64,000 bases of DNA, from positions 12,723 through 76,722 of the forward strand of contig NDHY01000004.1 of NCBI GenBank assembly GCA_003574845.1, given 5' to 3'. Below, one piece after another: positions 1 to 64,000 of this stretch. This stretch comes from a candidate division NPL-UPA2 bacterium Unc8 (lineage in GTDB: Bacteria > NPL-UPA2). Under the pieces are notes generated by a model. The model ran no database searches. It was not told the DNA's origin and worked only from the letters and a program-made list of their open reading frames with translations. Within the stretch, counting starts at the first letter, position 1; each line of letters begins with the position of its first letter. The translations under genes were made by a program, and so were the position numbers.

Positions 1-913
1 CAATGTCGTCATAGGAATAGATAATCTGAACGACGCTTATGATGTCCGCCTCAAAGAGTGGCGCTTGCACCAATTGAGAGATAAGCCAAACTGGACATTT
101 TACCGGATAGATATTAGTAATCAATCTGAAGTAGCCGGTGTATTCAAGGAGCACCAGGGAAGAGAATCCTTTGACGCAGTTATTAACCTCGCTGCCAGAG
201 CAGGTGTTCAGCAGAGCACAAAGGACCCCTGTGAATACTATGACACCAATCTTACCGGTACATTAAATCTTCTGGAACTGTGCCGAAAATTTGAAGTAAA
301 AAAAATCATTCTTGCCTCCACTTCAAGCATCTATGGAGAAATGAAACGTCCTTTCCGGGAAGACCAATCTACCGATACACCTCTTTCACCTTACGCTGCT
401 TCCAAAAAGGCAGCCGAAGTATTGTGTTATACATACCATTACCTTTACAATTTAGACATCACCATTTTGCGATATTTCACAGTCTATGGCCCGGCAGGGC
501 GGCCTGACATGAACATCTTTAGATTTATCAAGCAAGTTGCCGAAGGAAGCCCTGTCTTCATTTATGGAGATGGCACCCAGGAGCGAGACTTCACTTATGT
601 GGATGACATTGCCATGGGTACTCTATCAGCGCTCAAACTGATGGGTTATGAGATTATTAATTTGGGCAGTGACCGACCGATAAAGCTCTTGAAAGTGCTT
701 CACCTTATTGAACAGTTTGTAGAACGACAGGCAGAGGCAAAATATAAGCCGCGTCATCCGGCCGATGTACCTGCCACCTGGGCAGATATTTCCAGAGCGC
801 GGAAGCTGCTGTCATGGAAGCCGCAGGTAACTTTAGAAGAAGGTATTCACAAGGCAGTAGGGTGGTATATGGAAAATCGCAACTGGGCTAAAGACATCTT
901 AATTGAAGAATAG
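1..913 (+). CDS. NAD-dependent epimerase/dehydratase (UDP-sugar 4-epimerase, WbpP/TviC-like), 5' partial
   Basis: The reading frame is open from base 2. N-terminal VIGIDNLNDAYDVRLKEW is typical of UDP-GlcNAc/GlcA 4-epimerases, and the SDR catalytic YAASK (YxxxK) motif is present. Confidence 0.8.
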   Translation, partial: NVVIGIDNLNDAYDVRLKEWRLHQLRDKPNWTFYRIDISNQSEVAGVFKEHQGRESFDAVINLAARAGVQQSTKDPCEYYDTNLTGTLNLLELCRKFEVKKIILASTSSIYGEMKRPFREDQSTDTPLSPYAASKKAAEVLCYTYHYLYNLDITILRYFTVYGPAGRPDMNIFRFIKQVAEGSPVFIYGDGTQERDFTYVDDIAMGTLSALKLMGYEIINLGSDRPIKLLKVLHLIEQFVERQAEAKYKPRHPADVPATWADISRARKLLSWKPQVTLEEGIHKAVGWYMENRNWAKDILIEE

Positions 914-927
914 CAGGAGAGTAAAAT

Positions 928-2232
928 ATGAAATCTCATTTTCCTTCTTGTGTGGCTGTAGTAGGTTTAGGCTATGTAGGACTTCCTCTTGCCGTAGCAT
1001 TAGGTAAAGTTCTCTCCACTATAGGACTTGATGTAAATAAAAAGCGAATACTTGAACTTCAAAAAGGGTATGATTCTACAGGTGAAGCAAACAGAGAGCA
1101 ACTGAGAGCGCCTCATCTGAAGTTTACTTCCAACCCGGCAATTCTGCGTCAGGTCTCCTTCATTATCGTGACCGTTCCCACACCTGTGGACCAACACAAG
1201 CGCCCTGACTTAAGTTACCTCAGAGAAGCAAGCCGTTTAGTAGGGCAAAACCTTTCCCCCGGCACCATTGTCGTCTATGAATCCACTGTCTATCCGGGAG
1301 TGACAGAGAATGTCTGTCTGCCAATCTTAGAGCAAGAGTCAAAGCTCAAGGCAGGAGAAGGATTCAAAGTGGGTTACTCTCCCGAGCGTATCAATCCGGG
1401 CGACCCGGAGCACACTCTTGAGAAAGTGGTAAAGATAGTAGCTGCTCAGGACGAGGAAACATTAGAAGCTATTGTCAATGTATTAGGACTGATAGTAAAA
1501 GCTGGAGTTTATCGCGCCGCGGACATCAAAACCGCTGAGGCTGCCAAGATAATTGAGAACGTGCAGCGCGACCTGAATATTGCCCTGATGAATGAGCTTG
1601 CCATCCTATTTCACAAAATAGGATTAGACACAAAGGCAGTGCTAAGGGCAGCACAGACCAAGTGGAACTTTCTCTCCTTTGAACCGGGGCTGGTGGGTGG
1701 CCATTGTATTCCAGTAGACCCTTACTATCTCACCTATAAGGCAGAGGAAGCGGGCTATCATCCTCAGATTATACTTACAGGTAGAAGAATCAATGACTCT
1801 ATGGGAATTTATGTTGCACAGGAGACCGTAAAACTTCTCATCCAGGCAGACAAAGCAGTTCGGGGAGCAAAAATCCTGGTCTTAGGTGTAACCTTCAAGG
1901 AAAATGTGGGCGACATCCGCAACAGTCGGGCAATAGAACTGGTACAGGAAATGGAAAGTTATGGGATTGATGTTCGAGTTTATGACCCACTTGCAAGCAC
2001 TGAACAGTTAGAACAACTGGCTCTGAAAACAGTCGGAGACCCTTTCAAAGCAAAGGGCAAATATGATGCTATTGTATTGGCCGTTGCACACAGGGTATTT
2101 CAAAAAAAGGAACTCAAGGCATATCTTCAACTACTGCAGAATAATGGCGGATCCAGTGTGATAATAGATGTAAAGGGTATTTTGCCCTGGAAGGTGGAAG
2201 AAAATCCAGGAATCCTTTACTGGAGTCTATAG
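928..2232 (+). CDS. Nucleotide-sugar 6-dehydrogenase (UDP-GlcNAc/UDP-ManNAc dehydrogenase family, WbpA/TviB/WecC-like)
   Basis: Rossmann [16 protein letters not shown] at the N-terminus, catalytic Cys in the GGHCIPVDP context, about 430 aa, and an SD-like AGGAGAG sits upstream. Confidence 0.85.
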
Positions 2233-2242
2233 CAAAGGACAA

Positions 2243-5068
2243 TTGATGGGGGAGAAAATTATCATTAAGGGGGCGCGGGAACACAATCTCAAGAACATTA
2301 ATGTAGAGATTCCCAGAAACAAGTTAGTTGTCCTTACCGGAGTCTCGGGCTCAGGAAAATCATCACTTGCCTTTGACACTATCTATGCTGAAGGGCAGAG
2401 AAAATATGTAGAATCGCTTTCTGCCTATGCCCGCCAATTCTTAGACCAGATGGAAAAACCGGATATGGATGAAATTAGCGGACTTTCCCCTGCCATCTCC
2501 ATTGAACAAAGAAAGCCCGGCGCTAATCCCCGCTCTACCGTTGGAACGGTAACTGAAATCTATGACTACCTTCGGCTGCTCTTTGCCCGTGCCGGCACTT
2601 CTTACTGCTACAAATGCGGCAAAAAGATAGACTCGCAAGCCGTAGGAGAAATGGTAGATAGAATATTTAACTTGCCCGCCGGCACCCGCATTGAGGTGCT
2701 TTCGCCACTGGTGCGCGGGAGAAAAGGAGAATATATGAGTCTCCTTGAGCTGATTCGTCAGGATGGATACAGTAAGGTAAGAATAGATGGAAAAACTTAT
2801 AGCCTTTCCGAAGAAGTAAGGCTAAACAAAAATAGAAAACATAACATTGAAGTAATCATTGATAGATTGAGTATCAAAAATGAGAACAAGAGCCGCCTTG
2901 CCGACTCTCTTGAAACAACGCTCAGTTTAAGCAATGGACTTGCTCTCATTGTCATCAATCAAAACAGCCCCCGGGGATGGGAAAGAGAAACTCTCTTTAG
3001 CGCTACTTTTTCCTGTCCTCAATGCGGCATTTCCTATGGAGAGATTAATCCACGCATTTTTTCTTTTAACAGTCCCTATGGAGCATGCAATACATGCGCC
3101 GGCCTGGGGAAAAGCACAGAGATTGACCCTGATCTTGTGATACCTGACAAGAGAAAATCCATAAGGGAAGGAGCAATAGGTCCCTGGCAGGGCGGAGGAA
3201 GAAGAATTCGGTCTTATTACCGCTGGCTTCTGAGGATGCTTTTTAGGGAATGTGATGTTGACCCTGAACTCAAATTCGAGAAGCTTACCTCTGAAAAACA
3301 GAAGGCGGTTCTTTATGGCTCGGGAGACGGGAGATTTGAAGGAGTAATTCCTAACCTTGAGCGCCGCTTTAAAGAGACAAAGAGCGATTATGTTAAAAAG
3401 CAAATACTAAACGTTATGAATTTTCTTCCCTGCGTCTCTTGTCACGGAGCGAGATTAAAAAAAGAAAGTCTGGCAATAAAAATAGATAACAAATCAATCG
3501 CTGAGGTAACGGCAATGTCAGTAACGGCAGGACAGGCGTTCTTTGACAATTTAGAACTTGCTGGCGAGAAGAAGGTTATTGCTCGGGAGATAGTAAGTGA
3601 GATAAGTAAGCGTCTTTCTTTCCTGATAGAGGTGGGGCTCAGCTACCTGACGTTGGACCGGGAAACAGCCACATTATCCAGTGGAGAGGCAGAAAGGATA
3701 AGGCTTGCATCTCAAATCGGCTCGGGGCTGGTAGGTGTGCTTTATGTGCTTGACGAGCCATCAATTGGATTACATGCTCGGGACAACCAAAGGCTTCTCA
3801 ATGCCCTCGTGCGACTCCGTGACCTTGGGAATACCATCCTCGTGGTTGAGCATGATGAGACAACAATAAGAAGTGCTGACCATATTATTGACCTTGGCCC
3901 TGGGGCTGGAAACGACGGTGGTTGGTTGGTTGCAGAAGGAAAATTAGATAGGATTATGAGCTCCCCGCAATCTCTGACAGGAAAGTATCTAAAAGGTGAA
4001 TTACAAATTAAAGTTCCTCGTTTGAGACGCCAACTAAAAGGGATATTTCTTGAAGTTAGAGGAGCAAGAGAAAATAACCTGAAAAACATAAACGTGCAGA
4101 TTCCAATCGGGGTCTTTACCTGCGTTACCGGGGTCTCAGGCTCAGGAAAGTCAACTCTCATCGTTGATACTCTTGAAAAAGCTCTTTCTCGCATCTTGCA
4201 TCGGGCTAAGGTTGGTTCTGGAGAATATGACAGTATCTCAGGAAATGAACATATTGATAAAATGATAGTTATTGACCAGGCGCCCATTGGACGAACCCCC
4301 CGTTCCAATCCTGCTACTTATATAGGAGTGTTTACATTTATTAGAGAATTATTTTCATTGATTCCTGAGGCAAGAGAGAGAGGATACAGGTTAGGTAGAT
4401 TTAGTTTTAATATTAGAGGAGGAAGGTGCAATGCCTGTCGGGGCGACGGTATTATTAAGATTGAAATGCACTTTCTCCCGGATGTCTATGTTCGCTGTCA
4501 GACCTGCGGTGGAAAAAGATATAATAGGGAAACATTGGAGATAAAGTATAAAGACAAAAGCATTGCTGATGTCCTTGATATGACGGTTGATACAGCCCTG
4601 GATTTCTTCAAAAACATTCCGCAAATAAAGAAAAAACTGGAAACTCTTAGCAATGTGGGGTTGGGATACATAAGATTAGAGCAGTCTGCCCCAACCCTCT
4701 CCGGTGGAGAAGCGCAACGGGTAAAATTAGCGGCAGAGCTCAGTCGGCGGGGAAGTGGGAAAACTCTCTACATTCTTGATGAACCGACAACGGGGCTCCA
4801 CTTTGCTGACATAGAAAAGTTGCTGCAAGTGCTCTCCCGATTAGTAGACGCAGGAAACACTGTACTTGTTATTGAACACAACCTTGATGTAATTAAAACG
4901 GCAGATTACATCATAGACCTTGGGCCAGAGGGCGGAGATGGCGGGGGAGAGGTTGTAGCCACAGGAACACCTGAAGAGGTTGCTGTCAACGGAAATTCTT
5001 ACACAGGAAAATTCCTCAAAAAACTGTTAATAGGGAAGGGCTTTGGTAACGTCAAGGAAAGTGTGTAA
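2243..5068 (+). CDS. uvrA: Excinuclease ABC subunit A
   Basis: Two ABC ATPase modules ([35 protein letters not shown] and a second GVSGSGKST), zinc-finger Cys clusters, 941 aa. Confidence 0.95.
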
Positions 5069-6425
5069 ATTCATAAAGTGCACCTTTCTCCATTAATCTT
5101 AAACTGATTGAAATCTTTTAGGAGCCGAGCTCCCCAGTGATTATTCAGATGATTAAAGATACAGTAGATTATCCTCTCACAACTGGCCTGGTTAGTGAAA
5201 CAATTCATGGTTCTTACCCGTCGCCTTACCTCTCGGAAAGACCTCTCTACTACATTCGTTGTCCTTATCTTAACTCTATGCTCTTTAGGACAATCCAGGA
5301 AAGCTAACAGTTCATCTAATTCTCTCTCTATGCATCTTACCGCCTCTGGCTTTATCTCTATCCACTTCTTCGCCCAGGATTTGTAAATTCTCACGGCTTC
5401 TTTCTTATTATCTGCCAGATAAATCTTGCCTGCTTCTTTGGTACACTCCTTCTGATACTTCTTCGGTAGATAGTTAGATACGTTCCTTAACTTGTGCACC
5501 CAGCAGGCCTGACGAGGAACTTCTGGATATACTGTCTCTAAGGCTTTATGTAACCCTTTACAGCCATCGGTGGTGATTAATTTGAGCTCTTTACCATCTA
5601 ATCCCCTGTTGTAGAGATCCGTCAGAAACTGTTCCCACTTGACCTCAGATTCTACCCCTACTACCCGGAATCCTATTAGTCTGCGTTGGCCCATCACCGT
5701 TATCCCATAAGCTACTAAAATTACTTTCTTCTTCCCTTTAAGAACGCCTTTTATCTTCAGATGTATCCCATCCAGAATTAGATATTGGTACTCATCAGTT
5801 AATTTCTGCCGGTGAAACTTCTTAACCTCCTTATCCAATGCCTTGGTGACATTAGATACTGTACCAGCACTTACTGGAGCATCCAGAAGAGCACTTAAGG
5901 CTTCTCCAACTCTTCTGGTGCTTACCCCGCAGATAAACACATCTCTGATAGCCTGATCTACTGCCTTCTGCCGCGCCTGGTAGTTCTTGAATACCCTGGT
6001 CTGGAATTTTCCCTTCCTTAATCGGGGCACCTTTAAATCTTCAATAGGTCCTTCATGAGTGAGAAAACGTCGGTATCGGAACCCATTACGGTAGTCTATC
6101 TTGTTCTCATTTCTCTCATGCCACCGAGAATGAGTGTAAGCTTCCACTTCCCCTCTCATCGTTGATTCCATCAACCTCTTAAGTGCCTGCTTCATATATG
6201 TCCTGGTGTTGACCCAGAAATCCTCCTCACGATTTTCCTTGATTTCTCCCCACCATTCCTTTAATATTTCCTCAGGCCTTAGTTGCCTACTCTGCACTAT
6301 TTCCATTGGGTGTACCTCCTTTCTCCTTTGGGCGAGCATTATTGCCCAACCCTTCTTTCTGGGAGAAAAGGTACACCCTTTTTTATCTTATCTCAAGCCT
6401 TTTCAAACCTGAATTTACACACTTT
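5058..6425 (-). mobile_element. IS256-family insertion sequence with 16-bp perfect terminal inverted repeats (AAAGTGTGTAAATTCA)
   Basis: Left end 5058-5073 AAAGTGTGTAAATTCA; right end 6410-6425 is its exact reverse complement. A single transposase ORF lies between them. No flanking direct repeat was found. Confidence 0.8.
5071..6339 (-). CDS. IS256-family (mutator-type) transposase
   Basis: 422 aa, with DGCKGL and LILDGIHLKIKG-type motifs and a basic C-terminal region typical of IS256 transposases. Confidence 0.85.
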   Translation of the reverse strand: MLAQRRKEVHPMEIVQSRQLRPEEILKEWWGEIKENREEDFWVNTRTYMKQALKRLMESTMRGEVEAYTHSRWHERNENKIDYRNGFRYRRFLTHEGPIEDLKVPRLRKGKFQTRVFKNYQARQKAVDQAIRDVFICGVSTRRVGEALSALLDAPVSAGTVSNVTKALDKEVKKFHRQKLTDEYQYLILDGIHLKIKGVLKGKKKVILVAYGITVMGQRRLIGFRVVGVESEVKWEQFLTDLYNRGLDGKELKLITTDGCKGLHKALETVYPEVPRQACWVHKLRNVSNYLPKKYQKECTKEAGKIYLADNKKEAVRIYKSWAKKWIEIKPEAVRCIERELDELLAFLDCPKEHRVKIRTTNVVERSFREVRRRVRTMNCFTNQASCERIIYCIFNHLNNHWGARLLKDFNQFKINGERCTL

Positions 6426-6454
6426 ATTTTATATTACCAATCAAAATCGAACAC

Positions 6455-6483
6455 TTGACTTTTTTCCAGGATGGTTTTATAAT
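6455..6483 (+). promoter_or_regulatory. Consensus sigma70-like promoter: TTGACT, 17-nt spacer, TATAAT
   Basis: Hexamers read at 6455-6460 and 6478-6483, about 30 bp outside the right IS end and about 135 bp upstream of the MFS gene. Confidence 0.4.
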
Positions 6484-6618
6484 GAGGCTAAGCCGAGGTG
6501 CTAAGGAGTCACCATAAACCGGAGTGGTCAAAACTTTTTTGGAAAAACTAAACTGTTACGCTGGCAGAAATTTGCGTCACAGTGCAGTAGGTTATATAAG
6601 GAATATAAGGAGCAGAAG

Positions 6619-7902
6619 ATGAACAAAAGAGATAATTTGGGGTTATTCAGGCAATTAGCTTACAGCTCCGGGTATATGGGCTTAGCGCTTACCAGTGAGC
6701 TTATAGGCATGTGGTTAATTTTCTTCTATGCGGCGCGGGAAGAAATGGTCTTTGTGCCTGTTCTGCTTATGGGCGGTATCGTTTTTTTCGGCAGGGTTAT
6801 GGATGCTGTTAGCAGTCCTGTTATAGGATATTTTAGCGATAGATCAAGAAGCCGCTTTGGCAGGAGAATCCCGTTTATTGCCATAGGAACGCTGTTTTTA
6901 GTTGTAACCTTAATTCTTATTTTTCACCCGCCTGTTCCTGCTGAATCGGTAATTAATGCCATCTATTTAATAGTGGTATTAGGGCTTTTTTGGATTTTCT
7001 TCAGTGCTGTAGCTACGCCTCATCATGCTCTTCTCCCAGAGCTTGTTTCTACAGGTCGCGAACGGATAAACCTGGCAAAGTATGTAGGTATTTTTGGCGT
7101 TCTGGGTCTTTTTATTGCTTTTGCGGGCTCAGGTTATCTGATAGATCATCATGGCTTTGGATTAATGGCTATTGTTATGGGGGCTATTGTTTTTGTCAGT
7201 TTATATATCCTGGTGATATCTATTAAAGAGAGTCCTTGGTCCAGCGCAAAAGAAGTGGACTTATCATTTATTGCAGCAATGAAGCATTGTTTTATGAACA
7301 AACCGTTTCTTTATTATGTCTTTGCCTTTACTCTCATGATGATGGGGCTTAGTCTTCTTGCGGCTGCCGTTCCTTTTATAGTTACGGTATTGATGGGAGC
7401 AGGAGAGGAATGGGCAGGATATGCAATGGGGATGATGATGGTGGTGGCACTCTTGTCTTTTCCAATGATTAATTATCTCGCAAAGAAATTTGGCAAGAAA
7501 ATTGTTTTTGCTGGTTCCATCTTATTCTTCAGCGTTTTTGCGAGCTTACTTGGCACTATTGGAATGTTACCGATATCGCCCTTTTACCATGGATTATTTC
7601 TTATCGTCATCATGGGGGCCCCGGTTGCCAGTGCTTTGATGCTGCCTTTTGCAATAATTGCCGATGTAATTGACCATGATGAGACGATAACTGGATTTAG
7701 GAGAGAAGCATGTTATTTTGGGGTGCAAGCGTTAATATGGAAGTCAGGAGCAGGTATTTCCGCTTTAATTCTAACTCTGTTGCTGCATCATTTTGGCAAA
7801 ACCGCAGCAGAGCCACTCGGGATTATACTGGCCGGGCCGGCGGCAGGGCTCATACCTCTTATTGGTTTTTTCGTGTTCCTCAAATACCCATTTGAGAAAT
7901 GA
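6619..7902 (+). CDS. MFS transporter, glycoside-pentoside-hexuronide (GPH) cation symporter family
   Basis: 12 predicted TM helices and the GPH signature DRSRSRFGRRIPF after TM2. Confidence 0.8.
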   Translation: MNKRDNLGLFRQLAYSSGYMGLALTSELIGMWLIFFYAAREEMVFVPVLLMGGIVFFGRVMDAVSSPVIGYFSDRSRSRFGRRIPFIAIGTLFLVVTLILIFHPPVPAESVINAIYLIVVLGLFWIFFSAVATPHHALLPELVSTGRERINLAKYVGIFGVLGLFIAFAGSGYLIDHHGFGLMAIVMGAIVFVSLYILVISIKESPWSSAKEVDLSFIAAMKHCFMNKPFLYYVFAFTLMMMGLSLLAAAVPFIVTVLMGAGEEWAGYAMGMMMVVALLSFPMINYLAKKFGKKIVFAGSILFFSVFASLLGTIGMLPISPFYHGLFLIVIMGAPVASALMLPFAIIADVIDHDETITGFRREACYFGVQALIWKSGAGISALILTLLLHHFGKTAAEPLGIILAGPAAGLIPLIGFFVFLKYPFEK

Positions 7903-8116
7903 ACAACGGTTCAAGCCTATTGATGCCACAAGCCCACTAAATGTTTACTATAAGTTTGTCATGTTATTACAAACACTGCCGATAAGTAAAGATAAAAGGG
8001 TTCAGGATTCAGGGGTCAGCATTTTCGGATCGTCGGTAAAATAGTTTTCTGAAAGGCATAAACTTTTAACTTGCACTTTTGACTTTTAACTTTTGAATTA
8101 GTTCTTAAATACGTAA

Positions 8117-9331
8117 ATGAATAAGGAAAAACAGCAAATTCTCAAGGAAAAGTTAGGCCTTCTTCCTCTATCTGTTTCCAAGATAGAGGGAACACCCCGT
8201 ATCTGGGTAAATGCAGTATCAGTAGGGGAGGTTGTCGCCGCCGGCTCAATCGTCAAATTGCTAAGAGAGACTTATCCTTCTGCCTCTATTATCCTTTCTA
8301 CGGGAACAGAAACGGGTCGGAAAACGGCAGAGCAAACTATTAAAGAAGTAGATGGCTACATCTACTTTCCACTTGATTTCCCCTGGGTTGTCCGGCGCGT
8401 TTTAAGAATTCTCCGCCCTCATCTTTTTATTACTATAGAGACAGAAATCTGGCCAAATTTTTTAAGCATCGCCAGAAAAATGGGAATTAAAACGATGCTT
8501 GCAAATGGGAGAATCTCTGCAAGGTCATTCAATCGCTACCGACGCACGCGCTTTCTCTGGAAAAAGGTGCTTGGCAACTTTGATGCAATGAGTATGATTT
8601 CAAAGATAGACGCCGAAAGAATTAAATCAATAGGGGCAGAGCCAGAGAAAGTATTTATAAGTGGTAACTCAAAGTATGATACTTTGATTTCTCGGGCAAA
8701 TCCGGGATTCAAAGCAGAAATAAGAAAGCTTTTACAAATAGAGCCTTATGAGGCAGTCTTTCTTGCTGCCAGCACTCACGATGGAGAGGAAAAGATTATC
8801 ATTAAAGCATATAAAAATTTGCTTAAGGAGTTTCCACATCTGATTTTTATTATTGCCCCCAGACATATTAAAAGAGTGGCATCGGTTGAGAAGGCACTCC
8901 GCAGCGAAGGACTTTCTGACTTTATTCATCGTAGCAGCCTGCAGCATACCCGGAGAAAATCTCCAATAATTATTCTGGATGTAATTGGAGAACTTTTTTA
9001 TGTTTATAGCCTGGGAACGATTATTTTCTGTGGAGGAAGTCTGGTTAAAAAAGGTGGTCAAAACATACTTGAGCCTGCTTGCTGGGGAAAGGTTGTTTTT
9101 TATGGTCCTTCAATGGAGGACTTTCTTGTAGAGAGAGAGCTTTTGGGAGGGGCTGGAGCAGGGATAGAGGTCAAGGGAGCAGCTTCCCTTGTAAGAGAGG
9201 CGATGGTGCTCCTCAATAACCCGGAAGAACGAAGGCAACGCGGAGAAAAAGGAAGAGAAGCTATCCAAAAAATGGAAGATGCCGCTAAAAAAAATGTGAG
9301 ACTTGCTCAAAAGCTCCTGAAAGACTTTTGA
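8117..9331 (+). CDS. waaA: 3-deoxy-D-manno-octulosonic acid (Kdo) transferase
   Basis: N-terminal WVNAVSVGEVVAAGSIVKLL...STGTETG and the C-terminal glycosyltransferase fold of KdtA/WaaA. Confidence 0.85.
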   Translation: MNKEKQQILKEKLGLLPLSVSKIEGTPRIWVNAVSVGEVVAAGSIVKLLRETYPSASIILSTGTETGRKTAEQTIKEVDGYIYFPLDFPWVVRRVLRILRPHLFITIETEIWPNFLSIARKMGIKTMLANGRISARSFNRYRRTRFLWKKVLGNFDAMSMISKIDAERIKSIGAEPEKVFISGNSKYDTLISRANPGFKAEIRKLLQIEPYEAVFLAASTHDGEEKIIIKAYKNLLKEFPHLIFIIAPRHIKRVASVEKALRSEGLSDFIHRSSLQHTRRKSPIIILDVIGELFYVYSLGTIIFCGGSLVKKGGQNILEPACWGKVVFYGPSMEDFLVERELLGGAGAGIEVKGAASLVREAMVLLNNPEERRQRGEKGREAIQKMEDAAKKNVRLAQKLLKDF

Positions 9332-9406
9332 CAACGACTTCTTTTCTATGATAGGCTACTCCTGAAAATCAGGAATCGGAGTGGGATTGAGCCCCAGAAT
9401 CTTGAA

Positions 9407-10909
9407 ATGAATAATCAAAAGCAACAAATACTGCGGACAATCAAGGGACTGAGCTCGGAAATGAGAGTCACTTCAGAGGATGTCTCTATTATTCTTGCTG
9501 CCGGGCATGGAAAGAGAATTAAGTCCGAGATTCCCAAGATGCTTCACAAGATATGGAACATTCCCACTATCTGCCGAGTAGTTGATACAGTTGGTGATGT
9601 GCTGGGCAACAGCAGGATAGTGGTAGTGGGAATAAAGGGTGATGAGGTTGCAGGGCAAATCGGGAAGAGAGATGGCATAACATTTGCCTACCAGGAAGAA
9701 CAGAAAGGAACGGGGCACGCCTTACAAATAGCCCTGAATACTTTTGGAGGCAAAGAATACAATGGAAACATCTATGTCTTTCCAGGAGATATGGGACTGA
9801 TAACAACAGAGATAGTCAGAAAATTTAAAGAAGAGTTTGAACGCTCTCATCCGGATATGTTAGTTCTGACCGGCATCTATGAAGAAAAAATAGAAAACAA
9901 TTACTATGGTCGGGTATTGCGAGTTCCTGAAAAGGACCGCACAGGAAATTCAAGTGGTAGTAACCACGGATTAATTATTGAAATAATAGAATACAAAGAC
10001 ATACTGGCTCTGGATAGTGATTATACAACGAGATTTAATGGAAGAGAATACTGCTTCACCAGCTCCGCTCTTCTGAACATAGGAGAATTTAACAGTGGGG
10101 TTTATGCCTTCAGAGGCAAATTGGTAAAGAAGTATATAACGGAGATAACTAAAAAGAACGTTCAGGGAGAATTTTACATAACGGAGCTTATCAAAATATT
10201 CAATCGCCACCAGCTTTCGGTTGGAGCATTAAAGATGGCAGACCACACCGCACTCCTCGCTTTCAACAACAAGTCCGCTCTTAGAGATATGGAGGGAATT
10301 GCCCGGAGTCGAGTATATAACAAGATAGGAAATATCATCACTATTGAGAACAAAGAAGATTTTTTTCTTGCTGACACAGTAGTAGAAAGCATCCTGACTC
10401 TGGACAAAGAAAAAGGGCCACTTGACATTGTCATTGAGAAAGGAGTTTACCTCTACGACGGAGTAGAGCTGAACAAAGGAATACACATTAAGAAAAATAG
10501 TGTTCTCAACGGAAATATTAAGCTCGGGGAAGGAGTAATCATTTGCGAAAATGTTTCCTTGAGCACTTATCCGGAACAAGTGATGAAAATAGGGGACCAC
10601 ACGGAAATACTCAAAGGCAATATCATCAAAGGGAATACTCACATTGGAAGGGATTGCCGTATTGAATCATCCGTTAACATAACCGGCGGCGATGAATACC
10701 CAACAAGAATTGGCGATAATGTTACCATTAAGGGAACAAGCTATGTCTTTGGCTCAATCATTGAGAATGACCAGTGGATAGAACACTCGATCATTAAGAA
10801 GAAGTATATCAGAAAAGTAATTAGTGATGGCTCTGTTCAGCAAATAAAACATTATCTGCCTCCCCCGGAGGGAATTTCTTCCATCAGTAACCTGCCTTAC
10901 TCCTCATAA
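9407..10909 (+). CDS. GlmU-like sugar-1-phosphate nucleotidyltransferase with C-terminal left-handed beta-helix acyltransferase domain
   Basis: ILAAGHGKRIK...PKMLHKI, QEEQKGTGHAL and GEFYITELIK are homologous to the GlmU uridyltransferase. C-terminal hexapeptide repeats follow. 500 aa. Confidence 0.65.
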   Translation: MNNQKQQILRTIKGLSSEMRVTSEDVSIILAAGHGKRIKSEIPKMLHKIWNIPTICRVVDTVGDVLGNSRIVVVGIKGDEVAGQIGKRDGITFAYQEEQKGTGHALQIALNTFGGKEYNGNIYVFPGDMGLITTEIVRKFKEEFERSHPDMLVLTGIYEEKIENNYYGRVLRVPEKDRTGNSSGSNHGLIIEIIEYKDILALDSDYTTRFNGREYCFTSSALLNIGEFNSGVYAFRGKLVKKYITEITKKNVQGEFYITELIKIFNRHQLSVGALKMADHTALLAFNNKSALRDMEGIARSRVYNKIGNIITIENKEDFFLADTVVESILTLDKEKGPLDIVIEKGVYLYDGVELNKGIHIKKNSVLNGNIKLGEGVIICENVSLSTYPEQVMKIGDHTEILKGNIIKGNTHIGRDCRIESSVNITGGDEYPTRIGDNVTIKGTSYVFGSIIENDQWIEHSIIKKKYIRKVISDGSVQQIKHYLPPPEGISSISNLPYSS

Positions 10910-10920
10910 TAAGGAAAAAT

Positions 10921-11691
10921 ATGAAGCAGATAAAGATTATCCCCTGCCTTGATGTCAAGGATGGAAGAGTAGTTAAAGGGGTAAAGTTTGAAAATCTTAA
11001 GGATGCCCGAGACCCGGTAGAAGCAGCAGCTACCTATTGCCGCGAGGGTGCTGATGAACTTGTCTTCCTTGATATCTTCGCCACAGTGGAGAATAGAAAG
11101 ACTAGATTGGAGTGGGTGAGAAAGGTTGTTGATGTAGTTACTATTCCCTTTGCCGTGGGCGGTGGCATAGGTAACATTGAGGATATGAAGCTTTTGCTTG
11201 ACCTTGGCGTCAATAAGGTCTCTATAAACACGGCCGCGGTCAAGAACCCTGAGCTTATAAGAAGAGCATCTAAGGAGTTTGGTAAGAACCGGCTGGTGGT
11301 GGCTATCGATGGCAAGAAGAATCAATTGGGCAGTGGCTTTCCCCGACTTGAAGTGGTGGTTAAGAGTGGCAATGAAACTACGAGCATAGAAATTGTTGAC
11401 TGGGCAAAGAGGGTAGAAGAATTAGGCGCGGGAGAGATTTTACTCACCAGCAAGGATGCCGATGGCACCAAAGAAGGATATGATTTAGAAATGACCAGGG
11501 CAGTAGCCGAAGCGGTTCGCATTCCAGTTACTGCTTCAGGCGGCGCTGGCAAATTAGAGCACCTTTATGAGGCTGTTGTAATAGGTAAAGCATCAGCAGT
11601 TTTAGCTGCTTCAATCTTCCACTTCAGGGAGATTTCAATCAAAGAGGCAAAAAAATATTTGAAAAGTAAGGGTATATCGGTTTACGATTAA
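10921..11691 (+). CDS. hisF: Imidazole glycerol phosphate synthase cyclase subunit HisF (or WbuZ-like HisF paralog)
   Basis: N-terminal KIIPCLDVKDGRVVKG and the (beta/alpha)8 HisF signature. No hisH or hisA is adjacent. Confidence 0.8.
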   Translation: MKQIKIIPCLDVKDGRVVKGVKFENLKDARDPVEAAATYCREGADELVFLDIFATVENRKTRLEWVRKVVDVVTIPFAVGGGIGNIEDMKLLLDLGVNKVSINTAAVKNPELIRRASKEFGKNRLVVAIDGKKNQLGSGFPRLEVVVKSGNETTSIEIVDWAKRVEELGAGEILLTSKDADGTKEGYDLEMTRAVAEAVRIPVTASGGAGKLEHLYEAVVIGKASAVLAASIFHFREISIKEAKKYLKSKGISVYD

Positions 11692-11716
11692 GTATATTTA
11701 ATCGAAAGGTAAGATT

Positions 11717-12982
11717 ATGCAGAAGAAAAAGCTGAATCCCTTCAAGATCGCTCAGGCCCAATTGGATGAGGCAGCCAAAAAGTTAGGTTTAACTCCTCAT
11801 ATACATCAACTTTTAAGAAAGCCTATGAGGGAATACCATGTGACTATCCCGGTGAAGATGGATAGTGGCAAGATTAAGAGATTCAAAGGCTTCAGGGTCC
11901 AATACAATGATGCCCGGGGACCATGTAAAGGCGGAATAAGATACCACCCTGATGAGACCATTGATACAGTGAGAGCATTGGCTGCGTGGATGACATGGAA
12001 GACCGCCCTTTTAAATCTTCCTTTTGGTGGAGGAAAAGGTGGGGTAATCTGTAATCCAAAGGAGATGTCTTCTGGAGAATTAGAGAGACTTAGCAGGGGT
12101 TACATAAGGATGATATTTAAATACATCGGTCCCAAGGTTGATATTCCTGCCCCTGATGTCTATACTACACCTCAGATAATGGCCTGGATGATGGATGAAT
12201 ATAGTAAACTTATAGGTTATTATTGTCCTGGTGTAATTACTGGCAAACCTGTAGAAGTGGGAGGTTCTCTGGGTAGAGATGATGCTACTGCCAGAGGTGG
12301 GGTGTATACGGTAAGGGAGGCAGCCAGGCATTTGAAGCTCGATACTAAAGGGGCTACAGTAGCGGTTCAGGGATATGGAAATGCTGGATTGAATGCTGCT
12401 ATCCTGAGCCAGGAAATTTTTGGCTGTAAGATTGTTGCTGTGTCTGATACAAAAGGTGGAATCTATGACCCTAATGGTTTTGATCCTAAGGCGGTAGTAG
12501 AGCATAAGAGAAAGGTAGGTTCAGTTATTAATTTCCCAGGCACAGAGTTTATATCAAATGAGAATCTCCTGGAACTCAATGTTGATATCTTATGGCCGGC
12601 GGCGTTGGAGAATGTCATCACAAAAGAGAATGCCCCTCGGATAAAGGCAAAGATTATAGCAGAGGCCGCCAATGGTCCCACAACACCTGATGCTGACGGA
12701 ATTCTTTATAAAAACGGTGTATTTGTGATTCCTGATTTTCTCTGCAACGCAGGGGGTGTTACTGTTTCTTATTTTGAATGGGTCCAGAATATTACAGGGC
12801 TCTACTGGGAATTGGAAGAGATTCACCGGAGGCTTGATGAGAGGATGACCAGAGCCCTTCACAATACTTTAAATATGTCCCTTGAGCATAAGGTCAATAT
12901 GAGAGTGGCAGCCCATATGATAGCAGTAGAGAGAGTAGCCAGGGCCATGGAGCTCAGAGGATGGAGGAAAAAGATTAAGTGA
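11717..12982 (+). CDS. gdhA: NAD(P)-specific glutamate dehydrogenase
   Basis: Glu/Leu/Phe/Val dehydrogenase signature LPFGGGKGG with the catalytic Lys region; 421 aa. Confidence 0.9.
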   Translation: MQKKKLNPFKIAQAQLDEAAKKLGLTPHIHQLLRKPMREYHVTIPVKMDSGKIKRFKGFRVQYNDARGPCKGGIRYHPDETIDTVRALAAWMTWKTALLNLPFGGGKGGVICNPKEMSSGELERLSRGYIRMIFKYIGPKVDIPAPDVYTTPQIMAWMMDEYSKLIGYYCPGVITGKPVEVGGSLGRDDATARGGVYTVREAARHLKLDTKGATVAVQGYGNAGLNAAILSQEIFGCKIVAVSDTKGGIYDPNGFDPKAVVEHKRKVGSVINFPGTEFISNENLLELNVDILWPAALENVITKENAPRIKAKIIAEAANGPTTPDADGILYKNGVFVIPDFLCNAGGVTVSYFEWVQNITGLYWELEEIHRRLDERMTRALHNTLNMSLEHKVNMRVAAHMIAVERVARAMELRGWRKKIK

Positions 12983-13401
12983 AACAGCCCCACGACATAG
13001 TTAGTAAGTTAAGCGAATTAGGCTATCGGCTGACACCGCAGCGGATGATGATTTTGTCGGCTATTGAAAATAGCGATGACCATATTAGTGCCGAGGAAAT
13101 CTACGCCCAGGTGACGGTTAAATATCCTAATGTTAACATCTCAACCGTCTATCGCACCCTGGAACTATTAAAACGACTTGGGCTGACAACCGAGACGGAC
13201 CTCGGGGGAGGTAGAGTTAGATATCATCCCGCAGCGAAAGGGCATCATCATCACCTCGTTTGCCAGCAATGTGGAGCTATAATCGCCCTTGATGAGTCGC
13301 TGATGTCCTCTCTCAAGAGCGCTTTGCTCCGAGAATATAAATTTAGCGCCGACCTGAGACACCTGGCTATTTTTGGTCGCTGTGTAAATTGCGGTAAATA
13401 A
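12979..13401 (+). CDS. Fur-family metalloregulator (Fur/Zur/Nur-like)
   Basis: GTG start overlaps the gdhA stop. Winged-helix LTPQRMMILSAIE, His-rich HPAAKGHHHHLVCQQCG and C-terminal CxxC are present. Confidence 0.8.
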   Translation: MKQPHDIVSKLSELGYRLTPQRMMILSAIENSDDHISAEEIYAQVTVKYPNVNISTVYRTLELLKRLGLTTETDLGGGRVRYHPAAKGHHHHLVCQQCGAIIALDESLMSSLKSALLREYKFSADLRHLAIFGRCVNCGK

Positions 13402-13440
13402 TTTTTTTTATTGTGTCACTGCATATTGTTGCGATAAAGA

Positions 13441-13469
13441 TTGCATTATTTTAAAAAGTGTTGTATAAT
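13441..13469 (+). promoter_or_regulatory. Sigma70-like promoter (TTGCAT, 17 nt, extended -10 TGTATAAT) upstream of the cbi locus
   Basis: Hexamers read directly. A 15-bp palindrome TTGCAAATAATTGCA at 13521-13536 lies downstream as a candidate operator. Confidence 0.35.
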
Positions 13470-13520
13470 TATTCTAAAATAGTAAAGAAGCATTAGGCTC
13501 TTAATTTTTTTGCTTTGTTA

Positions 13521-13536
13521 TTGCAAATAATTGCAG
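13521..13536. promoter_or_regulatory. Palindromic candidate operator TTGCAAATAATTGCA between the Fur-family gene and the cbi operon
   Basis: A near-perfect inverted repeat sits downstream of the candidate promoter. Confidence 0.25.
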
Positions 13537-13550
13537 ATGCATTTAATCGC

Positions 13551-13650
13551 TAAAAGCAGAAGCCAGAATCCAGAAGCCAGAATTCAGAATAGAAGAAGTA
13601 TAGGCTTCCAGCAACTTGCTGACTTCTGACTCCTGAATTGGTGGCGTTGT
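13551..13650. repeat. CAGAAK-unit tandem repeats arranged as an imperfect palindrome
   Basis: gcagaagccagaatccagaagccagaattcagaa ... ttctgacttctgactcctgaattgg. The same unit family recurs at 25499-25600. Confidence 0.7.
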
Positions 13651-13694
13651 GCAACCAGTTGTAATTATATCCTTATTAAGAAAGGGAGGAAAAA

Positions 13695-14447
13695 ATGAAA
13701 GTGGTATTGAAGGTTTTCTTGACGTTAGTTTTCCTGACGTTAGTTTTTCTGGCTACGGCTACGGTTGAGCTCTTGGGGTGTCCACCTCCCGCAGAGCCAA
13801 AGGTAGATGTAGAAGCGGTCAGAAGTGATATAGATGGAATTAAAAGGGATATGGAAGCTTTTAAAAAAGCTGTGAATGTCATCCATCCGCAATCCGATGT
13901 AATTGTCTCTGAGGAAACCCTCCCTCAGGAGATAAGGGATATGGCAGAGACGATTCACCTGAGCAGCCACGGGCTTAAATACCTTATGCCTTATATGGAA
14001 AAGGTTATAGAGGAGCTTGACAGGTATAAAGAAAACCCCCAGACGCATAAGAAGGAAATCCTTTATGCAGCTGGGGGACTTGAAGCCCTAAGAAAGGCTT
14101 CTATAAAAATAATGCAGGAAAAAAGGTTCATCTCCCTTATGGAGCTTCCCTATCCTGAGAAAGCACCGCATAAAATAGCACATGTGCTTCTGGAAAAAGA
14201 AGAGATCAGGGCAATTGAGGAGACCAAAAAGGCAGCTGGGGATATTCATATCGCTATGCATGGGCTTGAGGATGCTTTAACCTCTATGAAGCTTAATCTG
14301 AAGAAGATTTTCGAAGCTTTTGTCGGTGAGGGTATGGCGAGGGCGGGCAGCACCGGTTATACCCGGCTCCAGTTGGCAGTGATGGCGGGGTGTGTCATCT
14401 GGGGATTTATCGGCACCGCTCTGTTCTTCAATAGGAGGGGCGGCTGA
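13695..14447 (+). CDS. His-rich predicted lipoprotein with C-terminal TM anchor, translationally coupled to cbiM (candidate metal-delivery component)
   Basis: Signal peptide with lipobox LLGC; a 15-bp tandem duplication inside the signal peptide; many His in helical repeats; a C-terminal hydrophobic helix; the stop overlaps the cbiM ATG (TGATG). Confidence 0.55.
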   Translation: MKVVLKVFLTLVFLTLVFLATATVELLGCPPPAEPKVDVEAVRSDIDGIKRDMEAFKKAVNVIHPQSDVIVSEETLPQEIRDMAETIHLSSHGLKYLMPYMEKVIEELDRYKENPQTHKKEILYAAGGLEALRKASIKIMQEKRFISLMELPYPEKAPHKIAHVLLEKEEIRAIEETKKAAGDIHIAMHGLEDALTSMKLNLKKIFEAFVGEGMARAGSTGYTRLQLAVMAGCVIWGFIGTALFFNRRGG

Positions 14448-15166
14448 TGCACATTTCAGATGGCGTGTTATCGCCTCAAGTCTGGATATCTGGATATGTG
14501 ATTACCGTGGCATTAACCGCTTATGTCTTAGCCAGGAAAACGGACACCAGCGAACTGCCGAAACTCTCGATAATTACCGCGGCTCTCTTTGTGGCTTCAT
14601 TAATCCATATACCGATAGGTCCAACAAGCGTTCATCTGGTATTGACCGGCTTAGCCGGAATAACCCTCGGACTGCTTGCTTTTCCGGCTGTTCTCGTCGC
14701 CTTAATCCTGCAAGCCCTTCTTTTCCAGCACGGAGGTATAACTACCATAGGGATAAACACCATTAATCTGGGACTTCCGGCACTGGCAGTCTATGGGCTT
14801 TTTCTCCTCGGAACCAGGACTAATATCAGAGGAAAACATGGAATATTCGGTGGTTTAGCCGGTGGAATGGCTGTAGCTCTGGGCATACTGCTTCTCTCCT
14901 TGAGTTTGCTCGTTACCGGTGAGCACCTTAAAGATGTGATTCCGTTCGTCGTTGTAGCGCATCTTCCGTTAATAGCAATTGAGGCTATAGTTGTGGGTGC
15001 TTTTGCTGGATTTGTGAGGAGAGTTAGTCCACAGGTATTAAAAAATGGTAGAGTATCCTCAAATCGACAGATATGCCGGACTTACCTCCCCGATCCACCG
15101 CTGGGACCCGCGGGCCAAGCTGGTCGCTATCCTTGGTCTGATCTTCTCGGTGGTGCTCATCACTGA
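14447..15166 (+). CDS. cbiM: ECF transporter substrate-specific component CbiM/NikM (Co/Ni)
   Basis: N-terminal MHISDG (Met1-His2 metal-ligand motif) and multiple TM helices. The C-terminal ~35 aa overlap cbiQ in a different frame. Confidence 0.85.
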   Translation: MHISDGVLSPQVWISGYVITVALTAYVLARKTDTSELPKLSIITAALFVASLIHIPIGPTSVHLVLTGLAGITLGLLAFPAVLVALILQALLFQHGGITTIGINTINLGLPALAVYGLFLLGTRTNIRGKHGIFGGLAGGMAVALGILLLSLSLLVTGEHLKDVIPFVVVAHLPLIAIEAIVVGAFAGFVRRVSPQVLKNGRVSSNRQICRTYLPDPPLGPAGQAGRYPWSDLLGGAHH

Positions 15167-15800
15167 CTTGATGATGGCTATGGTTGGGTTAGCTGTCGCT
15201 CTCTTTCTGGTTTTTATATCCAGGATACCTTTTGGCTTTGTGCTAAAGCACTTAGCACGAGTTAGCATATTTATCTTCCCTCTCTGTGTGCTCATTCTGT
15301 TTACCTATCATCAAGGAGATGAGATAGCAAGGTTTTACTTCCTGACTGTTACCTCAGGTGGAATTGAGCATGCCTGCTTGATAGCAGTCAGGGCACTTGC
15401 CGCAGTTATTCTTATATTCCCCCTGATAGGCACTATGAGGTTTGATGTTGCGATAAAGGCTTTAGGAAAGCTTAAAGTCCCTAACAAGCTGGTTCAAATG
15501 CTAATTTTTACCTATAGATACATTTTTGTCTTTATTGAAGAAGTTCAAAGAATGTTCAGAGCACTTACTTCAAGAGGATTTACCGGAGGAATGAATGGAC
15601 GCACGCTGAGGGCAACGGGCAGGTTGATAGGGATGCTGTTGGTTAGAACCCTTGAAAGAGCGGAGAGGGTTTACAATGCTATGGTTTCCCGAGGATACGA
15701 AGGAAATCTCGGGACTTTGGTTGAGTTCAAAATTGGAGGAGGAGATATTCTTAAAGCTGCCATTTTAATAGCGATAGCAATCGCATTAAATGTGTTTTGA
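15045..15800 (+). CDS. cbiQ: ECF transporter transmembrane T component CbiQ
   Basis: N-terminal RWDPRAKLVAILGLIFSVVL and the CbiQ/EcfT fold; it overlaps cbiM by 120 bp. Confidence 0.8.
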   Translation: MVEYPQIDRYAGLTSPIHRWDPRAKLVAILGLIFSVVLITDLMMAMVGLAVALFLVFISRIPFGFVLKHLARVSIFIFPLCVLILFTYHQGDEIARFYFLTVTSGGIEHACLIAVRALAAVILIFPLIGTMRFDVAIKALGKLKVPNKLVQMLIFTYRYIFVFIEEVQRMFRALTSRGFTGGMNGRTLRATGRLIGMLLVRTLERAERVYNAMVSRGYEGNLGTLVEFKIGGGDILKAAILIAIAIALNVF

Positions 15801-16537
15801 GGGTTATTCAGATGAGTGAAAGAGCGATAAGTATTACAAATCTTAGCCATACCTATCCTGACGGAACACCCGGGCTGCGTGGAATTTCACTTGATATAAT
15901 TAGAGGAGAATCCGTTGGTGTAATAGGTCCGAATGGGGCAGGAAAAACTACACTTTTATTACATCTAAACGGCATTTTTATGAGCAAGAATGGAAATGTA
16001 GAGATATTAGGAAAGGAAATAAGAAAGGAGAATATAAAAGGGATAAGGAGAAGTGTCGGGCTTGTTTTTCAAGACCCGAATGACCAGCTTTTTATGCCCA
16101 CCGTCTTTGATGATGTTGCCTTTGGTCCGCTCAATATGGGTTATTCTGAGGCTGAGGTTCGGCAATGTGTAGCCAGGGCCCTGGATTGGGTGGGGATGAC
16201 TGGTTATGAGCCGCGCTCACCTCATCATCTTGGTGTTGGTGAGAAGAAACGGATTGCTATAGCTACCGTCCTGGCTATGACCCCGGAAATCCTGGTGATT
16301 GATGAGCCAACGGCAAATCTTGACCCGGGGAGTAAGTGGTCTTTAATTGAATTACTGAGAGGGTTGTCAATAACTAAAATAATTGCCACTCATGACCTGG
16401 AGTTGGTGCGAGTCCTGTGCCAGCGGACTATCGTTCTTGACAAAGGGAGAGTAATTACTGACGGCACTACTAAACATATTTTAGTTGATAAACCGCTGCT
16501 TTGTGCCCATGAACTGGCTCCACCAAATGCCACTTAG
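15797..16537 (+). CDS. cbiO: ECF transporter ATPase CbiO
   Basis: Walker A GPNGAGKTT, the ABC signature and Walker B ILVIDEPT. Confidence 0.85.
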   Translation: MRVIQMSERAISITNLSHTYPDGTPGLRGISLDIIRGESVGVIGPNGAGKTTLLLHLNGIFMSKNGNVEILGKEIRKENIKGIRRSVGLVFQDPNDQLFMPTVFDDVAFGPLNMGYSEAEVRQCVARALDWVGMTGYEPRSPHHLGVGEKKRIAIATVLAMTPEILVIDEPTANLDPGSKWSLIELLRGLSITKIIATHDLELVRVLCQRTIVLDKGRVITDGTTKHILVDKPLLCAHELAPPNAT

Positions 16538-16558
16538 ATTAGTCTTAGGGTCTGTAGC

Positions 16559-17437
16559 TCAAGCTATTTCCTCTTTGGTCCTGATTGATTTACTATTGCC
16601 GGCATTGAGCAGGACACAGGGAAGACCATCAACCGGGTGGAGATAGACACAGTCCTCAGCTCCATAGACCTCCTTGATATTGCGAGCAGTGATAACCTCC
16701 TTAGGTGTCCCCTCAGCATGAACTCGCCCGTTATTTATCAGGACTAATCGATCGCAGTATTGTGAGGCAAGGTTCAGGTCATGAAGGGCAGCCAAAACTG
16801 TTAGATTATTCTCCCGGCAAAGGTTCTTAATCAGGTCAAGGATTTCAATCTGACGGCCGATATCCAGATTTGCGGTCGGCTCATCCAGAAGAATCGCCTT
16901 TGGCTCTTGAGCCAGAACACGAGCAATGAGTAGACACTGTATTTCCCCACCGGAAAGTTCGCTCACTCTTCGCTCAGCAAGAGAGTGAGTTGCCGTCCTT
17001 TCCATAGCTTGCCAGGCGATAGTTAGTTCTCTGGGTCCTTCATACTGAAAAGGGCTGAGGTGGGGATTTCTGCCCATAAGCACTATCTCAAAGGCGGTAA
17101 AGGCGCTGGGCAGGAGAGGCATCTGAGGGACGACACCAAGCAAACGAGCCAAATCCTGCCTTGGTATCTCCCTTACATTTTTTCCATCCAGAAGTATTTT
17201 CCCTGAATGGGGAGAGATAATGCGACTTAAAGTCCGGATAATGGTCGACTTACCACAGCCATTTGGTCCGATAAGCCCTACCATCTCTCCCGGCCTCACC
17301 TGAAAGGTCATCTCTTTCAACACTACCTTACGACCATAGCCAAAGCAGACATCCTGCATTTCTATCTTAATCATTGGAGGGTCAGAAAAGTATTTTTCTC
17401 TTGCGCCGCAATAAGTAAAGGAAGAAGGGTGCTCCAC
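16559..17437 (-). CDS. ABC transporter ATP-binding protein (iron-siderophore/cobalamin FecE/BtuD type)
   Basis: GLIGPNGCGKST Walker A, LSGGE signature, ILLDEPT Walker B. Confidence 0.85.
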   Translation of the reverse strand: MEHPSSFTYCGAREKYFSDPPMIKIEMQDVCFGYGRKVVLKEMTFQVRPGEMVGLIGPNGCGKSTIIRTLSRIISPHSGKILLDGKNVREIPRQDLARLLGVVPQMPLLPSAFTAFEIVLMGRNPHLSPFQYEGPRELTIAWQAMERTATHSLAERRVSELSGGEIQCLLIARVLAQEPKAILLDEPTANLDIGRQIEILDLIKNLCRENNLTVLAALHDLNLASQYCDRLVLINNGRVHAEGTPKEVITARNIKEVYGAEDCVYLHPVDGLPCVLLNAGNSKSIRTKEEIA

Positions 17438-18449
17438 AGAGAGCAGTGATTACCCCTATCGGTATCTCGGTAGGAGCCAGAGCGGTGCGCGCGATTAGGT
17501 CGGTTAGGATTAGAAAGATGGCACCGGTGAGAACAGACAGGGGTAGTAGGAAACGGTGGTCAGCACCCCAAATTAGACGCACGGCATGAGGAATGATGAT
17601 GCCGACAAAGCCGATGATGCCGACAAAAGAGACGGCGGCAGCCGTAATTAAAGTGGCTGCGACCAGGAGAACGAGCTTGAGTCTTTCCACATTGATTCCT
17701 AACTGCTGAGCCTGCTCCTCGCCAAGCTGCATTATATTAAGTGGACGAGCATAAAGCAAGATGATGACTATCCCCACCACCACATAAGGCAGAACAATCT
17801 TTACCTCTGACCACTGGCTCAAGGAGAAACTGCCCATTAGCCAAAATATAATGCCGTGCATTTTCTCCCCGCTGAAAATGATGAGATAGGAAATGATTGA
17901 CCCTAAAAGCGCGCCTAAAGCCACACCGGCTAAAATAAGAGTAGTCACGGGCAGGGTTTTGCCTACCCGAGCCAAACCATAGACAATAGTAGTGCTAACC
18001 AGTGCCCCGGTGAAGGCAAGTAGGGGGATAATCCCGAAACCCATACCGTGCCAGGTGAACGGAAGTAAAAAGCCAATGACTGCCCCCAACGCTGCTCCTT
18101 GAGCGACACCGATGAGATAAGGGTCAGCCAGTGGGTTACGGAAGAGTCCCTGGTATGTAGCCCCGGCTATTGCCAGAGCAGCTCCGACCAATCCTGCCAG
18201 TAGTACCCGGGGAAGGCGAATATCAATAATAATTGTCTCCGCCGCTGCCGACCAGGCGGGGATGATATCTATAAGAGGCAGCCGGGAAAGCAATATCCCC
18301 CATATGGTGTTGAGAGGGATGTGGGTGCTTCCCACCGCCGTAGCTACAACCATTATCACTCCCAGGAGTAAGGCAAGCCCGGCTATGCCATATAGTCGGC
18401 TTCGCCACCGCAAGTGGTAGGCATGGGTAGCTCTGACCAGTGGTATCAT
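17382..18449 (-). CDS. FecCD-family ABC permease (BtuC/FepD-like)
   Basis: 355 aa, about 9-10 TM helices, the conserved FecCD Gly-rich region. Confidence 0.85.
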   Translation of the reverse strand: MIPLVRATHAYHLRWRSRLYGIAGLALLLGVIMVVATAVGSTHIPLNTIWGILLSRLPLIDIIPAWSAAAETIIIDIRLPRVLLAGLVGAALAIAGATYQGLFRNPLADPYLIGVAQGAALGAVIGFLLPFTWHGMGFGIIPLLAFTGALVSTTIVYGLARVGKTLPVTTLILAGVALGALLGSIISYLIIFSGEKMHGIIFWLMGSFSLSQWSEVKIVLPYVVVGIVIILLYARPLNIMQLGEEQAQQLGINVERLKLVLLVAATLITAAAVSFVGIIGFVGIIIPHAVRLIWGADHRFLLPLSVLTGAIFLILTDLIARTALAPTEIPIGVITALCGAPFFLYLLRRKRKILF

Positions 18450-18461
18450 TATAGTTCCTCT

Positions 18462-19373
18462 CTATTCACCGAAAAGTTCAGGGTGAATAAACTTTGTTAA
18501 CTCCTCCAGGGCATCAACCAGCCTCGGTCCAGGTCTATCAAATAGGTCCTCCTCAACCAGATATACCCTGTTTTCCCGGAACGCATCAGTAACCCCTAAC
18601 CCTAATCTGAGTTTATCCTTCACTCCGGCAGCGCGATGAGGGGCGATAATTAACTGAGGATTCCTGGCAATAACCGTTTCTAAATCAATACCTGCCCATT
18701 GAGTAAGGTCATAAGCAATGTTTTTTCCCCCGGCTTTGTTGATCAAATCATCAGCAAAGGTTCCTGAGCCAGCCACCAACAGCGGGTCGTGCCAGACTAT
18801 ATATAGAACCCGTGGTCTTTGCTCATCAGTCAGAGTCATGGTTTTCTCGGTTATGGCTCTAATCCGATCCTCCAGATCGGTAACCAGCCGGATAGCCTTC
18901 TCGCTCTTGCCGGTGATTTCCCCAACTAAGGTAATGTTGGATAGCACTTCATTTAGGGTCTTCGGCACCAGAGCAAAGACAGTTATATCAACTCTCTCCA
19001 GTGCTGGGATTCCTTTCCGTTCGTGAAGGGCGGCGGCCAGTACCAGGTCTGGCTCAAGAGCGACCACCCTCTCCAGGTCGAAGGGGAGCCAGCCACCTAC
19101 CTTTTCTATATCCAGTGCTGTCTCCGGATAATTACAAAATTCAGTAACCCCGACTACCTTATTCCCAAGACCTAAGGCAAAGAGGATTTCGGTATTACTC
19201 GGGGCAAGGGAAACAATCCTCTGCGGCACTTCTTCAATATCTACTGTTCTTCCCAGGTCATCAACAAAGACGCCAGGGACAGGCGGGGGAGGACAAACCG
19301 GGTAAACCGCAGCCGAGCCCGAAAATGCCACCATCAGCAAAGTTGGAATACACCACCGAATATAATGTTTCAT
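18462..19373 (-). CDS. Periplasmic substrate-binding protein (class III, BtuF/FepB-like)
   Basis: Signal peptide, 303 aa, positioned with the FecCD permease and ATPase. Confidence 0.75.
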   Translation of the reverse strand: MKHYIRWCIPTLLMVAFSGSAAVYPVCPPPPVPGVFVDDLGRTVDIEEVPQRIVSLAPSNTEILFALGLGNKVVGVTEFCNYPETALDIEKVGGWLPFDLERVVALEPDLVLAAALHERKGIPALERVDITVFALVPKTLNEVLSNITLVGEITGKSEKAIRLVTDLEDRIRAITEKTMTLTDEQRPRVLYIVWHDPLLVAGSGTFADDLINKAGGKNIAYDLTQWAGIDLETVIARNPQLIIAPHRAAGVKDKLRLGLGVTDAFRENRVYLVEEDLFDRPGPRLVDALEELTKFIHPELFGE

Positions 19374-19560
19374 TTAAAAATCTCCTTTATTGTTCTAAAT
19401 AAATCCTACCCCCTTACTCCGCGGAGGTTCAAGGATACAGCAATCCGAATCAAAAGTCCAAATAAATAATCAGCATTATTTTGACACGACCCCTTAAAAA
19501 ACTTAACATGTGACAGCAGAATGTAGTATAATCAGGAAATGACGTGCTTTGTTGTGATTA

Positions 19561-22014
19561 ATGTCGTTATGTATAGGTATTGATGAGGATATTATGATTA
19601 AGCTTGAAGAAAACCTTATTGCCACAACAGAACCTGAATGCAGCGAAAAGCAATGTATACAGGGAAAGGGTTACAGAATAACTGTATTGACTTCAGAATT
19701 ATTCAGAATAGAAGTATCAATTGAAAATAATTTTCTTGATAAGGCAACGCAAGTCGTATGGTTTAGAAACTTCGATAATCCAGAGTATACAGCTAAGGAG
19801 ATGAAAAATAATCTTCAAATAACCACCGATAAAGTTACGTTGTTTTTCGATACAAAATCATTAAAAGCAAAATATATTAAGTTTAATGATTCTAACAGGA
19901 AAATAAAGTGTAACAATAACTACAACTTAAAAGGTACAATAAGGACGTTAGATGTGTTTTATCTAAAGAAAAGGCTAAAAAATGGCATTATGTCATTAAA
20001 CGGTGTTTCCGTATATGACGATAGCAAATCGCTGATTCTTGATAATGACGGAATGATCAGTTCCAGAGAGGCTAAAAGCAATGATATATATATCTTTGCC
20101 TATGGAAATAATTTCCGCAAATGCCTGAAAAACTTTTTTAGACTTACAGGCAAAACCCCACTCATTCCTCGCTACGCCTTATCTAACTGGTGGAGCAGAT
20201 ATAAGGCTTACTCCCAGGAAGAATATATTGACTTGATGAAAAGATTTATCAAAGAAGATATTCCGATTACTGTTGCAGTAGTTGATATGGATTGGCACTG
20301 GGTAAATGTCAATGAGAAATTTGGCACCAACTACAGACGCGGGCGCCTCATCTTGCCTGGAGTCCTGTCTGTGGGCTGGACAGGTTATAGTTGGAATACG
20401 GATTTATTTCCTGATTATAAGGCGTTCCTAAAGTGGTTGCAAGAACACAATCTTAAAGTTACCTTAAATCTTCACCCTGTAGATGGGGTTAGGCCCTATG
20501 AAGATATGTATAAAGAAATGGCATTAGAGATGGGTATTGATCCAGGCAGCAAAGAAGATATTAAATTTGACATTACAGATCCAAAATTTATAAATGCGTA
20601 CTTCAAAATTTTACATCATCCATACGAAACAGAAGGCGTTGATTTTTGGTGGATAGACTGGCAACAAGGAGAGAAATCCAAAACCAAAGGCTTAGATCCT
20701 TTGTGGGCGCTAAATCACTATCATTTTCTGGATAACAGAAAAGAAGATAAAAGACCCCTTATACTGTCCCGGTATGCAGGTGCCGGAAGTCATCGTTATC
20801 CTATAGGCTTTAGTGGTGACACCGTAGTAAGCTGGGGCACATTAAAGTTCCAAATATATTTTACTGCTACTGCTACCAATATCGGTTATGCCTGGTGGAG
20901 CCATGATATAGGTGGTCATTGCCTTGGCATAAAGGATGATGAGCTCTATTTAAGGTGGGTGCAATATGGCGTGTTTTCTCCAATTCTGAGATTGCATTCT
21001 ACCAGCCACGACTTACAGGGCAAAGAACCCTGGAATTACAGCAAAGACGTTGAAGCATTCACTAAAGAGCAATTGAGATTGAGACACAGGCTGTTGCCTT
21101 ATATCTATTCAATGAACTATAGAACCTATAACGATAGCATTGCGCTGGTAGAGCCTATGTATTATGCTCATCCAGAAGACAAAAGAGCTTATTTGGCAAC
21201 CGAGCAGTATTCCTTTGGCTCTGAGTTTATTGTCTGTCCTATTATTAGAAAAATCAACAAAAGGCTGAAGATGGCATATTCGGATGTATGGTTACCTGAA
21301 GGTCGTTGGACAGACTTTTTTACCGCTCAGATTTATAAGGGCAACAAATGGGTCAGGATGTTCCGAGGCTTAAATACAATACCTGTGCTTGCCAAAGAAG
21401 GTGCTATTATACCTATATCAGATAATATTGGTAATGATTGCTCCAATCCTGAAAAGATGACCCTGCATATTTATCGTGGAAACTCATCTTTTGTGCTCTA
21501 TGAAGATAATGGTTATGATAATAAGTACATAGATGGCAAGTATGCCAAGACAACATTTAGCGTTGAAGAAAATAATGATATAATATTTAACATAAGTAAA
21601 GTAGAAGGTGTTAAGGAAGTAATACCTAAAAATCGACAGTATAAATTGTTATTTAAGGATATTGTTAGCGCTGAAAAAGTTGAAGTGAGAATTAATGACA
21701 AGATAATAGAGGAAATAAATTTTAATACAGATAATTGTCTATCAGTTGAACTTAAGAATATTGAGCCTGATGAGAATGTGCAGGTTATCATATCAGGTTA
21801 CAAAATAAAAGAGAACATTTCCTATAATGAGGCAATAATTGAAATACTTACAAAATACCAGGCTTCAAATATTCTTAAGATGTTGCAATATAAGATACTG
21901 CAATATACAAAATCTAAGGATATAGCAACTAAAGACAGGTACATTGAAAAAATTAAAAGACTTTGCGTTCTTCCAAAGGTTATAAGAGGAGCGGTAGAAG
22001 AATATTTAGATTAA
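19561..22014 (+). CDS. Glycoside hydrolase family 31-like (alpha-glucosidase/alpha-xylosidase family)
   Basis: PRYALSNWWSRYKAYSQEEYIDLMKRFIKEDIPITVAVVDMDWH and GVDFWWIDWQQGE resemble GH31 catalytic-domain motifs. The gene is visibly AT-rich compared with its neighbours. Confidence 0.6.
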   Translation: MSLCIGIDEDIMIKLEENLIATTEPECSEKQCIQGKGYRITVLTSELFRIEVSIENNFLDKATQVVWFRNFDNPEYTAKEMKNNLQITTDKVTLFFDTKSLKAKYIKFNDSNRKIKCNNNYNLKGTIRTLDVFYLKKRLKNGIMSLNGVSVYDDSKSLILDNDGMISSREAKSNDIYIFAYGNNFRKCLKNFFRLTGKTPLIPRYALSNWWSRYKAYSQEEYIDLMKRFIKEDIPITVAVVDMDWHWVNVNEKFGTNYRRGRLILPGVLSVGWTGYSWNTDLFPDYKAFLKWLQEHNLKVTLNLHPVDGVRPYEDMYKEMALEMGIDPGSKEDIKFDITDPKFINAYFKILHHPYETEGVDFWWIDWQQGEKSKTKGLDPLWALNHYHFLDNRKEDKRPLILSRYAGAGSHRYPIGFSGDTVVSWGTLKFQIYFTATATNIGYAWWSHDIGGHCLGIKDDELYLRWVQYGVFSPILRLHSTSHDLQGKEPWNYSKDVEAFTKEQLRLRHRLLPYIYSMNYRTYNDSIALVEPMYYAHPEDKRAYLATEQYSFGSEFIVCPIIRKINKRLKMAYSDVWLPEGRWTDFFTAQIYKGNKWVRMFRGLNTIPVLAKEGAIIPISDNIGNDCSNPEKMTLHIYRGNSSFVLYEDNGYDNKYIDGKYAKTTFSVEENNDIIFNISKVEGVKEVIPKNRQYKLLFKDIVSAEKVEVRINDKIIEEINFNTDNCLSVELKNIEPDENVQVIISGYKIKENISYNEAIIEILTKYQASNILKMLQYKILQYTKSKDIATKDRYIEKIKRLCVLPKVIRGAVEEYLD

Positions 22015-22029
22015 ATAAGACTTGACTTT

Positions 22030-23709
22030 TTGTTTATAGCGCCATCCTATTTCCTTAATAAGAAGGGACTGAAAATGCGGAAATCCTACAAGCAAACTTC
22101 TTATACCCTGTTGAAGAATGGGCTTGTTGTTGACGGGACAGGGCAAAAGGGGATGACCGGCAATGTCCTCATTAATGGGCCCAATATTGAAGAAATTTCC
22201 CGGCAAGCAATTGATGTAGACGGTGAAATAATAGATTGCACAGGCAAAGTTATTGCTCCTGGCTTCATTGATATACACTCACATCAAGACTGGTTTCTTC
22301 CGTCAAAAGAACATAATAAATTCACATCGCCATTTACCTCTCAGGGGATAACCACCTTCATAGGAGGAAACTGTGGCTTTGCTCCCGCAGGCTTCAAAAA
22401 AGATAGCCCACATAAGGGCGAGATTGAGCATACTCTCTTTAGATTCTTCAGGGCAGGGCTTGATAAGCTGCCATGGGACTCTATTGAGGAATATTTCAAA
22501 CATCTCTCGCGCGAAGGCATAAGCCATAATCTCTCAAACTTCGCGGGCTATAATACAACCCGGGGTTCCATAAAAGCACTTAAGCCCGACCCCATGAGAG
22601 CTGATGAAATGAAGGATTTGCTCTGGTTGCTTGAAGAAGCTATGGACCAGGGGGCAAAAGGAGTATCTTTGGGCTTACAATATGAACCTGGTATCTTTGC
22701 CACTACGAACGAGTTAGGAGAGATTGCCAGGCTGGTAAAAAGAAAAAATAAAATCATAACAGTTCATGCAAAGGCACTTTCAGCATTATCAGGCAGCTAT
22801 CCACTAAGTCTTAATAAATCGCATAACTTGCAGGCAATTCAGGATATGATTGACCTTGCGCGTGATACCGGAGTAAGGCTTCAGTTTTCTCATCTGATAT
22901 TCGTAGGTACCAGGACATGGGGAACACACGAGAAGGCGCTGGAGCTTTTTGACAGAGCCATGCTTGAGGGTATTGATATAAAATTTGATACTTATGCACA
23001 TCACGGCGGAGCATCTCTCCTGTATGTAGTTTTGCCAGAGTGGTTTATTGTCAGAGCGCCTGAGGTGTATAATAACAGCTTGGCGTTGCGCAGACTCAGG
23101 TTTGAAATGATGTTCGCACAAAGGCTTCTGGGTTTCGGGTATGGAGAAATGCAGGTAACTTATGCGAACCACCCTGAATTAAATGAGTATAATGGAATGT
23201 TTCTTAGCGATATAGCGAGTAAGCGCGGGTTATCACCGTTTGAAAACTTCATTGATTTTATTAAAAGGGGCAATCGCGGAGTTAAAGTTCTTATGCACAA
23301 GCACAGCAATCAGAAGATTATTGAGGCTCTCATGAAACACCCGGCGTCTCTTTTTATGACTGATGCATGGTCAGAGCCCGAGGGGCAGCAAAATCCTGGC
23401 GCTTTTGGCACTTTCCCGAGGTTTTTGCAACTTGCGAGGGATAAAAAGCTGCTTTCTCTTGAAGAGACAATTCATAAGATGACAGGGGCTTGTGCATCAA
23501 GGGTTGGCATCAAAGACCGAGGCACATTAAAAGAAGGTCTGGCAGCTGATATTACTGTTTTTGACTGGAATACGATAAGAGACAATACAACGGTAGAGCA
23601 GCCAGCCGAGCCCCCTACAGGGATAGAATTTGTGTTTATAAACGGCGCACAAGTTCTGGGAAATGGAAAAGCAGATGGTTCACTGCGCCCAGGAGTAATT
23701 CTAATATGA
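22030..23709 (+). CDS. N-acyl-D-amino-acid deacylase (D-aminoacylase) family amidohydrolase
   Basis: GFIDIHSHQDW metal-binding motif and amidohydrolase fold. The likelier start is ATG 22075 (MRKSYKQ) with an AAGGGA SD upstream. Confidence 0.8.
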   Translation: MFIAPSYFLNKKGLKMRKSYKQTSYTLLKNGLVVDGTGQKGMTGNVLINGPNIEEISRQAIDVDGEIIDCTGKVIAPGFIDIHSHQDWFLPSKEHNKFTSPFTSQGITTFIGGNCGFAPAGFKKDSPHKGEIEHTLFRFFRAGLDKLPWDSIEEYFKHLSREGISHNLSNFAGYNTTRGSIKALKPDPMRADEMKDLLWLLEEAMDQGAKGVSLGLQYEPGIFATTNELGEIARLVKRKNKIITVHAKALSALSGSYPLSLNKSHNLQAIQDMIDLARDTGVRLQFSHLIFVGTRTWGTHEKALELFDRAMLEGIDIKFDTYAHHGGASLLYVVLPEWFIVRAPEVYNNSLALRRLRFEMMFAQRLLGFGYGEMQVTYANHPELNEYNGMFLSDIASKRGLSPFENFIDFIKRGNRGVKVLMHKHSNQKIIEALMKHPASLFMTDAWSEPEGQQNPGAFGTFPRFLQLARDKKLLSLEETIHKMTGACASRVGIKDRGTLKEGLAADITVFDWNTIRDNTTVEQPAEPPTGIEFVFINGAQVLGNGKADGSLRPGVILI

Positions 23710-23711
23710 AA

Positions 23712-24371
23712 TTATGTTACTAATGCCTGAATCCGCGTCATGAAATCACTCAGGTTTCCACCGTACTCCGGAGAACCTTCTATTCTCAGATATCCTTTTT
23801 TAACAGCCTCAATCATGCCGACATCTTTCATTATTACGGGAAATGCGCCGTCAACTCCATTGAAATTGAGACGCACGAATGGGCGTCTTTTTGCATAGAC
23901 CCCGCGGCCTGCTTTTGTCCTGCCGGCTCTTACCCTAAGATATGCCGCGATGCCTTCTTCGACCGAAATTTGATATATCCTCTCGGGCTGCTTCTTCGTC
24001 CACCTGACCATTTCAGGGTCCCCGCCTTTGTTATACTGACTTAAAGCGCTGATAATCATATAAAATGCCATTTTTACCTTAAGCCTTTTCTTTTCAGAAT
24101 CCTTGGGTCTTGCATTTGGCATAAGTATCTTCAGGCTTAAAATCAGTCTGAATACCTTTAAGAAAAGACCAACTTTCATTATTCCCTTAATCTTTGGCAT
24201 CACCATCTTTCCGGTAAAGAAGGCGTTCATTTTTGCTGCACTCTTAAAAGTAAAAGTAATGGTTGGGTTATCGCAGATGCCCGGGTCTACCCGAAAATCG
24301 CCATCATTGAATACCAGTACAGGCTCCGATGTCTTTGCCATCTTCGGTAGTATGAAAGAGCACCCTGGCAC
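23712..24371 (-). CDS. SCP2-like (sterol-carrier-protein-2 fold) lipid-binding protein, paralog A
   Basis: C-terminal GYLRIEGSPEYGGNLSDFM resembles the SCP2 C-terminal motif. It is homologous along its length to the ORF at 27784-28572. Confidence 0.5.
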   Translation of the reverse strand: MPGCSFILPKMAKTSEPVLVFNDGDFRVDPGICDNPTITFTFKSAAKMNAFFTGKMVMPKIKGIMKVGLFLKVFRLILSLKILMPNARPKDSEKKRLKVKMAFYMIISALSQYNKGGDPEMVRWTKKQPERIYQISVEEGIAAYLRVRAGRTKAGRGVYAKRRPFVRLNFNGVDGAFPVIMKDVGMIEAVKKGYLRIEGSPEYGGNLSDFMTRIQALVT

Positions 24372-24487
24372 TGACCCCTTTGAATTTCTTTTTCATGCTC
24401 GGGACATCTTCAAGCACTACCTTCATCACCGGCAGGATAGCCCTTAAAATTATTCTTGAAGTAATTAAATCTTTTTCGGTAGCCATA

Positions 24488-25498
24488 TTATATCTCATCT
24501 TCCCAGTCTTCATCTTCTTCAAATTCTTTGCCCATAACCTCTCTTGCCTTCTCAATAATACCATCAGTATCAAGTTTGTAGTGAGAATAGAGATCTTCAG
24601 GATAACCGACAAGGGAATAACAATCAGGAATGCCCACTTTACTAAAAGCGCAACCCTTTCCGCTTGCAGCTATTACATCAGCAACAGCACTGCCAAGACC
24701 ACAATAAATATTGTGGTCCTCAAAGGTTATTATTCTTCGTGTTTCCTCTATTGCCCTGAGCACGGCGTCTTCGTCAAGCGGCTTGATTGTATGCATATTC
24801 AGCACTCGGACGCTTAAGCCGTCTTGCTCCTGAAGAAGTTTTGCCGCCTCAACTGCCTGCCGCACCGTAATTCCGCAGCAAATGAGGGTAATGTCGGCTC
24901 CTTCCTTCACCTCAACTGACTTGCCAATCTGGAAACCATAATCGGCGTTTTCATAAAAAGTTGGCTCAAATCCTCTGCCAATCCTGATGTATACAGGACC
25001 CGGATGCTCAACAGATGCGGCGACTACATTGCCTGTTTCTATTCCGTCAGCAGGCACGACGACGGTCATGTTCGCAAAAGACCTCATAATTGCAAGGTCT
25101 TCGGTACAGTGATGGGTTGAGCCAGCCTGCCCGAATGCCGTTCCGGCGTGAGTTGCAATTATTTTGACATTCAGGTTCTGATAACAAATGTCGGTTCTAA
25201 CCTGCTCGGCAGCCCTCATTGAAATAAATGCCGCCATGGTTGACACAAAGGGAATAAGCCCGGACTTCGCAAGTCCTGCTGCTATGCCGAACATATTCTG
25301 CTCGGCGATACCGACATTAAAGAATCTTTCGGGAAACTTATCGCCAAATTTGCTGATTTTAGTTGATTTCGCAAGGTCTGCGGATAGACCGACAATATTT
25401 AGATATCGTTCTCCTAACTGACAGAGAACCTCGCCGTACACTTCAGCTAAAGTCAAAGCATCGGCGTCATATACCGTCCAGGTTAAACCTTCTCTCAT
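24488..25498 (-). CDS. Transketolase C-terminal subunit (pyrimidine-binding and C-terminal domains)
   Basis: 336 aa matching the C-terminal section of a split transketolase, in the same orientation as the N-terminal subunit gene. Confidence 0.85.
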   Translation of the reverse strand: MREGLTWTVYDADALTLAEVYGEVLCQLGERYLNIVGLSADLAKSTKISKFGDKFPERFFNVGIAEQNMFGIAAGLAKSGLIPFVSTMAAFISMRAAEQVRTDICYQNLNVKIIATHAGTAFGQAGSTHHCTEDLAIMRSFANMTVVVPADGIETGNVVAASVEHPGPVYIRIGRGFEPTFYENADYGFQIGKSVEVKEGADITLICCGITVRQAVEAAKLLQEQDGLSVRVLNMHTIKPLDEDAVLRAIEETRRIITFEDHNIYCGLGSAVADVIAASGKGCAFSKVGIPDCYSLVGYPEDLYSHYKLDTDGIIEKAREVMGKEFEEDEDWEDEI

Positions 25499-25678
25499 AA
25501 GTAACCTCCCTATCTTAAACAGGAGCCAGAATTCAGAATTCAGGAGCCAGGAGCCAGAATTCAGAATTCAGAAGTCAGAAGCCAGAATTCAGAAGTCAGA
25601 ATCTGAGATTTGTCATTTCTATGTGCCTCTGTGCCTTTGTGCCTTTGTGCCTCTCTAATAGCCTACAGCCTACAGCCT
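25499..25678. repeat. Composite tandem-repeat spacer (CAGAAK units, GTGCCTYT units, CAGCCTA units) between the two transketolase subunit genes
   Basis: aggagccagaattcagaattcagg...gtgcctctgtgcctttgtgcctttgtgcctctctaatagcctacagcctacagcc. Confidence 0.8.
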
Positions 25679-26542
25679 TCAACCTTTATACATTCTGTCT
25701 ATTGATTGTTTTGCTTTTTCAATGAGGTCTGTATCAAGGCCCCCATAATGCCACTTCACCTCATTTTCCATGAAGTCAACCCCTTTCCCTTTTACCGTGT
25801 TTGCGATAATCATTACCGGGGCGCTATTTTCACTTCGGGCATATTCAATTGCCTCAGCAATCTCCTGGAAGCTATGCCCATTGATTTCCCTGACGAGCCA
25901 TCCAAAGGCTTTCCACTTGTCTGCAAATGGCTCAAGCCCCATAATCTCTTCTGTCGGGCCATCAATCATCAATTTATTCCTGTCTACAAAAGTAACCATA
26001 TTGGTAACTTTAAAGTGATGGGCTGACATTGCCGCCTCCCAGTTTGACCCCTCATTGCATTCACCATCTCCAAGTACACAATAAGTAAGCCATGATTTCT
26101 TCTGCACCCTGGCGCCAAGAGCCAAGCCAACAGATATTGGAAGACCATGCCCCAATGACCCGGTTGACACATCAACTCCTTTCACTTTAAGACTATCAAG
26201 GTGCATACCAAACGAAGACTTAAAATGATTAAATTCCCTCAAGAGTTCAAAGTCAAAATATCCTTTGCGCGCTAAGATGGCTGCATGACACACTCCAGCG
26301 TGACCCTTGCTTAACACAACCCTGTCCCTGTTTTCCAGTTCAGGGTTATTTGGTTCAATATTAAGATATTTAAAATAAAGAATTACAAGTATCTCTACCA
26401 CGCTCAAAGCGCCGCCAACATGAGCTCCACCTGCCCATCCGGTAATATCAATAATGTCTTTCCTTACTTGGTGCGCTTTCTCTTCCAATTCTTTAATTTC
26501 CTGATCCGTTATTGGCATTTTTCCTCCCTGACTATTAGTCAA
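25679..26542 (-). CDS. Transketolase N-terminal subunit (thiamine-diphosphate-binding)
   Basis: GWAGGAHVGGALSVVEILVILYF...SKGHAG and the GDGE TPP-binding motif; 287 aa. Confidence 0.85.
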   Translation of the reverse strand: MTNSQGGKMPITDQEIKELEEKAHQVRKDIIDITGWAGGAHVGGALSVVEILVILYFKYLNIEPNNPELENRDRVVLSKGHAGVCHAAILARKGYFDFELLREFNHFKSSFGMHLDSLKVKGVDVSTGSLGHGLPISVGLALGARVQKKSWLTYCVLGDGECNEGSNWEAAMSAHHFKVTNMVTFVDRNKLMIDGPTEEIMGLEPFADKWKAFGWLVREINGHSFQEIAEAIEYARSENSAPVMIIANTVKGKGVDFMENEVKWHYGGLDTDLIEKAKQSIDRMYKG

Positions 26543-26548
26543 TGCGTT

Positions 26549-27787
26549 CTACTTGCCAAATTTCCTCTTTACTGCCCTGAAAGCGGCATCTGCTACCTCC
26601 AGAGTTTTTTTTATGTCATCCTCTGTGTGAGCGCAAGAGATAAACCAGTTGTGATGCGGATGAAGAAACACTCCTCTCTTTGCGCACTCGGAACAGAAAA
26701 GTTGACTGCGAATGAAATTATCTTCATTTTTAAATCTCATAAACGGGATTGACGGTGGGCCGGTAATGGAGACTTTTAGATTATGACTCTCTGCAAGCTG
26801 CCCTAATCCATCCTGAAGCATTTTCCCTATCTTAAACATATAATTTATTCCATCAATTGCTTTCAACTCTTCTATGGTAGCAATCGCTGCCGCCATCGGC
26901 GCCCGGGAAAAATAAAAAGTTCCAGTGAAGAAAATCCTGGAAGCTACCTTCCTTAGTTCATCTCTGCCCACACAAGCAGAAATCGGATGTCCGTTTGCCA
27001 TTGCCTTGCAAAAAGTAATCGAATCAGGCTTAAATCCAAAGTATTCATTAGAACCCCTCAGATGCAATCTGAATCCTGCCCTTATATCATCAAGAATTAA
27101 CACAATGCTTTCCTTATTACAGGTGCTCTGAATAATTTCCCAGAACCCGTCTTTGGGGAATTCATGGTCAGCATAAACTGGATGATGGTAAGGAGTCATA
27201 ATAACTCCGGCAATCTCTCCTCTGTATTTATCCACCAATTCTAAAAATCCTTCCGTATCATTCCACTTAAATATCAAAGTGTTCGCTTTATCTTCTTCAA
27301 TTATTCCTCCATATCCGGGGCTGCACCAGGGGTGAGAGCCATGATATTCACTCTGAACCATAATAATTTTCTTCTTTCCGGTGTGTTCCCTGGCAATTTG
27401 AGTGGCATATGTTGTAACATCAGAGCCATTTTTGCCAAAGACTGCCCACTCTGCCACAGACACCAGAGATACCAGATATTCTGCAAGCTCTACCATCTTT
27501 TCGGTAGATAGGTCAAAGCAATCTCCCAGGGCTTTTTCTTTATTAACCACCTCTTTAATTTTTGGATAATTATATCCTAAAATTATTGGCCCGAACCCGC
27601 ACATATAATCAATGTATTCCTGTCCATCAACATCCCAGAACCGACACCCTTCTCCCCTTGCTGCAAAGTAAGGAAAATGCCCCGGAACCATAAATCCAGG
27701 ATGTCTCTGACCGTAAATTCCCCCCGGTATTACATTTCCTGCTCTTTTGAAAAGCTCAATTGACCTATCAAATTTATATGCTTTCAT
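26549..27787 (-). CDS. Class-III PLP aminotransferase (glutamate-1-semialdehyde aminomutase-like)
   Basis: VIPGGIY, WDVDGQEYIDYMCGFGP, LILDDIRAGFR and the CKAMANG Lys align with HemL-family motifs; 412 aa. Confidence 0.85.
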   Translation of the reverse strand: MKAYKFDRSIELFKRAGNVIPGGIYGQRHPGFMVPGHFPYFAARGEGCRFWDVDGQEYIDYMCGFGPIILGYNYPKIKEVVNKEKALGDCFDLSTEKMVELAEYLVSLVSVAEWAVFGKNGSDVTTYATQIAREHTGKKKIIMVQSEYHGSHPWCSPGYGGIIEEDKANTLIFKWNDTEGFLELVDKYRGEIAGVIMTPYHHPVYADHEFPKDGFWEIIQSTCNKESIVLILDDIRAGFRLHLRGSNEYFGFKPDSITFCKAMANGHPISACVGRDELRKVASRIFFTGTFYFSRAPMAAAIATIEELKAIDGINYMFKIGKMLQDGLGQLAESHNLKVSITGPPSIPFMRFKNEDNFIRSQLFCSECAKRGVFLHPHHNWFISCAHTEDDIKKTLEVADAAFRAVKRKFGK

Positions 27788-28572
27788 TTATCCTCCCCGG
27801 GAAGATATTCCATCAGCTTCTCCATAATTATGCTCATCGCTTCAGCGAATGATACAAGCCCGACTATTCTTAAGTCCATTGTCCCCAGTCCCACCATAAA
27901 GTCAATCTCTCCCTGAAACATTTTATAGGCAATGCTCGCATTCTTTATCTGAAATGTAGAAGTGGGAGAAGGATGCTTTCCTTTGGAAGGCAGAAATTTC
28001 CCGTCAGCCATCGTAATATACCCGCAAGGTCCATCAGGCAGTATCTCTACCTGAAAAACTCCAGAGGGAAATCGGGAGATGGTGGCATTAGCTCTTTTAA
28101 TTTTAAAGCTGCCATCGTTCTCTCCCACAACCTTTATTCCCCACAGGAGAGTATAAAGTGTAACTTTCAGATAAAATTTTAAGTTTTCTTCCGTCTTCAG
28201 AAACTCTTCATCAGGTCGCAGGTAACGCTCCATCTTTTTTGTTAGCCTGCTGAAACCCTTGAGCAGCGAGAGGCACCAGAATCCTTTCCAAACTAACGGG
28301 ATAATCTGCTTGCCTTCAAACATCTTATTTAAAGACGAGTGTTTGAGAAAAAATAGTCCAACTGTTGGCATAGGCGCCTTTTCTCTTTTTATTCCCAATC
28401 TGCCGTTTTTGAAAATCAGGCTGACCCTGGGCCCACTCTTTACACCAAGCCGAATAGAGGCGTTCCAATTTTTCGCAATGTCCCCTGCCTCTTCATCAAA
28501 TTCTAATATCTCTTCAAGTTGCGGCAGGATGGCATGCAAATAAAGGTAGGATTTTATCTTTTCTTTATTCAT
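27784..28572 (-). CDS. SCP2-like lipid-binding protein, paralog B
   Basis: C-terminal FMVGLGTMDLRIVGLVSFAEAM is an SCP2-like motif. It is a paralog of 23712-24371 and overlaps the aminotransferase stop by 4 nt. Confidence 0.5.
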   Translation of the reverse strand: MNKEKIKSYLYLHAILPQLEEILEFDEEAGDIAKNWNASIRLGVKSGPRVSLIFKNGRLGIKREKAPMPTVGLFFLKHSSLNKMFEGKQIIPLVWKGFWCLSLLKGFSRLTKKMERYLRPDEEFLKTEENLKFYLKVTLYTLLWGIKVVGENDGSFKIKRANATISRFPSGVFQVEILPDGPCGYITMADGKFLPSKGKHPSPTSTFQIKNASIAYKMFQGEIDFMVGLGTMDLRIVGLVSFAEAMSIIMEKLMEYLPGEDK

Positions 28573-28803
28573 AAATCTTCATCTTTCTAACTTTTGCGTA
28601 GCGATATTTTCAATGTTATATCATACGCAGGACAGATTTTAAAATTAAAAAAATCGGTTTACCTTGACATAAAGGATAATTTGGAGTATTGGAACTTCAA
28701 GAAGACTCCTGCAACTTGCAGAAGTGGAATCTTGATACGGATTAGGGAGTTTTGAGAGAAACAATCTGGTTTCTCTTGAGATGAGAAAGGAGGTAAAGAA
28801 AAA

Positions 28804-29097
28804 ATGAAGGTGTTAATTGGGGGAATAGTAGCATTACTGTTTGGATTGTGGGGATTAATTGGCTGGTGGAGTGAATTTGTAGGCATATTGCAAGGCACGA
28901 TACCTTTCCTTCTACTGGTCGGCGGCTCAATAGCCACTTATGCAGGAATAGCTTCTGCGAAAGATAGAGCGGCCAAGAAGAAAGAAGAAGAGATAAAAGA
29001 AATAGAAAAGAGAGAAGAAAAATTCAAGAAAGAGAAAGAGAAAAAAGAAATAGACAAGGAAAGAAGAAGAGCTCAAGAAAGAAAAGGAAAAGGGTAA
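28804..29097 (+). CDS. Small membrane protein (2 TM) with Lys/Glu-rich tail
   Basis: Strong SD AGGAGGT 9 nt upstream, two hydrophobic helices, low-complexity KE-rich C-terminus. Confidence 0.45.
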   Translation: MKVLIGGIVALLFGLWGLIGWWSEFVGILQGTIPFLLLVGGSIATYAGIASAKDRAAKKKEEEIKEIEKREEKFKKEKEKKEIDKERRRAQERKGKG

Positions 29098-29540
29098 GGG
29101 AAAAAAGAAAGTCGTAAGGAGAAAAGTAGTAAGGAAAAAGTCAGAGACCTGAGTTTCTTTTTTTCCGATTGTTTGTGTTTAGCTTCAAGCATCTTTTCTT
29201 TTGCGCGGCGGGAACGTCTGCGTTTCTGCCTGCGAATTTTCTCAATACGCTGCTTTTCCTCAAGTATAAAACCTTCCTGCCATTTTTCAATAAGGTCTAA
29301 AAGTCTGCGCCGGGCAAGAAAGCGATTTAAAGATTGAGAGCGTTCTATCTGACATTTGACTATAATATTAGTTGGTAGGTGACGAAGAAACACGCAGGTT
29401 GAAGCCTTATTGACCTTTTGTCCTCCAGGACCAGATGAGCGAATAAATTTCTCCTCTAAGTCCTCTTCAGAAACTCCCAATTTTTGCATGCGCTCTTCAA
29501 GCTTCCGTTCCTTATGAGCAGATATATTGAACATAAACAA
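29073..29540 (-). CDS. arfB: Alternative ribosome-rescue factor ArfB (peptidyl-tRNA hydrolase, class-I release-factor-like)
   Basis: SSGPGGQKVNKASTCV GGQ motif plus a basic C-terminal tail; about 150 aa. Confidence 0.75.
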   Translation of the reverse strand: MFMFNISAHKERKLEERMQKLGVSEEDLEEKFIRSSGPGGQKVNKASTCVFLRHLPTNIIVKCQIERSQSLNRFLARRRLLDLIEKWQEGFILEEKQRIEKIRRQKRRRSRRAKEKMLEAKHKQSEKKKLRSLTFSLLLFSLRLSFFPYPFPFLS

Positions 29541-29591
29541 TTTTCAATTTTCAATCGTTAATTTTTGAACCGTGAACCTTGACCGCTTTTA

Positions 29592-30107
29592 TTAATATTT
29601 CATTAAGTAGTAAATCTTATACTTCTTTAGTTTATCGCGACCGTGAAGAAAGGCAAGTTCAATCAAAAAAGTGCAAGCGATAACCCTACCACCAAGTTTT
29701 TCTACCAATTCCACCACACTTTTTACAGTTCCACCGGTAGCCAGAACATCGTCAACAATTAAAATATTTTCCCCTTTCGTAATTGCATCTTGATGTATTT
29801 CCAGGGTATCGGTGCCATATTCTAATTCATAAGTAACATTAATTTTCTTCCAGGGTAATTTATTTTTCTTTCTTACCGGGACAAAACCACAACCAAGTTT
29901 ATAAGCAAGCGCCCCGCCAAAAATAAATCCACGTGCTTCCATGGAAACAATTTTATCAATCTTCTTTTTTCTCAATTTCTCTGCTAACAGATTAATTGTT
30001 TCTTTAAAAACTTTCCCCTCTTTAAGTAAAGTAGTAATATCTTTAAAAATTACACCTTTTTTAGGAAAATCAGGCACATCCCGAATAAATTTTTTTAAAC
30101 TTTTCAT
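29592..30107 (-). CDS. apt: Adenine phosphoribosyltransferase
   Basis: N-terminal IRDVPDFPKKGVIFKDIT and PRPP-binding ILIVDDVLATGGT. Confidence 0.9.
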   Translation of the reverse strand: MKSLKKFIRDVPDFPKKGVIFKDITTLLKEGKVFKETINLLAEKLRKKKIDKIVSMEARGFIFGGALAYKLGCGFVPVRKKNKLPWKKINVTYELEYGTDTLEIHQDAITKGENILIVDDVLATGGTVKSVVELVEKLGGRVIACTFLIELAFLHGRDKLKKYKIYYLMKY

Positions 30108-30119
30108 TACTATTTACCT

Positions 30120-30170
30120 CCAAAATCACCCCTGACAAATGGTCAACATTATTCTGATACGACCCCTTAG
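30120..30170. repeat. Solo copy (about 51 bp) of the MITE-like terminal repeat; its terminal CCCCTTA contains the ppcA stop codon
   Basis: ccaaaatcacccctgacaaatggtcaacattattctgatacgaccccttag matches 36579-36629 at about 44 of 51 positions. Confidence 0.6.
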
Positions 30171-31624
30171 CCCAGAAATTTTCTCAAGCTTGCTGCTCTC
30201 AGGATATGTTCTTCCAATTCTTTTGCTTTGTCTTCTTTCAATGAGGTTGCGATGTAATTTGTCACTTCCCTATACTCCTCATCTGGTTGAAAATCACCCA
30301 GAAAATCCACAACTCTTGCCTTAAGGTTTTGCGGCAGGAAAGCAATGTCTGGATTAAAATACCCAATCGCATCTCTTAAATCGTTTTCAAAGTTCACATA
30401 AACCTCTTTGATAAATTGAAAATCGTTATCATCTAAGGCATTCAAGCCTAAAATTTCCGGAGGAAGTCCAATAGAGTAAAGCGCAGCAGTAAATGCTATC
30501 GCTCTTGGCAATGTAATTCCTCCTATGCTGCGTGAATAGCCAAAGAGTCCTATGTGCAGCTTTCTTTTTCTTCTTCCCGGAATGTATTTTGCCACTTTAT
30601 TAATCATCGGCGCCAATTTTACAATCTGACTTACATACTCATCGCTATATTTCCTCATTACCCTCAGGCATTTCTCTTCATCTATCTCCTGCGGCAGGCT
30701 CGTTTTTCTCTCCTGTAATTTCCTTATGGCTTCTCTGACCTCTGCTGGCGGATTATCATATTTGAACGCAGATTGAATGGTAAAAGTATGAGCGCTTGGA
30801 TATTCTTTTGTAACTCTCTCCACAGTTTGCGGTTTGAGATTACCCCTGAAAGGAGCCGAGCCAACTCCCACAATAGGATAAATTTTGACATCAATCTCTT
30901 CTGATAATTTTTGCAATTTCTGAAGAGCGATTTTATTTAAAAGAACAGCGCTAACAAGTCCATAATTCATTGCCGGGTCTGACCTCGCCAGAAAGACCCG
31001 CTGATATTCCACTTTTTTATTCTGCAGGTACGCTCCGGTTATGTTGTGAGCGTCAAGCATGTGCTCCCAATCTTCAAAAAGAGGGATAACATTTATCTTC
31101 TCAGGTTTGAATTCTCCAATCCACTCAGCAATTGTTATATCTTTCTCTCTAAATGATTTATGCTGCTTTCCCACCACAAAATCGCAATAATATCTATAAA
31201 TCCTATCAATACATTCAGAAGAAGCTGTCATGGGCAAAATGACTTCAAATATGGGTGAGGTATCATCTTGATAAAATAACTTAGCGGCATCAAATGACCT
31301 GGGGATGCTATCCAGTGTTTCCAGTAAAATCTTTGCCTCTCCCTTCTCTACGGTTGGGTTTGGAACACGTAAGGTTATAAAAAGGTCCTTACCCAGTCTA
31401 TTTTCCCTGAAAAATGATTCATATTTTGTTAATAATTTTTTAACCACAAAACTATCAACTTCCTTGCCCTCGCAATCCCACATCTGTTCATCGCATCCTA
31501 AGTGCGAAAATGCATAGTATGCTTCCTGGACTTCATCTTCCCCGCCAAGCTCGGTGTGCGCTGCAAAAAACGGAGGACATACATTATCAGGATGTTGCGT
31601 GCTCATGCACTTTGGTATTTTCAC
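30167..31624 (-). CDS. ppcA: Archaeal-type phosphoenolpyruvate carboxylase
   Basis: N-terminal MKIPKCMSTQHPDNV is diagnostic of archaeal-type PEPC; 485 aa. Confidence 0.85.
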   Translation of the reverse strand: MKIPKCMSTQHPDNVCPPFFAAHTELGGEDEVQEAYYAFSHLGCDEQMWDCEGKEVDSFVVKKLLTKYESFFRENRLGKDLFITLRVPNPTVEKGEAKILLETLDSIPRSFDAAKLFYQDDTSPIFEVILPMTASSECIDRIYRYYCDFVVGKQHKSFREKDITIAEWIGEFKPEKINVIPLFEDWEHMLDAHNITGAYLQNKKVEYQRVFLARSDPAMNYGLVSAVLLNKIALQKLQKLSEEIDVKIYPIVGVGSAPFRGNLKPQTVERVTKEYPSAHTFTIQSAFKYDNPPAEVREAIRKLQERKTSLPQEIDEEKCLRVMRKYSDEYVSQIVKLAPMINKVAKYIPGRRKRKLHIGLFGYSRSIGGITLPRAIAFTAALYSIGLPPEILGLNALDDNDFQFIKEVYVNFENDLRDAIGYFNPDIAFLPQNLKARVVDFLGDFQPDEEYREVTNYIATSLKEDKAKELEEHILRAASLRKFLG

Positions 31625-32517
31625 TTAACTCTCCCAGACAACTCTTTGTATCTTTTTTTAATATCGTTATTGGTAATTGTTCTCAGGCAATCAAGGCTAA
31701 ATCCCTCAATGGTAAAAGACGCCATCACAGAACCGTAAACGAGGGCATTTCGTAATGCATTTTCACTCAAACTGCCACATTGCTCCAGATACCCAAGGAA
31801 TCCACCGGCAAAACTATCTCCCGCCCCGGTTGGGTCACAGACGGTCTTGATAGAATAAGCAGGGACAGGAAAGTAACTACTTTTAGTAAAGAGAGCAGCC
31901 CCATATTCTCCTCTTTTAATGACAGCAATGCGCGGCCCAAGCGAGAGAAGTTTTCTTCCTGAGGCAACGAGGTCATCTTCTCCTGTCAACATCTTCGCCT
32001 CTTCATCATTCACAATAAAGATGTCCATCATAGAAAGTGTCCTTTGCAGTGAGGGAAATTTTTTCTCAATCCATATATTCATCGTATCGCCAACAACTAA
32101 TTTCGGACTGTCAAGTTGCCTGAGAACGCTAAGATGAAGTTCCGGATCAATATTTGCCAGAAATACAGTTTTAGAAAGGCGGTAATCACGAGGAAGAATG
32201 GGGTGGAAATCCTTAAATACATTGAGACAGAGTAAGAGCGTTTCTCTTTCATTCAGATTTTCACCGTAGCGGGCCTTCCACCGAAAAGTATCTCCTTTCT
32301 TTATTTCCAGCCCCGCTAAGTCAATAGAGCGACTTTTTAATAAATTTAAATGTTCCTCCGGGAAATCATTTCCCACTACAGCGCATAAATTTACCGGCGA
32401 AAAATAGCTTGCCGAGATTGCAAAGTAGATAGCTGACCCGCCCAGAGCGTCTTTTACCTCTCCCCGAGGAGTTTTCACAGTATCCAGTGCTACTGAGCCA
32501 ACAACTAAAATACTCAT
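31621..32517 (-). CDS. PfkB-family (ribokinase-fold) kinase
   Basis: N-terminal VVGSVALD and the C-terminal DPTGAGDSFAGGF PfkB signature. It is co-oriented within the thiamine gene cluster. Confidence 0.75.
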   Translation of the reverse strand: MSILVVGSVALDTVKTPRGEVKDALGGSAIYFAISASYFSPVNLCAVVGNDFPEEHLNLLKSRSIDLAGLEIKKGDTFRWKARYGENLNERETLLLCLNVFKDFHPILPRDYRLSKTVFLANIDPELHLSVLRQLDSPKLVVGDTMNIWIEKKFPSLQRTLSMMDIFIVNDEEAKMLTGEDDLVASGRKLLSLGPRIAVIKRGEYGAALFTKSSYFPVPAYSIKTVCDPTGAGDSFAGGFLGYLEQCGSLSENALRNALVYGSVMASFTIEGFSLDCLRTITNNDIKKRYKELSGRVK

Positions 32518-32520
32518 CTC

Positions 32521-33819
32521 TCAACGTGAATCCTGCGAAGGCAATAATTGGTCTAACATTTTAAGGGAGCAGTACTCTCCGCACATTGTGCAGACATTGC
32601 GGTCGGGCCTACCTCCACTTTTCTCCCAGCACCTTCTCGCCATTTCAGGGTCAATTGACAAATTGATGTGTTTCTTCCATTCTCTCTTTCGGCGCAACTT
32701 TGAAATTTGCGTATCCCAGTCACCAGCACCCTTTATTCCTTTGGCAATATCAGCAACATGAGCGGCAATCCGGGCAACGATTACTCCTTCTTTTACCTCA
32801 ACAACAGTAGGAAGCCCCAGGTGCTCGCTTGCAGTGACATAGCAAAGAAAGTCAGCCCCGGCAGCCCCGGCAACTGCCCCGCCGATAGCAGCCACAATAT
32901 GATCGTAGCCCGGGGCAACATCCGTAACAAGCGGACCAAGCACATAAAACGGAGCATTTTTACAAATCCGTTTCTCTAAAACGACATTGGCTTCTATTTG
33001 ATTAAGCGGAACATGCCCGGGGCCCTCAATCATTACCTGAACCCCCTTTTCTCCTGCCCTCTCAGCCAGCTTTCCTAAAATAAGAAGTTCCTGAATTTGG
33101 GTCCTATCAGTTGCATCGGCTATTGCCCCCGGTCGCATCCCATCGCCCAGGCTCAAGGTCATATCATACCCTTCTGCTATTTCCAAAACACGGTCGTAAT
33201 AAGCATAAAAAGGGTTCTCATCATTGTTATGAAGCATCCAGGCAACTAAAAACGCTCCCCCGCGGCTGACAACCCCGGCGACTCTATTTTCATTTTTGAG
33301 CCGCCTAACACTTTCCAATGTTATACCGGCATGAATAGTTACGAAGTCAACTCCGACGCGAGCGTGTTCTTCAACTGCATTAAGCATGTCGTCAGTGCTC
33401 ATATTGATAATTCCCTGCTTCTCCTTCGCCGCGATTACTGCCGTTTCATAGATGGGAACCGTTCCCAAGGGCAAACGACTTTCCTCAAGAATAGCCTTGC
33501 GAATTTCAGGAAGAGCTCCGCCAAGGCTCAAATCCATAAGTGTATCTGCCCCGCTCTCCTCTGCAACCATAGCCTTTTTTAGTTCTTCTTTTAGCGTTGA
33601 CCTGTCCTCGGAAGTGCCGATATTGGCATTGACTTTTGTACGCAAGCCACTGCCAACTCCACAGACCTTTATTTTCCTTCCCTTATTATTTGCCAGGATA
33701 ACAATGCTGCCTGCGGCAACGCCATCCCTCACGAACTCTCCGCTTACTCCCTCATTGCGAGCAACCTCGTGCATTTCTCTGGTAATATTGCCCTTTTTTG
33801 CTTCAGTTCTTTGCATCAT
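32521..33819 (-). CDS. thiC: Phosphomethylpyrimidine synthase
   Basis: GVDFVTIHAGI, the radical-SAM-type C-terminal CTMCGEYCSLK; 432 aa. Confidence 0.9.
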   Translation of the reverse strand: MMQRTEAKKGNITREMHEVARNEGVSGEFVRDGVAAGSIVILANNKGRKIKVCGVGSGLRTKVNANIGTSEDRSTLKEELKKAMVAEESGADTLMDLSLGGALPEIRKAILEESRLPLGTVPIYETAVIAAKEKQGIINMSTDDMLNAVEEHARVGVDFVTIHAGITLESVRRLKNENRVAGVVSRGGAFLVAWMLHNNDENPFYAYYDRVLEIAEGYDMTLSLGDGMRPGAIADATDRTQIQELLILGKLAERAGEKGVQVMIEGPGHVPLNQIEANVVLEKRICKNAPFYVLGPLVTDVAPGYDHIVAAIGGAVAGAAGADFLCYVTASEHLGLPTVVEVKEGVIVARIAAHVADIAKGIKGAGDWDTQISKLRRKREWKKHINLSIDPEMARRCWEKSGGRPDRNVCTMCGEYCSLKMLDQLLPSQDSR

Positions 33820-34879
33820 CAGGAAAACCTGCCCTTGAAATCAAATTTTTAGTAGCCTCAGTAATGTCCTTTGCCTTAATAATGACAGCGGCAACAGCCA
33901 CAACGTCTGCTCCTGCACTGACTACTTCTTTAATATTTGTTTCGTTTATTCCACCAATAGCTATAAGAGGAACTCTTAGTGCTTTTTTCAGCTCCGCAAT
34001 CTTATTCACTCCGACAGGAGAGCCAGCGTCTTTCTTTGTGCCGGTAGGAAATATTGGACCCACCGAGACATAATCCGCCCCTTCCTTCTCTGCCTCTATA
34101 GCTTCCTTTTGATTATGAGTGGATATTCCAATTATTCTTTTTTTCCCTAATAGTTTCCTTGTCTCCTTTATTGGAAGGTCGTCCTGTCCCAGATGTACAC
34201 CATCAGCCTCTGTCATCACAGCAACATCAAGGCGGTCATTAACTATAATCGCGACCTTCTGCAATGGCGCAAATTGTCTGAGACGAGAGACTAATAAAAA
34301 AGCGTTTTTGTCTGTTATATCTTTGCATCGCAACTGAACCGCACTCACGCCTCCCATTGTTGCCGCTGCAGCAACTTTCAGAGGGTTTTTATTTCCAATC
34401 AGCTCTTTATCAAGAATAAGATAAAGCTTCCAGTTTCTGACAACCTGACGCCTGACGCTCAAGTTTAGTTTCTCTGTAATCTCTTTTTCTATTGCGTAAA
34501 GGCGAAAGCGAATGTCTTTGAATTTTTTTCCTGCAGGAAAATCGATCATCCTGGAAAATTCTTCAAGAACCCTCATCGCCTCCTGCGTCCGCACCATGCT
34601 CGCCTTTAGAATTTCAGATAGCTCCTTCCCATCCTGATGCTTATCATAATGACTGCTTTTGCCTATATCACAACTACTGTCTCGTGCGGCAAGAAGAGCT
34701 TCTCCAGGAACTTCCTTCAAGATGGTGGCAATTTCGTGTCTTAAGCTCTTTAAATGAGAGGCAAGTGGAGAATCTTCAAGGTCAAACCTTGCTATTTCTT
34801 CAACCACTCGCAAGCCCTCGCGGGCACGGTTGAGGTTAGCGTCAATAATGCGGTATGCGCCATTTCTTAGAAGAGCCAT
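33803..34879 (-). CDS. thiE: Thiamine-phosphate synthase with N-terminal about 150-aa uncharacterised domain
   Basis: The C-terminal 210 aa carry ThiE motifs (VQLRCKD, GISTHN, DYVSVGPIFPTGTK, IAIGGI). The N-terminal domain has no recognised motif. Confidence 0.8.
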   Translation of the reverse strand: MALLRNGAYRIIDANLNRAREGLRVVEEIARFDLEDSPLASHLKSLRHEIATILKEVPGEALLAARDSSCDIGKSSHYDKHQDGKELSEILKASMVRTQEAMRVLEEFSRMIDFPAGKKFKDIRFRLYAIEKEITEKLNLSVRRQVVRNWKLYLILDKELIGNKNPLKVAAAATMGGVSAVQLRCKDITDKNAFLLVSRLRQFAPLQKVAIIVNDRLDVAVMTEADGVHLGQDDLPIKETRKLLGKKRIIGISTHNQKEAIEAEKEGADYVSVGPIFPTGTKKDAGSPVGVNKIAELKKALRVPLIAIGGINETNIKEVVSAGADVVAVAAVIIKAKDITEATKNLISRAGFPDDAKN

Positions 34880-34899
34880 TTCTCATTATGTAAATATTC

Positions 34900-35040
34900 A
34901 ATGAACCCCATTAGTAAGACACAAAGGCACACTTGAATTTCGGTAATTTGAGTTTTGAGTTTGTTTAGAGTTTAGAGTTTCATATTTAGAGTTTAGGCTT
35001 CTCTGTGCCTCTGTTTCTAGTGAGTAAGGCTCCGAGAAAA
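34900..35040. repeat. Tandem-repeat block (TAGAGTT/TTGAGTTT units, GTGCCTCT units)
   Basis: aatttgagttttgagtttgtttagagtttagagtttcatatttagagtttaggcttctctgtgcctctg. Nearly the same string recurs at 46180-46260. Confidence 0.75.
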
Positions 35041-35060
35041 GAGCGGCTACTCCTCTCTAT

Positions 35061-35594
35061 CTAAGGGCGAGTAATTTCTGCCCCTTCTCTTTCACGAGCT
35101 ATTTTAGTTATAAAGACCTTAATTGATGCAATGTTCTTTATTCCCAAAACGCCTTCTACGTATTCTCTGATTGTTCCTTGAATGCGGGTGGTAGCCTCAG
35201 GAATATTAATGTTTGGTTCCAGTGTAAGCCGAGCATTAATTTCCAATCCCTTTTTTGTTATTGAGAGCTCAGGCTTCATTTCCCGAACCTCGTCAAATCT
35301 CAGTCTCTTAAGAAACTCTTCAACGGCGCCAAACGAAACTCTTACCTCTCCTTCAGGATTTCGAAAGGATATTGTCAACCCATAGCGAATTTCTCTCACT
35401 AAGAGATAAACAAGATAAACTCCTCCTCCTAAAAGAAGAGCCCCAACAATTATAGTGGGAATAATCTGCTCCTGGATAGATATAAGAATTTGCTTAATTC
35501 CCTCTACTGGTAGCCACCCAATCGCAAGAAAAATCAGAAATAGCCCCATGACCACTAAGATAACCATTGAAAAAAAGATAATAAACTTCTTCAT
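35061..35594 (-). CDS. Asp23/Gls24-family envelope stress protein with N-terminal TM helices
   Basis: The alternating hydrophobic pattern ...EVRVSFGAVEEFLKRL...IKVFITKI resembles the Asp23 (DUF322) family; two N-terminal TM helices. Confidence 0.45.
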   Translation of the reverse strand: MKKFIIFFSMVILVVMGLFLIFLAIGWLPVEGIKQILISIQEQIIPTIIVGALLLGGGVYLVYLLVREIRYGLTISFRNPEGEVRVSFGAVEEFLKRLRFDEVREMKPELSITKKGLEINARLTLEPNINIPEATTRIQGTIREYVEGVLGIKNIASIKVFITKIAREREGAEITRP

Positions 35595-35669
35595 CCTCCT
35601 CCCTCCTTAAATAAATAACAACCTTTACAACCTAACAACCTACAGCCTACAGCCTATCTACCTGAGCAA

Positions 35670-36227
35670 TTATATTCTTCCTGAATATTTTCCTGTTCTG
35701 GTGTCAATGCGAACGAGGTCGTTGTCCTTAATGAAAAGTGGTACCTGGACGGTAGCTCCTGTCTCAAGAGTAGCCACCTTAAAGCCTCCGCCAACCGTAT
35801 CACCGCGCACTCCCGGCTCTGTTCTGACAATCAGCAACTCAACAAATTGAGGAAATTTTACTTCCATGGGTTTTTCATTATGCATGGAAGCAGTAAGCAC
35901 CATTTCTTCTTTCAAAAATTTTGTCTTCTCCCCCAACTGACTTTCAGTCAATATCACTTGCTCATAACTCTCCAGGTCTATAAAGTAGAAGTTATCCTCG
36001 CTCTGATAGAGATACTGAATCTCCTTTTCCCTTAAAGTCGCCTCTGCCACCTTCTCGCCGGAACGGAATGTTCTTTCTATGATGCGACCACTCTTTAACT
36101 CTTTGAGTCGCGCTGGTATGAGAGCGCCTCCTTTTCCGGGCTTCACATGTTCAAAAGAGATAACCTCGTAAAGCCCCCCTTCCAGCTCAAGTACCATGCC
36201 TTTACGGAACTGAGATGTAGGCATCAT
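35670..36227 (-). CDS. efp: Elongation factor P
   Basis: N-terminal FRKGMVLELEGGLYEVISFEHVKPGKGGA; 185 aa. Confidence 0.95.
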   Translation of the reverse strand: MMPTSQFRKGMVLELEGGLYEVISFEHVKPGKGGALIPARLKELKSGRIIERTFRSGEKVAEATLREKEIQYLYQSEDNFYFIDLESYEQVILTESQLGEKTKFLKEEMVLTASMHNEKPMEVKFPQFVELLIVRTEPGVRGDTVGGGFKVATLETGATVQVPLFIKDNDLVRIDTRTGKYSGRI

Positions 36228-36348
36228 TTTTTCTATGATACTAATAAAGCTTTCACTCTGTCAAGAAACTATTACAGAAATTATTACAAGATTATTAAAG
36301 GTAAGCGTTCAGCAGTCTGCTGAAAGCTGACCGCTGATGGCTGAATGC

Positions 36349-36628
36349 TTAGGGGTCGTATCAGAATAATCTTGACTATTTGGAGTCCCAGATTTGAGGT
36401 CAGTGCAAGGTGCGACGAGGGCAGTGTGCCCGCTGTGGCACATAACCGAGGAACAACCGCCGCAAGGGCCCAAAGACGGGACCCCCCGAAGGGCCAGGTC
36501 GCTTTTGGGCTGCGACTGTGTCGCTCATCGCTTCCGTAGCGCTTTGGCTACGCTTCACTCTTCGTTCCTTGTCTCGCTCCAAAATCACCTCTGGCAAATA
36601 GTTAATGTTATTTTGATACGACCCCTTA
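36349..36628. mobile_element. MITE-like non-autonomous element: about 280 bp, about 35-bp terminal inverted repeats, GC-rich non-coding core
   Basis: Left end ttaggggtcgtatcagaataatcttgactatttg is the reverse complement of right end caaatagttaatgttattttgatacgaccccttac at about 30 of 35 positions. The core has many short hairpins and no plausible ORF. The right terminal TTA is the topA stop codon. Confidence 0.5.
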
Positions 36629-38671
36629 CTCTGTGCTTGTATAATTGCATTTTTCATTGATGCACTGGAGGTAACCTCCTCTCCTCTTTTTTACCACAAG
36701 AAACCTGGCTCCGCAGGAAGGGCATTCTTTTGCAATCGGTTTATCCCAGGTGGAAAAATTACACTCTGGGTAACGATTGCAGCCAAAGAAGATTTTCTTT
36801 TTTCGTGTCCTTTTTTCCACAATTTCGCCATCACACTTATCTTCGGGACACTTTATACCAAGACCAATCGGTGCAGTATATTTGCACTGTGGATAGTTTT
36901 TACAAGCGAAAAATTTTCCGTACTTTCCAATTTTTATCGTAAGATTACCGTCACATTCAGGGCAGGTTCTGTCAGTGGCAATCTCCATTTTTTTTACTTT
37001 ATCATTTGCCTTATCCAGCATAGCAATAAATGGATGGTAAAAGTCACTCAACAATTTCATCCAGTCAGATTTTCCGTCTTCAATCCTATCCAGCTCATTT
37101 TCTATGTGAGAGGTAAACTTTAAATCCATTATCTTCGGAAAACGTGCAACAAGCAGATTAATCACCATTACTCCAAGTTCGGTTGGGTAAAATTTACCAT
37201 CAACCTTTTCTACGTATTCCCGCTGCTCAATCGTTTGAATTATCGGAGCATATGTACTTGGTCTGCCAATTCCTTCTTCTTCAAGCACTTTTACCAGCGT
37301 AGCATCAGAGAATCTGGGCAAAGGCTTAGTAAAGTGCTGCTTTTCCTGAAGAGCAATAACATCCAACTTTTCACTCATTTGAAGATCGGGAATATTACTT
37401 TCTTCTTCCTTATCACCATAGATAATTGTGAAGCCGAGAAACTTAATGTTCACTCCCTTTGCCTGCAAATTAAATTTGCCTGCCTTTATCTTAATTGTTG
37501 TCAGTTTAAACAAGGCTGGCTTCATCTGGCTGGCAAGGAAGCGGAGCCAGATCATGTGATAGAGCCTGTACTGTTCAGGCGAAAGAAATTCTTTCATTTT
37601 CTCTGGCTCTCGTCGGATGCTCGTTGGCCTTATTGCCTCATGAGCTTCCTGCGCTCCTTTCCTTGAGCGGTAGACGGGAGATTTAGAAGGAGCAAAATCC
37701 CTTCCAAATTTCTCTTTGATATAAGTAGATGCTTCTTTCTGGGATTGCGAGGAAAGACGCACCGAATCAGTTCTCATATAAGTAATCAACCCTACTCTTT
37801 CCTTCCCGATTTCAATCCCCTCATAGAGCTCCTGAGCAATGCGCATCGCCTTAGTTGGTGTAAATCTAAGTTTTCTTGCTGCCTCCTGCTGAAACTGACT
37901 TGTAGTAAATGGCGGCGGAGGATTTTTCTTTTGCTCCTTTTTCTCTATGCTTTCAACAAAAAACTCTTCTTTTCTTAACTCATAGATTACTCTCTTTGCC
38001 TCTGATTCATTATCAATCTCTGCTTTTTTGCCACTGATTTTTTCCAATTTTGCTTCAAAATCCCCTTCTTCCCCCACCTTCTTCTTTAGCTTCGCAGCAA
38101 TTGTCCAGTATTCCCTGGAAACAAAATCGGCAATTTCTTTCTCGCGGTCGCATACTATCCGCAGCGTTACTGACTGCACTCTCCCGGCACTTAAGCCCTT
38201 GCCAATCTTTTTCCAGAGAAAAGGACTAAGCTTATAGCCGACAATACGATCAAGAATGCGGCGCGCCTGCTGAGCTTTCACTTTGTTTAAATCTATTTCC
38301 CTGGGGTTTTTAATTGCTTTTTCAACCTCTTCTTTGGTAATTTCATTAAAAGTAACCCGATAGAGGTTATCTCCACCAAGCACTTCTGATAAGTGCCAGG
38401 AAATCGCCTCTCCTTCCCGATCAGGGTCTGAAGCAAGAAACACTTTCTCAGCACTCTGGGAGTTCTTTTTTATCTCTTTAATCACCTCTTTTCTTTGAGG
38501 AATAATAATGTAATGAGGACGGAAGCCATCTTCCGGGTCAATGCCAAATCTATCCCTGGGAAGGTCGCGGATATGCCCCAGACAGGACTTGACACTATAA
38601 CTGCTTCCCAGAAACTTATCTATCGTTCTCGCTTTTGCTGAAGATTCCACAATTACCAATAACTTTGGCAT
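36626..38671 (-). CDS. topA: DNA topoisomerase I with C-terminal zinc ribbons
   Basis: N-terminal LVIVESSAKARTIDKFLG Toprim, catalytic Tyr region, three C-terminal Cys4 ribbons; 681 aa. Confidence 0.9.
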   Translation of the reverse strand: MPKLLVIVESSAKARTIDKFLGSSYSVKSCLGHIRDLPRDRFGIDPEDGFRPHYIIIPQRKEVIKEIKKNSQSAEKVFLASDPDREGEAISWHLSEVLGGDNLYRVTFNEITKEEVEKAIKNPREIDLNKVKAQQARRILDRIVGYKLSPFLWKKIGKGLSAGRVQSVTLRIVCDREKEIADFVSREYWTIAAKLKKKVGEEGDFEAKLEKISGKKAEIDNESEAKRVIYELRKEEFFVESIEKKEQKKNPPPPFTTSQFQQEAARKLRFTPTKAMRIAQELYEGIEIGKERVGLITYMRTDSVRLSSQSQKEASTYIKEKFGRDFAPSKSPVYRSRKGAQEAHEAIRPTSIRREPEKMKEFLSPEQYRLYHMIWLRFLASQMKPALFKLTTIKIKAGKFNLQAKGVNIKFLGFTIIYGDKEEESNIPDLQMSEKLDVIALQEKQHFTKPLPRFSDATLVKVLEEEGIGRPSTYAPIIQTIEQREYVEKVDGKFYPTELGVMVINLLVARFPKIMDLKFTSHIENELDRIEDGKSDWMKLLSDFYHPFIAMLDKANDKVKKMEIATDRTCPECDGNLTIKIGKYGKFFACKNYPQCKYTAPIGLGIKCPEDKCDGEIVEKRTRKKKIFFGCNRYPECNFSTWDKPIAKECPSCGARFLVVKKRRGGYLQCINEKCNYTSTE

Positions 38672-38709
38672 AGAAATCCTTTTGATTATTATCTGTGCTC
38701 AGGGTCTTT

Positions 38710-38823
38710 AGATTGTTACTTACCTTATGCGAACCTCTGGCCAAGCGTGGCCAAGAAACCACCCGGAAATTGGTTCTATTAACCAGAGAACGCCAATAGC
38801 TAACATTATTATTCCTGTTATAA
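38710..38823 (-). CDS. Small hydrophobic peptide (37 aa, single TM) between apbE and topA
   Basis: Read by hand: ATG with GGAGGTGA SD 5 nt upstream. MLAFITGIIMLAIGVLWLIEPISGWFLGHAWPEVRIR. It is below the ORF-track length cut-off. Confidence 0.4.
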
Positions 38824-38928
38824 AAGCCAACATTTATCTCACCTCCTCTTATCTTTTGCTTTTTTATTACCTCTGTGTTGAATTTTACTGTGATTTCAGC
38901 TTCTGTCAAATAAAATTTATGGGATATT

Positions 38929-39975
38929 TTACTCCAGAGTCACTTTTTCATTCACATTGGTTGATATTGTTATCTGGCGATTACCATCTTCGTCTTCGCT
39001 TACGATGATTACTCCTATTTCTTCTATTGCCTCTGTTAGCTTTATGCCTTTCTCGCGTCCAAGGACAAAAATTGCAGTAGAAAGACCATCAGCAAATGTC
39101 GCATTAGGGGCAATAACAGTAACACTCTGCATTCTTTCTACTGGAAGACCGGAACGTGGATCAATAATATGATGGAATCGCCGGCCGCCGATTATAAAGT
39201 ACCAGCGATAATCACCGGATGTTACTACTGCCTCATCGCGCAAATCAAGGGAAGCAAAAATTTCACCTTTTTCTCGCGGGTCTTCTATTCCAATGCGCCA
39301 CCATTCTCGCTCATGTGGCTTTCCAAGAAGATAGAGGTCTCCTCCAGCATTAACCATCGCATTCTTTATTCCATGTTTTTCCAATGCCATAATAGCCATG
39401 CTGACAGCATGCCCCTTAGCTATCCCGCCCAGGTCAATCCCCATACCTGCTTTCTCTAAGCCAACTGCGAGATTGGCGGTATCAAGTATAATGTATCGCC
39501 AATTAACGAGGACACGCGCTGCTGCTATTTCAACATCGGTGGGAAGAGCGTTTTGCTCACGAGCAGCGCGCCACAAAGTCATCAGTGGAAGAATCGTAAT
39601 GTCAAAGGCGCCATCAGTCATTTCAGAGATACGAATAGACTCTTCAATAAGGCGAAAAGTACACTCACTTACCACAACCATCTGCCCTGCCTCGCTGGTA
39701 TTTATGTTCCATACATCACTTCCTTTCCTAAACCTGCTCATCGTATTATGAACTCTTTCCACCTCAGCAAAGGCAGCGGCAACAGCAACAGCAGCATCCT
39801 TTCCCCACGCAGAGATTTCAACTTCAGTTCCCAACAGAAACCTCACTTCCCTGACAAAGGGGAGTTGCTGGAATTGCTCATCTTCTGCAGGAATCCTCGT
39901 AAGAATTAGAAGTCCCACCAAAAGAACAAAGAGAAAAACAAATCCAAAAGATTGTTTTGACATTTTCATCCTCAT
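38929..39975 (-). CDS. apbE: FAD:protein FMN transferase (ApbE family)
   Basis: Signal/TM N-terminus and the GGIAKGHAV motif; 348 aa. Confidence 0.85.
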   Translation of the reverse strand: MRMKMSKQSFGFVFLFVLLVGLLILTRIPAEDEQFQQLPFVREVRFLLGTEVEISAWGKDAAVAVAAAFAEVERVHNTMSRFRKGSDVWNINTSEAGQMVVVSECTFRLIEESIRISEMTDGAFDITILPLMTLWRAAREQNALPTDVEIAAARVLVNWRYIILDTANLAVGLEKAGMGIDLGGIAKGHAVSMAIMALEKHGIKNAMVNAGGDLYLLGKPHEREWWRIGIEDPREKGEIFASLDLRDEAVVTSGDYRWYFIIGGRRFHHIIDPRSGLPVERMQSVTVIAPNATFADGLSTAIFVLGREKGIKLTEAIEEIGVIIVSEDEDGNRQITISTNVNEKVTLE

Positions 39976-40043
39976 TCAGATTCTATACCAAAAAACTGCA
40001 CAAAATGCAATGCCTTTACTCATACTGTAGGCTGAAAGCTGAT

Positions 40044-40077
40044 AGCTGATAGCTATTTTTTCTTGACGGGATTTTGG
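40044..40077. repeat. 34-bp exact repeat agctgatagctattttttcttgacgggattttgg (copy 1), preceded by GCTGAWAGC tandem units
   Basis: Identical to 53304-53337. Contains TTGACG. Sits upstream of leuC. Confidence 0.7.
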
Positions 40078-40162
40078 GGGGTGTAGTAGGCTTTATATCA
40101 GGTAGATAGACTGATAGCTAAACCCTGAACCCTTTCCCGAACGGAGCGAGAGTAAGCTTGTT

Positions 40163-41428
40163 ATGGCAATGACGATAACTGAAAAGATATTAGCTGCTCA
40201 TTCAGGAAAAAAAAGCGTCTTTCCTGGCAAACTCATTGAAGCAGACGTTAGTCTCATCCTTGCCAATGACATCACCGCTCCCATGGCGATTGACGAATTT
40301 GAAAAAGTTGGCGGCAAATTATTTAATCCGGAAAAGATTGTCCTTGTTCCAGACCACTTTACCCCGAATAAAGACTTAAAATCTGCCGCTCAGTGTTTAA
40401 AGCTGAGAGATTTTGTAAAGAAAAACAAGGTAAAGCATTATTTTGAGGTTGGGAGAGGCGGAATTGAGCATGTGCTCCTTCCCGACGAGGGACTTGTTTT
40501 GCCCGGGGACCTTATCATCGGCGCTGATTCCCACACCTGCACCTATGGGGCAGTGGGGGCATTTGCTACCGGGGTAGGAAGCACTGACATTGCTGCTGCA
40601 ATGATTACCGGCAAAGTGTGGCTAAAAGTTCCTGAGACGATAAAACTTATCTACCATGGGAAAAAACTAAAGAAATGGGTAACCGGCAAGGACCTCATCC
40701 TGCATACAATCAGGGACATAGGTGTTGAAGGAGCAAACTATCAGGCAATGGAATTCTGCGGGGAGATGGTTTCCAGGCTTGATATGGCGGCAAGATTTAC
40801 AATGGCAAATATGGCGATTGAGGCAGGTGCGGAAAATGGAATTTTTGAGGTAGACAAAAAGACTACTTCCTACCTTAATTCTACACCGGCGCACTACAGA
40901 CAGGAAATCGCCGCCGCAAGCGACCCGGACGCTTCTTATTGTAGAAGGAGAGAATATGATTGCGAAGCGCTTGAACCTCAGGTAGCCGCTCCTCCGCTCC
41001 CTTCCAATGCCCGCCCTGTTTTAGAATTCACCGATGTCCGCATTGACCAGGCATTAATTGGCTCCTGCACAAACGGACGAATTGAGGATTTGAGATTGGC
41101 AGCAGAGGTTCTCAGCGGCAGGAAAACTCATCCTGATGTCCGGCTGATTATAATTCCGGCAACACAGAAAGTCTATCTTCAGGCGCTCAAGGAGGGATTA
41201 ATTGAAATATTCATCTCCTCCAATGGCGTCGTTTCCACTCCAACCTGCGGACCCTGTCTTGGCGGACACATGGGAATACTTGCTCGTGGAGAGGTAGCAA
41301 TAGCAACTACAAATAGAAATTTTATTGGAAGGATGGGACACCTTGAAAGTAAGGTTTACCTGGCAAATCCAGCCATTACTGCCGCCTCTGCCATCAAGGG
41401 AAGAATTGCCCATCCCGACGAGGTATAA
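40163..41428 (+). CDS. leuC: 3-isopropylmalate / homoaconitate dehydratase large subunit (short archaeal-type aconitase-family LeuC/HacA)
   Basis: MAMTITEKILAAHSG N-terminus and the aconitase Cys ligands (GSCTNGR, CGPCLG); 421 aa. No small-subunit gene is adjacent. Confidence 0.85.
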   Translation: MAMTITEKILAAHSGKKSVFPGKLIEADVSLILANDITAPMAIDEFEKVGGKLFNPEKIVLVPDHFTPNKDLKSAAQCLKLRDFVKKNKVKHYFEVGRGGIEHVLLPDEGLVLPGDLIIGADSHTCTYGAVGAFATGVGSTDIAAAMITGKVWLKVPETIKLIYHGKKLKKWVTGKDLILHTIRDIGVEGANYQAMEFCGEMVSRLDMAARFTMANMAIEAGAENGIFEVDKKTTSYLNSTPAHYRQEIAAASDPDASYCRRREYDCEALEPQVAAPPLPSNARPVLEFTDVRIDQALIGSCTNGRIEDLRLAAEVLSGRKTHPDVRLIIIPATQKVYLQALKEGLIEIFISSNGVVSTPTCGPCLGGHMGILARGEVAIATTNRNFIGRMGHLESKVYLANPAITAASAIKGRIAHPDEV

Positions 41429-41462
41429 ATAAGAGAGGCACAAAGGCACAGAGGCATAGAGT

Positions 41463-42398
41463 ATGACAGGGGTGAAAAAAAATACTGTTTTACTTACTTT
41501 GAGGTTGCCTGACATTAAGATGCTTAAACAGGGGAAAGTGCGGGATATTTATGACCTTGGCAATAAGCTTCTGATTGTGGCAACAGACCGCATCTCAGCA
41601 TTTGATGTCGTCTTACCCGATGGCATTCCTGACAAAGGAAAGGTGCTGACCGGATTGTCGGTATTCTGGTTTGGGCTCACCAAAGAGATTATAAGTAATC
41701 ATCTTATTACTGCCGAGAGTGCTCTTTTTCCGGAGAGATTGCAAGAGCACGCTGAAGTTCTTAATGGTCGTGTGATGCTGGTGCAAAAGGCAGATGTAAT
41801 TCCGATTGAATGCGTCGTTCGCGGCTACTTAGCAGGCTCAGCATGGAAGGAATACCAGGAAACAGGTTCAGTCTGTGGAGTTAAGCTTCCATACGGTCTC
41901 TTGAGGGGAGCGCCTATTCCTGAGCCTATCTTCACCCCTGCTACTAAAGCTACTTGGGGGCATGACATTAACATCAGTGAAAAGGAGGCGGGAGAACTGG
42001 TGGGACATAAACTGATTCAGGAGCTGAAAGCAAAAAGTCTGAAAATTTACTCTATGGCAAGCCGTTATGCTGAGCATAGGGGAATAATTATCGCTGATAC
42101 GAAACTTGAGTTCGGTAGAATAGATAATAAAACCATTTTAATAGATGAACTGTTAACCCCGGATTCATCACGATTCTGGCCATATGAAGACCTTTTCCCA
42201 AAATTACCTGATGAGGCTCTATCACAGGCAGATAGAACACAAAGGAGCTTTGACAAGCAGTTTGTTCGGGATTATCTGGAAATGGTGAACTGGGATAAAG
42301 CCCCGCCTCCGCCACACCTACCCCCCGAGATTATTGCAAAGACAAGCGAAAAATATCATGAAGCATACCTTAGACTCACTGGAAGGAGATGTAATTGA
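41463..42398 (+). CDS. purC: Phosphoribosylaminoimidazole-succinocarboxamide synthase (SAICAR synthetase, long type)
   Basis: GKVRDIYDLGNKLLIVATDRISAFD signature. The true start is possibly the ATG at 41520. Confidence 0.85.
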   Translation: MTGVKKNTVLLTLRLPDIKMLKQGKVRDIYDLGNKLLIVATDRISAFDVVLPDGIPDKGKVLTGLSVFWFGLTKEIISNHLITAESALFPERLQEHAEVLNGRVMLVQKADVIPIECVVRGYLAGSAWKEYQETGSVCGVKLPYGLLRGAPIPEPIFTPATKATWGHDINISEKEAGELVGHKLIQELKAKSLKIYSMASRYAEHRGIIIADTKLEFGRIDNKTILIDELLTPDSSRFWPYEDLFPKLPDEALSQADRTQRSFDKQFVRDYLEMVNWDKAPPPPHLPPEIIAKTSEKYHEAYLRLTGRRCN

Positions 42399-43099
42399 AA
42401 AAAATTAAATATATTGATGACCTGGCAAAGCTTGACCTCTGCCGCGGTGAGCGGACAGGTATTCCTGAGGCGGTCTTTGCTGAAGCAAAGCAACCTGCCG
42501 ATGTGGTCAGCATTCTTAAAGCGCTGGTGGAAGAGAAAGGGTATGCAATGGCAACCAGGGTTACCTCAGCATGCCTTGAAGCAATTAAAGAATCTGATTT
42601 TAGCCCATATAAAGTGCAGATGTATCCCAGGGCACGCATCGTTGTTATGTCTAAAAAGAATAGAAAGCAAAAGCAGGACACAGGTGCCGCCGTCGGGTTG
42701 ATAGCAGCAGGAACAGCTGATATCTCCATTGCTGAAGAGGTAAAAGTTACGGCTACTGAGATGGGCTGCGAGGTAATTTATGCCTATGATGTGGGAGTGG
42801 CTGGTATTCATCGGCTTATTGCTCCTCTGAAGGAGATGAGAAAGAAAAGAGTCTCGGTAATTGTCGTTGTGGCAGGAATGGATGCCGTGCTTCCAATTGT
42901 CGTTAAGGGGATGGTAGCTACCCCTGTCATCGGTGTTCCTACCTCTATTGGCTATGGCTATGGCGGTGGTGGAGAGGCGGCACTGATGACCATGCTTCAG
43001 TCCTGTTCTCCCGGTCTTGTGGTAGTTAACATAGATAATGGCTTTGGTGCCGGAGCGACAGCTGCTCTTATTGCTAAAGGTGCGGCAAAAGGATTATAA
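42395..43099 (+). CDS. larB: PurE-like carboxylase of the LarB type (nickel-pincer cofactor biosynthesis family) with about 60-aa N-terminal extension
   Basis: PurE-fold motifs (GLIAAGTAD, VVVAGMDAVLP, PVIGVPTSIGYG) plus a LarB-like N-terminal extension with RGERTGIPE. It is distinct from the bona fide purE at 60138. Confidence 0.55.
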   Translation: MKKIKYIDDLAKLDLCRGERTGIPEAVFAEAKQPADVVSILKALVEEKGYAMATRVTSACLEAIKESDFSPYKVQMYPRARIVVMSKKNRKQKQDTGAAVGLIAAGTADISIAEEVKVTATEMGCEVIYAYDVGVAGIHRLIAPLKEMRKKRVSVIVVVAGMDAVLPIVVKGMVATPVIGVPTSIGYGYGGGGEAALMTMLQSCSPGLVVVNIDNGFGAGATAALIAKGAAKGL

Positions 43100-43101
43100 C
43101 A

Positions 43102-43683
43102 ATTAACGAAAAACAAAAAATCAGGAAAAAATTTCTTGAAGAAAGAGGACATCTATCAGAAGTTTTTGTTACTGAAAACAGTGCAAAGATATGGGAGAGA
43201 CTCTCATCGCTAAGAGAATTCCGGGAAGCAAAAACTATTATGTTCTATGCAGCAAAAGAAAATGAGGTAAGAACCGAGAATATGATTAAGGAATCCATCC
43301 GTATGGGGAAAAGGGTGACGGTCCCCGTGATGATGAAAGAAAGGACACTGTCTCCATCTCTTCTGACCGATTATGATGCAGAACTAACTGCCAAACGTTT
43401 TAAAATATTGGAGCCGAAGGAAGAGTGTCTTCATTTTTTGCCGATTGAGGAGATTGAAGTAATTATTGTTCCCGGCGTCGTTTTTGACAGGAATAGAAGT
43501 AGAATTGGATTCGGAAAAGGATTTTATGATAACTTTTTAAAGGAAATCAGTAGCAAAACATGCGCAATCGGAATCGCTTATCAATTTCAGATAGTTGATA
43601 AGCTACCGGTTGAGGAAACAGATATCTCAATAGATATTATTGTAAGCGAAAATGAAGTTATTATTAGCCCCACGGGGATTTGA
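43102..43683 (+). CDS. 5-formyltetrahydrofolate cyclo-ligase (MTHFS); no canonical start codon
   Basis: The only ATG (43240) would truncate the conserved N-terminus. The in-frame upstream translation INEKQKIRKKFLEERGHLSEVFV...FYAAKENE matches the MTHFS N-terminus. The C-terminal GFGKGFYD motif is present. Confidence 0.65.
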   Translation: MNEKQKIRKKFLEERGHLSEVFVTENSAKIWERLSSLREFREAKTIMFYAAKENEVRTENMIKESIRMGKRVTVPVMMKERTLSPSLLTDYDAELTAKRFKILEPKEECLHFLPIEEIEVIIVPGVVFDRNRSRIGFGKGFYDNFLKEISSKTCAIGIAYQFQIVDKLPVEETDISIDIIVSENEVIISPTGI

Positions 43684-43737
43684 ACCCCGGTCTCCAGACT
43701 GAGAATCTGGCATCCTGGGCCTCTAGACGATGGGGCC
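43665..43737 (-). tRNA. tRNA-Glu (anticodon CUC)
   Basis: Folded by hand into a cloverleaf: acceptor GGCCCCA/TGGGGCT, D-arm GTCT-AGAGGCCCA-GGAT, anticodon stem CCAGA/TCTGG with loop TTCTCAG, T-arm CGGGG-TTCAAAT-CCCCG. It is highly similar to bacterial tRNA-Glu and has no encoded CCA. Confidence 0.75.
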
Positions 43738-43789
43738 AGAGGAATAATAAATTGGCACTTATTGATGCGACACTACCAGAACACAGAGA

Positions 43790-44815
43790 TTAAGGCAAAG
43801 AAAAATGGTCATATCCTGCTGGAAAGAGCCGGTGGGAGTTGCCTTTTTTGTCAATTAGTAACAACTCTTTTTTCTTGCTAATCTCACCTATTTTGCTTAT
43901 GGAGACCCCGAGCACATTGGTGATTGGTGATTGGTGATTGGTGATTGGTGCTCTTGTGCTCTTGTGCTCTTCTTTGTGCCTTTGTGCCTTTGTGCCTTTG
44001 TGCCTTTCTTTTATGGCTGCAGCAGTGAAGAGAAGCTGATAATCCTCTCCTCCTTCAAGAGCCAATTTTAACGGAGCTTTTCCGATTTTCTTTGCCGTTA
44101 TTCTGGTCTCATCAGAGATTGGGATTGCTTCCTCATAAATTTTTGCTCCTACCCTGCTTGCTTCGCAGATATGCATAATGTCACTGGAAAGCCCATCACT
44201 TATGTCAATCATTGAAGTTGGCTTAAATTTCTTAATAATTTCTCTCCCTTCATTAATAAGAGGCAAAGTGGGAATGTGTTTGCCCGCTAACCTTGCCGCA
44301 GCAGTTGCTCCAAGGTGCCCTGTAACAAATATTTCATCTCCTGATTTTGCCCCGCTCCGATGCACGAGAAACTTCTCGGTCACCTCACCCAGAAGAGAGA
44401 TATTTATCATCATACCTTCAGGGGACCTTGCAGTGTCACCTCCAACGATGGCAACTGCAAATCTTGCTGCTACTTTTTTTATTCCACGATAGACTTCATT
44501 GACGAATGTTACCGATGTTTCCGGGGTGAGAGCAACAGAAACAACGGCATATTTAGGAATGCCTCCCATTGCAGCAATATCACTTAAATTCACCGCCATT
44601 GCCTTCTCTCCCACCTGATATGGAGTAAGCAAGTCTGATGAAAAGTGAATATTTTCAATCAGGCTGTCCGTAGTAAATAAAATAAACTTTTTGGCGCCGC
44701 ATCTGATGACCGCAGCATCATCCCCAATTCCAGTAACTACGGCAGAGTTCACAATAGGAATCCCCTGTGTAAAGTGCTTGATTAGATTAAACTCTCCCAA
44801 CTCCTTCAGATTCAT
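43790..44815 (-). CDS. thiL: Thiamine-monophosphate kinase with in-frame repeat-encoded insertion
   Basis: N-terminal GEFNLIKHF...GIGDDAAVI (AIR-synthase-like fold) and C-terminal GYDHF ThiL motifs. An 84-bp tandem-repeat block (43917-44008) is translated in frame near the C-terminus. Confidence 0.85.
43917..44008. repeat. Composite microsatellite block (TGATTGG x4, TGCTCTTG x3, TTTGTGCC x4) lying inside the thiL coding sequence
   Basis: ggtgattggtgattggtgattggtgattggtgctcttgtgctcttgtgctcttctttgtgcctttgtgcctttgtgcctttgtgcc. Confidence 0.85.
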
Positions 44816-45951
44816 CGAAAAATTCTCCTTGCTAAAAGACTTTTTCTAATGCTGATTGCGTCCTCAGGGCACAACTCGCGACAGCAAAGGCAGAGGATGC
44901 ATTTGTGATAATTAATTCTTGGGTAGCCGTCGGTAAGAGAGATGGCATCAACAGGGCAGTTTTCTCTACAAATCAGACATCTCGTGCACTTTTTGCGGAG
45001 AGGAACAGGCTTAACCATTACCTGTCGCGCAATAAGACTCAAAATTGGGCCAGGAATTCTTCTTGTCAGGCGGGCACTCAAAGGGAGAATGAAATCATCA
45101 ATGCTCACCTCCTCCAGAGACTCTCCTAAAACCTCTATCTCCTTCAAACCAGATACTCCAAGACTTCTTTTTGTCGCTGCCTTTGTTGTGGGGACATCAA
45201 AAGGTGCCAACCCTATCATTGCCTGAGCAATGGTATCAAGAGCAACTGAGTCTTTACTTGCCAGAATTACTCCGATGTCTCTCAGCTTACCATGAACAGG
45301 TCCGTTTCCTTCCATTCCAACAACGGCATCAAGAATTGCCATCACTGGCTTCATTACTGAGAAAATGTCGGCCAGCGCTTCACCAAAGTCATCCGGCTTT
45401 GGGCACCGTTTATGAATCTCAGCCTTACCGAGACCGGGAATAAGCCCCATAAGGTTTTTAACTGCTCCTGTGTATAATGTAAGGTCGTGTGTCTTGAGTT
45501 TGGGAAGGGTTATAATGGCATCTACCTCAAGTGCGACAGCAGGAATATAAAGCTTCTGATAAATTACGCCATGAGGGACACTTATCTCCCTACTATTCTC
45601 CTCCAGGCTTACAAGTTTTGCGCCAGTCATTTCGGAAATCTTCTTATATCCAGAAATTTCCCAATAATAACTCAGCCCATTTTTTATTATACCTCCAGGA
45701 CTGTCGCCAATAAGAACCTCTGCACCCTCTTCTTTCAATAACTCAACGACTGCCTGGACTACAGCAGGATGAGTATCTACTCCACTCTCTGGTGGTTTTG
45801 CGGAAAGCATATTCGGCTTGACCAGAATACGACTACCTTTCTTTACAATCTCACCCAGACCACCAATCAGGGTCAGTGCTTGTCTGACCGCACCCCGGAC
45901 GTCTTTTTCATTATAATCCCTGCATCGGACAATGGAAACCTTTGCTTTCAA
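44812..45951 (-). CDS. DUF362-domain protein with C-terminal 2x[4Fe-4S] ferredoxin domain
   Basis: C-terminal [12 protein letters not shown] and [12 protein letters not shown] clusters; 379 aa. Confidence 0.7.
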
Positions 45952-45959
45952 AGAGAACC

Positions 45960-46290
45960 TCCAGTAAAGCGCTACATCTGTAGGCGGTTTTTCTGAAGAT
46001 AATTTAAATCAAACTTCGCCCATATAGTCAAGAAAAACAACTACAAATCCCAAATAAGAAGACCACCAGAGCACCAGTCACCCACAGGGGTCAGGGATCA
46101 GGGGTCAGAATCCAGAATTTAGGTTTTAGCCCTGAATCAAGTTCAGGGTAGGTTTTAGGTGTCAGGTTTTAGAGTTTAGAGTTTTGAGTTTTGAGTTTGT
46201 TTAGAGTTTAGAGTTTCGTATTTAGAGTTTAGGCTTCTTTGTGCCTCTGTGCCTCTCTAATAGCTTTCAGCCTACAGCCTGAGCGGTTTG
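45960..46290. repeat. Approximately 330-bp divergent intergenic region filled with tandem repeats (GGGGTCAG, TAGAGTTT/TTGAGTTT, GTGCCTCT, CAGCCTA units)
   Basis: cagaatccagaatttaggttttagccctgaatcaagttcagggtaggttttaggtgtcaggttttagagtttagagttttgagttttgagtttgtttagagtttagagtttcgtatttagagtttaggcttctttgtgcctctgtgcctctctaatagctttcagcctacagcc. Confidence 0.8.
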
Positions 46291-47610
46291 ACTGGGGGGT
46301 ATTTTTTTGATAGTGTTATCACTATGATACAAAGACCAAAAAACCTGCCCGAGCAACCAGGCATCTATCTAATGAAAAACAGTAAGGGGGAGATTGTCTA
46401 TATTGGGAAGGCGGCATCTCTTCGTGAAAGAGTTGGGTCTTATTTTCGCTCCCCCGGCACGCATGGGGCGAGAATAGAAAAACTGCTCTCTGACGCCACT
46501 GAACTTAAATACCAAACGACTGATTCTGAGATTGCTGCCATCAATCTTGAATGCGAGTTAATTAAAAAATACCATCCTAAATATAATGTTCAGCTTCGCG
46601 ATGATAAGAAATATCCTTTTGTTAAAGTAACCGTTCAGGAAGAATATCCCGCCATTTCTGTTACCAGAAAACTAAAGTCCAATGGCTCTAAATACTATGG
46701 TCCTTATACCAGCTCTAAAAAATTGAGAGAAACCTTAAAGATAATGCGGATTTTTTTTCCGCTGCGGAGCTGCCGTTGCATTCGCAAGAGAGCCTCACAC
46801 AGGCCATGTCTGAACTATGATTTGAAGCAGTGTCTGGGTCCCTGCACCGGTCAAGTTAAAAAAAGAAAATATCAAAACCTGGTCAATGAAACTTGTCTGT
46901 TCTTAGAAGGAGCCGGCGAAAAACTTATCAGGCAACTTGAGAAAAAAATGGAGAAAGCAAGTCTCTCTCTAAAATTTGAAGAGGCTATGAAGCTGCGTGA
47001 TAAAATTAAATCCCTGAATAGAATAATAGAGAAGGAAAAAAGCACGCCAATATCAGAGATAATGAAAGTTGCTCACTCCTTGCGCGGGAAAAGAGGAGTT
47101 AAGGAGAGTTTGGTTCTTTTAGGAAATGCTCTCGGCTTATCATCTCCTCCACGGCGAATTGAGGCATTTGACATCTCTAACATTATGGGCAAAGAGGCGG
47201 TGGGGGCAATGGTAGTCTTTGAGCAAGGCGAACCAATAAAAAAAGACTACAGACGCTTCAAGATAAAATTAAGCTCAAAAATAGATGACTACGGAATGAT
47301 GAGAGAAATTATAAGGCGGCACTATGGGCGGGTAAAGCAGGAAGGAAGGAGGCATCCGGAACTTATTTTGATTGATGGTGGTGAGCAGCATCTCAACCTG
47401 GCAACGGGAGTCCTGAAAGAGTTAGGGTTAGAAAAAATACCTGTCATTGCCATTGCCAAGCGACTTGAAGAGGTCTTCATTCCCAACAAACGGGAACCGC
47501 TCATTATCCCGGACAGCGCTCTTTACTTAATTAAAAGGATAAGAGATGAAGCGCATCGTTTTGCATTGGCGTTTCATCGCCAACTGCGAACAAAAAAAAT
47601 GCTATCATAA
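46288..47610 (+). CDS. uvrC: Excinuclease ABC subunit C, short form lacking the C-terminal (HhH)2 domain
   Basis: GIY-YIG N-terminus (PGIYLMKN...GEIVYIGKA), UvrBC motif, RNase-H-like endonuclease domain (EAFDISN); 440 aa. The true start may be the ATG at 46324. Confidence 0.8.
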   Translation: MTGGYFFDSVITMIQRPKNLPEQPGIYLMKNSKGEIVYIGKAASLRERVGSYFRSPGTHGARIEKLLSDATELKYQTTDSEIAAINLECELIKKYHPKYNVQLRDDKKYPFVKVTVQEEYPAISVTRKLKSNGSKYYGPYTSSKKLRETLKIMRIFFPLRSCRCIRKRASHRPCLNYDLKQCLGPCTGQVKKRKYQNLVNETCLFLEGAGEKLIRQLEKKMEKASLSLKFEEAMKLRDKIKSLNRIIEKEKSTPISEIMKVAHSLRGKRGVKESLVLLGNALGLSSPPRRIEAFDISNIMGKEAVGAMVVFEQGEPIKKDYRRFKIKLSSKIDDYGMMREIIRRHYGRVKQEGRRHPELILIDGGEQHLNLATGVLKELGLEKIPVIAIAKRLEEVFIPNKREPLIIPDSALYLIKRIRDEAHRFALAFHRQLRTKKMLS

Positions 47611-47768
47611 CATAAGGGTGTCAGGTCTTGCGATGTGACTTCCGAGAGTAGACCTTCCCTGTAGAGCAAAAATCCTTTGCTAAATAAGCAAATTTGTCTT
47701 ATTATGCTCCTACCTAAACAACAAGTAATCAGGCTGAAGGCTGTTAGATAGAGGGAAAGTTTTAAAAA

Positions 47769-48989
47769 ATGGCACTGATTGTTCAGAAATATGGCGGAAG
47801 CTCACTCACCGATGTAGAAAAGATTAAGAAGATTGCCGCCCGGGTCATTGCTGCTAAAGACAGCGGTGATGAAATAGTCGTGGTTGTCTCCGCTCGAGGG
47901 GACACAACTGATAAACTTATTAAGCTTGCCCATCAAATTAACGAACAACCTGCAGAAAGGGAGATGGATATGCTGCTTTCTACCGGAGAACAAGTCTCCG
48001 CTGCTCTCCTGACAATGGCAATACATGCTCAGGGCAAGGATGCTACATCCTTTACAGGAACACAGGTGGGAATTGCTACTGACAGCTCTCACACCAGGGC
48101 AAAAATCCTGAAAATTGATGCAAAAAGAGTAAAAAATAAGCTGGAGAAAGGACATATTGTTATTGTTGCAGGATTTCAGGGCATTGACTATGAGGGAAAT
48201 ATTACCACCCTGGGACGAGGCGGTTCTGATCTGACTGCTGTTTCTCTGGCGGCGGTGCTTAATGCGCAGCGCTGTGAGATTTGCACCGATGTTGAAGGAG
48301 TTTATACTGCCGACCCTCGCATTGTCCCTGAAGCTCGCAAATTAAATGTTGTTTCCTACGACGAGATGCTGGAGATGGCATCTCTCGGCGCATATGTTCT
48401 CTACGATCGATCGGTGGAAATGGCAAAAAGATTTTCCGTTCCACTTCATATTCGCCATAGTTTTTCTCGAAATCCCGGAACATTAATTATCAAGGAGGAT
48501 AAATCAATGGAAGATATCCTGGTGAGGGGAATTACCTTAAGCAAGGAGGAGGCAAAGGTTTCCTTCCATGGAGTTTCTGATAAGCCGGGAGTGGCAGCAA
48601 AACTTTTTCAAGCCATTGCCAGCGCTAATATCAGCGTTAATATGATTATTCAAAATGTGAGCAAAGAAGGACTATCCGACATATCATTTACAGTGGCAAA
48701 AGGAGATCTAAAAAAAGCTATTGCCATGGCCAGGAAAGTCTCCAGACAGATTGGCGGTTGCAAAGTGAGTGCTGATGATGGCATTGCAAATGTATCAATA
48801 GTCGGGATAGGAATGGGCAGACATTCAGGGGTTGCCGCCGAGATGTTCACTGCCCTTGCCGAAGAAGGAGTAAATATTCAGATGATTAGCACTTCAGAAA
48901 TTAAGATTTCCTGTATTGTCTCTGAGAAAGATGGAAAGAAAGCAGCGCGAGCAATACATACAAAATTTAAATTAGGGAAGAGGAATTGA
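47769..48989 (+). CDS. lysC: Aspartate kinase with tandem ACT domains
   Basis: N-terminal IVQKYGGSSL and C-terminal ACT repeats; 406 aa. Confidence 0.9.
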   Translation: MALIVQKYGGSSLTDVEKIKKIAARVIAAKDSGDEIVVVVSARGDTTDKLIKLAHQINEQPAEREMDMLLSTGEQVSAALLTMAIHAQGKDATSFTGTQVGIATDSSHTRAKILKIDAKRVKNKLEKGHIVIVAGFQGIDYEGNITTLGRGGSDLTAVSLAAVLNAQRCEICTDVEGVYTADPRIVPEARKLNVVSYDEMLEMASLGAYVLYDRSVEMAKRFSVPLHIRHSFSRNPGTLIIKEDKSMEDILVRGITLSKEEAKVSFHGVSDKPGVAAKLFQAIASANISVNMIIQNVSKEGLSDISFTVAKGDLKKAIAMARKVSRQIGGCKVSADDGIANVSIVGIGMGRHSGVAAEMFTALAEEGVNIQMISTSEIKISCIVSEKDGKKAARAIHTKFKLGKRN

Positions 48990-48992
48990 ATT

Positions 48993-50552
48993 ATGCAAAA
49001 TATTTTTCTCTATGACACAACCCTGCGGGATGGAGCACAGCAAGACAGAATATCCTTTTCACTTAACGATAAAATTGCAATCGCCAGAAGATTGGACAAA
49101 TTGGGAATTCACTATATTGAAGGAGGATGGCCTGGCTCAAACCCCAAAGACAGCGATTTTTTTCGTGAGGTTGCCAAAATCAGGTTAAGAAAAGCGCGTA
49201 TTTCAGCATTTGGTTCCACCCGCCGCGCCGATAAGAAAGCTAACAGGGATGCTAACTTCAAGGCAATGCTCAAGGCAGAAACTCCGGTCGTTACTATTTT
49301 CGGCAAAAGCTGGATTCTGCATGTGGAAGACGTCCTTCGCACAACTGCCGCCGAAAATCTGAGGATGATTGAGGACTCTATTTTCTATCTCAAATCGCGG
49401 GGGAGAGAAGTGATTTACGATGCCGAGCACTTCTTTGACGGGTATGAAGACAACAAAGAGTACGCCATTCAGACTATTCTTGTTGCAGCGGAGGCGGGAG
49501 CAGACTGGATTGTGCTCTGTGATACCAATGGAGGAATACTGCCAGGGGCTATTTTGAATGCCGTTACTACAGTGAGAAAAAAAATCGGGGTTCCTCTTGG
49601 AATACATACTCATAATGATATTGGAATGGCAATAGCAAATTCCGTTGTTGCCGTAGAAGCCGGCTGCACTCAGGTTCAGGGGACAATCAATGGTTACGGA
49701 GAAAGGTGTGGCAATGCTGACCTCACAGCAGTAATTCCAAACATAATCTTGAAGTTAGGATTCAGGTGCATTCCCAAGGAAAAATTAAAACACCTTTCAG
49801 AGGTTTCTCGATATATTGGTGAAATAGCAAATGTCATTCCCGATGACTATCAGCCATTTGTGGGAAACAGCGCCTTTGCTCACAAGGGAGGCATGCACGT
49901 AGACGCAGTGAGGAAAAACCCGCGCAGCTTTGAGCACATAAACCCGGAATTGGTTGGCAACCGCCGCCGCGTGTTAGTATCGGAGCTTTCAGGGAAAGGA
50001 AGTGTTCTTCATCGGGCAGAAGAGCTTGGTCTTGACCCCGACAAGCGTGAGACTCACCGCATCTTGAAAATGCTCAAGAAGCTTGAAGGACAAGGTTACT
50101 TATTTGAGGCTGCTGATGCCTCCTTTGAACTGTTAATGAAGAAGGCAACAGGAAAATATAAACGATTGTTCAATCTGGAATCTTTTCGCGTCATCATTGA
50201 AAAAAGAGAAGGCGATGGGCTGGTCTCGGAGGCAACGATTAAATTGCGAATCAGAGGGCGGCAGGAGCATACTACTGCCGAGGGCTCCGGACCTGTAAAT
50301 GCTCTTGACAATGCTTTGCGTAAGGCATTGGAGAAGTTTTATCCCGGACTTTCGGAGATGCATCTTTCAGATTTTAAGGTGCGTATTCTTGATCCTGAGG
50401 AAGGCACAAAAGCAAAGACCAGGGTTTTCATTGAATCCCGCGATCGCACCCATACCTGGGGAACGGTCGGAGTATCTGAAAACATCATTGAGGCATCCTG
50501 GCAGGCACTTGTAGAGAGCATTGAATACAAGTTACTGAAGGATAGTAAGTAG
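48993..50552 (+). CDS. cimA: (R)-citramalate synthase (LeuA/CimA family, short form)
   Basis: N-terminal [11 protein letters not shown], HxH metal site and a LeuA-dimerisation C-terminal domain; 519 aa, typical of CimA-type synthases. Confidence 0.8.
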
Positions 50553-53221
50553 TGGATAGCAGATATGACCCCAGGTCGTTAGAGGATAAATGGTACCGAT
50601 TATGGGAAGAAAAGGAGCTTTTCCAGCCGCGTTCCCCTTCTCGCAAGAGCTACTCCATTGTCATTCCGCCTCCCAATATAACCGGCTCACTTCACTGGGG
50701 ACACGCTCTCAATAATACTCTTCAGGACATTCTCATCAGATGGCGACGAATGCAGGGTTATAATACACTCTGGATTCCGGGGGTTGACCATGCTGGAATT
50801 GCCACACAGAATGTCCTTGAAAAAGAGCTCCTAACGCAGGGGATTGACCGTCATAAGTTAGGTAGGGAAAAATTCATCAAAAAAGTGTGGGAGTGGAAAG
50901 AGCACTATGGCGGGACAATTATCCATCAATTGAAAAAGTTAGGCTCCTCCTGCGATTGGTCACGAACAAGATTCACTATGGATGAGAAATGTTCAAAAGC
51001 AGTGATGGAAATATTTGCCCGACTTTACAATGAGGGATTGATTTACCAGGCTGATTATATTGTTAATTGGTGTCCTCGCTGTCATACCGCCATTTCTGAC
51101 ATTGAGGTAGAACACAAGGAAAAGCAAGGGAAACTTTATTATATCAACTATCCGCTGGAGGGAGAAAAAAGAAAGCTCACAGTAGCAACGACGCGTCCGG
51201 AGACCATGTTGGGAGATACAGCAGTTGCCGTTCATCCAGACGACAGGAGATACCAGCATTTTATTGGCAAGACCATTATCCTCCCATTGGTTGAGAGGAA
51301 AATACCTGTTATTGCCGATGCGATTGTTAACCCGTCCTTTGGCACCGGGGCGGTGAAAATTACTCCTGCCCATGACCCAAATGATTTTGAGATTAGCTTG
51401 CGGCGAGGCCTCCCACGGATAGTAGTTATTGATGGAGAAGGGAAAATGACCCCGGCTGCCGGGCGTTACCAGGGTATGAAGCGTGATGAGTGCCGGGAAA
51501 AGGTCATCACTGATCTTGAGGAAAAAGGGTACCTCCTCAAGACCAAAGTCCATCTCCACTCTGTTGGGCATTGCTACCGCTGCAATACCACAATTGAGCC
51601 TCTAATATCAAAGCAATGGTTTCTTAGTATGAAGGAACTTGCCAGGCCGGCAATAAGGGCAGTCAAATCCGGCAAAGTCAGATTTGTGCCCAGCCGTTGG
51701 GGAGATGTATATTTAGAGTGGATGGAAAATATCAGAGACTGGTGCATCTCGCGGCAGATTTGGTGGGGGCATCGGATTCCCATCTGGCACTGTCCGGCTT
51801 GTAAAAAATCAGATGTATATCTGCCTGTGCCGAGTTCGACACGGCAGATAGGTCAAAATTCTGCGACCAAATGTAGGAGTTGCGCCTCCACAAAATTAAA
51901 GCAGGATGAGAGTGTCCTTGACACATGGTTCAGTTCCGCTCTCTGGCCCCTGTCCACACTTGGCTGGCCTGAGAAAACAGACGACATAAATCGCTTTTAT
52001 CCAACAGCAACTCTTGTTACCGGACATGAGATAATACACTTCTGGGTAGCGCGAATGATAATGATGGGAATGAAAATAGTCAAAAAACCACCATTCAGGG
52101 AAGTTCTTATTCATGGGATTGTGCGTGATGCCGAAGGAAAAAAGATGAGTAAATCTCTTGGGAATGCAATTGACCCGCTAAAAACAATTGAAACATATGG
52201 CACTGATGCCCTGCGCTTTGCTCTAATAGGAGCCACTTCACTTGGTGGTCAGGACATCTTTCTTGGTATTGAAAGTATAGAAGGGGGAAGAAACTTTGCC
52301 AATAAAATCTGGAATTTATCTCGCTTCATTCTTCTTAATTCTCAAGACTTTCAGTTTGATAAGGTAAAGCGGAGAGAGTTAATCCTTGATGAAGATGACA
52401 CCTATATCATCAGCCGTATTAATCAGGTCACGAAAACAACGAATGAATTTCTTTCTAACTACCGCTTTAACGAGATGGCAAAGACGCTTTATGAGTTTCT
52501 CTGGCACGAATTCTGCGATTGGTATATTGAACTCTCAAAGCTTCGGCTAAAGCCCTCCATTCCTGCTGAAAGAAAAACGACGCAGTGGGTCTTGCATTAT
52601 GTTCTGCGTGACAGCATGAAGCTTCTTCACCCGATAATGCCATTTATTACAGAAGAGATTTATCAGCGCCTCATCCCTGGAGAGGAAAGTATTATGATTG
52701 CACCCTGGCCGGTCTCAATGAAGAGCCGCATAAATGAGGGTGTGATTGCGCGAACAAAAAAGAAGTATGAAGTAATCACTGCTGAGAGAAAAATTAGAAG
52801 TTTTTGGAACATCCCCGCCGGGAAAAAACTAAGACATCACATAAAGCCAATTGATGCTGATGAAAGAAAAACACTGGAGAAAAACAAGGAAAAATTAATT
52901 GGTATCCTGCCTTCCGCGCACCTTATAATTGAGGAAAAACAACCACTTTCTCAGTATCCGATTTCTGCGGTTACTCCCTCAGGCACCACCATTTCTATTG
53001 ACCCGGGAGAAGACATTGACCTTCAGAAAGAAAAGGAAAAAAAAAGGAAAGAAATTTCTCTCCTTGATAAAAAGATAGAGACATCATCAAATAAGCTAAA
53101 AAACACTAATTTTCTGACAAAGGCAGCGCCAGGGGCTATTGCCCGCGAGAGAGAGAAAAAGCAGGAGCTTGAGGGACGGCGGGCAGAACTGGCAAAAATA
53201 AATCAGTTAATAATTGAATAA
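50552..53221 (+). CDS. valS: Valine--tRNA ligase
   Basis: HIGH-region (PPPNITGSLHWGHAL), KMSKS, editing domain and C-terminal coiled coil; 889 aa. The start overlaps the cimA stop. Confidence 0.95.
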   Translation: MDSRYDPRSLEDKWYRLWEEKELFQPRSPSRKSYSIVIPPPNITGSLHWGHALNNTLQDILIRWRRMQGYNTLWIPGVDHAGIATQNVLEKELLTQGIDRHKLGREKFIKKVWEWKEHYGGTIIHQLKKLGSSCDWSRTRFTMDEKCSKAVMEIFARLYNEGLIYQADYIVNWCPRCHTAISDIEVEHKEKQGKLYYINYPLEGEKRKLTVATTRPETMLGDTAVAVHPDDRRYQHFIGKTIILPLVERKIPVIADAIVNPSFGTGAVKITPAHDPNDFEISLRRGLPRIVVIDGEGKMTPAAGRYQGMKRDECREKVITDLEEKGYLLKTKVHLHSVGHCYRCNTTIEPLISKQWFLSMKELARPAIRAVKSGKVRFVPSRWGDVYLEWMENIRDWCISRQIWWGHRIPIWHCPACKKSDVYLPVPSSTRQIGQNSATKCRSCASTKLKQDESVLDTWFSSALWPLSTLGWPEKTDDINRFYPTATLVTGHEIIHFWVARMIMMGMKIVKKPPFREVLIHGIVRDAEGKKMSKSLGNAIDPLKTIETYGTDALRFALIGATSLGGQDIFLGIESIEGGRNFANKIWNLSRFILLNSQDFQFDKVKRRELILDEDDTYIISRINQVTKTTNEFLSNYRFNEMAKTLYEFLWHEFCDWYIELSKLRLKPSIPAERKTTQWVLHYVLRDSMKLLHPIMPFITEEIYQRLIPGEESIMIAPWPVSMKSRINEGVIARTKKKYEVITAERKIRSFWNIPAGKKLRHHIKPIDADERKTLEKNKEKLIGILPSAHLIIEEKQPLSQYPISAVTPSGTTISIDPGEDIDLQKEKEKKRKEISLLDKKIETSSNKLKNTNFLTKAAPGAIAREREKKQELEGRRAELAKINQLIIE

Positions 53222-53235
53222 CAGTAACTGTTTAC

Positions 53236-53270
53236 GGGGTCAGGGGTCGGGGACTTGACCACTTGACCCC
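53236..53270 (+). terminator. GC hairpin (GGGGTCA...TGACCCC) downstream of valS, possible terminator
   Basis: Inverted repeat read directly. It is not followed by an immediate T-run. Confidence 0.3.
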
Positions 53271-53303
53271 TTGAATCCTTAAGACTGACGGCTGAATGCT
53301 GAG

Positions 53304-53337
53304 AGCTGATAGCTATTTTTTCTTGACGGGATTTTGG
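53304..53337. repeat. 34-bp exact repeat agctgatagctattttttcttgacgggattttgg (copy 2)
   Basis: Identical to 40044-40077 and, like copy 1, preceded by GCTGAWNGC tandem units. Confidence 0.7.
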
Positions 53338-53354
53338 GTTTTGGAATTTACCTA

Positions 53355-53396
53355 CCCCTAACGGGGTAAACGAAGTAGCTCGGTTATTTTAAGTTA
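53355..53396. repeat. Hairpin (CCCC-TAAC-GGGG) followed by repeat AAACGAAGTAGCTCGGTTATTTTAAGTTA (copy 1)
   Basis: A second copy (27 of 29 identical) lies at 61924-61952, also preceded by a GC hairpin. A partial TAACGGGGTAAAC copy is at 54404-54416. Confidence 0.6.
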
Positions 53397-53495
53397 TCTG
53401 AAATTAGAAACCCTTGTGATGAAAGAAAAAGGGAAAGAGAAACGAGTAAAGATACGAACAGAATAACCAGAAGTTTGGTGAGGGAGAGATAAAAC

Positions 53496-53975
53496 ATGCG
53501 AAAATTAAAATTATATCTGGATGCTTCCGTTTGGAATTTCTTTTTTGCAGATGATGCCCCTGAAAAAAGGGATGTAACCAGGGGATTTTTTAATTCTATC
53601 GAAGAAGACGCCTATGAAATCTATATTTCTGAGGTGGTAATTAGAGAGATAAATGATGCACCTGACCCCAAAAGGAAAACGTTGCTTGATTTAATTAATA
53701 AATACACCCCTGTGGAATTAGAGATTACAGAAGAAGCAAATGAATTAACCGAAGTTTACATAAACAACGGTATTGTTCCTAAGGCCAAAAGAAATGATGC
53801 GTTTCACGTTGCTATTGCTACAGCTTTCGAAATGGATGCGGTTATCACCTGGAATTATCAACATCTGGCTAATCTACGAAAGGCTGAGTTGTTTAATGGT
53901 GTTAATTTAGGAAGAGGATATACCAAACGATTAGAAATGGTTACGCCCATGGAGGTGAGTAGATATGAAGGTTGA
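53496..53975 (+). CDS. PIN-domain (VapC-like) nuclease
   Basis: YLDASVW N-terminal acidic motif, SEVVIREI, NDAFHVAIATAFEMDAVITWN, consistent with the PIN Asp/Glu quartet; 159 aa. Confidence 0.55.
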   Translation: MRKLKLYLDASVWNFFFADDAPEKRDVTRGFFNSIEEDAYEIYISEVVIREINDAPDPKRKTLLDLINKYTPVELEITEEANELTEVYINNGIVPKAKRNDAFHVAIATAFEMDAVITWNYQHLANLRKAELFNGVNLGRGYTKRLEMVTPMEVSRYEG

Positions 53976-54135
53976 TAAATCACTCCAGGAAGTATGGGAC
54001 TGGAAAGATAAGGTCTACCGGGAGACAAAGCATCTTTCAGTAAGAGAAACAGCCAAGAAGATCCATGAGGATGTCCAGCAGATTAAGAAAAAATACGGGT
54101 TGAAACTCAAAACGCTTCATCCGTTACAGAAATAA
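53965..54135 (+). CDS. Small protein (56 aa) translationally coupled to the PIN gene
   Basis: Read by hand: ATG at 53965 with GGAGGTGA SD, overlapping the PIN stop. MKVDKSLQEVWDWKDKVYRETKHLSVRETAKKIHEDVQQIKKKYGLKLKTLHPLQK. Confidence 0.4.
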   Translation: MKVDKSLQEVWDWKDKVYRETKHLSVRETAKKIHEDVQQIKKKYGLKLKTLHPLQK

Positions 54136-54139
54136 GCTG

Positions 54140-54248
54140 CAAAAATAAACTTATTCAACGATATTTAAGGCATTCAGATGTAACAACGACGTTGAGGTAT
54201 TATATGGATGTGTTTCCGGAGGACCTGGAAGAGGCGGCAGAGGTGTGA
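54140..54248 (+). pseudogene. Tyrosine-recombinase (integrase) C-terminal fragment
   Basis: The in-frame translation ...LIQRYLRHSDVTTTLRYYMDVFPEDLEEAAEV carries the R-H-x-x-x-TT-x-x-Y catalytic-tail motif, but only about 35 codons remain after an upstream stop. Confidence 0.5.
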
Positions 54249-54558
54249 GCAGAGAGGTAATCAAAACTTACAGATATAGTTAGAAATAGATGAAGTACTT
54301 CGTCGGGCACACAAGTCCTAAAGACTTGGGTCGTGCCAATTTGGGAGTATAAATCCCATTAGAAGTATCAATTTTGCTACCCACTAAGAAGACATAATTT
54401 CTAACGGGGTAAACAAACTCAAATTTCAAAACTCAAAACTCAAAAGAAAGAGGAGAAAAGGACGGTTCACTTAATTGCATCAAAAAGGAAGGAAGAGAAG
54501 GGATGGAAATTCTATTTTTATTTCCACTTAAAGGCAGAGAAAAGAAAAGGAGAGTGAT

Positions 54559-55095
54559 ATGGCAAGAAGAAAGACTGATGGCAAGATGATATCATGTAAG
54601 AAATGCGGAAAACCTTTAAGGTCTTTCATTTTTAAGTCATCGACATGGAAACATGAATGCGATGAATGCGACGACGGATACTATTGCGGAGCCTGTATTA
54701 AGAAGTGGGAAAGGACACTTGTATGCGATAAATGTTATAAAGCGCTTACGATGTTTAAGATTACAAGTGAGAGCAAATTTGTAGGATACAAAGTAGTGAG
54801 TGAGTTTAATTTAATCATAATTGAAGCGATATTCACATCCATGTCAGAGGTGAAAGAAGAAATGACGAGGCAGGCCTTTAGGATAAAGGCAAATGCGGTA
54901 ACAAATTTCAAAATCGTGGAACAAAAAGAAACAACTGAGGACGAGACCTATGTTCCAAAGTATAAGTATACAAAAGAAACATCTCCTATTAGATTCGAAT
55001 TCGAAAAAGAACGAAGCCGAAGAACTTACACACGCTATGGAGCCCAGGGTATGCCTGTCATATTACAGAAGTGTTCGAGGTCAGCAAATGGATAA
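54559..55095 (+). CDS. Double zinc-ribbon protein fused to a YbjQ/DUF74-like domain
   Basis: N-terminal CKKCG...CDECDDGYYCGACIKK...CDKCYK, then FRIKANAVTNFKIVE resembling the YbjQ GANAVVGVRF motif. Confidence 0.5.
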   Translation: MARRKTDGKMISCKKCGKPLRSFIFKSSTWKHECDECDDGYYCGACIKKWERTLVCDKCYKALTMFKITSESKFVGYKVVSEFNLIIIEAIFTSMSEVKEEMTRQAFRIKANAVTNFKIVEQKETTEDETYVPKYKYTKETSPIRFEFEKERSRRTYTRYGAQGMPVILQKCSRSANG

Positions 55096-55651
55096 GCAAT
55101 ATTATAAGGTAGTTATTACCAAAATCGGAGGGGGAGTCGCAAGATTAACAGCTGCCAGGGCATTAAGAGCTCTTAAGTCTATCTCGTTGAGCGAGGCTTT
55201 AGATTTAATTGACAATGCCCCCTACACCGTTCATGAAGGCTCGAAAGCAGAGGCTGATTGGCTAGCAAGCAAACTGCGCCAAACCGGTACAAATGTAATC
55301 ATCAAGGAGATTGTGACAGAATCAAAACCAAAGTCTATGATTATGCAAACTGAAAACCAAGATAAAAGTGAAGGGAGGGTTAAAATGGCAACGGGGAAAC
55401 CCCTTTTCGCTGTCTTTGCAATAATAATAGTACTTATCGGTGCAGTCTTAGTCTCTTATAATCGGGGCATCAAAATCAAAGAGCAGGTAGAGCCTTTGAT
55501 TGCAGCGCTCAGGGACAAGAATTGGCATGTCCGAGAGAAAGCAGCCGAGGCATTGGAGAAGATAACAGGTCGGATTTTCGGGGAAGACCCGGTAAAATGG
55601 CAGGAGTGGTGGGAAGAAAATAAGGAAACTTTTCTAAAAGGAGAAAATTAG
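55088..55651 (+). CDS. Membrane protein with ribosomal-L7/L12-C-terminal-like domain and C-terminal HEAT-like repeat
   Basis: The likely start is ATG 55088, overlapping the upstream stop. KVVITKIGGGVARLTAARALRALKSISLSEALDLIDNAPYTVHEGSKAEADWLASKL resembles the L7/L12 CTD. One TM helix follows, then a DKNWHVREKAAEALEKI HEAT-like repeat. Confidence 0.45.
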   Translation: MDKQYYKVVITKIGGGVARLTAARALRALKSISLSEALDLIDNAPYTVHEGSKAEADWLASKLRQTGTNVIIKEIVTESKPKSMIMQTENQDKSEGRVKMATGKPLFAVFAIIIVLIGAVLVSYNRGIKIKEQVEPLIAALRDKNWHVREKAAEALEKITGRIFGEDPVKWQEWWEENKETFLKGEN

Positions 55652-55653
55652 TA

Positions 55654-56634
55654 TTGATAACAGTAGGAATTGCCGGTACTGGCTTTTATCTTCCAGAGCG
55701 TGTTCTGAGAAATGCTGACCTGGAGAAAATGGTGGATACCAGTGATGAATGGATTGTTTCCCGCACCGGTATCCGTGAGCGGCGTATTGCCTCCGACAGA
55801 GAGGCAACTTCAGACCTGGCAATATCAGCTGCCCGGGAAGCGCTGAGAGACGGCTCCATAGACCCAGAGGAGATTGACCTGATTATCGTATGCACAAGCA
55901 CTCCCGATATGCTTTTCCCTGCAACGGCATGTATTGTTCAGGAAGCTATCGGGGCAAAAAAAGCAGGAGCATTTGACCTTGAGGCTTGTTGCACAGGATT
56001 TGTCTATGGGCTATCCGTTGGCAGCCAATTCATCAAGGCAGGAACGTACAAAACAGTGCTGGTTATTGGCGCTGATATTTTTTCTCGCATTATTGATTGG
56101 ACTGATAGGAACACATGTATTCTGTTTGCTGATGGCGCCGGGGCAGCAGTCTTGAAACCGGCAAAAGATGAAAAGGTGATTCTTGCCACACAATTGGGGA
56201 GTGATGGGTCCTTAGCCAATCTTATCGCCCAGCCTGCCGGCGGCTCGCGTCAGCCGGCAACTTATAAAACAATTGATAAAAGGTTGCATTACTTAAAAAT
56301 GGATGGGAGAAGGGTATTTAGGGTTGCAGTAGAGATTGCAGATAGGGCAACAAGGGATGTCTTAGAGGAATGCAGTCTCTCCACTGAGGATATTGACTGT
56401 CTTATTCTACATCAGGCTAACGCTCGCATTCTGGAGGCAATCGCCAGGAGGTTAGAGCTGCCAGGCAGCAAGGTTTTCATAAATCTTGACCGCTATGGAA
56501 ATGCCTCTGCTGCTTCCATTGCTATTGCTCTTGCTGAGGTGGCGCGCGAGGGACAGTTGAAAAAAGGGAGCATTGTTGTTATAATTGGTTTTGGCTCAGG
56601 AATGACCTGGGCGTCTTGTGTAATAAAATGGTAA
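55654..56634 (+). CDS. fabH: 3-oxoacyl-ACP synthase III
   Basis: TTG start; GTGFYLPERVL, the catalytic Cys in the ACCTGF context, His/Asn in the C-terminal half; 326 aa. Confidence 0.9.
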   Translation: MITVGIAGTGFYLPERVLRNADLEKMVDTSDEWIVSRTGIRERRIASDREATSDLAISAAREALRDGSIDPEEIDLIIVCTSTPDMLFPATACIVQEAIGAKKAGAFDLEACCTGFVYGLSVGSQFIKAGTYKTVLVIGADIFSRIIDWTDRNTCILFADGAGAAVLKPAKDEKVILATQLGSDGSLANLIAQPAGGSRQPATYKTIDKRLHYLKMDGRRVFRVAVEIADRATRDVLEECSLSTEDIDCLILHQANARILEAIARRLELPGSKVFINLDRYGNASAASIAIALAEVAREGQLKKGSIVVIIGFGSGMTWASCVIKW

Positions 56635-56637
56635 GAG

Positions 56638-57228
56638 GTGGAAATGGCTATAAGTAGTTATCGGGTTATACCGGGTCCAGAAAGTTATCTTTCCCCTGCG
56701 GCAGCTTCAATGGGGGTAGTCCTCCCTGAAAAGGGTGAAGCGCTGATTGAAGGAAAGATAGTTCCTGAGGAAGAGGCAATAGAAAAAATTACGGAAAAAC
56801 TTATTCTCGCAAAAAATCCATTTTTCTTTCCCGGCCCCCTCATCCTGTGGGCATGGAATGAAAAAGCAATAGCAAAAGCAAAAGCAGTAAAAGAGCTGGC
56901 TGAAGCGGCAGGAGCAAAAATTATCCCGATGCCTGATTACAGGCCCAAGTATCCAATGATTAATCCCGAGGAGGAGATCAACCCAAACCATCCCAACCTT
57001 ACTATCTGGCATAACAAAATTGACACTTGTGTTTTTGTCGGAGTCCATTGCCACTACGCTAATTTAGCTTTAAAGATTATCAGAGGAGGAACAGACTGCT
57101 ACACCATTGCCTTGTGCGGACAGGCTGGGCATGAAGATGCGATGATTACTCTGAGAGATATCCACTCCGAAGAAGTGCAGAAATTAACAGAGGTGGTAAA
57201 GAGAGCTAAAGGAGGAACTCCCCAATGA
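56638..57228 (+). CDS. Conserved hypothetical protein co-transcribed with the 2-oxoacid:ferredoxin oxidoreductase genes
   Basis: 196 aa with no recognised motif. It sits 4 nt after fabH and overlaps the OFOR alpha start. Confidence 0.5.
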   Translation: MEMAISSYRVIPGPESYLSPAAASMGVVLPEKGEALIEGKIVPEEEAIEKITEKLILAKNPFFFPGPLILWAWNEKAIAKAKAVKELAEAAGAKIIPMPDYRPKYPMINPEEEINPNHPNLTIWHNKIDTCVFVGVHCHYANLALKIIRGGTDCYTIALCGQAGHEDAMITLRDIHSEEVQKLTEVVKRAKGGTPQ

Positions 57229-58370
57229 TGGAAAGAAAAGTAGTGGACCCTGAATATATGTTCAAGCGCGCTCCGCGTGAGAAAAAATTTCTCATTGGAA
57301 ATGAGGCGGTTGCCGAAGCAGTGAAGCGAGCCAATGTGGATATAGCAATTGCCTATCCTATTACGCCACAAAGCGAGGCTACCCACATAGTGGGAGATAT
57401 TTATGCTGAAGGCTATATAAAAGACTATTATCGTGGAGAGGATGAGTTCAATGTAATGAGCGCAATTGCCGGTGCGAGGATGGGAGGGGCAAGAACATTT
57501 ACCGCCACCTCTGGACCAGGCACGCTGAGAGCATTTGAAATGTTTCCACTCTGGGCTGGAGCAAGACTGCCGGTGGTGTGTGCATTTATGTGCAGGGGCG
57601 TAAATTCTCCGCTGACCATCCAGCCGGATAACATTGAAATTGGGTGGTTGATGGATACAGGGATGCTGATATTTCATGCAGAGAATCCTCAGGAATTCTT
57701 TGATATGACCCTGCAGGCATACATTGTTGCCGAGCAGCCTGATGTCCATATACCAATCGGAGTATGCGTAGATGGCTTCTTTGTTACTCATACGCGGGAA
57801 ATTGTTGAGGTAACCCCGGAGGATGAGATGCTGCCGCCCTATGACCCTTCAACCTCACCGGTACCGATAATGGACATGGAGGTGCCGCCAATAAGACAGA
57901 TGAGAGACCCGTTTGTTATGAAAAGTAATTACATAAGTTATAACACACATGCCAGCTGGCAGCAGGAAGTCCGAGCAGCAGGAGAACGAGCAAAAAAACA
58001 TATTGCCAGATATGTAGGGAAATTCATAGAGGTTACCAACCCTGATGCAGAGATACTACTGATAGCATCAGGAACCGCTGCTGCCCAGGCGAGAGTAGCA
58101 ATGGAGCAGGCAAGAGAGAAAGGGATGGATGTAGGGCTGGCAAAAATCAGAGTAATAAGGCCATTCCCCGAGGATGAGGTCAGAGAATTGGCTGAAAACC
58201 CCCGCATAATCATAGTTCCGGAGCATAACATTGTAGGCTGGCTTGCCCGTGAGATAAAATCAAGAATTGATAACTCAGGTAAGGTAAGGGGACATCCGCG
58301 AGTATTTGGCGGAATGACAATGCCGCCGGAATTCATAATGGAAGAAATAGTAAATGGGAGGGCAAGGTGA
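57225..58370 (+). CDS. 2-oxoacid:ferredoxin oxidoreductase alpha subunit (PorA/VorA-like)
   Basis: IGNEAVAEAVKRANVDIAIAYPITPQSE transketolase-like pyrimidine domain; 381 aa. Confidence 0.85.
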   Translation: MMERKVVDPEYMFKRAPREKKFLIGNEAVAEAVKRANVDIAIAYPITPQSEATHIVGDIYAEGYIKDYYRGEDEFNVMSAIAGARMGGARTFTATSGPGTLRAFEMFPLWAGARLPVVCAFMCRGVNSPLTIQPDNIEIGWLMDTGMLIFHAENPQEFFDMTLQAYIVAEQPDVHIPIGVCVDGFFVTHTREIVEVTPEDEMLPPYDPSTSPVPIMDMEVPPIRQMRDPFVMKSNYISYNTHASWQQEVRAAGERAKKHIARYVGKFIEVTNPDAEILLIASGTAAAQARVAMEQAREKGMDVGLAKIRVIRPFPEDEVRELAENPRIIIVPEHNIVGWLAREIKSRIDNSGKVRGHPRVFGGMTMPPEFIMEEIVNGRAR

Positions 58371-59203
58371 TGAAAAAAAATATTGCAACAATATCTCCTG
58401 GCTTTGAAGATATAATGCCCGAGGAATATCAGGACTTGGTGAATGACGGTCCTTATGGCAGGGGATTGGGAATAAAAAATCTCGGCACCTTTAAGGAGTT
58501 GATAGAAGAACACCCGCTATGTGCAGGGTGCGGCCTTGCCCTGGCAATAAGACTGACGGCGGCTTCTCTTCCTGCCCCTGAAGATACAATCATAGTTGGA
58601 ACTACAGGGTGCAATAGTATTCTTATGCCTCAGCTGGCAATTCACAATATCCACTCGCTCTTTGGAAATCAGTCATCTCTGGCGGCGGGCCTAAAGCGGG
58701 CGCTAAAGCTGAGGTACCCGGATAAAAATAAAGATGTGGTAGTAATGGCCGGGGACGGCGGTATAGCCGACATCGGACTTTCTCCCACACTCCACACCTG
58801 GCTAAGAAGAGAAAACCTTACTACGATAATGTTAGACAATGAAAGCTACTCCAACACTGGTGGACAGGAGAGCGGAATGAGCTGCGAAGGAGCTGTGCTG
58901 AATATGGCGCCGACAGGAAAGAAGTTCCCCAAGATACCAATGCCTGAGATAGCTAAAGATAGCGGCTGTGCTTATGTTGCCACAGTGAGTGTTGCTAATG
59001 CAAGGCGGCTTGGAAGGATGGTGAAAAGAGCAATTCTTGTGGCAAGGGAAATTGGCCCAACATACCTCCAGATATTTGTCCCCTGTCCCACTAATTACAA
59101 ATTTTCTACCTCAGAGACGCTAAAGCGAGCAAAAGAACGTGAGAAGATAATGGAATATATCTCCTCTGAAGCAGAAAAACTAATAAAGGAGGCAAATATA
59201 TGA
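58367..59203 (+). CDS. 2-oxoacid:ferredoxin oxidoreductase beta subunit (TPP-binding)
   Basis: CAGCGLALAIRL and GDGGIADIGL TPP/Fe-S motifs; 278 aa. Confidence 0.85.
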   Translation: MMKKNIATISPGFEDIMPEEYQDLVNDGPYGRGLGIKNLGTFKELIEEHPLCAGCGLALAIRLTAASLPAPEDTIIVGTTGCNSILMPQLAIHNIHSLFGNQSSLAAGLKRALKLRYPDKNKDVVVMAGDGGIADIGLSPTLHTWLRRENLTTIMLDNESYSNTGGQESGMSCEGAVLNMAPTGKKFPKIPMPEIAKDSGCAYVATVSVANARRLGRMVKRAILVAREIGPTYLQIFVPCPTNYKFSTSETLKRAKEREKIMEYISSEAEKLIKEANI

Positions 59204-59856
59204 AATCAAGCATAAGAATGTCCGGGCTTGGTGGACAGGGTATGGTCACAGCCGCAAACTTACTGGGCACTGCAGCAGTAAAAGATGGAAAATACAGCAT
59301 TGTGATTCCGTTCTTTGGAGCAGAAAAAAGGCTTGCCCCCACAGAAAGCTATCTTCGCATATCAGATGAAGAAGTGTATGAAAAAGGCGAAGCCGTTTAT
59401 CCAAATATTATTATGGTCTTTCATAAGGATGTAATTGACAAAGGAAAATGCTATACAATGCCGTTTTACGAAGGACTCCAGTCAGAAGGACTGCTCATTA
59501 TCAATAGTGCTAATAAAGTCTTAATTCCAGAATATGATATCTCAAAATTACGCGAGCTGAAAATAAATATTATCTATGTCTCAGCTTCTAAAATTGCCAT
59601 GGAGGTAGCTGGCACTGAATTAGCAACCAATATGGTAATGTTAGGCGCTCTTATCGGTGTAACCGAGATAGTTACTCTTGAAAGCATGGAGAAAGCAATT
59701 ACAGAAAGATTTAGCGGCAAGACAAAGTTTATTGCTTCAGGAACAACTGCAGCGTTGGATGATGTGCTTAAAAAAAAGTATACCAAAGCAGCACAGCTTA
59801 TAGAAAAAAATATGGAAGCAATTCGTGTAGCGTATACTTCCACCAAAAATGCTTAG
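59200..59856 (+). CDS. 2-oxoacid:ferredoxin oxidoreductase gamma subunit
   Basis: SGLGGQGMVTAANLLGTAAVKDGKY is the PorG signature; 218 aa. Confidence 0.85.
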   Translation: MKSSIRMSGLGGQGMVTAANLLGTAAVKDGKYSIVIPFFGAEKRLAPTESYLRISDEEVYEKGEAVYPNIIMVFHKDVIDKGKCYTMPFYEGLQSEGLLIINSANKVLIPEYDISKLRELKINIIYVSASKIAMEVAGTELATNMVMLGALIGVTEIVTLESMEKAITERFSGKTKFIASGTTAALDDVLKKKYTKAAQLIEKNMEAIRVAYTSTKNA

Positions 59857-59884
59857 TAGCCCGAGGGAGTAATAAAAGGAGAAT

Positions 59885-60082
59885 TTGATGCTTATCAGTG
59901 TGAAAAACGAAAAATGCACGGGGTGCAGGCTATGCATCCTTGCCTGCCCTGAACCCAATGTAATCTGCTTCAATCCCAAGAAGAAGATTGTTAACATTGA
60001 CCCCGATGGATGCAAAGTCTGCAGATTGTGTATAGAAACTTGCCCTGAAGAAGCAATAGAGTCTACCGATGTGGCAATCTGA
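59885..60082 (+). CDS. 2-oxoacid:ferredoxin oxidoreductase delta subunit (2x[4Fe-4S] ferredoxin)
   Basis: CTGCRLCILACPE and CKVCRLCIETCPE; 65 aa. Confidence 0.8.
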   Translation: MMLISVKNEKCTGCRLCILACPEPNVICFNPKKKIVNIDPDGCKVCRLCIETCPEEAIESTDVAI

Positions 60083-60137
60083 CGTCTGATTACTGAGCGA
60101 TTTTCCACAGTGAGAGATTTTTAAGGGAGTTAGGAAA

Positions 60138-60632
60138 ATGAGAAAGCCATTAGTTGGAATAATTATGGGAAGTGATTCTGATATGGAGACAATGCAGGAA
60201 GCAGCCGAGATACTTCAAGGTTTTGATATAGCTTATGAAATATCTATTGTCTCCGCTCATCGCACCCCCGAGCGAATGTTTAAATATGCCGCCACTGCTT
60301 CTGAGAAAGGCATAGAAGTAATTATTGCCGGTGCCGGCGGGGCAGCGCATCTGCCGGGAATGACCGCTGCCAGCACGTCACTGCCAGTTATCGGCGTTCC
60401 CATTGAATCCCGCGTACTTAAAGGAATAGATTCTCTCTATTCTATTGTCTCTATGCCAGCCGGAGTTCCTGTTGCAACAATGGCAATTGGCAAGGACGGA
60501 GCAAAGAATGCCGCAATCCTTGCGGCACAGATCTTGGGAGTAAAATATTCAGAGATAAGAGAGCGAGTAAAAATTTATAAACAGGAACTGACAAGAAAGG
60601 TAGAGAAAAAAGCAGCAGAGCTAAACAAGTGA
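60138..60632 (+). CDS. purE: N5-carboxyaminoimidazole ribonucleotide mutase
   Basis: [44 protein letters not shown]; 164 aa. Confidence 0.9.
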
Positions 60633-61783
60633 GCATAAAAAAAATTTATCCAAAGGCAACCATTGGCATCTTCGGCGGCGGTCAGTTAGGGAGGATGCTT
60701 GCCCAGGCAGCAAAGAAGATTGGATACAATATAATAACCCTTGACCCCATCCCCAATTCTCCTTGTGCCCAGATAGCTGATGAGCAAATTGTCGCTGCTT
60801 TTGATGACTACGGTGCTGCTGAGAGATTAGCAGAACAGAGCGATGTTCTCACATACGAATTTGAAAATGTAAACGCCGACATTATTGAGCACCTGGAAAA
60901 AAAAGGAAACACCGTTTTTCCCTCATCAACTGTCCTCAGGATAACTCAGAATAGAATAAAAGAAAAAGAATTTCTAAAAAAGATAGGCATTTCGGTAACG
61001 GACTTCAGGGCCATCGTCCGCCGCTCTCATCTTGAAGAGGCAAAAGAGGAGTTAGGGCTGCCGGCAATGCTGAAGACAGCCACTGGCGGTTATGACGGAA
61101 AAGGGCAGATATTATTAAACACAGAGGAAGATATTCTTGATGTGCCTCAAGACCTTTTTCTTAAAGAGTTAATCTGGGAGAGGTATGTTCCTTTTATAAA
61201 AGAGATTTCTGTTATCTGCGCCCGTGGGGCAAGTAATGAGCTAATAACCTTCCCTGTATCAGAGAACGTCCATAGAGATAACATACTTTACACCTCCACT
61301 GTCCCCGCCAGGATACCTGCGGAGGTAGAAAAAAAGGCAACTGACATTGCCAGGAGAATCTCCGAGAGGTTAGAAGTAATAGGAGTAATAGGAGTGGAGA
61401 TGTTTCTATGTGAAGATGGGATTATTCTTGTAAATGAAATTGCTCCACGCGTGCACAACTCAGGACACTACACCATTGAAGCTTGCTATACCTCTCAGTT
61501 TGAACAGCACATCAGGGCAATTTGCGGGCTGCCACTTGGCAGGACAGAACTGCTATCACCGGTGGCAATGATAAATATCTTAGGAGAAGGGAAAGGGCAG
61601 GGAGGAGACTTTCTTGTCGGAGTAGAGAAAGTACTGTCCATCCCCGGAATAAGCCTCCATCTTTATGGAAAGGAGAGAGCAAGGGCAGGGAGAAAGATGG
61701 GACATTTAACGGTGCTGGCAGACTCAGTTTTGGAGGCAGTCTCTCGAGCTAAGAAAGCGATTGAAATGCTCTCATGGGAGTGA
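60629..61783 (+). CDS. purK: N5-carboxyaminoimidazole ribonucleotide synthase (ATP-grasp)
   Basis: [14 protein letters not shown]-terminus and an ATP-grasp domain; 384 aa; overlaps the purE stop. Confidence 0.9.
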
Positions 61784-61894
61784 TGAAAGAAAGAGCACCT
61801 GAAAAATGAATACAGACCAAACCTTTTTTACCAACGAGCCCGGCTCTACCCTGCTATATCTGATGGAAATGCTTCGCAAAATATACCAATTTGC

Positions 61895-61952
61895 CTGCCC
61901 GCCAATCTTTGTGGCGGGGGCATAAACGAAATAGTTCGGTTATTTTAAGTTA
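61895..61952 (+). terminator. GC hairpin (GCCCGCC...GGCGGGG) followed by repeat AAACGAAATAGTTCGGTTATTTTAAGTTA (copy 2); probable purK terminator
   Basis: Stem read directly. The T-rich repeat follows. Same architecture as 53355-53396. Confidence 0.45.
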
Positions 61953-62094
61953 GATGTAATTTTCGGTTAAGGAAATAAAAATGATGAATAACGAAAAAGT
62001 AAAAGTATCAAAAAAACCAATTTGCAGAAGTATTGTATTATTGGCTATCGGGGTATTTAACTAAGAAAGCCATCAAAAAAAGTGCCAAAGCCCA

Positions 62095-62316
62095 ATGGTT
62101 ATAAAATGGGGAAGAAATGGTAGATTTATTGCCTGTTCGGCATACCCGTCTTGTAAAAATACAAAGTCCATAGGAACAGGTGTGAAGTGTCCGTCACAAG
62201 ACTGTGGGGGCGAACTTGTAGAAAGAAGAGCAAGGAAAAAAGGAGCAAGGCTCTTCTACGGTTGTTCAAGGTATCCCGAATGTAAATTTGTCACCTCATA
62301 TTTGAAAAAAATATGA
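62095..62316 (+). CDS. Topoisomerase-I-type zinc-ribbon protein (truncated paralog of the topA C-terminus), translationally coupled to uvrB
   Basis: [18 protein letters not shown]...[34 protein letters not shown] aligns at about 60% identity with topA residues GKYGKFFACKNYPQCKYT...CPEDKCDGEIVEKRTRKKKIFFGCNRYPECNF. The homology continues upstream of the ATG. The stop TGA overlaps the uvrB ATG. Confidence 0.55.
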
Positions 62317-64000
62317 TATTTCATCTCAAAAGTCCATACAAACCTGTTAGTGATCAGCCCTCTGCTATTTATTTCCTGTCAGATGGTATTAAAAAAAATA
62401 TAAGATATCAGACACTGCTTGGCGCAACCGGCACAGGAAAAACATTTACCATTGCAAATGTAATCTCTAATATTGATAAACCCGTCCTTGTAATATCACA
62501 CAACAAAACACTTGCCGCACAATTATACAGAGAGTTCAAAGATTTTTTCCCCAGTAATGCAGTAGAATACTTCATAAGTTATTATGATTATTACCAGCCC
62601 GAAGCATATATCCCGCAGACAGACACATATATTGAAAAAGACGCAACCATAAACGAAGAAATAGACAGACTTCGTCTTAAAGCAACAAGCAGCCTTATTA
62701 CAAGAAGAGATGTGATTGTTGTTGCAAGCGTTTCCTGTATATATAACCTCGGTGAACCTTCCGAGTATGAGGGAGCACACTTAAATATAAGCGTCGGACA
62801 GACTATACCGATGGAGGATATTTTAAAAGAGTTTGTTAGTCTTCGCTATAACAGAGACGAAACAGGGTTTAAGAGAGGTATTTTTAGGGTAAGAGGGGAT
62901 GTTGTTGAAATTTTTCCGTCATATGAGGAAACCCCTTTCAGGATAGAATTTTTTGGCAACAGAATAAAAAAGATTTCTCTTATAAAAACAGACGGGGCCT
63001 TTGTTTCAAACCTTGAAAAACTTTTTCTTTATCCAGCAAAACATTTTGTTGTATCACAAAATAGATTTCAAGATGCCCTTGACTCTATAAGAGAGGAACT
63101 TAAAAAAAGAGTAAAAGAACTTTTATCTGCGGGTAAAGAAATGGAGGCAAACAGGTTAAAAACAAGAACAGAATTTGATATTCAGATGCTTGAAGAAGCA
63201 GGGGTCTGTAATGGCATAGAAAACTATTCTAGACATTTTTCCCGCCGTCCAGCAGGAAGCCGTTCCTATGCGCTTCTTGATTATTTTCCAAAAGATTTTC
63301 TTACCATTATTGATGAATCACATGTTACAATCCCTCAGATTCGGGGAATGTATAATGCAGATAAATCAAGGAAACAAACACTCGTTGATTTTGGTTTCAG
63401 ACTTCCGTCCTGTATGGATAACAGGCCATTAAAATTTGAAGAATGGGATATGCTTACACCTCAATGTATATTTATGTCTGCAACCCCCGGTGGATATGAA
63501 CTGACGAAAAGTTTAGATAGAATTATTGAGCAAATTATAAGACCCACGGGACTTGTTGACCCAAAGATAGAGGTTCGCCCGATAAAAGGACAGATAGACG
63601 ATATTATAAAAGAATGTAAAAACAGGATAAAAAAAGAACAAAGGGTGCTTATAACAACACTTACAAAAAAAATGGCAGAAGAATTGTCCAGGTACCTTGA
63701 AGAAATGGGTATAAAGGCAAGATATATACATTCCGATTTAAATGCATTTGAAAGAGTTGGCATCCTGAAAGATTTGAGGCTCAGAAACATAGATGTGCTT
63801 GTCGGAGTGAATCTTTTAAGAGAAGGGCTTGACCTTCCGGAGGTTTCTCTTGTTGCTGTTTTTGATGCTGATAAAGAGGGGTTCTTAAGGTCAAAAACCT
63901 CGCTGATACAGGTTTCTGGAAGAGCCGCAAGAAATATTGACGGAAGCGTTATACTGTATGCCGATACAATCACCGATTCAATGAAAGAGGCATCAAAAGA
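62313..64000 (+). CDS. uvrB: Excinuclease ABC subunit B, 3' partial (runs off the window)
   Basis: Translated by hand: [22 protein letters not shown]...[16 protein letters not shown]...[12 protein letters not shown]. It is absent from the ORF track because no stop codon occurs before the window end. The gene is AT-rich relative to its neighbours. Confidence 0.9.

Follow-up and report, generated by a model that had tools for sequence, protein, structure and literature searches.

In the candidate division NPL-UPA2 bacterium Unc8, the topA stop codon is directly followed by a 280-bp stretch that represents a copy belonging to an undescribed family of small mobile DNA elements. The best-supported interpretation is that these elements constitute a new family of structured, non-autonomous, MITE-like mobile elements, for which we use the term structured MITE. 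Unc8 is represented by a 996-kb MAG from the serpentinising springs of The Cedars (PMC6305446); the 64-kb stretch of it that was analysed, Contig_4 12723-76722, is referred to here as the window. The original prediction, made from this stretch alone, had proposed a MITE-like or otherwise mobile structured element at the topA stop, and this proposal stood; none of the results that had been named as refuting it was obtained.

The element comprises 274 bp between its TA flanks (window positions 36352-36625), and the family size is about 275 bp. A repeat search delineated inverted arms of 32 nt at 36351-36382 and 36595-36626, 88% complementary and 212 nt apart. These arms correspond to the inverted termini of about 35 bp that had been predicted; their inverted similarity is significant, and they co-vary between the two ends across copies. 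On the minus strand, which is the sense strand of the element, the R-type arm (36595..36625) starts right after the topA stop codon and provides the 5' strand of a closing helix, P1. The L-type arm (36352..36382, minus strand), recognised by the inverted repeat and by covariation, provides the 3' strand of P1. Between the arms lies the GC-rich structured core (36383..36594, minus strand), which is defined by its composition, consensus fold and covariation.

The upstream host gene, topA (ORF 36626..38671, minus strand, 681 aa), is annotated as such by PGAP (supplement of PMC6305446), and its product contains the Pfam domains Toprim, Topoisom_bac and Zn_ribbon_Top1. The predicted location at the end of topA proved exact, with the TAA stop codon (36628-36626) adjoining the right arm without a gap. 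This stop codon (36626..36628, minus strand) is at the same time the right flank of the element: its TA is a putative copy of the target, and its third base doubles as the element-adjacent base. The left flank is a TTA at 36349..36351 of the plus strand, whose TA (36350-36351) may be the duplicated target. Read on the plus strand, TTA is present at both element ends (36349-36351 and 36626-36628). An efp promoter-like site, TTGACA-18-TATCAT with 11 of 12 matches (36235..36264, minus strand), lies downstream of the element, and the copy is therefore assigned to the 3' untranslated region of topA.

The 212-nt core has a GC content of 0.65-0.66, compared with 0.34-0.45 in the flanks and about 40% in the genome. 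When the stretch was folded as RNA and compared with dinucleotide shuffles, the z-scores were -6.8 for the plus strand and -5.7 for the minus strand; folding as DNA yielded z = -5.9. The GC-rich, structured core of the original prediction is thus borne out in both respects, the fold scores being strongly negative on both strands. The 18-nt terminus GGGGTCGTATCAGAATAA occurs four times in the 64-kb window at no more than 3 mismatches, where 0.03 occurrences are expected. A search of the window copy against Rfam 15 yielded no match at the gathering score and none at E ≤ 10, which agrees with the earlier failure to recognise a known non-coding RNA family by eye. For seven diverged loci searched at E ≤ 1, Rfam 15 returned only generic long-hairpin miRNA matches, which span the two inverted copies of one locus (L039). 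Several specific identities were considered separately and rejected. By eye, a hammerhead ribozyme was dismissed because GAUGAG is present but the CUGA or GAAA core is absent, and a group I intron because of the terminal bases, A for the exon and C for the element. A retron was dismissed on the grounds that no reverse transcriptase is annotated and that the element is multicopy.

The element is a multicopy mobile repeat that is found at many loci, with a topA-side junction that differs between close strains. Scans of genomes and metagenomes with the terminus recovered copies only in the NPL-UPA2 / Ca. Lithacetigenota lineage, that is, in Unc8 and its relatives. Among genomes, scanned at one per species, the terminus was present in 4 contigs of Ca. 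Psychracetigena formicireducens BS525 (Ca. Lithacetigenota). The metagenome scan yielded 12 contig ends with the terminus, from The Cedars data sets BBPD, BBPF and BBPG, and the flanks of these contig ends define at least 7 distinct insertion loci (about 7-8). Nearly all short-read metagenome contigs with the terminus break off within the element. The arms are of two types, L-type (...AATAATCTTGACTATTTGGAGTCCC) and R-type (...AATAATGTTAACCATTTGCCAGAGGTGATTTTGGAGCGAGAC).

At two loci whose TopA is 100% identical to that of the window (L021 and L022), the topA stop is followed by unrelated octamer repeats instead of the element. Both loci differ from the window copy by more than the element, and the tail of the extra sequence past topA in L021 matched nothing elsewhere. 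The efp-side junction with the L arm is kept in three other assemblies. In BS525, the opposite, R-type arm is found at exactly the same efp-side flank, an arrangement that arose either by inversion in place or by independent insertion.

Solo ends of 44-49 nt are also found. One R-type solo end in the window, about 49 nt followed by TAA (30118..30169, minus strand), was detected as an nhmmer match to model positions 1-49 with E = 4e-6. It is located between the stop of ORF 30167..31624 and the start of the apt-like ORF 29592..30107, both on the minus strand, and its GGAGG is the apparent ribosome-binding site of the apt-like ORF. The sequence of this solo end is identical in strain BS525 (L010), and another solo end occurs at L029. 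A diverged sequence in a divergent intergenic region (GGGGTCGTGTCAAAATAATGCTGA...; 19445..19496, minus strand), which was missed by the family HMM, is tentatively assigned as a further solo end.

The flanks of the copies point to TA as the insertion target. Reading inward, TAA precedes most R arms and TTA precedes most L arms. In 7 of 9 complete copies, a TA is located 0-1 nt from each terminus, and the same holds for every single end examined. In the subfamily with GGGG termini, only 3 of 6 copies have 3-bp TWA flanks that are a true direct repeat, and for this reason the consistent unit is TA. The flanking TTA(N) had been named earlier for inspection as a possible target duplication, and TTA does flank both ends of the window copy; the putative duplication unit that is consistent across copies is TA. 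The TA is part of the actual stop codon of topA, of secY (L041a), of frr (L040) and of the 485-aa ORF at the solo end. Because the termini begin with A or G, insertion at the TA of a TAA or TAG stop restores a stop codon.

More distant members of the family were reached through a spurious ORF contained in the element, by means of its homologues and a profile search of 1.84 billion representative proteins. The profile of the spurious ORF matched 35 representative ORF clusters at E ≤ 1e-3, and full copies of the element were obtained as the DNA of contigs encoding matched ORFs. At L041, one copy is located between secY and adk (L041a) and another between an rpmJ-like ORF and rpsM (L041b). Other copies are located after frr, with an additional hairpin of about 48 nt (L040); between an lptC-like gene and the next gene (L046); between two opposite-strand genes (L047); and immediately upstream of an RNase III gene (L048). 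The two inverted copies of L039 are 70 nt apart, and the copy of L045 is inserted in frame within a DUF2344 gene. Most copies are intergenic. Those that interrupt genes are found in DUF2344 (profile position 134 of 176), a methyltransferase and Tag (position 117 of 177), and several intragenic copies truncate the host domain.

Exact-sequence look-up of flanking proteins placed L041 and L045 in Ca. Omnitrophota and L047 in Ca. Ancaeobacter aquaticus of Ca. Auribacterota. The element family is present in at least three candidate phyla, Ca. Lithacetigenota, Ca. Omnitrophota and Ca. Auribacterota. The occurrence of further copies, which had been put forward as a check on the original prediction, was therefore confirmed both in the same lineage and in other phyla. 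A blastn search of plasmids and phages produced no match to the element, and neither did a core-pattern scan of viral contigs.

Core identity across phyla is about 80-85%. The distant copies contain near-invariant core blocks, namely, GAUUUUGGAGCGAGACAAGGA, GAUGAGYGACGCAGUCGCAGCCCAAAAGCGGCC and CGCGCCUUGCA. The terminal helix P1 differs in sequence in the distant copies, for example, with the 5' strands GGGGTTGAACCAAAATAATATGGAC, GGGACTTAGAAGTAATAATATGAC and CTGAGTCATCCATAAATAATG, and its two strands are still complementary. The arms of distant members lack GGGG, so that the termini are GGGG or variable across the family.

The conservation of the fold was assessed on an RNAalifold consensus of eight full copies. 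The consensus contains 85 pairs, 38 of which display compensatory double changes. On this structure, 93.6% of the cells are paired, compared with 81.6% in shuffles, and the 38 covarying pairs compare with 20.9 in shuffles; none of 500 shuffles reached the observed value for any of the five measures used. In a control in which the 3' partners were slid by 1-3 columns, 31-42% of the cells were paired and at most 12 pairs covaried. In the consensus model, the single strand folds into a closed three-way structure composed of P1 and two branched arms. P1, a helix of about 30 bp that is formed by the two ends of the element, is the feature that had been described as the terminal inverted repeat. It includes 22 consensus pairs, 36604-36625 with 36352-36373 on the minus strand, 13 of them compensatory, and extends over the full 32-nt repeat in the window copy.

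The two branched arms of the core, domains A and B, are joined at an apical CCUUCGG (36486-36492). Domain A is closed by P2 (helix 2), in which 36576..36595 (GCCAGAGGUGAUUUUGGAGC) pairs with 36493-36510 (GCCCAAAAGCGACCUGGC) on the minus strand. P2 contains 16 pairs, with 97.7% of the cells paired, and is marked by swaps from CG to GC at columns 33/134 and from AU to UA at columns 35/131. In the P4 hairpin (helix 5; 36535..36552, minus strand), CGUAGC-loop-GCUACG with a loop that varies, 3 of 6 pairs covary and 100% of the cells are paired. P5 (helix 6), the long helix of domain B, pairs 36461..36485 with 36382-36407 on the minus strand; 11 of its 22 pairs are compensatory, and GGUCA/UGACC is replaced by CCCGU/ACGGG in L046-L048. 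In the P6 hairpin (helix 8; 36421..36446, minus strand), GUGCC...GGCAC with a stem extension, covariation is seen at 6 of 9 pairs. Runs of five consecutive swapped pairs occur in the internal helices, and the hairpin loops vary in length with the stems retained. Among the short hairpins originally pointed out in the core, GCGACTGTGTCGC corresponds to conserved sequence, but GGGCAGTGTGCCC and GTCGCTTTTGGGCTGCGAC are not conserved pairings; the pairings that are conserved instead are GUGCC/GGCAC (36421-36446) and the long-range P2 (36576-36595 with 36493-36510).

The same swaps were observed in 30 further members that are known as ORF translations only and were back-mapped to unambiguous codon positions, yielding partial sequences. 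Among these protein-derived members, columns 33/134 are CG (n = 4) or GC (n = 14), and columns 40/127 are UA (n = 7) or CG (n = 9). The fold is under purifying selection. The sequence first described as a terminal inverted repeat behaves as the closing helix of a conserved fold, with tips that vary and a core that is conserved; a conserved core combined with co-varying tips is the pattern of a functional fold.

The element is also symmetrical as a whole. Its core aligns to its own reverse complement with z = 2.5-9, and the family HMM matches the reverse strand of every full copy over the full length with 57-91 bits. Two modules of about 137 nt each, arranged head to head, make up the element, which is a pseudo-dimer.

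These patterns bear on three alternative identities of the element. An 85-aa hypothetical protein, B9J77_02720 (RII00413.1; 36400..36657, minus strand), with the peptide ILERDKERR...AMSDAVAAQKRPGPSG, is annotated inside the element, and a small protein gene could be argued from the ORF having been called by PGAP, from a peptide common to 35 ORF clusters and from one frame being open throughout whole copies. We nevertheless regard a protein-coding function as extremely improbable: the frame shifts between copies past the central region owing to indels, stops occur in the P1 segment of several copies, the start codon is not consistent, the substitutions are paired nucleotide swaps that alter amino acids, and there is no Pfam match to the element segment. 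That the stretch holds no credible ORF had been judged correctly from the window copy, given that the 85-aa frame is broken in other copies and that its substitutions are pair compensations. Hardly more credible is a derivative of the Tn3 family (TIME). The arm does begin with GGGG and is about 32-36 nt long, and its start, GGGGTCGT.TCAGAA, resembles the Tn21-type 38-bp inverted repeats. However, there is no 5-bp direct repeat, the flanks being GCTTA and TTACT, the arms of distant members lack GGGG, and the plasmid collection contains no match; on the criterion of target duplication, this origin was ruled out. An ordinary IS-derived MITE without selected structure, in which the hairpins are a by-product and the likeness across phyla stems only from recent horizontal transfer, would account for the inverted termini, the TA flanks, the multiple copies, the lack of an ORF and the assembly breaks inside the element. 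This origin is improbable, although less so than the other two, in view of the compensatory double changes at 38 of 85 pairs, far above the shuffled and slid controls, the five-pair swapped runs in internal helices, and loops that vary in length with the stems kept; the cognate IS, moreover, was not found.

Orientation and transcription are relevant to whether the fold operates in RNA or in single-stranded DNA. According to a reading of the flanking ORFs, the R-to-L strand is co-directional with the neighbouring genes at about 12-13 of 16 loci. This sense strand, the minus strand of the window, carries the apical C(UUCG)G and two near-invariant G·U pairs. The bias and these two features would also suit a function at the RNA level. 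Outside the two near-invariant G·U pairs, the variable pairs of the DNA copies include 15 G·U and 14 A·C, and the protein-derived set likewise includes 15 G·U and 14 A·C. These balanced counts and the symmetry of the element do not agree with selection on RNA alone and are in keeping with selection on both strands or on DNA. In situ transcript levels of the element are about one third of those of its neighbours: the mRNA-RPKM values are 250 and 339 for B9J77_02720, 703 and 1080 for efp, and 907 and 634 for topA (PMC6305446 Supplementary Data 1). No promoter of its own was found at the window copy.

We lean slightly towards a selfish element whose fold serves mobility and operon-neutral insertion. 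The fold would be a requirement of a structure-recognising transposase encoded in trans; candidates are a TA-specific DDE enzyme and a RayT-like enzyme of the Y1/HUH type that acts on single-stranded DNA. As a secondary effect, the insert might be rendered harmless within operons by the fold, with P1 bringing the upstream stop codon and the downstream start codon close together and the compact GC-rich core leaving little unstructured RNA. Under this mechanism, the element would be selfish DNA with no trans-acting RNA function. Points against it are that no mobilising enzyme could be linked to the element among the families listed for the flanking ORFs, that the conservation pattern is the opposite of that in classical DDE MITEs, and that the core identity across phyla exceeds what structure alone seems to require. 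The main rival is that the element is a mobile gene whose product is a functional structured RNA, with the core of about 210 nt serving as a ribozyme, a protein-binding RNA or a transposition guide RNA; P1 would then be a processing stem, for RNase III, for example, that frees the core from operon transcripts, and DNA mobility would be secondary. In favor of such an RNA are a core that is conserved in three candidate phyla while the P1 tips vary yet stay paired, the GC-richness of the core within AT-rich genomes, the prevalence of the sense orientation, the C(UUCG)G and G·U features of the sense strand, transcription in situ and the copy directly upstream of an RNase III gene. Conversely, the variable pairs show no excess of G·U over A·C, pseudo-dyad symmetry of the whole element is unusual for a functional RNA, and the RPKM below that of the flanking genes implies that the RNA does not accumulate as a stable species. 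Furthermore, neither a dedicated promoter nor an Rfam relative was found, there is no constant partner gene, and some copies interrupt genes. On balance, we consider a functional RNA gene rather unlikely, and the selfish element remains our preferred explanation. A broader proposal, which we advance tentatively and rate only a little above the RNA gene, is a new class of mobile structured nucleic acid, about 275 nt long and distributed across phyla, that has a biochemically active core, targets the TA of stop codons, insulates itself in operons and is neither a decayed IS nor a REP-type repeat. The core of such an element may be a ribozyme or an RNA that recruits proteins; alternatively, it may serve a new transposition system as a guide or recognition component, in the form of RNA or of single-stranded DNA.

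An enzyme that might mobilise the selfish element was sought near the copies and in the Unc8 annotation. Among the best 25 of 113 Pfam families for 63 flanking ORFs, all are housekeeping families, and no RayT or DDE gene beside the copies is included. One copy lies 180 nt from an rve gene. The Unc8 annotation lists 5 RayT-type Y1 transposase genes (K07491/COG1943), located on contigs outside the window, as well as 3 IS256 and 2 InsO-like genes; no IS5, IS630 or IS200 is named in it. The IS256 of the window (5071..6339) was rejected as a partner, as it has 31-nt ends of its own that are unrelated to the element. An autonomous IS with matching termini, for which a search had been proposed, was not found in the window, in about 150 kb of loci or in the annotation of the Unc8 MAG, which is 87.6% complete. 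As in bacterial MITEs, the element is shorter than about 500 bp, has no coding capacity, possesses terminal inverted repeats, resides at many loci and is polymorphic between strains; a further criterion for bacterial MITEs, a cognate autonomous IS with the same termini, found no support.

We compared the element with known small mobile repeats of bacteria. Correia/NEMIS of Neisseria, ERIC/IRU of enterobacteria and RUP of Streptococcus pneumoniae are TA-flanked MITEs (reviewed in PMC2229807 and PMC3184786). Like the element, they are small, non-coding, multicopy repeats that have long inverted termini, carry TA at either end, reside in transcribed intergenic regions near gene ends and form stable hairpins when transcribed. 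In contrast, each of them is restricted to one genus or family and forms a simple hairpin of 100-160 bp, whereas the element is about 275 bp long and has a branched three-way fold, with a core conserved across three phyla and a terminal helix that varies by compensatory change. In comparison with these MITEs, Unc8 also has no annotated cognate IS630-like transposase. In classical DDE MITEs generally, the pattern of conservation is the opposite of that observed here, where the core is conserved and the tips are variable.

The pseudo-dimeric organisation is shared with REPINs, which are mobilised by RAYT Y1 transposases (PMC3116915, PMC3337134). In both REPINs and the element, two inverted modules make up a non-autonomous doublet that folds into a single-strand hairpin, and both are extragenic near gene ends in hosts with RayT-type genes (5 in Unc8). 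However, REP modules are about 20-25 nt long with a conserved GTAG head, whereas the modules of the element are about 137 nt long and lack such a head. REPINs span about 70-110 nt and occur in tens to hundreds of copies; the element spans about 275 nt, occupies about 7-8 loci and is found across phyla. Rickettsia palindromic elements (RPE; reviewed in PMC2229807) are, like the element, palindromic mobile repeats able to sit in frame in protein genes, as at L045 in the DUF2344 gene. In contrast, RPE are 100-150 bp long and mostly intragenic, whereas the copies of the element are mostly intergenic, with several intragenic ones truncating the host domain. The ends of IS200/IS605 and PATEs likewise depend for their function on folded single-strand hairpins, with strand- and orientation-biased insertion beside a short target, but they lack terminal inverted repeats and have hairpins in direct orientation, unlike the 32-nt inverted repeats of the element. 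Overall, the element resembles TA-flanked MITEs in its position and flanks and REPINs in being an inverted doublet that folds as a single strand in a genome with RayT genes, but fails defining features of each: it has no cognate IS, no module of the REP type and no 5-bp duplication.

Known small bacterial repeats, that is, MITEs, REPs and REPINs, are usually simple hairpins found in narrow lineages. The element differs from them in three ways: it has a branched covarying fold, its core is conserved across phyla, and its 'terminal inverted repeat' evolves like an RNA helix, unlike a transposase-binding site. This makes it well suited to the question of which need of a non-autonomous element its structure serves, be it a single-stranded DNA substrate, operon-neutral insertion or RNA activity. 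The element may also point the way to a mobilising enzyme, so far uncharacterised, in uncultivated phyla whose genomes measure 1 Mb. In practical terms, it breaks the short-read assemblies of MAGs such as these and spawns spurious 'hypothetical protein' annotations, with at least 35 clusters of them in public protein collections.

The flank of the element on its efp side, with the junction …gctgaatgcTTA|GGGG, is identical in Unc8 (window 36340-36420) and in strain BS525 of Ca. Lithacetigenota (loci L016 and L024), but the arm that abuts it is not the same. In Unc8 and three other assemblies this flank is followed by the L-type arm, whereas in BS525 it is followed by the R-type arm, and the BS525 flank contains about 55 additional bases. 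The difference reflects either an in-place inversion through the arms of the element or an independent insertion.

Copies at other loci differ in their surroundings and in detail. The diverged full copy at L048 (1510-1790), whose terminal helix spans about 33 bp, lies directly 5' of the called RNase III gene, rnc, and overlaps part of it; this may be a coincidence, or it may be a case of a substrate adjoining its own enzyme. Another diverged copy, at L040, is enlarged by a further AT-rich hairpin, about 48 nt long (1936-1990), in the junction region of domain B, one of the two branched arms of the predicted fold, and expansion is thus tolerated at this site. At L028, two small genes on the minus strand (163-783) are located 5' of one copy; one encodes a 75-aa GIY-YIG-like protein (MEKNYYVYILASKRNGTLYIG...), and the product of the other, 73 aa in length, looks like an antitoxin.

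Copies are also found inside genes. The L045 copy (3352-3630), which lacks the right-hand TA, lies in frame within a DUF2344 gene and contributes 93 codons without a stop codon, similar to the Rickettsia palindromic elements. Element copies also truncate P0007, a methyltransferase, and the Tag glycosylase P0017.

RAYT genes are single-copy as a rule, which makes the presence of five in Unc8 unusual. All five, annotated as RayT (REP-mobilising Y1 transposase) in the 1-Mb genome, are located outside the window, and the expression ranking places one of these genes 109th (supplement of PMC6305446). The window itself contains an IS256-family insertion sequence (5043-6440), one of three IS256 copies in the Unc8 annotation, with a minus-strand ORF of 422 aa (B9J77_02575, 5071..6339) that carries an IS256-family transposase annotation. 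Its 31-nt inverted ends (5043-5073 and 6410-6440) show no relation to those of the studied element.

Intergenic regions of the window are rich in 7-8 nt tandem repeats, with units including CAGAAGC/CAGAATT, TTTGTGCC, TTTAGAG, GCTGATA, and CCTACAG. Blocks of these repeats are located at 13543-13603, 25520-25678, 34947-35014, 36319-36349, 40019-40078, 43962-44017, 46085-46283, and 54410-54445; some recur at different loci with 92-97% identity, and one immediately adjoins the element on the efp side. Among dispersed repeats, a 55-nt direct repeat (40024-40078 and 53284-53338; 93% identical) that terminates in ...GCTGATAGCTATTTTTTCTTGACGGGATTTTGGG lies 5' of two plus-strand genes and looks like a promoter region common to both. 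A 39-nt repeat, TAAACGAAGTAGCTCGGTTATTTTAAGTTATCTGAAATT, occurs at 53367-53405 and 61923-61961 (87% identical). The sole Rfam or ARAGORN match within the 64-kb window is a minus-strand tRNA-Glu gene with the anticodon CTC (43664-43738).

Follow-up and report, generated by a model that had tools for sequence, protein, structure and literature searches.

A block of perfect tandem repeats with 7- and 8-nt units lies in frame within the thiL gene of a candidate division NPL-UPA2 bacterium, and it is very probably a young insertion of repeat DNA by which a variable surface loop of ThiL has become longer, being tolerated there and not used. The block was found in the window, i.e., the whole 64,000-nt (64-kb) stretch of contig NDHY01000004.1 that was analysed. 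Since the enzyme otherwise looks intact, the block is read as a tolerated insertion rather than as a genetic switch. The bacterium is one of the Ca. Lithacetigenota (NPL-UPA2) from The Cedars springs, for which a MAG of about 1 Mb has been described (PMC6305446, PMC9751293); these two papers do not mention repeats or thiamine.

The repeat block and the gene that carries it

The ORF at 43790..44815 on the minus strand codes for 341 amino acids and is assigned as thiL (thiamine-monophosphate kinase) on the basis of its family score, domains, and fold. Its TIGR01379 score was 261.8 bits, above the equivalog cut-off of 184.15, with the best stretch covering residues 7-267 and ending at the insert. 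Both domains of the PurM/AIRS superfamily were detected by Pfam (AIRS, PF00586, 103.5 bits; AIRS_C, PF02769, 26.6 bits), and a PDB search matched Aquifex ThiL (1vqv/3c9r) with an E value of about 1e-44. All of these sequence matches end at residue 265-267, right before the repeats. An AF2 model based on a 93-sequence alignment had a mean pLDDT of 91.8 and a pTM of 0.89, and its best Foldseek matches were the AaThiL structures 3c9u/3c9t/3c9r (E value, 5e-33). The conserved residues of the family are also present. An identical protein, also of 341 aa, appears in the annotation of candidate division NPL-UPA2 bacterium Unc8 (RII00420.1) as well as in that of several MAGs. Upstream lies a DUF362/Fer4 gene (44812-45951), whose stop and the thiL start overlap.

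Tandem Repeats Finder (TRF) detected three abutting arrays inside thiL, each with 100% matches and 0 indels. The heptamer array is located at 43916-43950 (period 7, 5.0 copies), and its unit is ATTGGTG on the plus strand and CACCAAT on the minus strand, which is the coding strand. Octamer array 2 follows at 43948-43971 (period 8, 3.0 copies; plus-strand unit, GTGCTCTT), and octamer array 1 at 43972-44007 (period 8, 4.5 copies; plus-strand unit, CTTTGTGC). Read in the coding direction, the order is thus (AAGGCACA)x4.5, (AAGAGCAC)x3, and (CACCAAT)x5. The periodic tract totals 92 nt (43916-44007), and the whole block is translated within the thiL ORF, the repeat-encoded stretch being 30 residues. 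Stop codon analysis indicated that the heptamer array is free of stop codons in its present orientation only.

No other perfect array of period 7 or 8 with at least three copies was found in the 64-kb window, and none at all in 30 Markov shuffles of it; the tract is far beyond chance. On the strength of the TRF arrays and this uniqueness, the preliminary description of this DNA, which had placed a repeat block at 43917-44008, proved to be essentially right in both coordinates and unit counts. Its count of 4 + 3 + 4 units (84 nt) is one valid register, in which the third TGCTCTTG reads TGCTCTTC.

At the RNA level, folding of the block gave no structure above shuffled sequences (z = 0.14), and the sole inverted pair found was the 6-nt GAGCAC/GTGCTC on either side of the heptamers. 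Rfam matched only the tRNA-Glu at 43664-43738, with no match in the block. An internal promoter for this downstream tRNA-Glu was considered and dropped, because a scan of 43500-44300 for promoter- and terminator-like sites was empty on the thiL strand in and beside the block.

The nearest orthologs (P0002-P0008, 72-80% identity) are 315-316 aa long: P0002, the closest at 80% identity, has 316 aa, P0003 and P0005 have 315 aa, and P0006 and P0008 have 316 aa. The exception is P0004, which reaches 329 aa owing to an N-terminal extension and also lacks the block. In the protein alignment the repeat block was absent from all these close orthologs. The same was seen in DNA, with 105 nt at the site in the window versus about 30 nt in L001, L011, and L013; the site in L001 reads AGG AAA GAT GGC AAA CCT ATT TCT CTG CCC (RKDGKPISLP). 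Four residues directly beside the repeats (R268I, D270E, L301V, and P302L) are derived in the window lineage, and the replaced segment was therefore taken as codons 268-302 (43910..44014, minus strand; 105 nt), based on the protein alignment and the DNA of L001, L011, and L013. The net gain is 75 nt, equivalent to 25 codons (35 codons in place of 10). These results confirm the in-frame insertion between the EDYQLLFT region and the GYDHF motif that had been described, and they reduce its size from about 28 residues to a net 25. They also contradict the notion that repeat-free orthologs might have the same length here (315-316 aa vs. 341 aa). A scan of genome contigs yielded one ortholog only (L001), a protein-pattern scan of JGI metagenome contigs yielded no close relatives (best, 41% identity), and an exact-sequence look-up of P0123 yielded no matching contig.

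The ThiL loop and the enzyme around it

The insert falls in the linker T264-I309, which is the least conserved stretch of the ThiL family (all 'x' in the consensus). The linker measures 44 aa in the window, compared with a median of 21 aa over 92 homologs, most of which have 12-23 aa. In the AF2 model the insert is a low-confidence coil between confident beta-strands (261-265 and 299-313) of the C-terminal domain, with block-mean pLDDT values of 56, 51, and 62 over residues 271-300 and of 89 and 95 for the blocks on either side. P0002, which lacks the repeats, was modelled as well: strands 261-265 and 281-288 are connected there by a short coil predicted with confidence, which is the same linker, and so the insert would lengthen a pre-existing loop. 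The extra residues are hydrophilic, being rich in K, R, H, T, N, Q, S, and P. Modelling, which had been suggested at the outset as a check on this point, thus places the additional 25 residues in a variable surface loop, where they are probably floppy.

The window sequence has the conserved residue at each of the 31 columns that are invariant in the 93-sequence alignment, including D32, D33, D50, D79, D204, D207, G334, and H337. As far as can be judged from the residues, the catalytic core and the GYDHF C-terminus are therefore intact. Purifying selection acts on both sides of the insert, with dN/dS values versus P0002 of 0.24 for codons 1-267 and 0.29 over the 41 codons after the insert. Thirteen derived substitutions were counted in the window lineage versus nine in the sister lineage; since 4 of the 13 sit at the insert edges, there is no acceleration outside these edges. 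Both the dN/dS and the relative-rate tests average over the time before and after the insertion, and accordingly they support, and do not prove, retained function. From the sequence evidence as a whole, we infer that ThiL has kept its enzymatic function.

The opposite case, in which ThiL lost some or all of its activity through the insertion and the gene is a pseudogene at an early stage, open only for lack of time, is very unlikely. In its favour are the perfect units, which point to a recent event, the reduced genome of about 1 Mb represented by the MAG (PMC6305446), and a cluster of SNPs in strain QLUF. In this strain, 7 of the 16 SNPs over 18.2 kb fall in thiL, and its protein (P0122) carries N76S and D127N at two nearly invariant positions. 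However, four of the seven changes are synonymous and three non-synonymous, as expected of a recombined functional allele, and D127N is present in the ortholog P0005 too. The ORF is intact in every assembly, every invariant residue is present, and derived substitutions show no surplus beyond the insert edges. Furthermore, the start overlap with the upstream gene has been preserved, and relatives tolerate different insertions in the same loop.

Among these relatives, P0017, P0018, P0023, P0024, and P0025 (46-51% identity) have linkers of 31-39 aa at the same ThiL loop. DNA was read for two of the five, P0025 (L018) and P0018 (L019), and both inserts were built of GC-rich palindromic elements, CCCCTCCCATCAAGGGAGGGG in two copies in the loop of L018 and CTCTCCCCCCGGGGGGAGAGGGAAGGGTGAGGG in that of L019. 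The elements also sit in the spacer immediately upstream of each gene (L018, 689-743 and 1519-1612; L019, 674-707 and 1544-1577). Counting the insert of the window, three unrelated kinds of repeat have thus been fixed in frame at one loop.

It is highly improbable that the inserted peptide has been recruited, e.g., as a His/Lys-rich metal-binding or interaction loop that is useful at hyperalkaline pH. The 30-residue stretch does contain five His and many Lys/Arg residues, and it is fixed in all strains sampled. Nevertheless, the repeat units determine its sequence, none of the other ThiL sequences examined contains it, it is disordered in the model, and the other insertions at the loop encode unrelated peptides. 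A tolerated repeat-borne insertion, which had been put forward at the outset as the fallback reading, is consistent with the disordered loop, the intact residues, the purifying selection on both sides, and the independent repeat insertions in relatives.

Spacer arrays and the origin of the block

TRF listed 16 rows of period 7 in the 64-kb window versus 1.85 in shuffles (9-fold), and 8 rows of period 8 versus 1.35 (6-fold). Apart from the thiL block, every array of period 7 or 8 that reaches 2.5 copies falls in a gap of the ORF map, which is a greedy, heuristic map with 89.4% coding. Every intergenic 7/8-nt array in the window is imperfect, and all 12.5 units in thiL are perfect. The octamer RAGGCACA, which is the unit of array 1, had 11 hits in the window versus 0.71 expected, and its tandem sites at 25622-25653, 34916-34931, 41435-41458, and 46240-46255 are intergenic. 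By contrast, the unit types of octamer array 2 and of the heptamer array had no other tandem copy in the window, with a degenerate paralog at 46056-46082 alone. The statement that the same units are otherwise confined to intergenic regions thus holds for the TTTGTGCC-type octamer, with its four intergenic sites, and for the 7/8-nt array class, but not for the other two unit types.

Parts of the block recur as paralogs in spacers. The heptamer-to-octamer junction has a paralog at 46056..46082 on the minus strand, GGTGACTGGTGCTCTGGTGGTCTTCTT, which is identical to the thiL plus-strand sequence GGTGATTGGTGCTCTTGTGCTCTTCTT at 24 of 27 positions. This paralog is inverted, 2.1 kb off, and situated in the spacer upstream of the DUF362-thiL operon. 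Its Smith-Waterman score was 39, compared with 26.1 +/- 2.7 (maximum, 34) for shuffled queries; within it, the 23-mer junction AAGAGCACAAGAGCACCAATCAC matches 46059-46081 on the opposite strand with three mismatches (expected number, 0.00), and 46059-46074 contains the degenerate paralog of octamer 2. A homologous array occupies the same spot in the sister species (L014, 285-312). The octamer-2-to-octamer-1 junction has a paralog at 46236..46256 on the plus strand, the first 20 nt of which, CTTCTTTGTGCCTCTGTGCC, correspond to the thiL plus-strand sequence CTTCTTTGTGCCTTTGTGCC; the match of the junction CTTCTTTGTGCC... to this site (19/20 identical) was made by eye and is unscored. For the octamer part of the block, the local alignment that was scored lies at a different site, 25617-25656 (score, 41). 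The partial paralogs at 46056-46082, 46236-46256, and 25617-25656 are thus 20-40 nt long, and no full-length second copy occurs in the window.

Arrays with 7/8-nt units were also found in sister species, at L014 158-312, L013 3997-4243, and L011 5463-5559. In the related species L013, CCAATCA and CAAGAGCG arrays are present in the spacer that precedes the DUF362-thiL operon; CCAATCA, which is the heptamer of the thiL block, has 2.3 copies there at 3997-4012.

Given the junction paralogs in spacers, the block looks as if modules already present in spacers, one in inverted orientation, had been pieced together and later amplified, and the paralogs suggest that it was copied from the spacer arrays nearby. 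Of the two origins considered, copying appears the more likely. The other, slippage in situ from seeds within thiL itself, is retained as a less probable alternative: GGCAAA and CCTAT in the ancestral sequence weakly resemble the units GGCACAAA and CCAATCA, and the proposed paths would lead from GGCAAA to GGCACAAA and from CCTAT to CCAAT. The junction-spanning paralogs fit a copied origin better.

With regard to age, dS to the sister species is about 0.27-0.31, from which about 12 substitutions would be expected in 92 nt of neutral sequence if the tract dated back to the split. None was seen, and hence either the event is much younger than the split or the units have been kept uniform. A young age of the block is accordingly probable from the repeats themselves.

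Putting the tolerated, copied insertion into steps, the event would have begun in a host whose spacers abound in composite arrays with units of 7 and 8 nt. One composite, apparently derived from array modules found in nearby spacers, would have entered thiL, and its units would have been amplified into perfect runs, so that 105 nt came to replace 30 nt of the gene. The insertion would then have been kept by chance and selection, with the 25 extra residues presumably looping out as a disordered coil and sparing the catalytic core and GYDHF.

A more specific history, in which the block is the birth record of a lineage-specific repeat-making process, with template switching (copying) followed by local expansion of the 7/8-nt arrays of Ca. 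Lithacetigenota, is rather unlikely. According to this history, the plus strand of the block would be the reverse complement of one spacer end (46056-46082) plus the other end (46236-46256); the two would have been joined at CTTCTT microhomology, and the units then amplified to perfection. The ends of the spacer upstream of the operon carry inverted AAGAAG and CTTCTT. If this history is true, the mechanism is reconstructible, because the thiL of the sister species preserves the pre-insertion state. In a weaker variant, the array would make thiL phase-variable.

Strain comparison and known repeat systems

The 121-nt stretch at 43900-44020, which includes the block, has an exact match in five other DNA assemblies of the species: BBPG01001950.1 (L003), QLUH01000005.1 (L004), QLUG01000043.1 (L005), QLUF01000002.1 (L020), and BBPD01016393.1 (L021). 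These five contigs are 99.5-100% identical to the window and are separated from it by SNPs. The block is therefore not an assembly artefact. Repeats can be mishandled in short-read metagenome assemblies, and an assembly artefact, which here would be a mis-joined or collapsed repeat, had been raised as a possible objection. Nevertheless, the 92-nt tract is shorter than one read, the frame and the conserved C-terminus are kept, and the block is identical in six assemblies, the window included, that differ by SNPs elsewhere. The probability of an artefact is consequently negligible.

Gain or loss of one heptamer or octamer was simulated. Each change caused a frameshift and truncated ThiL at 303-312 aa, with loss of the GYDHF end, i.e., of the last strands and the invariant G334/H337. 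This bears out the prediction that single-unit slippage would shift the frame of thiL. Frame-keeping changes in the simulation were one heptamer plus one octamer (15 nt) or three heptamers.

Simple-sequence contingency loci are phase-variable genes of Haemophilus, Neisseria, and Campylobacter, with functions in the surface, restriction-modification, and host interaction, and their long tracts are usually near the 5' end. The thiL block resembles them in being a non-triplet repeat tract within an ORF, so that a change in unit number shifts the frame, and it had been proposed to be such a locus. In this scenario, slippage of the 7/8-nt units would toggle thiL by frameshift and give rise to thiamine-auxotrophic subpopulations. 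Besides the truncation of ThiL by any one-unit gain or loss, two observations point in this direction: perfect units are the most slippage-prone state, and an intergenic array 2 kb away differs between strains by a 14-nt shift of two heptamers. The shift is across the hairpin CCCTGAATCAAGTTCAGGG at 46118-46163, and this is the only intergenic array that differs among strains in the 18-kb overlap. Since it alone varies, the invariance of the thiL block says little; the five other assemblies, from several samples, contain no unit-number variant, and this is a weak test with little power, as they are consensus sequences of near-clonal strains (99.5-100% identity). In addition, the thiL arrays have 3-5 units only, and the tract lies at 79-88% of the ORF (codons 270-300 of 341), near its 3' end. 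Furthermore, ThiL is a housekeeping biosynthetic enzyme of core metabolism, in contrast to the surface and restriction-modification products of such loci. A contingency locus is therefore very unlikely here, and the proposal is left unsupported.

Heptameric repeats are over-represented and mostly intergenic in many bacteria, and within genes they occur only where stop-free, mostly at protein termini (PMC4692102, PMC4679880). Named cases are the cyanobacterial STRR, GGGAATC in Xanthomonas, GGGGA(C/T)T in Nostoc, and TAACTGA in marine Beggiatoaceae (PMC4692102, PMC4679880). The repeats of the window share the features of the STRR-type heptamers. Tandem units of about 7 nt are enriched and, by the heuristic ORF map, predominantly intergenic; they vary between close relatives, and the minority within ORFs occurs solely in the stop-free orientation. 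They differ in that the window has many different 7/8-nt units concatenated instead of one dominant unit, and in that the intragenic case in thiL affects the interior of a conserved enzyme and neither a protein end nor a hypothetical ORF. The plus-strand unit TTGGTGA of thiL has one mismatch to TTGGTCA, which we take to be the STRR2 unit; this is a lead only.

The thiL block also resembles in some respects the in-frame insertions of Rickettsia palindromic elements (RPE) and other MITEs, in which normally intergenic repeat DNA is translated within housekeeping proteins at fold-compatible sites (PMC10969869). It is likewise translated in frame, at a coil that is fold-compatible in the model, and the palindromic ThiL insertions of L018 and L019 are close analogues of these in-frame insertions. 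However, the block itself is a 92-nt tandem microsatellite composite that has neither terminal inverted repeats nor significant secondary structure (fold z-score, 0.14), unlike the RPE, a palindromic element of about 100-150 bp with a conserved peptide. The thiL block belongs with the known heptamer-class repeats, among which it is an unusual case: it is composite and perfect and lies in the interior of a conserved enzyme.

On its own, the thiL insertion is a small result. It shows that microsatellites with non-triplet units can reach fixation within a conserved enzyme, provided that their lengths add up to an in-frame total and that they fall in a permissive loop. Annotators and binners should not treat thiL here as a frameshifted or chimeric gene. 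For the ThiL family, the linker between beta-strands after EDYxLLFT emerges as a place where repeat DNA, of three unrelated kinds, has inserted repeatedly. For the organism, the spacers of a streamlined, serpentinite-hosted candidate-phylum genome of about 1 Mb are densely populated by composite 7/8-nt arrays. These genome-wide intergenic arrays and their possible templated origin are more interesting than the insertion itself, and the copy in thiL, for which the ancestral state is known, gives an opening for studying the formation of such arrays.

Composite repeat arrays in intergenic spacers

Composite arrays built from imperfect units of 7 and 8 nt were found in ten intergenic spacers, approximately one-fifth of those in the window (7997-8096, 13557-13636, 25520-25678, 34916-35015, 35616-35660, 40031-40054, 41434-41461, 46056-46283, 53240-53310, and 54415-54445). 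Within these composite arrays, the unit sequence shifted gradually from one end to the other. Compared with shuffled sequences, periods 7 and 8 were overrepresented in the window 9- and 6-fold, respectively. Composite 7-/8-nt arrays were also present in related species (contigs L011, L013, and L014), and the two genome papers on the candidate phylum make no mention of them.

Some of the spacers had individual features. Between two same-strand genes, the heptamer arrays (CAGAAKC)n at 13557-13590 and (ACTTCTG)n at 13614-13636 were mutually reverse complementary and separated by 24 nt; this pair could form a long imperfect hairpin. The entire 34-nt spacer between an aconitase-family gene and purC (41429-41462) consisted of a (GAGGCACA)-type octamer array, which stopped 4 nt short of the ATG, and the GAGG cores of this array may act as the ribosome-binding site. 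A heptamer array (AAACTCA, 4.4 copies, 54415-54445) was located in a 974-nt region (53976-54949) for which the ORF map contained no ORF of at least 70 aa; this region possibly contains small cysteine-rich ORFs.

The thiL locus and differences between strains

Downstream of thiL, and separated from it by 52 nt, was a same-strand tRNA-Glu(CTC) gene (43664-43738); this gene order was conserved in the sister species whose thiL is free of repeats (contig L001, about 1985-2055). In the related lineages represented by contigs L018 and L019, GC-rich palindromic repeat elements were independently inserted in frame in the same ThiL loop, the linker following EDYxLLFT. The elements were situated at 1519-1612 and 689-743 in L018 and at 1544-1577 and 674-707 in L019, with a copy of each lineage's element lying in the spacer directly upstream of thiL.

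When the window was compared with four other assemblies of the same species (L003, L004, L005, and L020), the sole indel polymorphism across 18 kb was mapped to 46118-46163, where the window and the other four carry a 14-nt heptamer pair on opposite sides of the hairpin CCCTGAATCAAGTTCAGGG. Over the 18.2 kb compared with L020 (QLUF01000002.1), 7 of the 16 SNPs fell inside a 400-bp stretch of thiL (44183-44589), a cluster that leaves out the thiL repeat block. Four of these were synonymous and three non-synonymous (N76S, A120T, and D127N). The cluster looks like a recombination tract whose source was a diverged allele.

Modules shared between separate spacers

Longer modules were common to different spacers of the window in the three pairs compared. 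At 34947-35015 and 46168-46256, TTTGAGT/TTTAGAG heptamers preceded GGCTTCT, which was in turn followed by TGTGCCTC octamers. TGTGCCTCTCTAATAGC followed by CAGCCTACAGCCT occurred at 25640-25678 and 46245-46283, and GCTGATAGCTATTTTTTCTTGACGGGATTTTGGG, which includes a −35-like TTGACG, at 40031-40075 and 53290-53340. Because such modules recur in different spacers, the intergenic arrays behave, in part, as a dispersed repeat family.

Follow-up and report, generated by a model that had tools for sequence, protein, structure and literature searches.

Position and gene content of the islet

The 64-kb stretch of DNA analysed here (the window) is chromosomal DNA of Unc8, a bacterium of candidate division NPL-UPA2 whose source metagenome is The Cedars. 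It contains a small islet between valS, which ends at position 53221, and the next gene, which codes for 178 aa. In the islet we revealed, all on the + strand, an intact gene for a 159-aa PIN-domain protein (53496–53975), a 56-aa partner gene (53965–54135) and a dead tail left from the tyrosine recombinase gene of a plasmid (approximately 54140–54260), accompanied by hairpins and repeats. All these components had been named in the original prediction and were indeed found in place. The plasmid-derived DNA amounts to about 1 kb. When the window was searched against plasmid loci, plasmid-like DNA was detected only at 53367–53400, 53496–54134 and 54140–54302; the limits of the islet are perhaps close to 53367 and 54302 or, in a wider delimitation, 53353 and 54414.

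The PIN sequence matches the hypothetical protein B9J77_02790 of NPL-UPA2 Unc8 with 100% identity. The context from valS to fabH is the same in all assemblies carrying the PIN gene, and the islet is present in all of them. A gathering-threshold Rfam search of the whole window, together with an E-value search of the islet, detected a single tRNA-Glu located far from the islet, and neither a tRNA nor any other Rfam family inside it. A promoter/terminator scan found no promoter-like site in 52900–54900, and there is no + strand ORF of at least 30 aa upstream of the PIN gene, in 53222–53495.

The PIN protein

The family of this PIN protein is very conserved. Its homologues, assembled in 354 metagenome protein clusters, are nearly all 159 aa long and share 55–82% identity across Omnitrophota, Elusimicrobiota, Nitrospirota and other groups. 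Fusions of PIN and partner were considered as an explanation of the longer homologues and rejected, because the extensions are N-terminal.

The description of this protein as PIN/VapC-like in the original prediction is supported by both its predicted structure and its conserved residues. The AF2 model (pLDDT 89.5) consists of alternating strands and helices, with the parallel beta-sheet between helices that characterizes the PIN fold. In a Foldseek search of PDB the top 17 matches are almost all VapC toxins (TM 0.55–0.67), the best of them being VapC11, Shigella VapC, VapC15 and others, with a probability of 1.00. At the sequence level the Pfam PIN profile (PF01850) gave an E-value of 7.8e-4 and 20.5 bits, below the gathering score of 23.6, and PIN_3 scored 19.3 against a cut-off of 27; precomputed PF01850 or PF13470 matches are present on some of the homologues.

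Of the four acidic residues expected in the active site, three appear to be retained and the fourth replaced. D/E9, E51 and D101 are conserved in the alignment of homologues, and D9 and E51 align with D7 and E42 of Shigella VapC, only the N-terminal halves of the two proteins being alignable. The motif behind strand 4 is TWNYQH, in which N120 and H123 are invariant and nothing acidic occurs; the fourth acidic active-site position would accordingly be Asn/His in all members. The protein also bears a conserved C-terminal extension of 35 residues.

The partner gene and the probable function of the pair

The 56-aa ORF overlaps the 3' end of the PIN ORF by 11 nt, is translationally coupled to it and has GGAGGTGA 7–8 nt 5' of its ATG, which confirms the earlier description of a partner that follows the toxin and has a Shine-Dalgarno sequence and an overlap. 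Immediately 3' of PIN, a homologue of the partner was found in at least 59 of 80 genomes/loci from many phyla, and the overlap is of exactly the same length (offset –11) in 36 of the 80 loci. The ORF is thus conserved elsewhere, as the original prediction implied. Its third codon positions are twice as variable as the first and second ones and it has no internal stops; judging from this pattern, it evolves like a coding sequence. More than 160 species-level genomes contain the pair, and metagenomes yielded 77 partner clusters beside the 354 PIN clusters. The same architecture was found on the Leptospira plasmid pLiSL47, beside a rep gene, where the PIN homologue is named VapC family toxin in RefSeq.

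AF2 predicts a helix hairpin for the 56-aa protein with low confidence (pLDDT 68.5). HMM and profile searches found no family match for it and no kinship to any antitoxin family. A sequence-profile search of PDB, PADLOC and PHROGs gave nothing for either protein.

We suggest that the two genes form a module in which the toxin is likely the VapC-like PIN nuclease, and that the coupled helical protein most likely binds and neutralises it. The pair would then be a toxin-antitoxin, or addiction, module with inverted gene order and an antitoxin devoid of a DNA-binding domain. In agreement with type II toxin-antitoxin systems, the two small genes are adjacent, co-oriented and conserved in synteny; at variance with them, the partner is located downstream, is predicted to form a two-helix hairpin and matches no family. 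VapBC is the closest known system: its toxin has the PIN fold nearest to that of our protein, conserved acidic residues follow strand 1 and also occur at helix 4 and in the helix next to strand 2 on its C-terminal side, and in both cases two small, overlapping, co-transcribed genes reside on plasmids or mobile islets. However, in the window the toxin gene comes first, and the partner has no RHH, AbrB, Phd or HTH domain and belongs to no family. The PIN protein itself differs from VapC in having TWNYQH in place of the acidic residue after strand 4, in its 35-residue extension and in its sub-threshold Pfam score.

Some of these differences would also suit a pair of another kind, namely a nuclease whose small subunit serves in regulation or targeting (another defence or plasmid-maintenance factor, for example), or a PIN protein that is catalytically inactive. 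The Asn/His at the fourth acidic position of all members, the lack in the modelled partner of the DNA-binding fold typical of VapB, and a degree of conservation across phyla that toxin-antitoxin pairs do not usually show all point in this direction, as does the presence of a PIN-like Cas9 accessory protein (8wmm_G) amid the VapC matches of Foldseek. Nevertheless, we regard such a role as rather unlikely. Size, tight coupling and mobility fit an addiction module, BrnTA, HEPN/NTase and PIN_3/RHH modules occur on the same plasmids, as is expected of such a module, and the RefSeq name of the Leptospira homologue agrees with it. The pair is widespread, very conserved and uncharacterised, and combines inverted gene order, a partner without a family and an altered active site; if the PIN protein is toxic and can be neutralised, the pair defines a new class of antitoxins for PIN toxins.

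The recombinase remnant and its plasmid relatives

The third component corresponds to the last ~37 codons of a plasmid recombinase gene (int), as established by nhmmer and nucleotide identity. Its translation in frame +3 (...KNKLIQRYLRHSDVTTTLRYYMDVFPEDLEEAAEV) ends at 54248 with a premature TGA (54246–54248), the ancestral stop codon being at 54258–54260. The fragment keeps the box II His and the region of the catalytic Tyr. The complete catalytic set R...K...HxxR...H/W...Y is absent from it, no recombinase body lies upstream, and the 64-kb window contains no further int-like sequence or copy of the tail. This stump cannot act as a recombinase.

Family HMMs applied to the 53-aa frame of the tail were not significant (NCBIfam XerA, E 0.044; Pfam integrase, no match). 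Significance was reached only in comparison with real homologues, which were found through the neighbourhoods of PIN genes: nhmmer with a model of int 3' ends gave 120 bits and an E-value of 1.9e-35, and in tblastn 33 aa could be aligned, at 85% aa identity, with the C-terminal end of the intact 205-aa recombinase encoded in locus L005. Thus, the claim that a genuine recombinase tail without a body is present was borne out by nhmmer and tblastn but not by family HMMs. At the nucleotide level the tail is 80–88% identical to dozens of plasmid int genes. It differs from their consensus at 20 of 108 positions, and only four of these changes are unique to the window; the tail could therefore be young, or could have been kept for a function.

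The relatives of the tail are 197–220-aa recombinases of small circular parA-repA-int plasmids (7.7–12.4 kb), known from contigs of groundwater and sediment metagenomes and belonging to uncultured bacteria; six of the contigs are circular by terminal overlap, and L084 and L087 are examples of circular contigs. Loci L086–L165 come from the Hainich and other groundwater metagenomes. The neighbours of int on these plasmids are parA, a 78-aa gene and RepA_C. The int family matches Pfam Phage_integrase (E 6.8e-34, residues 7–191 of 205), and in L005 and L106 an intact 205-aa int is located upstream of the same PIN pair. The stump thus led to a plasmid family to which the public records in PLSDB contain nothing closely related: the best int match there has 33% identity and the PIN relatives are only distant. 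In the literature we found no description of parA-repA-int plasmids or of a cassette system based on int tails.

The junction at which the stop codon of the 56-aa gene is followed by GCTGCAAAAA (the FKNAKL region of int) is common to the window, L002 and L008. In L001, L005, L006 and L106 the tail is trimmed further.

Repeats and hairpins at the islet borders

Just after the valS stop, a terminator-like hairpin is formed by heptamer repeats GGGGTCA...TGACCCC (53230–53276, + strand; –26.9 kcal/mol, z –3.26). Similar heptamer arrays are found in many intergenic regions of the window and this hairpin has no match in the plasmid loci; by this comparison it is of host type and lies outside the mobile DNA. 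It is followed by an intergenic repeat of the host that contains TTGACG (53284–53338, +; 93% identity over 55 nt), in which 35 nt at 53304–53338 are identical to 40044–40078, upstream of leuC. The 35-bp repeat was found only in host sequence, with no match in any fetched PIN or plasmid locus, and looks like host intergenic DNA. Its assignment to the element was rejected, since it is absent from all related loci.

Further downstream is a mini-hairpin, ACCCCTAACGGGGT (53353–53368, +), with an arm that belongs to a hairpin family also occurring on plasmids. Its 3' arm is the left copy (53358–53371) of a 14-nt direct repeat, CTAACGGGGTAAAC. Element E1 (TAAACGAAGTAGCTCGGTTATTTTAAGTTATCTG; 53367–53400, +) marks where the plasmid-like DNA starts on the left; it is of the plasmid "post-int" type and is 97% identical over 34 nt to positions 4906–4939 of L121, starting there 7 nt after the int stop codon. 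The sequence AAACGAARTAGYTCGGTTATTTTAAGTTA is found at 53368 and again at 61924, with 0 occurrences expected in shuffled sequences. The second occurrence belongs to another E copy after purK (61892–61952, +; E itself at 61924–61952), which has no cargo gene attached and is preceded by a CCTGCC-type hairpin resembling those inserted in plasmid int tails. Inspected by eye, E was convincing neither as a sigma-70 promoter nor as a loxP-like inverted repeat. Neither the E element nor the int tail had a single match in pattern scans of IMG/VR.

On the right, the clear plasmid-like DNA ends with a "post-int" region containing a degenerate second E-like core (ATAGATGAAGTACTTCG; 54257–54302, +); this stretch is colinear with positions 340–501 of L158 (78% identity over 162 nt). 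Beyond it lies a hairpin element of about 60 nt (CCCATTAGAAGT...ATTTCTAACGGGG; 54353–54414, +; fold z –2.3), which includes the right copy of CTAACGGGGTAAAC (54401–54414). Homologues of this hairpin are present in genome locus L022 and in four plasmid loci: L093, L130, L142 and L126, in the last of which it lies inside an int tail. The recurrence of repeats after purK and upstream of leuC, noted in the original prediction, is real. Of the two repeats, AAACGAA...TTAAGTTA, which is 97% identical to the L121 post-int sequence, does accompany the element, but the 35-bp repeat does not.

Origin of the islet

The data are best explained by assuming that a plasmid-derived block carrying the PIN/56-aa toxin-antitoxin-like module and a dead int stump became fixed in the Unc8 chromosome; we estimate the probability of this reading at about 0.7. 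The mobile origin that had been proposed for the region is supported, with the parA-repA-int plasmid family as the source. The module carries the 37-codon stump and a few dozen bases of plasmid post-int DNA. Together, PIN, partner and stump probably form a composite block of some age, transferred as a whole among plasmids and the chromosomes of different phyla. By such a route it would also have reached the Unc8 chromosome, for which it represents a small horizontally acquired piece with a probable addiction or defence module, helpful for annotation and otherwise unremarkable.

The original prediction had seen here the footprint of a decayed integrative element, which would have entered between valS and the next gene with its own integrase and then lost the integrase body by deletion on the spot. 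A recombinase tail adjoining accessory genes, E-like cores on both sides of the block, and the exact direct repeat CTAACGGGGTAAAC that brackets it as a whole (at 53358 and 54401; estimated chance expectation in 1.3 kb, ~0.01) are all compatible with this scenario. However, the same truncated junction of the 56-aa gene and the int tail is present in the unrelated genomes of L002 and L008, so the truncation predates the insertion in the window, and the integrase was already a stump on arrival. Moreover, on the plasmids int is located upstream of the PIN pair and not downstream, and both copies of CTAACGGGGTAAAC form arms of hairpins whose family occurs scattered over various loci. With circular parA-repA-int plasmids as the source and the truncation shared with two other loci, decay in situ is not supported, and we consider it highly improbable.

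Cassettes behind the plasmid integrase

On the plasmids the PIN pair, BrnT/BrnA-like pairs, TIR genes and others are found directly behind int, with partial copies of the int tail between them. Extra tail copies flank cassettes in 15 loci (L001, L002, L005, L083–L085, L087, L102, L106, L113, L126, L132, L141, L146 and L151). Cassettes thus accumulate directly behind int.

It is conceivable that the tail copy is a working recombination site and that int inserts circular cassettes into its own 3' end and excises them, as in an integron-like capture platform. Each cassette would bring a replacement tail, int staying intact, and the islet of the window would be a cassette that landed in the chromosome and can be mobilised in trans. 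Different cassettes are indeed found at one and the same place immediately behind int, and every one has its characteristic tail end: AAATAG-GAGGAGAACT precedes PIN in L005, L106 and L001 (with the variant AAATAG-GAGGAACCT in L002), and ...ATAATATTGTTTAG precedes the BrnT cassette in L087 and L106. Cassette order varies, PIN being followed by BrnTA in L106 and BrnTA being first in L087. Four different hairpins are inserted at one point, GGATG^TGTTTCC, exclusively in tail copies downstream of cassettes (L001 twice, L005, L106, L087, L132 and L151), and tail copies are still 80–88% identical to live int genes even in the chromosomes of other phyla. On the other hand, neither end of the tail copies is constant: the left one falls between –85 and –10 codons, L083 is devoid of the last 17 nt of the tail, and a segment within the tail is deleted in L150, all of which resembles deletion debris and not precise site-specific exchange. 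That plasmids do fuse is shown by the contig L083/L114 with its two full backbones. About 85% of int loci have no extra tail copy, neither a circular cassette junction nor an empty/occupied pair was observed, and an int of 197–205 aa is too short for a core-binding domain. On this balance a working recombination site seems possible but doubtful. The same tentative standing applies to the broader proposal that parA-repA-int plasmids carry an undescribed gene-capture platform, with arrays growing between displaced int tails and fixed-position hairpins, and that the block in the window is an exported, still recombination-competent cassette. If the integrase does drive the pile-up of cassettes, it would provide a second, independent route to cassette arrays besides integrons.

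The arrays share several features with integron cassettes, including the toxin-antitoxin cassettes carried by sedentary chromosomal integrons. In both cases compact, mostly promoter-less units rich in toxin-antitoxin and defence genes are stacked beside a tyrosine recombinase gene, one cassette can occur in varied positions and hosts, and boundaries have hairpins. In contrast to integrons, the plasmid int (197–220 aa) comprises the catalytic domain only, is not an IntI and is co-oriented with the cassettes; an IntI-type integrase has an integron-specific extra domain, is divergently oriented and is accompanied by attI. The boundary repeats are int-tail fragments, apparently in place of attC, and recombination by the plasmid int is putative.

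Archaeal integrases of the SSV1 type have attP inside the int gene, and int fragments flank the integrated DNA. Their site is near the 5' part of int, and integration splits and inactivates the gene. The attachment site would similarly overlap the integrase coding sequence on the plasmids, but there int remains whole and the duplication concerns only fragments of its tail. When genomic islands accrete in tandem at the 3' end of tRNA genes or, in the case of SGI1, of trmE, each insertion restores the 3' end and displaces the old fragment downstream as a direct repeat (PMC8409611). The plasmid arrays likewise contain a series of displaced 3' fragments in direct repeat, whereas insertion would here be into the gene of the integrase itself, and the inserted units have no integrase. 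Plasmid cointegrate formation followed by deletion accounts for the variable ends of int fragments and for the two-backbone contig (L083/L114). Alone, it does not explain why all the remnants found end in the last ~40% of int, nor the hairpins, which are present in about half of the plasmid boundary int-tail fragments and always at one fixed point.

Organization of the islet downstream of valS

The valS gene ends at position 53221 and the next gene, encoding 178 aa, is located at 54559–55095, with 1.34 kb between them. All components of the islet named in the original prediction (ORFs, recombinase tail, hairpins and repeats) were located. The leading 130 nt after valS look like host-type intergenic DNA. 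A strong hairpin of heptamer repeats (53230–53276; −26.9 kcal/mol, z −3.3 on folding) is followed here by a 55-nt repeat whose final 35 nt exactly match 40044–40078, upstream of leuC; heptamer arrays of this kind are present in many intergenic regions of the window. Next come a mini-hairpin ACCCCTAACGGGGT (53353–53368) and the E element AAACGAAGTAGCTCGGTTATTTTAAGTTA (53368–53396), a repeat that recurs after purK, at 61924. The 159-aa ORF of a VapC-like PIN protein (53496–53975) overlaps by 11 nt a 56-aa ORF (53965–54135) with GGAGGTGA ahead of its start; the two are called here the PIN pair. The open frame KNKLIQRYLRHSDVTTTLRYYMDVFPEDLEEAAEV, closed by a stop codon and corresponding to the 3′ end of a tyrosine recombinase gene (int), begins 4 nt past the 56-aa ORF.

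An exact direct repeat of 14 nt, CTAACGGGGTAAAC, brackets the block (53358 and 54401). Each copy forms an arm in a family of hairpins dispersed on plasmids and in other genomes. The small palindromic family CCCCGTTAGAA...TTCTAACGGGG (26–78 nt, variable loop) was found on plasmids, in a Nitrospinota genome and in the window (53353–53368 and 54353–54414). The copies outside the window lie in the fetched genome or plasmid contigs, denoted by L numbers, that carry relatives of the PIN pair and/or int: L093 (1792–1839), L142 (7348–7395), L126 (4282–4344), L130 (1303–1328) and L022 (3–80). In L126, one such element lies inside an int tail.

Source of the integrase tail

Taken alone, the int tail had no significant match to family HMMs. 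It nevertheless scored 120 bits against a model of the int 3′ end and shares 80–88% identity with int genes from plasmids, dozens in all, so that its identification as a tyrosine recombinase remnant was well founded. Int-tail sequence is likewise a neighbour of the PIN pair in L001, L002, L005 and L006, the closest relatives. L005 contains an intact recombinase of 205 aa, with the C-terminus ...LVQRYLGHSDVATTLRYYVDVFPEDLEEAAEMLAEK, consisting of the catalytic domain only (Pfam Phage_integrase, 6.8e-34, residues 7–191); the PIN pair lies 10 nt downstream and is followed by a second, partial tail copy.

The int family is very conserved: 538 matches were found, and the 120 listed show 73–93% identity, nearly all above 80%. 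Next to int lie parA, a gene of 78 aa and a gene for replication (RepA_C). Six int contigs have terminal overlaps and close into circles of 7.7–12.4 kb; they are small plasmids. No close relative of the plasmid int family was present in PLSDB (best identity 33%), and exact-pattern scans of IMG/VR gave zero matches to the int tail and E element.

Of 108 positions in the window tail, 20 depart from the consensus built on 75 live int tails. Most of these variants (16, chiefly at third codon positions) also segregate in live int genes, and only four are unique to the window (V to I, G to R, V to M and the TGA stop). The tail appears to be a dead fragment that has gathered few changes of its own.

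Plasmid-like DNA is confined in the window to 53367–53400, 53496–54134 and 54140–54302. The first stretch is the E element, 97% identical to L121 from 7 nt past the int stop; the last runs beyond the tail into a post-int region similar to that of L158, with a degenerate second E core. The L121 match and this degenerate core support the proposal that the E element spread with mobile DNA. The 35-bp repeat, for which the same spread had been suggested, lies outside all three stretches and does not belong to the mobile DNA.

The junction from the 56-aa stop to the tail (GCTGCAAAAA..., the FKNAKL region of int) is common to the window, L002 and L008, and is trimmed further in L001, L005, L006 and L106. 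Its occurrence in other genomes argues that PIN gene, partner and stump form an old composite moving as a unit, and against decay of the integrase here. The original interpretation holds as to mobile origin, a toxin-like PIN gene, the conservation of the partner downstream and the authenticity of the integrase remnant, but not as to an integrative element decayed in place: the probable source is a plasmid cassette in which the stump already existed. Every assembly carrying the window PIN protein has the same chromosomal context, and there is therefore no empty site among them.

The PIN protein and its downstream partner

The 159-aa protein matches, at 100% identity, one annotated as hypothetical in candidate division NPL-UPA2 bacterium Unc8. 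Its homologues number 354 and come from Omnitrophota, Elusimicrobiota, Nitrospirota and others; they are 55–82% identical, and almost every one has a length of exactly 159 aa. Matches to Pfam PIN and PIN_3 were both sub-threshold. The AlphaFold model (24 homologues as input) was confident (pLDDT 89.5), and its closest PDB structures were the VapC toxins VapC11, Shigella VapC, VapC15 and VapC21 (TM 0.55–0.67), which makes the predicted PIN fold solid. Acidic positions D/E9, E51 and D101 are conserved across the family; in a low-probability alignment to Shigella VapC, D9 and E51 fall opposite its D7 and E42. Strand 4 is followed throughout the family by an invariant TWNYQH, in which Asn120 and His123 replace the canonical acidic residue of VapC. 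This residue is almost always invariant in PIN domains, whose activity needs four acidic residues (PMC5499597). Catalytic competence is therefore plausible but not certain.

In 59 of 80 genome loci from many phyla, tblastn detected a homologue of the 56-aa protein directly 3′ of the PIN gene (49 at E ≤ 1e-3), bearing out the predicted order with the partner downstream; 36 keep the identical 11-nt overlap. In 25 full-length copies, the third codon position is twice as variable as the first and second and internal stops are absent, which indicates a genuine gene. The protein had no relative in Pfam, NCBIfam, PADLOC, PHROG or PDB, is labelled hypothetical or carries a spurious name in all sources, and is predicted with modest confidence to form two helices (AlphaFold). 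No ORF for a classical VapB was found upstream of the PIN gene in the window. Judging from architecture and genomic company, the pair, a novel form of the VapC type, is most likely a toxin-first toxin-antitoxin system whose putative antitoxin would be a toxin-binding peptide only.

A distant pair of like architecture occurs on a plasmid of a cultured organism, Leptospira interrogans pLiSL47 (L171, 1486–2131), directly after the replication gene: first a 153-aa PIN protein annotated as VapC family toxin, then, overlapping it, a hypothetical gene of 63 aa. In the Omnitrophota contig L008 (2894–4987), about 1.45 kb is inserted between the PIN and 56-aa genes, and the PIN match ends at residue 152.

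Cassettes behind int on the plasmids

The cassette architecture of the plasmids is the more interesting lead. In 15 loci, extra int-tail copies flank the PIN pair or lie 3′ of int, and differing cargo units occupy the space between int and these copies: the PIN pair (L005, L106), BrnT/BrnA-like pairs (L087, L102, L106), ThsB-type TIR genes (L102), a 503-aa protein without family assignment (L083 and relatives), and Band_7 and TPR proteins elsewhere. Their order varies (PIN then BrnTA in L106, that BrnTA first in L087). Each cassette has a characteristic version of the tail end directly upstream, and the conserved post-int region comes after the final tail copy.

One point in the tail, GGATG^TGTTTCC, holds four different hairpin insertions, only in copies downstream of cassettes (L001, 3875–3992 and 4648–4760; L005, 1413–1524; L106, 3053–3170; L087, 6231–6376; L132, 1437–1529; L151, 1684–1760). 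They have GC stems and most start with CCTGCC. A similar hairpin is located at 61892–61922 in the window, ahead of the second E element.

The integrase might capture cassettes at a site inside its own tail, which we consider less likely than not. The tail copies have variable ends (from 85 codons to 10), the final 17 nt are missing from one of them and another has an internal deletion, all of which counts against a clean site-specific mechanism. So does contig Ga0209211_10006265 (17.3 kb; L083/L141 and L114), a cointegrate of two related plasmids with two complete parA-repA-int backbones and differing int alleles. Alternatively, the tail copies may have arisen by plasmid fusion followed by deletion. 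An int remnant in L150 (1100–1190) has an internal deletion fusing the SPRQVQ region to the EEAAEML tail, and the conserved post-int region follows.

Other features of the window

Two genes lie 3′ of the islet (54559–55651). The 178-aa product of the first has weak double zinc-ribbon similarity; the second, 187 aa in public assemblies, encodes a ribosomal L7/L12 C-terminal-like domain and a HEAT repeat. Tandem 7–8-nt repeats occur in most intergenic regions of the window (e.g., 13543–13603, 25520–25680, 43962–44017, 46085–46280, 53230–53314 and 54415–54445), with the units CAGAAGC/CAGAATT, TTTGTGCC, TAGAGTT/GAGTTTT, GCTGATA and GGGGTCA. They are frequently paired with their own complements, forming hairpins, and are similar to the short tandemly repeated repetitive sequences known from cyanobacteria.
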